Below the pieces are notes generated by a model. That model had not been told where the DNA came from. It did no database searches and was given only the letters and a program-made list of their open reading frames with translations. From the human T2T-CHM13v2.0 reference genome, Homo sapiens, in the NCBI RefSeq assembly GCF_009914755.1, contig NC_060925.1: a stretch of 64,000 bases of DNA; one strand, 5' to 3'. Position numbers and translations under genes: made by a program. This document shows positions 1 to 64,000 of the stretch, one piece after another; position 1 is the stretch's first letter, and each line of letters begins with the position of its first letter.

Positions 1-12363
<12,363 letters not shown>

Positions 12364-12496
12364 CTACTGCCCTGCCTGAAATTCTCTCATTTCACTTTTC
12401 CCTGCCTGGCCCCAGAGGCCCTTGAGTTTATAACCCTAATCTAAATGGCCATTCCCCTCCAACAAAGTCTTAGAAGAAGTATTTTGCCACAGACGA

Positions 12497-13471
12497 TTTA
12501 TTTTCCACAACTGTGGCCTGAGGGGCATGTGCACGTTTCACAGTTGGCGTCAGTGTCACCACCAGCTTGGGGGTTTGGAGATGGGCTCAGGGTCACTCCA
12601 GCCTGAGCAGATTGCTTCCCAGACCTTGGGCAGACAACCTAAGGCAAAGAGCCCATTGCTAAGCAAAGGGAGCTCAGGCAGCTTTGTACGTGGACCCCGT
12701 GGCAGCGCGATAGTGAAGTTCTGGCAATGAGACCTGCACGGATAACTCGTGTTGGTGGAGTCATCCAGGCACTGCAGGGCACTGGCACCCCTGAGGGACA
12801 GCACCATGCAGGTGCTGGTGGTGGAGTTGTTTGGGATGGTCACGCTGGTGCTGGGGCTGGAGTAACTCTGGGGCAAGGGGTGGTCCTGGTGGTCTAGGTT
12901 GAGGGAGCTGGCAGCCCTTTCCAGGTAGTTGGCTGCAAGCTTTGGCAGGCTCTGCAATGTCTTGTGGCAGCTGTTATAGGCATTGGGGGATTGGTCCAGG
13001 TAGTTGATGCCTTTGATGAGCTGGAGGAGTGGGGCTGGAGGAGTCCGAGGGACAATCCTTACAGAGCAGGCAGCAGGGGCTGCCCTGGAAAGCGGTCTTT
13101 CTGGCCACCTTGGGGTTCACCAGGTGACTTGTTTCTACGTACTTGGAGTAGCAGGGCCGGCCCATGCAGATTCTCCCCAGTGGAAGCCTAGTGGGGTTGA
13201 AGGGCTGCTCAGAGCAGCTGCTGCAGCTGCTGGACTCCAAGCCAGAGCCACTCCGGGTGTGGAGGCGCTTGAGGCTCTTGGCCTCATTCAGGAGGGTGCG
13301 TTTGGTCCAGCCTGGAATTTGGGCTGGAAAGGATGTGTTGTTGGGATGGCCCAAGCGGCCGTGAGTGTTGGAATGGCTCGCCTGGTATCCAGACATCATC
13401 CTGGCTGGGTGGACAAAGCTTCGTGGCTGAGCGGTGACAGTGTCTGGAGATTGGTTACTGGTTACCGGGGC
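12497..13471 (-). pseudogene. Putative unprocessed pseudogene (or unannotated gene): terminal exon encoding a Ser/Pro/Cys-rich protein of ~280-304 aa broken by one frameshift
   Basis: Minus strand: branch point and acceptor ctaactctgtccctgccag|G at 13472/13471. Frame A is open from 13471 (ATG ATG at 13399) to 12974. Frame B is open 13116-12559 and ends ...LPKVWEAICSGWSDPEPISKPPSWW-TGA (12558-12556). AATAAA at 12502-12497. No recognisable repeat in the exon. Confidence 0.7.
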
Positions 13472-15541
13472 CTGGCAGGGACAGAGTTAGTTCAGCTCAG
13501 CTGCTCTCCCTGCCGCCACCCTCCAGGCTTTCTCTCCAGGTGTTCCCTCTGCCCCCAGGGCTCCATGTCCTGCTCCTCTCGCCATCCTCCTCCCAGGCCC
13601 AGGAGTTCTCAAACTGGAAAACCGACAGCCTCTTCTTCAGAATGCACCAGGGAAAGCATGAGAGATGGGGCATAAGGCCAGACCATCATGATGACTGAGA
13701 CCAAGGGGCCCGCCTAGAAGTGGGGCAGTGCCTTCTTTTTCTTTTAGCTTTAGTCCACATTTGGAAATTCCCATTCCCCCTTGAAGCAGGTACTCCAGAA
13801 GACCACAGAGGCCAAGGACTGAATCTCTAATGGTGAAATTCCAACAGAGACACACCTGCTTTTGAGGTCATATCAAAAAGCTAACCATCAACTATGCGAT
13901 GCACCCTGATACTAAAAACTGTATCTTAGCATGGATGCAATGCTATACACACTCTCACTGTGTGCCACACTCCTCACTGGGTGTCCTCTGTGGGCTAACT
14001 CCTTTAATTCCTGCTACAAATCAAGGAGGTAGTTACTATTCTATTCCTAGCTGATGGGGAAAGTGAGACTCAGAGAGATGACGGGACTGGCCTAAGATCA
14101 CACAGCTTGTAAGTGGTAGGGTCAGGATAGCATCTTGGGTGTCTCTGTTGACCCCTAACAGACAATGTCACGTCATCACAGTGAATTCGGCCTCCCCCGT
14201 AGCCTGCTAAGGATGAATTCTCACCACACCCGCTCTGCCTGCATAGATGGGGGCCTTGGTGAGAAGTAGGGGCTATAGGTAACCCTGCTAATAAGTGGAT
14301 CCTGACTTTAAGAACCCCAAATGAGGGTGAGGGCCAGGTGGTGTGATAAGCCCGCTGATGGGGCTGGATTATGAGATCAGAACTTTTCGAGGGATTTAGC
14401 CTGGGTCCTCTCTGAAAGTACAGAATCTCCTCACCCACCCCACAAGGGGAGAGGGAATGGGGGTTCCCACTCTTCCTGGCCCAAACGTGGGTACTTCTCA
14501 GAGACAAAGACCTGACCAGGCCAAAGAGATGTCCCATCCACTTAACCCCACCTCCTGACCCTGGGCCCAGCCAGAAGCAGTGCCATTCCCCATTGTCCCC
14601 ATTGTCCACTGGCTCCCCAGGACTCACTCCACCCCACCCCCCTAGCCAGAAGGAAGGCTCTGACTTCTCTCCCCTACTGCTACCAGCTTGATGTGGATCT
14701 TCCATGTCTGCCTAGTGAAAAGAGAGCAGTGTTTAAGCACATCCCACCCATCAAACAGCTGCCTGCCCTCCTTCCAGCCCGGGCCCCTCAGCTGCCCTTG
14801 TCTTTTGGGTCTGATATGGGTGGAATGTCCAGACCCTTGCCTCTTTCCTGCCTGGTCCAACCCCACCAGATCTCCTCCTCTGGAAAAGTAAGAGGCCAGG
14901 GAGGGCTAATCCCTGCAGGACCCTGCCCTTCCCTCTCCTACTGCCTGGTCCCCGCCTGCCACCAGGGGCCTCTCCCTTCTCACTCTGTGTTTTAGGAGGT
15001 AGATGATTTAGACCTCCTCTTGCTCTCCTCGAGGGATGCCCTCATGCTGCCACTCTGGACTGCTGACCATGTCATGGAATCATGAAATCCTAGAGCTGGG
15101 AGGGGCCTTCGAGGTCATCCTGGTCAGGCCCCTGCCTCAGGGCCAGAGCCACTTTAAGCCTGCCAGGACAGATGGGCCCTATTTTTGAAACAAGGGTGGA
15201 GTGGCTGTCTTCCAGCGTTTGCTATTGGTTTTCTCAGTTTAATTATGCCAAGAGCCAGGAAGATCTACGCTAGCTCAAATATAACTCCGGTCAGCCTCAA
15301 TCTCAGGACTCTTCAGGGAGCAAATTTCAGAACTTTCAAAACCCAGTGCCTCTCATTGGGGCCTCTGGTCTATAAGAGGCATTCAGTACATATTTGTTGA
15401 ACGAATGAACAAGATTCTCATTTGAGGTCTCATAATAGGTGCCAGGAAAAGACTCTCCCCATCATTTGCTTCCCTCAAATGTTGAATATATACAGTTGTA
15501 GTTTTTATTTTGAAAAATGTTGACTTACTGAAAACTTATAA

Positions 15542-16257
<716 letters not shown>

Positions 16258-16571
16258 TAATCCACCCATCTTGGCCTTTCAAAGTGCTGGGATTATAGGC
16301 ATGGCTACTGTGCCTGGCCAACAAGGACATTTTCTAGCACACCATAATGATCAAATTCAGGACACTGAACTTCACTATAGTACTATTATCAAATCTACAG
16401 CCCATATTCAAATTTCACCGATTGTCCCTCTAATGTCCTTCATGGCAATTATTTTCCTGATTCAGGATTCATTTCGGGATCAGGCATTGCATTGAGTTCT
16501 TATGACTCTTTGGGCTCCTTCGACCTGGAATCATTGCCTTTCTTTGTCTTTTATGACTTTGACATTTTTGA

Positions 16572-16788
<217 letters not shown>

Positions 16789-19460
16789 TAGCTGAGATTA
16801 CAGGTGCCTGCCACCATGCCCAGCTAATTTTTTTGTATTTTTAGTAGAGACAGGGTTTCACCATGTTGGTCAGGCTGGTCTCGAACCCCTGACCTTGTGA
16901 TCCACCTGCCTTGTCCTCCCAAAGTGCTGGGATTATAGGCGTGAGCCACCGCGCCCGGCCATACGAAGTTCTTTAGCAATAGAAACTCCTGTGCGGGCCC
17001 ATCACAATCCACAGTCCACAGTCACTGGGAGTCTTTTGCCTGGGTTGGGTAGTTACAGCTGCTGAAACAGGGAGCCAGGAGGAGGGATCAGAAGGACGGC
17101 CCGCAGCCAGCGGAAGAGGAGTGCGAGGGAGCTCGGTGGACCAGGGAAGCGGTGTCCACAGTTCCCTTGTGGGGCCTGAGCCAGGGCTTGGTTCAGCTCT
17201 GGGTGGGGGGGCCGGGTGGGCAGGCACCCAGCAAGAGGGCTGGGCCTCTCTAGGATGCTTGTCCCGAAGGTCCCAGGCATCGAGATCACTACCCATTTCT
17301 GGCCTAAGAGGCACTGGAAATAGCTCTAGGACAATTATTTCAGGAAGAATGTGCTATTCCTCCATCTTCCCAGAAAGCCAGGCTGTGTCCTAGATCAGGA
17401 CAGTCCCTCTGCAGCCTCCCACCTCAGGGGAACCTCCAGCCCCACTGAAGGCCACAGAGGCCTTCAGAGCCAGAAGGGGCTGGGAGTCAAGAGTGGGAAG
17501 TGAGAGGCCCCTTTCCTGGTGGGGGAGGGGAAGTTCTGGCCTTCGATCCTGGGCTCTTAGGGCCCAGGCTGGAGTTAGGCTGGGCCGGCTGGAGTCCAGC
17601 TGACTCCAAGCCCGGGGCGCATGATGGGAAGGATATGGGGAAGAGGTCTGCCCCACCTCTTTCCTAGGCTCAACCCTGGGAAGCTGATATTTGTGAGGCA
17701 TATATCATGTGCCATAGAACATGATATTGTGGGTCCCAGGCCCTTCTCAGCCTCCTTCCCTCCCATTTAATCCTCACAGCACCCCTAAGAGGTATTTTGT
17801 TTTCCAGATGAGGTAATCGAGGCTCAGAGAAGGCTAGAGACTTGCCCAAGCTTGCCCAGGAGGCTTGAGTGAGAACCTGGCCTTCTTAAGTGCAAAAGAG
17901 GGTAGGCTGTCCCTCCCACTCGGTGAGGACTCAGGAAGTGGCCCTGTGAACTGAGCAGCACTGGGAGGGGTCTAGTCTGGAGACCCAGGATGTTGGACAG
18001 CAACAGTCCCATCCCCCACTCGCCCCATTCTCCACTCCCCAGCCAAGCCCAGCTGCCCCCGCTTCCAGCGCTGCAGAGAAGATGCAGAGTCTCAGAAGGT
18101 CCTGGGTGGTGGGGTGCCCTGTCCTGCCATCTCCAGCCACAGTGGTACCCGCTGCCCCACCTGGCCCCTCTCCACCACCTCCAGCATTGGATCCTTGGCT
18201 TCATTGCCAAGGATAAACTGGCTGAAAAGTAGCTCTGCATCATCCGTTGCCCTCCCCCTGCACCCACCCCCAACTGGCTCTCCTCATTCTCACCTATCCC
18301 CCCTCCCACCCACCAAGGGCCACAGTCCCACCAACATCCTCTGCCCATCCTGTGCTCACCAAGAACACTAGGGGCCCTTCCCCAACCCCAAGCACAGAAG
18401 TTCCAAGGCATCTCATTCTCTGTGCTCCCCTGGGTAGGGGGAGCAGCTCCCTTCTCCAGAGACCTGAGGACCCTGACCCATTAGCACAGGTGCTGCCCAT
18501 TAAGCCTTTACCTGCCGCTCAGCAGTTTCTCTCCTTCCCTGGGGCCTGAGAGAGTGGGAAGTGCCCCCTTATCCCTTCAGCCACATGGCTCTTATAAGCC
18601 CAGCTCAGCAGCCACATGTTTGTGACACCCAGGTCAGTTCAGGGGACAGCTAGAGCCAAGAGCCCTCCACCCTGCCCGAAGGGCATCTGTGTCCAGCCTC
18701 AGGCAACTGTTGGCACTGTGTCCTGAGCCTATACCTGGCCTTGAGCCAACTTGCCTGCCAGACTGGAAAATCTCTCCTGGGCCTGGACCTGGCCCTCCCC
18801 CGGCTGCAGCCTTATACCCACCAGAGCACAATGAGTCACGCGTCCTCCTCACCTAACACCCTCAAGGATATGGGGCCCCTGCTCACCCACTGCCAAAAAC
18901 AGCACTTCCCCAAGTCCACGTGTGGCAGGCACAAGCCAGGGCAGATCTGAGCTCAGGAGCACTGGGCAGGAGTGTCTTGGCAGGAGTCCCTGCCAGGGAG
19001 AGCTTCCTGCCCGCCAAGCTACCTGAGGGCTTTGCAGGTAGAGCAGCCAATCTGGGAGGCAGCAGGGCTCCTATCTTGATGGGGCCCGGGAAAGTCCCTG
19101 TAAGGAGGGTGCAGGAGGACGGTCACAGGCAGGCTTATGTACAACCTTGCTGAGAGAACAGCGCCCACGGAAGGTAGGACGGCAAGTAAGAGGCTTGTGC
19201 TGTGACCTGGGGCAAACAGGTGAACTTCTCCAAACCTCAATCTCCTGTTCTGTGAAGTGGAGGTGGGGAGGGGACTTCCGGAACACTGTTGACTTGACTG
19301 GCTCGCAATCACAGCGAGTGTTCACAAAGTGCTCCCCGTGTCCCAGGCACACTTCCGAGTGCTTGATTACCTTACGAGTGGCTGCAGCCGTGTGCTGGCC
19401 CACAAGAGCCAACTGTTAAATGTTCTGAAATGTGGTGAATGGTTGTTAAAACACAGGTAG

Positions 19461-19850
<390 letters not shown>

Positions 19851-20884
19851 TAATGGCTCAAGTCTCCATCCCGCGGGCTGTGGGAAGTCCAGAGCCTTCC
19901 CTGCTATTTTTCAAGGAGCCCAGAAGGCTGTTATGGCCTTTTGTCACCCCTCACTCGGAATCTCTGCTTCTGGGTCAGTGTTCAGCCCCTCTTGCCGCCC
20001 CACCTTCTGTGACTGTCATGTTCTGTCAGCAAAGTCGCAGCCCCCGCCACACTGCTCTGTGACTGCTACTCCACAGGAGACCTTTCTCCAGCTTCTCTCT
20101 TCCGCCTGCCCCTGTTGCGTGGCTCCCACTGCCCCCGTAGTCCTCCCACCCTCTGGCTGCTGAGCCTGAAAAATGGATGGCTTTCAGCTGTTGACTAGAA
20201 AAGCCAATATTCCCTGTTCTTTCTTGTACCCAGCAGAGTGGCTCCTGGCAATCTTGATTCTCAGCTGGGGTGGGGGGTGGGGGGTTTCCTTGACAAATGA
20301 GCAGACTTCCTTCTGCCAACCCCACTAAGATGTGGGAGCAACAGATGACAACTTCTTCCTTCCTGCAAATATGCTTTAGATGACAACATCCTTTCAATAA
20401 CATTGTGAGGTAAAAGCCATTTCTCCCAGGAGGCTGAGGTGGGAGGATCGCTTGAGCCCAGGAGGTGGAGGCTACGGTGAGCTGGGATCACGTCAGCTGG
20501 GTGACAGAGCACGACTCTGTCTCTAGCCTGGGTGACAGAGCAAGACTCTGTCTCAAAAACAAACAAACAAAAAAGAGTCATTTTCCCAAGAGAGGAATTT
20601 GGCAGTGAGGTTCTTCTTTGTACCAGTTGTACCAGCTGGGTTACCTTGGGTAAGTTATTTCTCTTTTCTGAGACTCAAATTCCTCACCTGAGATAATATC
20701 TGCTCCACCAGGTTTATCCCTAATGTAGTAGGCTCTCAATCAATACTAGCTGTTGCCACCATTATTTGACAGTTGAGAAAATTGGGTTCTAGACCCGGCT
20801 CTGTTATTAATTTGCTGAATGAGCTGGGCCTCAGTTTGCCCAACTGGAAAAGGAGGAGTTTGGGGGACCAAATAGGGGACCAAA

Positions 20885-21635
<751 letters not shown>

Positions 21636-22481
21636 GCCTCCACTTAAAGAAGCTCTAGGCCGGGCACGGTGGCCCATGCCTGTAATCCCAGCATTTCAGG
21701 AGGCCATGGCAGGATGCGGTGGCCCATGCCTGTAATCCCAGCACTTCGGGAGGCTGAGGCTGGATGCAGTGGCCATTGCCTGTAATCCTAGCACTTTGGG
21801 AGGCCAAGGCGGGAGGATGCTTTAGACAAGCACTGCCTTTCAATAACATTGTGAGGTAAAACCATTTCCCCTGGGAGACTGAGGCAGGAGGATCGCTTGA
21901 GCCCAGGGGTTCAAAGCTGCAAGTGAGCCATGATTGCACCACGGCACTCCAGCCTGAGCAACAGAGCGAGACCTTGTCTCCACAAAAATTTTTTTAAAAA
22001 AGCAATTCTTTTAGGCTGGGCACAGTGGCTCAGGCCTGTAATCCCAGCACTTTGGGAGGCTGTGGTGGGCAGATCACTTGAGGTCAGGAGTTTGAGACCA
22101 GCTTGGCCAACATGGCGAAACCCTGTCTCTACTAAAAATTACAAAAATTAGCGGGGTGTGGTGGTGCCCGCAAGTAATTGCAGCTACTCAGGAGGCTGAG
22201 GCATGAGAATCACTTGAACCTGGGAGGCAGAGGTTGCAATGAGCCAAGATTGCACAACTGCACTCCAGCCTGGGTGACAGAGTGAGACTCTGTCTTAAAC
22301 AAACAAACAAAAAACAGTACTTTACAAAAATTAAAATTAAAATTAAAATTGATGAAAGAAGACCAGCCGTGGTTGCTCACGCCTGTAATCCCAGCACTTT
22401 GGGAGGCCAAGGCAGGCGGATCGCCTGAGGTCAGGAATTCGAGACCAGCCTGGCCAACATGGAGAAACCCCGTCTCTACTA

Positions 22482-22888
<407 letters not shown>

Positions 22889-24870
22889 TGAGACCATCCT
22901 GGCTAACATGGTGAAACCTCGTCTCTACTAAAAATACAAAAAATTAGCCGGGCGTGGTGGCGGGCGCCTGTAGTCTCAGCTATTGGGAGGCTGAGGCAGG
23001 AGAATGGCGTGAACCCAGGAGGCGGAGCTTGCAGTGAGTGAGCCGAGATCGCGCCACTGCACTCCAGCCTGGGCGACAGAGCAAGACTCCATCTCAAATA
23101 AAAAAAACAAAACAAAACAAAATAAATTTTTCTGTTCACTTGAATTTTTTCATAGTGATACACTTGAATAGAAAATGCAGGGGTAGGATGCAGCAGAAAG
23201 AGCCCTGGCTTGCGTCTGGAGTCCTGGGTTCTATTGTCAGTGCTATGCCGTTGAACCACTCTATGACATTGACAAGTCCCAGCCTTTCTCTGGGCCACAC
23301 TAGCCAGTCTCTACTGGCCTTTCCAGAGCTCATACTTAATTAGATAATTTTCATTGACTTCAATCCACACAAGTGTTATCTACTAGATGTCTGTTTATTT
23401 ACATATCAAATCTCCTCCCACCAGCCACTGAGGCCCTAGAGGGTAGGGGCTGTCTCCCCAGAGCCTGGTACAGGCCCTGGCACTTTGTGGGTTCATGGAA
23501 GGAGGAGAGGACAGATGAATGATTGCCAGCCTGTGTCTCAGAACACCTCTGCCCCTGAAGGGTTTGGGGTTCCTGGACAGGAACAGGAAGCCTTGGATCT
23601 CCTTGAGACTGGTGCCCACTCATGCACCTCCTCCTGCCTGTGCCCCTGGATGCCCTGAGAGGTGAGGGAGGTGGCAGGAGTAAAGGGTAACTGGATTGGA
23701 GGCTCAGAGGCTCAGAGGCCTCCACTTCCTGCAGTGGAGACCCTGCCCAAGCCTGGCTCCAGCCCTGACCTCTGACTCCACCAGGAGAGTGCCAGGAAAC
23801 AGACCTTAAGGCCGGAAACCTTCCTTGGGCTTGGCCTGGACCCAAGCTCCTACCGGGCATGGGCTGAGCCCTGCCTGGACCCAGTGGACCAAAAAGCCCA
23901 CCCTTCTTGCTCAGCCTGGCAGAGCTGCTCTGCTGTAGCAACTTGGGGACAGTCTTTGCCTCTGAAACCACCACCAGCAGTTCCAAGCAGCCTGCCCTGG
24001 CAGGGAAGGTGCTGGGGTCAGGAGCTCTGGGTTCAGTTCCCACCTCTACTTCTCAGTGTCTGGGAAAGCATGGGCACTTTGCCACGCCTCCCTGAGCCTC
24101 AGTTGCTTCATCCTATTTCACGCTTAGGGATTAAAATAGAGAAGGTCTCACATGAATTCTCTTCCTTTACCATATTCAAGGAACTCAAAACAAGTTAAGC
24201 TTCCAGATACAGCTGAAGCCCTGGCCAACTTCACACCCCTTCTTCTTGGAGGGTGGCACCATCTAATCTCTGATTATCTTTGCTACGTGTATTTATTCTA
24301 TTCCTACACATTGCTGTATATGGCATAGCATTGGTCTGCATGGATTCAAATGTTTTACATACTATGACATTATACTGAATGCATTATTCTGTAATTTGCT
24401 TTTTTACTCAATAAAATGCTTCTGAGATCTATCCATAGCGACACATATGACTCTAATTTAATCATTTTCACTGCTTAACATTGCATTCTATATATACCCA
24501 ATTCATCCATTCTCCTGTCAATATGCATACTTTTAAGTTGTTTCCAATTATGTTTCATTATTTCAAGCAACACTGAAATGAATATTCTCATACATGTCAA
24601 AAAAAAATGAATTACAGATGAGTGTTATCAGGGAGCACATATTCATTGAGCCGGGGTATTCACTACAGGCTCTGATGACAATATGTTATGAGCCCAAACT
24701 ACAGCAAACGACTTGACAATGGGACGGAGCACTTAAGATTGGGACTCTCTGGGACAGGAAAGCAATCATTGCTGCCCTGTGTTCAGTGTTTCCTATGGGC
24801 CAAGCCCAGTGTTCAGTGCTTTATCTCCTTGAATTCTCACAGAAACCTTGTGAGGGAGCTATTGGTGTTA

Positions 24871-25232
<362 letters not shown>

Positions 25233-25933
25233 TTAGGTGTCTTGAAAAAGATCACACAATTATGGTTGAACAGGAATTCAAACCAAATCTACGTCTGTCT
25301 GATACAACTTCCCACATTTCAGCCAGAGCAGAGGGTCCCTGGTACGATGCCGCAGAGCTGTGGAAGCACAAAGGCAGGAAGGACGGGTCCCAACGGAGAG
25401 GTGCTCAGGGAGGGCTTCCTGGGGGAGGTGACAGTCCCAACCAGCCTAGAAAGATGAATATTGAAGAGGGCAGCAGTGGGAGGCATCTGGGAGGGAGACA
25501 TTTGGGCCAAGGCTTGGAGGCTGGCCGACTGAGCCCCTGCCCCCAAATCACTCATCGACCCCTTGACTCCTCCCTGCCATTCCCTGCATTTCTCTTTCTT
25601 CCAGCTCCCCTCTGATCTCTGGGGTCCATCCTTCTCTTTTTACCTTCTTTCTCTTGAGTTCTGTCCTATCTCCTCATTCCCCAGTCATCCATTCATTCAC
25701 TTGTTAATTCATCCACTCATCTAACACAAACTGAGCACCAGCTCTGTGCCAGGGCATTGGAACCTGAGTGAGGCAGTCCCCAGAATTGGTGGTGAGTGCG
25801 TCCACCACACTCAACTCAACCCCTAAGAGGAGGCTCTGAGATCTGCCCTGTCCCTCAGACGCACCCAGAGACAAACACACCCTCACACCTAGCAACTTCC
25901 TAGAAAACACCTGGAGGCAATCATGGCTCTCGG

Positions 25934-25962
25934 GCGCCCCTTGCTGGTAACTTGGGATGTTG
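25934..25962 (-). promoter_or_regulatory. Candidate CTCF site
   Basis: Minus strand CCAGCAAGGGGCGC (one mismatch to CCAGCAGGGGGCGC), preceded by tgcaacatccc resembling the CTCF upstream module. Confidence 0.55.
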
Positions 25963-26094
25963 CATCCTAGGCTGGAGAGTCCAAGTGTGACCCTAGGAAG
26001 GTGCTGCCCTGGCTCCCCACAAACTCCTGGTGCACTGCAACTTCTGCCAGCAGTTCCATTCTAGGAGTTTCTAAGAGTGCAGTCCTTGTCATAA

Positions 26095-26349
<255 letters not shown>

Positions 26350-26869
26350 TGATCCACCCATCTCAGCCTCCCAAAGTGCTGGGATGACAGGTGTGAGCCA
26401 CTGTGCCCGGCCTAATGCCCTAGGCTTTGTCAGGCCCAAGCCAAAGGCCAGAGTAAGAAGCAGTGACAGATGTATGTTTGTTGTACTGGGAAGGGGGGAC
26501 GGGATGGGTGCTCTGGAATGTGTGTGTGCATCATGGATGTGTGTGCACCAGTGCTGTACACGGGAGGGGTCTGTACACGGGGGTGCCTGGGTGCACATTC
26601 TGAGTTTGTGCTTGTGTATCATTGTCCTGCGGTGAGCAGGCCTATGCAAACCACCACCAAAGACCGAGGGAGCTGAGAGGCCAAAGAAAGAGGCTGACAA
26701 GTGCAGTTTATCAGAAAGAAAATAGGGACTTGCAAACAGAAGTTGCAAATTCATTTACTCAATAAAGTGCTTTTGAGATCTATCCATAGCGACACCGTCA
26801 AGCAATTGCAAGATGGTGCACCCCTGCACCTACCTTCCAGAAAACATTATTTTTATAGCAAGCTTTTAG

Positions 26870-27117
<248 letters not shown>

Positions 27118-27241
27118 TAGTGGAGACGGGGTTTCATCATGTTGGCCAGGATGGTCTCGATCTCTTGACCTCAGGATCCACCTGCCTCAGCCTACCAAAG
27201 TGCTGGGATTACAGGTGTGAGAGACAACGCCCCGGCCGTGA

Positions 27242-27478
<237 letters not shown>

Positions 27479-27703
27479 TGATCTGCCCACCTCGGCCTCC
27501 CAAAGTGCTGGGATTACAGGCGTGAGCCACCGTCCCAGCATCGTGATTAGCATTTTTATGAAGGGTTATCTATGCTACAGCCATTGTCTTAAGAACTTGC
27601 TGCAGAATTTAAGAACTTGCTGGTCAGGCAGGTGACTCATGCCTAAATCCCAGCACTATGTGACAGTAACACCCTGTATGTACAAATTTTTTTTTTTTTT
27701 TGA

Positions 27704-27862
<159 letters not shown>

Positions 27863-29411
27863 TAGTAGAGACGGAGTTTCTCCATGTTGGCCAGGCTGGT
27901 CTCGAACTCCCAACCTCAGGTGATCTGCCTGCCTCGGCCTCCTAAAGTGCTGGGATTACAGGCGTGAGCCACTGTGCCTGGCCTCAAATTTTTTTTTTTC
28001 TTTAATTAGCCAGGTGTGATGGTGTGTGTCTATAGTCCCAGCTACTCGGGAGGCTAAGGTGGGAGGATCACTTGAGTCTGGGGGGGTCAAGGCTGCAGTG
28101 ATTGCACCACTGCATTCCAGCCTGGGTGACAGAGCGAGACTTTGTCTTAAAAAAGTAATAAAATTGCTGCAAAACACTGTGGTATGCTGGAGTCAGACAT
28201 CGGTCATCATGGCAGTTTCATTTCATGATGATGTCACTCTTGCCATGCAACAGGCTATCTGCCTACAGGCATGCTCTGGTGCTATGGAGAAGTGCGTGTG
28301 AGTAGTCCTTACCTGCGCACACTAGGTGTTCACTGAGTACATGCATGGAGGCGCATGGGCAGCATTCTCACCTCAGATGGAGCAGCTCTGAGGCTTTGAC
28401 TCTGAGCTCCCTAGTGGGATCTGGTGCCAGTTGTCCATGAACGTCCCCTGTTCTGGCTTCCCTCTCCTCCCTGTCTCACTTCCCCACTCCCCTACACATG
28501 CTTCTTGGGATCTCCTCCCACATAAATCACTTGCGCTCGAATCCTGCCTCAGAGTCTTCTCCTGGGAGATGAAGGAGGCAGCCCGGGGCGGGCAACACAC
28601 TGAGGTTGGCAGAGTGCAAAGATGGCAAGAGCCCGGGTCCACGGTGACACTGTTAGGGAAACAGAGAATAAGAGAGTCAGGCTGACACCATTTTAAAATA
28701 AGCTGTGGCTGGGTGCAGTGGCTCACGCCTATAATCTCAGCACTTTGGGAGGCCAAGGCGGGTGGATCATCTGAGGTCAGGAGGTCGAGACCAGCCTGGC
28801 CAACATGCAGAAATGCCCTCTCTACTAAAAATACAAAAATTAGTCGGGTGTGGTGGCGGGCGCCTGTAATTCTAGCTACTCGGAAGGCTGAGGCAGGAGA
28901 ATCGCTTGAACCTGAGAGGCAGAGTTTGCAGTGAGCTGAGATCATGCCACTACACTCCTGCTTGGGTGACAGAGTGACACTCTGTCCCAAAAAATAAAAT
29001 AAAATAATAAAATAATAAAATGAACTGCATCTTCAAACTAACAAGACACGCTCCTAGCCAGTCACAACTCACGGCCATGAGATGTTTCTGGCGAAGGAAG
29101 CGGTTTAGTAATTCCTGCAAGGCAAACTCCTATGATGGCAGGATGTCCAGGTGTCCTGATACCACATCACAATATCCGCTTTTGAGACAGTTACAGTCAT
29201 GCTTTGATGTATTTCCACACTAAAATACCAAGGATAATTTTCTTTAAATCAACAAAGTACTAAATTTTCCTTTAAAAAGGTTATTGTATTTATGGCTGGG
29301 CACTGTGACTCATGCCTGTAATCCCAGCACTTTGGGAGGCTGAGGCAGGTGGGTCACTTGAGGTCAGGAGTTCGAGACCAGACTGGCCAACATGGCGAAA
29401 TCCCATCTCTA

Positions 29412-29639
<228 letters not shown>

Positions 29640-31763
29640 TCAAAGCCAAATACTTCTGAATTTCTTTAAAAAAATTTTTTTTCTACGCAGTCTCGCTCTG
29701 TTGTCCGGCTGGAGTACAGTGGCCCCATCACTGCTCACTGCAGCCTTGACCTCCCGGGCTCAAGTGATCCTCGCACCTCAACCTCCCAAGTAGCTGGGAC
29801 TACAGGTGCATGCTACCATGCCCAGCTAATTTTTGTATTTTTTTGTAGAGATGGGGTTTCACCCCATTGCCCAGGCTGGTCTTGAACTCCCAGGCTCAAG
29901 TGATCCACCTACCTCAGCCTCCCAAAGTGCTAGGATTACAGGTGTGAGCCACTGCACCTGGACTCAGATTTTGTCTTTCTTGAAAACCTCCTTCGACCTC
30001 AGCCCATCCGCTCCTCCACTGCCCCCACCCTGGTTACCTGGAGAACCTCTGCAGAACCCACACTAGCCTCCCTGATGGCATTCTGGCTCCTCTTCAAACC
30101 GTTTCCCACTCAGCAGCCAGAGACATGCTTCAAGACATAAGCTGGATCATGTTCTCCTGTGGAAAACCCTTCAAAGGCCTCCTGTGGCCTTGTGTGCCTG
30201 CCCTGCAGGAATCTCCAGCCCCACTTCTCTGCTCCCATCCCAGAGAAGCTCCAGTCCTTACATTTATTCCTTGCTGTATTGTGGCTGGGCAGGGGCAGGC
30301 TGGATTTCCCAGGCACCTATGACAGCAGGCTTCTCCCACTTCCGGTGGGAGATTGAAAGGCCGGAGGGAGAGAGAAACCTCCCTCCTGTCCTCCAAAAGG
30401 TACTTCTCTCCCTACACTTCCTCCACGGCTCCCACCAGACGTGCCTGGGCTGGGCCCAGCTTTGGCGAGGTGACCTCTGCTCCTGGGCTCCAGCTACCAG
30501 CATCTCCTCTCTCTGTCCTACCATCTTGGGAGGGAGCTGTACTACTCTCTGGGTTCCCACATCTTCCCTGCTGGCTTCTCTGCACCTCCCTCACCTAGGC
30601 AGCCAATTCCCCAGATTAAATTCCCTGTACTTCAAATACTTGAGATTTCTGTTTTCTGGTTTGACTCTGACTGACAAAGGCAGACTTCCATCCTGAGGAG
30701 GAAGCCAGCAGCCGGTGTGGGGCAGAGCCAGTGGAACGGCAGAAATCCTAAGCCTGAGCTGGGGTGCACCTCTCTTTGGCTCCCCTGCCTCTCCACTTAA
30801 AGTGAAGTCCTGTGAGATTGTACATTTCCTATTTGTGGCCGGGCCTGCTGGCTCAGATCTGTAATCCCAGCACTTTGGTAGGCCGAGTCAGGCAGATCAC
30901 TTGACCTCAATAGTTTGAGACCAGCCTGGGCAACATGGCAAAACCTTCTCTCTACAAAAAATATTTTAAAATTAGCTGGGTGTGGTGGAGTGTGCCTGCA
31001 GTCCCAGCGACTCGGCAGGCTGAGGTGGGAGGATTGCCTGAGTCAGGAAGGTTGAGGCTGCAATGAGCTCCCATCATGCCACTGCACCCCAGCCTGGGCG
31101 ACAGAGTGAGACTTGTCTCCAAAAAAAAATCCTAATTGTTTCACTTAGGCAGAGTGTCCTGTTGCTTGCAACTGAAAATATTTGTATTTTGTGGCAGAGA
31201 CCTGTGGCTGTCCCCAATATTGGCTCTCCCTTTCTTTTCTTTTCTTTTTCTTTTTCTTTTTTTTTTTTTTGAGACAGAGTCTTGCTGTGTCACACAGGCT
31301 GGAGTGCAGTGGCGCAACCTCATTGCAACCTCTGCCTCCAAGGTTCAAGCAATTCTGCAGCCTCAGCCTCCCAAGAAGCTGGGACTACAGGTGCACACCA
31401 CCACCTCTGGCTAATTTTTGTATTTTTAGAAGAGACAGAGTTTCACCATTTGGGCCAGGCTGGTCTCGAACTCCTGACCTCGTGATCTGCCCGCCTCGAC
31501 CTCCCAAAGTGCTGGGATTACAGGCATAAGCCACTGTACCCTGCTTGTTAAGAGGACTTTTTATTGTGTCCAGGGGCTGTGCAGAATGGAAACCACGCTT
31601 GCCTGTCTCCCAGGAAGCCAGGTGAGGCCGTGCGCTGATTTCTGGCTGTGGCAGAAGAGATGCGTGCAAATTTCAGGTTGACCATGTAAAGGTGAAGTTA
31701 TCCCCTTCCCTTTTCTTCATCTGGAATGTGGTTGTCCTGGAGGAGCCATTTCATGCTCTATTT

Positions 31764-32040
31764 TTAGATTGGTGTAAAAGCGTAATTGCAGTTTTTGCCA
31801 TCACTTTTAATGCCAGGGAAGCCAGAAGAAAGTATCACAAACTGGGTGGCTTAAACAACAGAAACTGATTGTCTCACAATCCTGAGGCCGGAAGAAGGAA
31901 ATCAGGGTATTAGCAGCTTGTTTCCTTCTGAGGGCTACGAGCAAAGGTTCTGTTCCCTCACCTTGGCTTGTAGATGGCCACCTTCCCTCTCCGCAGTTTC
32001 TCTGTGTCCCAGTTTCCACTTTATATAAGCACGCCAGTCA
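31764..32040. mobile_element. Half MADE1 (mariner MITE, 31764-31812) fused to an MLT1 LTR fragment; paralog at ~57472-57748
   Basis: ttagattggtgtaaaagcgtaattgcagtttttgccatcacttttaatg, then cacaaactgggtggcttaaacaacagaaa. Confidence 0.7.
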
Positions 32041-32059
32041 GGCTGGGCGCAGTGGCTCA

Positions 32060-32803
<744 letters not shown>

Positions 32804-33054
32804 CCGGGAAGGTATGGCACTGGCCGTGGGGAAAGGGCTGTGCCTGTCCCCACTGCCATTGCTCAATAACCTCCTTGGATCCCAGCCGGGGTGATGCCTT
32901 CCCTGGGACAAGAGATACCTGCATACTGTCCTAGCCCTGGGTTCCCATGGTGGCTTCTTTGTACCACAGGTGGGGCACCTGCAGGGCCTCCTTCCCCATC
33001 CCTGACACTGCTGACCCATCTGAGACAGCTGGGGCTGGTAGCTGGGGAATGTTG

Positions 33055-35021
<1,967 letters not shown>

Positions 35022-36157
35022 GAAACTACAGGGCAATAAGGCACCAGAGTCCCAGACTCAGGACCACTGTGTGTGATTCACCGTGAACACTGGCATATTA
35101 AAGGCTCTGAGAAGTCCTGTAGGAAAGGACAATTTGAACTTTGTCTGAGCTCATACTTTCCAATCCCATCTGACCTTTAGTTCTTCACTGAGTGCCCACT
35201 GGGTTATGTTCTGGGAGCTGAGGCCACAGCAGTGAACAAAGCACACAAAACCCCCTGCCCCATGGGGATCCGTTCTACTGGGGCCATTTATCATCAAACA
35301 TCTATTAATATCTCAAGAATGTGCCCATCAGGACACCATCCATGCTGCTGCGCTTTTCCAGGCCACACAGAGGGGACACCCTCCAGGTGCACCCTGCATG
35401 AATATCAGGCTCAACCGTGCTTTCAGGGTAGGAAGCGGAGGGCATTTGAAGAGTCCTTTCCCTTCCTTCATTCATTTGTTGTCTCCTTGAATAAATGCTG
35501 TTGAAAACCTACCATGTGCCAGGCTCCCTTCTAGGTACTGGGAATCTGAAGATGAATAAGATAAAGTTTTAACCCTCGAAGAGCTTCCTATGGGGTGGGA
35601 ACTAGAAAGAATGGAACTCCCCCAGTCCCAGGAAAAAGGCTCACCAGCTTCCCCTCTGTCCCCTCGCCAGCTTCCCTGCCCTCCCTCTCCTTCCCAGACT
35701 GACCTCCTAATTTTGCATACTCTCCGACCTAACTTCCACCTCCATTCAGGAAATGGCTTGCTTTGCATCAGGCTGAGGCCTAAAGTAGATCTAACCCCTC
35801 CATCTTCCCTCTTGCGGGGCAGGTGTTGGAAGGAGGTTCATCTTCAGGGATTTCACTCAAGCTACTCCTAGGCCAGAAAACCCTCGGAGAGTTAATCAGC
35901 CGTGCAACTGCCAGTGTCAGTCCATAGGCCTTGAAGTGACCAATCAGGCAGGGGTTGTGGTGGGACAGTTGGCGTCAGGGAGCCCCTCTCCCTGGGGACC
36001 CAGCAGAGCCGACAGAGAGGCTGGGACTTGCTCAAGGTCACCTGGGTAAGAAGCCGGGAAGGCTTCTCGGTTGAAGTTGGGGGAGGGAGAGTGGACCCTC
36101 CCATGCCCGTGGGCTACCCTTCACCAGGCCAAGCAGTAACAAACCAGGGAAACTTGA

Positions 36158-36370
<213 letters not shown>

Positions 36371-36903
36371 TAGTAGAGACGGGGTTTCTCCATGTTGGTC
36401 AGGCTGGTCTCGAACTCCTGACCTCAGGTGGTCCACCCTCCTCGGCCTCCCAAAGTGTTGGGATTACAGGCGTGAGCCACCGCGCCCGGTCCATCATTTT
36501 CCCTTCTGTCAGATGTAAGTGGTTGGATTAGATCGCGTTTTAGGCCCTGTGGGTTTCAGACACTCTACAGTGGAATCTGGGCTTATCGGACCTAACCCTA
36601 TCTCTCCCCAGCCACCTCCTGGGCCCCTCCCTCCTTCTTCCCTGGCGTAAGGTCTGGGGAATGGCTCAGAGCTTTCAAGCTGAGCAAACAAACATGTCCG
36701 GGCACATAGGGAACAGAGGGCAGGGGAGGGCATGGCTATTTTTATCACAGTATAAAGGATTTTCACAGCTGCTTCCATTGTGTCCACACACGTTCCATGA
36801 ACCCAGGCTATCAGAGTGGCTAGGCTGTGATTGGAGGGGTTCACTCCTAAAACAAAACCTGCCCAGCAAGATGCCTGACTTTCCCCCAGGAGGGATCTAT
36901 TTA

Positions 36904-37176
<273 letters not shown>

Positions 37177-37671
37177 CTATTGTGTGAATATGCTACACAT
37201 ATTGACCTATGAACCTTGATGGACGTGGGAGTTGTTTCTAGGTCTTTGCTGTTGAGGTTTGAGAACAGGGGCTGCGGCAAACAATCTCATCCACACCTCC
37301 TGGAGCACATGCCTAAGGTTTTCTCACGGTGTAGACCTAGGAGGGAAACCGCTGGATCACCTGTGAATTCCACTTTCGGGGTTGCCTGCTCTTTGACCTC
37401 ATCTCCCACCCCTCTCTACTTTGACTACCAAGCTCCTGTCACACTGGCCTCCCTTTCCTTGAACAAGCCAAGCCCATTGCAGCCTCCAGAACTTCGCACC
37501 TGCTGTCGCCTCCCTTCAGAACGCGTTTCTTTCAGGGATTCCCGTTGCTGGCTTTTACTTATCCTCAGGACTCCATCAGATATGACCTCCTCAGCCCAAA
37601 TGTCACTTTCTCTGTCCCCCTCATCTAAATGACTTACTCCATTCCTACCCCAATCACCCATTTTCATTTTC

Positions 37672-37964
37672 TTTTTTTTTTTTTGACACGGAGTCTCGCT
37701 GTCGCCCAGGCTGGAGTGCAGGGGCGCCATCTTGGCTCACTGCAGGCTCTGCCCCCTGGGGTTCACGCCATTCTCTTGCCTCACTCTCCTGAGTAGCTGG
37801 GGCTACAGGCGCCCGCCACCTCGCCCGGCTAACATTTTGTATTTTTAGTGGAGACGGGGTTTCACCGTGTTAGCCAGGATGGTGTCGATCTCCTGACCTC
37901 GTGATCCACCCACCTCAGCCTCCCAAAGTGCTGGGATTACAGGCGTGAGCCACCGTGCCCGCCC
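37672..37964 (-). mobile_element. AluY-type insertion present only in the CELA3B copy
   Basis: AluY diagnostics (ttcacgccattctc, cgtgttagccaggatgg); TSD cattttctttt; empty site at ~62615-62625. Confidence 0.85.
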
Positions 37965-38609
37965 CATTTTCTTTTCTGTTTTGTTTGTTTGTTTGTTTGT
38001 TTTTGAGACAGTCTTGCTCTGTGGCCCAGGCAGGAGTGCAGTGGCATGATCTCGGCTCACTGCAACCTCTGCCTCCCTGCCTCCTGGGTTCAAATGATTC
38101 TCCTCCCTCAGGCTCACAGTAGCTAGGATTACCGGTGCTGGGATTATAGGTGCCCACCACCACGCCTGCTAATTTTTGTAGTTTTAGTAGAGATAAGGTT
38201 TCACCATGTTTCAAACTTCTGACCTCAATTGATCCTCCCACCTTGGCCTCCCAAAGCGCTGGGATCACAGGTGTGAGCCACCGCTCCTGGCCTAGACTCA
38301 AACTCTAGAAGGGCTGAGACCATGTATTTTTCACAGCTGTATCCCCTAGAACAGTGCCTGATACATAGAGAAAAAGTGCTCAACAAAAAATTTTTTGTGG
38401 AGGTGGGTACTAATATAAATCTCATGTTAGAGAGCAGAAAACTGAGACTCAGAGAGGTTAAGCCATGCGCCCAAAGTCGCAGAGCTTGGAGGTGGCAGAA
38501 CCAGGATTGAACCGTGGTCTGCCCGGTTCCAGTGCCCCTGTTCTTTCCGAAAGAGGAGGTCTTGTCCTGACATGAGCTTTTCTTCCTGAACTCTTGTTAT
38601 CAGTTGGCC

Positions 38610-38833
38610 ACTCCACACCACCTGTGCGGCCACCTGTTGGAGGGAACGCTAGGTCCTTCCTTTGGCTGTCACTCCTCCATCTGCAGTGAGTGAGAACTGT
38701 GGCCTTGGACCATGGGAGACCTGCATTTCCACCACCTGTTCTGGGAGTGGGGCCCAGTCAGCCCCCTTTGCTTACCTTCTGCCCTATATTAGAGCCCCAG
38801 GTTCTGTGCCCTTTTCCTATCATCGCAAAACTC
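38610..38833 (+). promoter_or_regulatory. CELA3B: CELA3B proximal promoter (acinar type) and 5' UTR
   Basis: TATATTA 38785-38791; E-boxes CACCTG at 38619, 38631, 38733 near TGGGA elements (PTF1-like); TGGCCTTGG 38700-38708 (NR5A2-type site, reverse CCAAGGCCA). Confidence 0.7.
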
Positions 38834-51093
<12,260 letters not shown>

Positions 51094-51135
51094 AACCAAG
51101 GCCCAGCTGGCAGTGCTGATCGATCCCACATCCTG

Positions 51136-51148
51136 AATAAAGAATAAA
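51136..51148 (+). terminator. CELA3B: CELA3B tandem polyadenylation signals AATAAAgAATAAA
   Basis: Two AATAAA hexamers 43-55 nt after the stop, with a T-rich tract downstream (~51176-51190). Confidence 0.9.
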
Positions 51149-51318
51149 GATCTCTCAGAAAATTCCAAGTTGAATCTTTCTTTCTTTGTTGACTCACCTC
51201 TTCCCCTCTGGCCTGTTCCTAAAATCTTAGATCTCATATGCAGAGACAGGACCAGGTCCAACCCTTTCATACGAAGATGAGGGAAAAATGATGCTGGGAG
51301 AGAAGGGAGTTGCTGTGC

Positions 51319-51427
51319 GGTGACCTGACCATCCTGGTTTGCCTGGAACTTCAGGAGTGAAGACACTGGACATTTAATGCTAAAACTGGGAAGGTACCAG
51401 GAAAAATGGGACAAGTTGGTCGCCTTA
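51319..51427. mobile_element. MER81-like hAT MITE
   Basis: Imperfect terminal inverted repeats ggtgacc...ggtcgcc around catcctggtttgcctgg...gggacaagttgg. Confidence 0.55.
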
Positions 51428-51690
51428 GTATATAGTCGCACATAAGTCAGTAGCTTTTCAATGCAGGCATATAAACATGGTAAAAATCTGCAGATAAACA
51501 GACCCTGCCAGCCCCTCAGCAGGCTCATGGTAGAGTGGGAAGGACAATGTGTGATCTGCTTCCACTGATGGGCTGGGGGCTTTGGTTATTCATTCATTCA
51601 ACAAACACTTATTCCTTGTTTTAAAGGAGGGCTCAGAGGGGTAAGGAGACATGGTTCCTGCCCTGAAGTGACTCATTATTTAAAGATAGC

Positions 51691-52057
51691 TCTCTTAGTC
51701 TGTGTTCATACTGCTATAAAGAACTGCCCGAGACTGGGTAGTTTATAAAGGAAAGAAGTGTAATTGACTCACAGTTCAGCATGGCTGGGGAGGCCTCAGG
51801 AAACTTACAATCATGGTGGAAGATGAAGGGGAAGCAAGGGACCTTCTTTACAAGGTGGCAGGAAGGAAAATTGCCTAGCAAAGGGGGAAGAGCCCCTTAT
51901 AAAACCATCAGATCTGGCGAGAACTCACTCACTATCATGAGAACAGCATGGGGGAACCGCCCTATGATTCAATTACCTTCTCCCTTGACACATGGCGATT
52001 ATGGGGATTACAATTCAAGGTGAGATTTGGGTGGGGACACAAAGCCTAACCATGTCA
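51691..52057. mobile_element. MaLR LTR (THE1D/MSTA-like) downstream of CELA3B
   Basis: ttagtc...gctataaagaactgcccgagactggg...gactcacagttcagcatggctggggaggcctcaggaaacttacaatcatgg...gagatttgggtggggacac. Confidence 0.85.
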
Positions 52058-52989
52058 TGAGCATATCACGGTCATTCATTAAACATGTATTAGGTACCTG
52101 CCTTGTGGCAAGTTCAGGGCTGGAAAAACAGAGACAAGTCAGGCAACCCTAGGAAGAGCCCTTACTGAAGGGGGGAGAAGACACACACACAGGTACACAG
52201 GTATACACACACAGGTACACACAATGCTGCGCACGAGCCCAGAGCCAGCAAACAGTTGAGTTTTGAAAGGAAGAACGCTGGCCAGGTGCAGTAGCTCATG
52301 CTTGTAATCCTAGCACTTTGGGAGGCTGAGGCAGGTAGATCAACTGAGGTCACGAGTTCGAAACTCCTTCTTAAAAAAAAAAAAGAATGCTGTTACACAG
52401 ACAAAAGCAACATAAAACAAGGGAGTCTGGCTGGGCCTGGTGGTTCATACTTGTAATCCCAGCACTTTGGGAGGCCAGGGTGGGTGGATCACTTGAGCCC
52501 ACGAGTTTGAGACCAGCCTGGGAAACATGGTAAAACCCCATCTCTACAAAAAACATAAAAATTAGCCAGGTGTGGTGGTGGGTACTTGTAGTCCCAGCTA
52601 CTCGGAAGACTGAGGTGGAAGAATCACTTGAGTCCAGGAGGCAGAAGCTGCAGTGAGCTGAGACTGTGACACTGTACTCCAGCCTGGGCACAGAGCAAGA
52701 CTCTGTCTGAAAAAAAAAAAAAAAAAAAAATTCAACGGAATCTCTTTCCTCATATTTCTCTTTGAACACCATGAAAGGGAAGATTGTCCCAGCAAGGACA
52801 CACACAAATGACTTTGATATTAATGGCCCATTTGTAGCCTCCCTTTATACTTTCAGCTACAACTGAAAAAGATGCAACATAGAGAATAATATAGCAGAGA
52901 CTCAGATAGGTATCCTCCCTTCAGAATTAACAAATTTCACATTTTGCTTCATATTCTAAAAAATATTAATTACAATCATTCACTAAAAA

Positions 52990-54832
<1,843 letters not shown>

Positions 54833-54993
54833 CTAATGGCAGGATGTCCAGGTGTCCTGATACCACATCACAATATCCGCTTTTAAGACAGTTACAGTCA
54901 TGCTTTGATGTATTTCCGCACTAAAATACCAAGGATAATTTTCTTTAAATCAACAAAATACTAAATTTTCTTTTAAAAAGGTTATTGTATTTA

Positions 54994-55336
<343 letters not shown>

Positions 55337-57767
55337 TCAAAGCCAAATACTTCTGAATTTCTTTAAAAAAAATTTTTTTCTACGCAGTCTCGCTCTGTTG
55401 TCCGGCTGGAGTACAGTGGCCCCATCACTGCTCACTGCAGCCTTGACCTCCCGGGCTCAAGTGATCCTCGCACCTCAACCTCCCAAGTAGCTGGGACTAC
55501 AGGTGCATGCTACCATGCCCAGCTAATTTTTGTATTTTTTTGTAGAGATGGGGTTTCACCCCATTGCCCAGGCTGGTCTTGAACTCCCAGGCTCAAGTGA
55601 TCCACCTACCTCAGCCTCCCAAAGTGCTAGGATTACAGGTGTGAGCCACTGCACCTGGACTCAGATTTTGTCTTTCTTGAAAACCTCCTTCGACCTCAGC
55701 CCATCCGCTCCTCCACTGCCCCCACCCTGGTTACCTGGAGAACCTCTGCAGAACCCACACTAGCCTCCCTGATGGCATTCTGGCTCCTCTTCAAACCGTT
55801 TCCCACTCAGCAGCCAGAGACATGCTTCAAGACATAAGCTGGATCATGTTCTCCTGTGGAAAACCCTTCAAAGGCCTCCTGTGGCCTTGGGTGCCTGCCC
55901 TGCAGGAATCTCCAGCCCCACTTCTCTGCTCCCATCCCAGAGAAGCTCCAGTCCTTAGATTTATTCCTTGCTGTATCGTGGCTGGGCAGGGGCAGGCTGG
56001 ATTTCCCAGGCACCTATGACAGCAGGCTTCTCCCACTTCCAGTGGGAGATTGAAAGGCTGGAGGGAGAGAGAAACCTCCCTCCTATCCTCCAAAAGGTAC
56101 TTCTCTCCCTACACTTCCTCCACTGCTCCCACCAGACATGCCTGGGCTGGGCCCAGCTTTGGCGAGGTGACCTCTGCTCCTGGGCTCCAGCTACCAGCAT
56201 CTCCTCTCTCTGTCCTACCATCTTGGGAGGGAGCTGTACTAATCTCTGGGTTCCCACATCTTCCCTGCTGGCTTCTCTGCACCTCCCTCACCGAGACAGC
56301 CAATTCCCCAGATTAAATTCCCTATACTTCAAATACTTGAGATTTCTGTTTTCTGGTTTGACTCTGACTGACAAAGGCAGACTTCCATCCTGAGGAGGAA
56401 GCCAGCAGCCGGTGTGGGGCAGAGCCAGGGGAATGGCAGAAATCCTAAGCCTGAGCTCGGGTGCATCTCTCTTCAGCTCCCCTGCCTCTCCACTTAAAGT
56501 GAAGTCCTGTGAGACTGTACATTTCCTAGTTGTGGCCAGGCATGGTGGCTCAGATCTGTAATCCCAGCACTTTGGTAGGCCGAGTCAGGCAGATCACTTG
56601 ACCTCAATAGTTTGAGACCAGCCTGGGCAACATGGCGAAACCTTCTCTCTACAAAAAATATTTTAAAATTAGCTGGGCGTGGTGGTGCGTGCCTGCAGTC
56701 CCAGCGACTCGGCAGGCTGAGGTGGGAGGATCGCCTGAGTCAGGAAAGTTGAGGCTGCACTGAGCTCCTATCATGCCACTGCACCCCAGCCTGGGCGACA
56801 GAGTGAGACTTGTCTCAAAAAAAAAAAAAAAAAAAAAAAAATCCTAATTGTTTCACTTAGGCAGAGTGTCCTGTTGTTTGCATCTGAAAATATTTGTATT
56901 TTGTGGAAGAGACCTGTGGTGGCTGTCCCCAATATTGGCTCTCCCCCTTTCTTTTCTTTCTTTTTTTTTTTTTTTTTGAGACAGAGTCTTGCTCTGTCAC
57001 CCAGGCTGGAGTGCAGTGGCATGACCTCACTGCAACCTCTGCCTCTGAAGTTCAAGCAATTCTGCAGCCTCAGCCTCCCAAGAAGCTGGGACTACAGGTG
57101 TGTACCACCACGTCTGGCTAATTTTTGTATTTTTAGTAAAGACGGGGGTTTCACCATTTTGCCCAGGCTGGTCTTGAACTACTGACCTCGTGATCTGTCT
57201 GCCTCGGCCTCACAAAGTGCTAGGATTACAGGCATGAGACACTGCACCCTGCTTGTTAAGAGGACTTTTTATTGTGTACAGGGGCTGTGCAGAATGGAAA
57301 CCACACTTGCCTGTCTCCCAGGAAGCCAGGTGAGGCTGTGTGCTGATTTCTGGCTGTGGCAGAAGAGATGCCTACAAATTTCAGGTTGACCATGTAAAGG
57401 TGAAGTTATCCCCTTCCCTTTTTTTCATCTGGAATGTGGTTGACCTGGAGGAGCCATTTCATGCTCTATTTTTAGATTGGTGTAAAAGCGTAATTGCAGT
57501 TTTTGCCATCACTTTTAATGCCAGGGAAGCCAGAAGAAAGTATCACAAACTGGGTGGCTTAAACAACAGAAACTGATTGTCTCACAATCCTGAGGCCGGA
57601 AGAAGGAAATCAGGGTATTAGCAGCTTGTTTCCTTCTGAGGGCTACGAGCAAAGGTTCTGTTCCCTCACCTTGGCTTGTAGATGGCCACCTTCCCTCTCC
57701 GCAGTTTCTCTGTGTCCCAGTTTCCACTTTATATAAGCACGCCAGTCAGGCTGGGCGCAGTGGCTCA

Positions 57768-58511
<744 letters not shown>

Positions 58512-59014
58512 TCGGGAAGGTATGGCACTGGCCGTGGGGAAAGGGCTGTGCCTGTCCCCACTGCCATTGCTCAATAACCTCCTTGGATCCCAGCCGGGAT
58601 GATGCCTTCCCTGGGACAAGAGATACCTGCATACTGTCCTAGCCCTGGGTTCCCATGGTGGCTTCTTTGTACCACAGGTGGGGCACCTGCAGGGCCTCCT
58701 TCCCCATCCCTGACACTGCTGACCCATCTGAGACAGCTGGGGCTGGTAGCTGGGAAATGTTGACCTGTAGTCATCAAAGAGATCAGAATCCGGTTTTTAA
58801 GAATTTATTCCAGCAAAAATCTGAGAATAGTCATCCAGAAACATGGGCTCCAGAGAAGAGGAGTAAGTGCTCCAAAGTTAAAAGTTAAAGTCCCGCCGGG
58901 CGTGGTGGCTCACGCCTGTAATCCTGGCATTTTGGGAGGCTGAGGCGGGCAGATCATTTGAAGTCAGGAGTTTGAGACCAGGCTGGCCAACCTGGTGAGA
59001 CCCCATCTCTACTA

Positions 59015-59164
<150 letters not shown>

Positions 59165-60884
59165 TCAAAAAAAAAAAAAAAGAGCAAGACAAGAGCAAGA
59201 CTCGTCTCAAAAAAAAAAAAAAAATGCTGGGCGTGGTGGCTCACGACTGTAATCCCACACTTTGGGAGGCCAAGGTGGGTGGATCACCTGAGGTTAGGAG
59301 TTTGAGAACAGCCTGGCCAATGTGGTGAAACCCTGCCTCTACTAAAAATCCAAAAATTAGCCTGGTGTGGTGGCAGGTGCCTGTAATCCCAGCTACCTGG
59401 GAGGCTGAGGGCAGAAGAATCACTTGAACCCGGGAGGCGAAGGTGGCAGTGAGCCGAGATCTAGCCATTGCACTCCAGCCTGGGGGACAAGAGTGAGACT
59501 TCGTCTCCAAAAAAAAAAAAAATTATGATCTTGCTCATACAGGCAGGAAACAAATTTAGTAGGACTATAACATTTCTATACCAGGCTGGTTTATGAGTTA
59601 CAACAATATAGCTAGTTAAAATTTGTCTTCTTTTCCATACACTTTGTTTTATTTTCCTTTCCAATTTGTGTATTTAACATTCTATCTTAGATAATGTGAT
59701 AGTCATGAAGTCTTTGTGTGAGAGAGAAAAGAAGGAAGTTAATCTATAATGAAGATTGACTGTTGAGAGGGAAACAGTCTGCCCTGTCACCCTTTAGTCA
59801 TTTACAACATTTTATAAAACAATGTAGTTAAGGAAAAGCTAATCGATAACACAAACAAAAGTTATGCCTTCCTGTTTACATTACTCAGGTCCCATAATCT
59901 CATTCCCTTAAGTCTAAGGTATTTTAAAGTTCCAACAGCTTAGATTTTGAATATCTTATTTTCACAGAAACTACAGGGCAACAAGGCACCAGAGTCCCGG
60001 ACTTAGGACCACTGTGTGTGATTCACCGTGAACACTGGCATATTAAAGGCTCTGAGAAGTCCTGTAGGAAAGGACAATTTGAACTTTGTTTGAGCTCATA
60101 TTTTCCAATCCCATCTGACCTTTAGTTCTTCACTGAGTGCCCACTGGGTTATATTCTGGGAGCCGAGGCCACAGCAGTGAACAAAGCACACAAAACCCCC
60201 CGCCCCATGGGGGCTCCGTTCTAGTGGGTCCATTTATCATCAAACATCTATTAATATCTCTAGAATGTGCCCATCAGGACACCATCCAGATGCTGCTGCG
60301 CTTTTCCAGGCCACACAGAGGGGACACCCTCCAGGTGCATCCTGCATGAATATCAGGCTCAACCGTGCTTTCAGGGTAGGAAGCAGAGGGCATTTGAAGA
60401 GTCCTTTCCCTTCCTTCATTCATTTGTTGTCTCCTTGAATAAATGCTGTTGAAAACCTACCATGTGCCAGGCTCCCTTCTAGGTACTGGGAATCGGAAGA
60501 TGAATAAGATAAAGTTTTGATCCTCAAAGAGCTTCCTGTGGGGTGGGAACTGGAAAGAATGGAACTCCCCCAGTCCCGGGAAAAAGGCTCACCAGCTTCC
60601 CCTCCGTCCCCTCGCCAGCTTCCCCGCCCTCCCTCTCCTTCCCAGACTGACCTCCTAATTTTGCATACTCTCCGACCTAACCTCCACCTCCCATTCAGGA
60701 AATGGCTTGCTTTGCTTCAGGCTGAGGCCTAAAGTAGATCTAACCCCTCCATCTTCCCTCTTGCGGGGCAGGTGTTGGAAGGAGGTTCATCTTCAGGGAT
60801 TTCACTCAAGCTACTCCTAGGCCAGAAAACCCTCGGAGAGTTAATCAGCCGTGCAACTGCCAGTGTCAGTCCATAAGGCCTTGA

Positions 60885-61322
<438 letters not shown>

Positions 61323-61928
61323 TAGTAGAGATGGGGTTTCTCCATGTTGGTCAGGCTGGTCTCGAACTCCTGACCTCAGGTGGTCCACCCTCCTCGGCCT
61401 CCCAAAGTGTTGGGATTACAGGCGTGAGCCACTGTGCCTGGCCCATCATTTTCCCTTCTGTCAAATAAAAGTGGTTGGATTAGATCGCGTTTTAGGCCCT
61501 GTGGGTTTCAGACACTCTACAGTGGAATCTGGGCTTATCGGACCTAACCCTATCTCTCCCCAGCCACCTCCTGGGCCCCTCCCTCCTTCTTCCCTGGCGT
61601 AGGGTCTGGGGAATGGCTCAGAGCTTTCAAGCTGAGCAAACATGTCCGGGCACATAGGGAACAGAGGGTAGGGGAGGGCATGGCTATTTTTATCACAGTA
61701 TAAAGGATTTTCACAGCTGCTTCCCTTGTGTCCACACACGTTCCACGAACCCAGGCTATCAGAGTGGCTAGGCTGTGATTGGAGGGGGTTCACTCCTAAA
61801 ACAAAACCTGCTCAGCAAGATGCCTGACTTTCCCCCAGGAGGGATCTATTTAAATTGCCCCGTCTGGCCGGATGCAGTGGCTCATGCCTGTAATCCCAGT
61901 ACTTTGGGAGGTCGAGGTGGGTGGATCA

Positions 61929-62108
<180 letters not shown>

Positions 62109-63269
62109 CTATAAAAAAAAAAATCTATTGTGTGAATATGCTACACATATTGACCTATGAACCTTGATGGACGTGGGAGTTGTTTCTAGGTCTTTGCTGT
62201 TGAGTTTTGAGAACAGGGGCTGCGGCAAACAATCTCATCCACACCTCCTGGAGCACATGCCTAAGGTTTTCTCACGGTATAGACCTAGGAGGGAAACGGC
62301 TGGATCACCTGTGAATTCCACTTTCGGGGTCGCCTGCTCTTTGACCTCATCTCCCACCCCTCTCTACTTTGACTACCAAGCTCCTGTCACACTGGCCTCC
62401 CCTTCCTTGAACAAGTCAAGCCCATTGCAGCCTCCAGAACTTCGCACCTGCTGTCGCCTCCCTTCAGAGCGCGTTTCTTTCAGGGATTCCCGTGGCTGGC
62501 TTTTACTTATCCTCAGGACTCCATCAGATATGACCTCCTCAGCCCAAATGTCACTTTCTCTGTCCCCCCCATCTAAATGACTTACTCCCATTCCTACCCC
62601 AATCACCTATGTTTCATTTTCTTTTCTTCTCTGTTTTTTTTTTTGGTTTTGTTTTTGTTTTTTGAGACAGTGTTGCTCTGTGGCCCAGGCTGGAGTGCAG
62701 TGGCATGATCTCGGCTCTCTGTAGCCTCTGCCTCTCCGCTCCCAGGTTCAAGTGATTCTCCTCCCTCAGCCTCCCAGTAGCTAGGATTACAGGTGCTGGG
62801 ATTACAGGTGCTCACCACCACACCTGGCTAATTTTTGTAGTTTTAGTAGAGATAGGGTTTCATCATGTCTCGAACTTCTGACCTCAAGTGATCCTCCCAC
62901 CTTGGCCTCCCAAAGCGCTGGGATCACAGGTGTGAGCCACCGCTCCTGGCCTAGACTCAAACTCTAGAAGGGCTGAGACCATGCATTTTTCACAGCTGTA
63001 TCCCCTAGAACAGTGCCTGATACATAGAGAAAAAGTGCTCAACAAGAATTTTTTTGTGGAGGTGGGTACTAATATAAATCTCATGTTAGAGAGCAGAAAA
63101 CTGAGACTCAGAGAGGTTAAGCCATGCGCCCAAAGTCGCAGAGCTTGAAGGTGGCAGAACCAGGATTGAACCGTGGTCTGCCCGGTTCCAGTGCCCCTGT
63201 TCTTTCCGAAAGAGGAGGTCTTGTCCTGACATGAGCTTTTCTTCCTGAACTCTTGTTATCAGTTGGCCA

Positions 63270-63491
63270 CTCCACACCACCTGTCCAGCCACCTGTTGGA
63301 GGGAACGCTAGGTCCTCCCTTTGGCTGTCACTTGTCCATCTGCAGCAGGCGAGGACTGTGGCCTTGGACCATGGGAGACCTGGAGTTCCACCACCTGTTC
63401 TGGGAGTGGGGCCCAATCAGCCCCCCTGCTTACCTTCTGCCCTATATTAGAGCCCCAGGCTCTGTGCCCTTTTCCTATCATCACAAAACTC
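63270..63491 (+). promoter_or_regulatory. CELA3A: CELA3A proximal promoter and 5' UTR
   Basis: Paralogous TATATTA (~63444-63450), CACCTG E-boxes and TGGCCTTGG 63359-63367. Confidence 0.7.
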
Positions 63492-63534
63492 ATGATGCTC
63501 CGGCTGCTCAGTTCCCTCCTCCTTGTGGCCGTTG
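63492..63534 (+). CDS. CELA3A: CELA3A exon 1 coding part; the gene continues beyond the window
   Basis: Same 43-nt signal-peptide exon as CELA3B, donor gtaaga, inside the second duplicon copy. Identity as CELA3A follows from the known tandem CELA3B-CELA3A order. Confidence 0.9.
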
Positions 63535-64000
63535 GTAAGACCCCAACCTGTCTGTGTGCTCCCTGGGCTGCCCTGGACTAGGAATCCTTGAAATCTACCA
63601 CTCGCTCTGAGTCCCATGACATGCTATGCCTGGTTCCACAGGAGGGGGTCTCAGCTTGTACCCGGGGGCATGACTGTAGGGGCTTTCAGCTTATGATGGA
63701 GCAGGAGAGTGGAGGGGAAGCTGTGGATGGTGAAAGACCCCCAAAGGGCTGTGGTGGAAGTCCTTGATGGGGGCAGTAAACAAAGTCAAACGGTTAAGAG
63801 TTTGGACTGTGTGGTTGGACTTCTTGGGTTGGAATTTCCACAGTTCTACTTACCACTCCAACTCTCCTCTCACTCCCCCTACCTGGCTCCATATTCTATG
63901 CTCTGGCCTTTTCCTGGTCTCTCTGCCATATTACATTCCAGCTCAGGGCCACCTCTTCCAAACAGCCTCCCTTGACTGACAATAATGGTAACAGATAACA

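What the first reader, a model, noticed from the sequence alone, without database searches (positions are those of the whole stretch)
12480..13500. Hidden minus-strand gene in the 'intergenic' interval, disabled by a single frameshift
Seen in sequence: a ~1-kb repeat-free island on the minus strand with branch point and acceptor (ctaac...tctgtccctgccag at 13472). Frame A is open from the first exon base: APVTSNQSPDTVTAQPRSFVHPAR-MMSGYQ...CSSCSEQPFNPTRLPLGRICMGRPCYSKYVETSHL...GSPCCLLCKDCPSDSSSPT. An overlapping frame B (open 13116-12559) reads ...LQLIKGINYLDQSPNAY...LPKLAANYLERAASSL...KLPELPLLSNGLFALGCLPKVWEAICSGWSDPEPISKPPSWW*. AATAAA follows 54 nt after the stop. Joining the frames gives ~280 aa from the ATG (304 from the acceptor) with no internal stop. 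Inference: an ancestral protein-coding gene with Cys clusters and a Trp-rich C-terminus, recently inactivated, or still making a truncated 141-165 aa product; as the last exon it would probably escape NMD. I recall an uncharacterised mouse testis gene (1700013G24Rik) just upstream of Hspg2 in the matching position and orientation; this is unverified.
Basis: partly seen in the sequence, partly recalled or inferred. Interest (0 to 1): 0.85.

Follow-up and report, generated by a model that had tools for sequence, protein, structure and literature searches.

The report
Broken human copy of testis gene
Between HSPG2 and CELA3B lies the only human copy of a small gene that other placental mammals keep intact; a five-base loss has broken it, which is an ordinary kind of gene loss that RefSeq does not annotate here.

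Summary
On the minus strand, frame A (ATG 13399, open to TAA 12976-12974) and frame B (open 13116-12559, TGA 12558-12556) each match one protein family, and only in the expected frame. The family is about 270-300 aa, called 'uncharacterized protein' and found in placental mammals (42 and 65 hits; gelada E=1.9e-75).

The frames change where orthologs read T-F-L-D-Q-L-I. In human, 4 nt stand where the 9 nt for F-L-D should be, a net loss of 5 nt. A stop follows 17 codons later. It removes 45 of the 61 most conserved columns and both predicted helices.

CHM13 holds no second copy.

No human or ape protein turned up. The family has no Pfam, PDB or Atlas match.

Best reading: a unitary pseudogene of a fast-evolving gene. 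It is probably the counterpart of mouse spermatid gene 1700013G24Rik, but that link rests on recall, not on sequence. The date of the break, transcription in human and polymorphism could not be tested.

It is a new member of a known kind, of modest interest.

The parts
14984..15070 (-). Candidate exon 1; its 5' end and the start of transcription are unknown. It holds an upstream ATG at 15070-15068 and an in-frame TAA at 15010-15008, and it ends before the donor GTGAGA at 14983-14978.
   Evidence: tblastn of panda isoform X1 residues 1-19 gave 15 of 19 identical, E=4.5e-7, in the 64-kb window. The translation is MVSSPEWQHEGIPRGEQEEV*IIYLLKHR. Landmarks were checked. The exon end at 14984 is inferred from the GTGAGA donor and from panda ...KDR lying next to human ...KHR.
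13472..14983 (-). Inferred intron of 1512 nt, GT...AG, with CTAAC at 13490-13486 and AG at 13473-13472.
   Evidence: Sequence read. Panda residue 29, and fox and sea lion residue 3, align to the first codon after the AG, and the sequences differ upstream of it. No transcript data; inferred.
12480..13471 (-). Exon 2, the last exon, holding the whole former coding sequence and the 3' UTR. The 3' end near 12480 is only inferred from the poly(A) signal.
13028..13399 (-). N-terminal half of the former coding sequence in frame A (124 codons, MMSGYQ...SDSSSPT). The second ATG, 13396-13394, corresponds to M1 of the orthologs.
   Evidence: BLASTP to gelada P0001 residues 1-125: 109 of 125 identical, 87%. 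Alignment; coordinates.
13024..13027 (-). The break. Four bases (C + CTC) stand where orthologs have the 9 nt for F-L-D, a net loss of 5 nt, so the reading passes from frame A to frame B.
   Evidence: Three-frame translation of 12990-13060. Alignment with 60 orthologs. F126, L127 and D128 are invariant in 40 of 40 sequences of A1. Coordinates.
12974..12976 (-). Premature stop TAA in frame A, 17 out-of-frame codons after the break.
12556..13023 (-). C-terminal half of the former coding sequence in frame B (QLIKGINYLD...SKPPSWW) with the ancestral stop TGA 12558-12556.
   Evidence: BLASTP to gelada P0001 residues 128-271; E=1.9e-75 in the database search; alignment.
12497..12502 (-). AATAAA poly(A) signal starting at the 54th base after the ancestral stop.
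   Evidence: It is the only minus-strand AATAAA between 7130 and 15504.

Best explanation
Window 12480-15070, minus strand, is the human remnant (a unitary pseudogene) of a two-exon gene that placental mammals keep as a single copy. The gene encodes a fast-evolving, mostly disordered protein of about 280 aa. The human copy keeps its start codon, both halves of the coding sequence, the ancestral stop and the poly(A) signal. It has lost a net 5 nt in the codons for the F-L-D motif that opens the best-conserved part of the protein. Translation from the ATG therefore shifts frame after residue 124 and stops 17 codons later. Any product (141 aa) lacks the two predicted helices and the conserved Trp-rich C-terminal motif. 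Shown here: homology, the place and size of the break, single copy in this genome, and what the truncation removes. Inferred: loss of function, the exon structure, and the parent gene's role in spermatids, which is taken from the mouse gene 1700013G24Rik and rests on a recalled position, not on sequence.
For: Frame B found 42 proteins at E<=0.001 among 55 candidates, all 'uncharacterized' mammalian proteins of 202-307 aa, the best being gelada at 1.9e-75. Frame A found 6 of 7 candidates, all from the same family. A profile of 40 members found 65 of 656 candidates, all placental mammals. Frame A residues 26-148 match gelada 1-125 at 87%, and frame B residues 30-186 match gelada 128-271. The out-of-frame tails do not match. 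The break falls on F-L-D, invariant in 40 of 40 sequences. Of the 61 columns conserved at 90% or more in 57 non-anthropoid sequences, 45 lie beyond the break. AlphaFold2 on the horse ortholog gives helices only at 125-140, 154-168 and 264-267, all beyond the break (mean pLDDT 47.6). A six-frame search of CHM13 with the gelada protein gave 2 matches from 17 scored candidates, both at this locus. The gene tree follows the species tree, with human next to gelada. Support is 100 for anthropoids and for primates; no support value was read for the human-gelada pair. An upstream exon is conserved with panda, and the junction fits the acceptor. No human or ape protein appeared in any of the three searches, and RefSeq has no gene here (and the annotation supplied). 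Of 8 polarised human-lineage substitutions, 5 fall in well-conserved columns, against 2 of 13 for gelada (Fisher p=0.056).
Against: No transcript, ribosome or population data could be consulted, so loss of function is inferred from sequence only. Apart from the one break, the 840 nt are clean, with no other stop or frameshift. That fits a recent loss, a polymorphic lesion or residual constraint equally well. The human terminal branch (0.054) is no longer than the gelada branch (0.063). Conserved-site departures in human (8, three of them at the break) lie within the range of intact orthologs (0-12). The contrast in where substitutions fall weakens to p=0.12 when the substitution at the break is dropped. 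Synteny of the orthologs could not be checked because the protein searches give no genomic context. Matches in closed regions of the reference are not shown, so 'single copy' has that limit. Absence of ape proteins is weak evidence: many candidates without a named source were left out before scoring (185, 25 and 4753).
Confidence: 0.85

Rival explanations
1. The locus is still a working gene in humans and makes a truncated N-terminal protein: 141 aa from ATG 13399, of which 124 aa are ancestral and 17 aa are new. The protein would keep or have gained a function.
For: The ATG and frame A are intact. The premature stop lies in the last exon, where by the established 50-55 nt rule nonsense-mediated decay is not expected. 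The splice and poly(A) signals are intact.
Against: The retained half carries only 16 of the 61 conserved columns and no predicted structure. No protein of this kind from human or any ape was returned. RefSeq annotates no gene here.
Confidence: 0.07
2. The 5-nt loss is not fixed. Either it is an allele carried by CHM13 while intact alleles still segregate in people, or it is an assembly error.
For: There is only one lesion in 840 nt, and no further decay.
Against: No human protein of this family is in the named public sources searched. An intact allele in GRCh38 would probably have been annotated, since it is in marmoset and mouse lemur. The break is not in a homopolymer. Not testable here, because reads and other assemblies are off.
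Confidence: 0.05
3. The full-length protein is still made by a programmed +1 ribosomal frameshift between 13116 and 12977.
For: The two frames overlap over 13116-12977, so a +1 shift in that interval would join them.
Against: The orthologs need no frameshift; their proteins read straight through. The invariant F-L-D would still be missing. No recoding signal was looked for or seen, and Rfam gave nothing in 11000-16500.
Confidence: 0.01
4. It is a duplicated or processed pseudogene of a gene that is intact elsewhere in the human genome, or the two open frames arose by chance.
For: None beyond prior frequency: most human pseudogenes are of these kinds.
Against: This is the only locus in CHM13. 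An upstream exon and an intron are retained. E-values reach 1e-75.
Confidence: 0.01

Closest known systems
Human unitary pseudogenes: single-copy genes lost in the human or ape lineage while orthologs stay intact. GULOP is the textbook case, and catalogues of about 76 or more exist. Both points are recalled, not looked up here.
   Same: Single copy, at what appears to be the ancestral place. It is disabled by a small lesion, has no working paralog, and has intact orthologs across mammals.
   Different: It was not found named in print by my searches, and RefSeq does not annotate it. Catalogue lists sit in supplements, which I could not see. It has only one lesion, where old unitary pseudogenes usually carry several.
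Mouse 1700013G24Rik. [quoted passage not shown]
   Same: PMC4717865 (passages read) lists it among mouse chromosome 4 genes together with Hspg2. PMC5526581 found human orthologs for only 12 of its 13 genes. Muroid members of the family were found, including hamsters, voles, Acomys and Psammomys.
   Different: No Mus or Rattus protein was returned, so identity with this family was not shown by sequence. Which of the 13 genes lacks a human ortholog is stated only in a figure that I could not see.
Marmoset LOC118143221 (P0002, 273 aa) and gelada A0A8D2E5T5 (P0001, 271 aa), the nearest intact relatives returned.
   Same: 75.1% and 88.8% identity to the two human pieces over aligned columns. Both have the same start, the same C-terminal ...SKPPSWW, and read straight through T-F-L-D-Q-L-I.
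   Different: They are continuous open frames. The gelada model lacks 12 residues (SPSTSVTIPNNS...) that human and marmoset have. That could be a real deletion or a device of the gene model.

Membership tests
Unitary pseudogene | Clear homology to a protein-coding gene that is intact in other species | tested here: met
   42 of 55 and 65 of 656 candidates passed E<=0.001, with E down to 1.9e-75, and both halves matched.
Unitary pseudogene | A lesion that disables the reading frame | tested here: met
   A net loss of 5 nt at 13027-13024 in the F-L-D codons, followed by a premature TAA at 12976-12974.
Unitary pseudogene | No intact parent or paralog in the same genome | tested here: met
   The six-frame search of CHM13 with P0001 gave 2 matches from 17 scored candidates, both at this locus. 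Limit: closed regions are not shown.
Unitary pseudogene | Lies at the place of the orthologs (conserved synteny) | not testable with these tools
   The protein searches give no genomic context, and no other mammalian genome is on hand. The mouse position is recalled only. The gene tree follows the species tree, which fits orthology.
Unitary pseudogene | Lesion fixed in the species | not testable with these tools
   Reads, other assemblies and variant tables were not available.
Processed (retrotransposed) pseudogene | Intronless copy of a spliced parent gene that lies elsewhere | tested here: not met
   No parent elsewhere. The homolog of the upstream exon lies 1.5 kb away, across a GT...AG interval.
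Orthologue of mouse 1700013G24Rik | Sequence similarity to the mouse protein | not tested
Orthologue of mouse 1700013G24Rik | Testis or spermatid expression of the locus | not testable with these tools
   The mouse data come from passages of PMC5526581. No human expression data were on hand.

The most novel reading that the evidence does not exclude
The break is young or not fixed. Either intact alleles of a spermatid protein conserved across placentals still segregate in humans, so that the locus is a natural knockout bearing on male fertility, or hominoids have kept the 124-aa N-terminal half as a shortened protein with a function of its own.
Probability: 0.08. Interest if true: 0.6.

Novelty: new member of a known kind. 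Interest (0 to 1): 0.35.

Why it matters
It adds one well-documented case to the list of genes lost on the human lineage, in a stretch where RefSeq annotates nothing. It also gives a rough picture of an unnamed protein family found only in placental mammals in these searches: about 280 aa, mostly disordered, with two central helices and a Trp-rich C-terminal motif. If the link to mouse 1700013G24Rik holds, findings on that mouse spermatid protein do not carry over to humans. The locus would also be a useful marker for dating relaxed constraint on testis genes in primates. As gene losses go it is unremarkable, because testis genes turn over fast.

Tried and rejected
Family and fold. Pfam gave nothing for the human pieces, for four intact orthologs or for the 223-aa plus-strand ORF; the only hit was a sub-threshold Rad50 zinc hook at E=0.098 in marmoset. 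A profile search of PDB sequences gave only Mdm2 at E=0.4, taken as chance. Two ESM Atlas searches gave no usable hit. AlphaFold2 with 53 sequences gave mean pLDDT 47.6 and pTM 0.13, so I ran no fold search on it. Rfam gave nothing in 11000-16500.

Dating the break. No primate DNA was available. I tried proxies at the protein level: departures at conserved sites, branch lengths and where polarised substitutions fall. They lean towards relaxed constraint on the human branch but are not significant, and anthropoids as a whole look accelerated.

Rough neutral expectations, built on recalled DNA divergences, put neutral amino-acid identity near 86% for human and Old World monkey and near 76% for human and marmoset. 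The observed values are 88.8% and 75.1%. I give this only as a hint, because the divergence figures come from memory.

Literature. '1700013G24Rik' or '1700013G24' occurs in 3 papers, none about the human locus. 'LOC690206' occurs in 0 papers. No paper holds 'unitary pseudogene' together with HSPG2 or CELA3B; all 20 papers listed of the 21 found lack the pseudogene term. Supplementary tables, where catalogues of unitary pseudogenes list their genes, were closed and may bear on novelty.

Donor site. I first took the donor to be GAG|GTCTAA at 15014/15013, where the tblastn match ends. I dropped it in favour of AGA|GTGAGA at 14984/14983, because the panda protein continues for 9 more residues (...LPPKDR) that line up with human ...YLLKHR.
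Full report
1. The observation. I read 12300-13700 on the minus strand and listed its ORFs.

Frame A is open from 13486, after TAA 13489-13487, through the proposed first exon base 13471 and the ATG at 13399. It ends at TAA 12976-12974, giving 141 aa from the ATG.

Frame B is open from 13116 to 12559 (186 aa). It ends ...SKPPSWW, followed by TGA 12558-12556.

That AATAAA is the only one on the minus strand between 7130 and 15504.

RefSeq places no gene between the HSPG2 start, 877 bases before the window, and CELA3B at 38816 (and the annotation supplied).

2. What it is. Frame B, searched alone, found 42 proteins at E<=0.001 among 55 candidates. All are 'uncharacterized' or 'hypothetical' proteins of mammals, 202-307 aa long. 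The best are gelada (1.9e-75), marmoset, tamarin and galago.

Frame A, searched alone, found 6 of 7 candidates, all from the same family. A profile of 40 members found 65 of 656 candidates. By my own knowledge of mammal classification these cover Afrotheria, Xenarthra, Laurasiatheria and Euarchontoglires.

No marsupial, monotreme or non-mammal appeared. No human or ape protein appeared either, and gelada is the only catarrhine. These blanks are weak evidence. The search is word-based and bounded by length, and 185, 25 and 4753 candidates without a named source were left out before scoring.

3. The break. BLASTP puts frame A residues 26-148 on gelada residues 1-125 (109 of 125 identical). It puts frame B residues 30-186 on gelada 128-271. 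The 17 residues of frame A after ...SSSPT and the first 29 of frame B match nothing.

Orthologs read ...SSSPT-F-L-D-Q-L-I-K-G-I-N-Y-L-D. Human reads ACT (T, 13030-13028), then C (13027), then CTC CAG CTC ATC (13026-13015; L-Q-L-I in frame B). So 4 nt stand where the 9 nt for F-L-D should be, a net loss of 5 nt. F, L and D are invariant in 40 of 40 sequences of alignment A1.

There is no other stop or frameshift in either half. The other length differences are in frame. One is a 2-residue loss (NPSPTRL in gelada against NPTRL in human). The other is a second M at the start, which otter and sea lion also have.

4. Gene structure. Panda isoform X1 (P0044) has an N-terminal extension. Its first 19 residues match window 15070-15014 on the minus strand, with 15 of 19 identical and E=4.5e-7.

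The human frame there reads MVSSPEWQHEGIPRGEQEEV*IIYLLKHR and is followed by GTGAGA. The panda continues ...GCQLPPKDR and then ASVASLEASS....

In global alignments, that A in panda, and the A after 'MK' in fox and sea lion, fall on the first codon after the human AG at 13472. Upstream of that point the species differ.

I infer a two-exon gene: exon 1 ending at 14984, a 1512-nt GT...AG intron, and exon 2 from 13471. The upstream ATG is closed by TAA 15010-15008 in human. Most orthologs are annotated from M-S-G, so exon 1 is probably 5' UTR. No transcript was available, so this structure is an inference.

5. One copy, vertical descent. A six-frame search of the whole CHM13 assembly with the gelada protein gave 2 matches out of 17 scored candidates. 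Both are the two frames of this locus; closed regions are not shown.

I built a maximum-likelihood tree of 60 orthologs plus the human pieces (283 columns, JTT+G4). Six partial rows were dropped first. The tree recovers primates (support 100) and anthropoids (100), places human next to gelada (no support value was read for that pair), and groups rodents, lagomorphs, carnivores, ungulates, bats, afrotherians and xenarthrans much as in the species tree. This fits a single-copy orthologous gene and rules out a processed or duplicated copy.

6. What the truncation removes. Among 57 non-anthropoid sequences, 61 columns are conserved at 90% or more. Of these, 16 lie before the break and 45 after it.

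AlphaFold2 on the horse ortholog with 53 sequences gives a low-confidence, mostly coil model (mean pLDDT 47.6, pTM 0.13). Its only helices are at 125-140 (FLDHLIKGINYLDRS...), 154-168 (LPRLAANYL...) and 264-267. All three lie beyond the break, and the first begins at the lost F-L-D.

The family has no Pfam, PDB or Atlas match. The likeliest mechanism of the parent protein is therefore binding through short conserved helices and the C-terminal motif KLPELPLFGNGLFSLGRLPKFWEAIRSGW..EPISKP.SWW within a disordered chain. That is inference.

7. Link to mouse. Passages of PMC5526581 describe 1700013G24Rik as follows. It is testis-specific by RT-PCR and immunoblot, and the protein appears at day 28 in round spermatids. 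[quoted passage not shown] The same paper found human orthologs for 12 of its 13 genes. The text does not say which gene lacks one.

PMC4717865 (passages) lists the gene among chromosome 4 genes, as it does Hspg2. PMC11036721 (one passage) names it as a hub gene in adult testis.

I also recall the mouse gene lying between Cela3 and Hspg2. No Mus protein was returned by any search, though, so the identity remains a well-motivated but untested lead.

8. When and how far gone. The family evolves fast everywhere: horse-rhino 82.0%, elephant-dugong 81.8%, marmoset-tamarin 91.2%, human-gelada 88.8% and human-marmoset 75.1%.

The anthropoid stem (0.17) and catarrhine stem (0.095) are long. The human terminal branch (0.054) is no longer than the gelada one (0.063).

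Human departs from the conserved consensus at 8 of 61 columns, three of them at the break. Gelada departs at 5, marmoset at 6 and tamarin at 7. The other 57 sequences have a median of 2 and a range of 0-12.

Of 8 substitutions polarised to the human branch, 5 fall in columns conserved at 80% or more, where a uniform spread predicts 45%. Of 13 on the gelada branch only 2 do (binomial p=0.027 for depletion).

The contrast between human and gelada gives Fisher p=0.056, or 0.12 without the substitution at the break. This leans towards constraint in gelada and none in human, but the numbers are small.

A single lesion in 840 nt argues against a very old death. With recalled primate substitution and indel rates I would expect two or three further disabling hits since the split from Old World monkeys. 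That is a rough argument from memory, not a computation on data.

9. Rivals. A functional truncated protein is possible in principle. The ATG is intact, and the stop is in the last exon, so by the known rule nonsense-mediated decay is not expected. But the protein would keep the least conserved half, and no such protein is on record.

A polymorphic or assembly-specific lesion cannot be excluded here. A +1 recoding would still lack F-L-D. Chance ORFs and a copy of a gene that is intact elsewhere are excluded.

10. Verdict. This is a unitary pseudogene, not annotated in RefSeq, of a placental-mammal gene that is probably spermatid-specific. It is a new member of a well-known kind. Interest is modest.

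Noticed in passing
window 14984-15070 (-): The upstream exon is better conserved with panda (15 of 19 residues) than the coding sequence is (about 55%). In human it forms a short upstream ORF closed by TAA 15010-15008. It may be conserved as a promoter-proximal or 5' UTR element and not as coding sequence.
   Followed up: partly
window 12556-13399 (-); proteins P0001 and others: Human and gelada share C where most mammals have R at three well-conserved positions (D-RPS, GRLPK, AIRSGW) and where they have Y at a fourth (RPY). These are catarrhine-stem changes, and the R-to-C ones have the form expected of CpG transitions. They hint that constraint eased before the split of humans and Old World monkeys.
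   Followed up: partly
protein P0001 (gelada), residues about 183-186: The gelada model lacks 12 residues (SPSTSVTIPNNS...) that human, marmoset and tamarin have. This could be a real in-frame deletion, or a small intron put into the gene model to step over a lesion. In the latter case gelada too may carry a damaged gene.
   Followed up: no
protein P0043 (Galeopterus variegatus, 327 aa): This colugo protein carries an internal tandem duplication of about 42 residues (APRRTANYLERATNSLNLDNL...SYSIPRANMATSDK, twice) that the other colugo (P0005, 285 aa) lacks. It is either an assembly artefact or a recent duplication.
   Followed up: no
window 13004-13675 (+): A 223-aa open frame runs antisense to the former coding sequence. 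It has no Pfam match and is most simply a by-product of the G+C-rich (about 60%) coding-derived sequence on the other strand.
   Followed up: partly
window 38816-60459 (+), chr1:21800816-21822459: Some predicted CELA3B transcripts (Gnomon XM/XR models) run about 9 kb beyond the end of the curated transcript, towards CELA3A. They cross the 7SL and U6 pseudogenes. I did not look into it.
   Followed up: no
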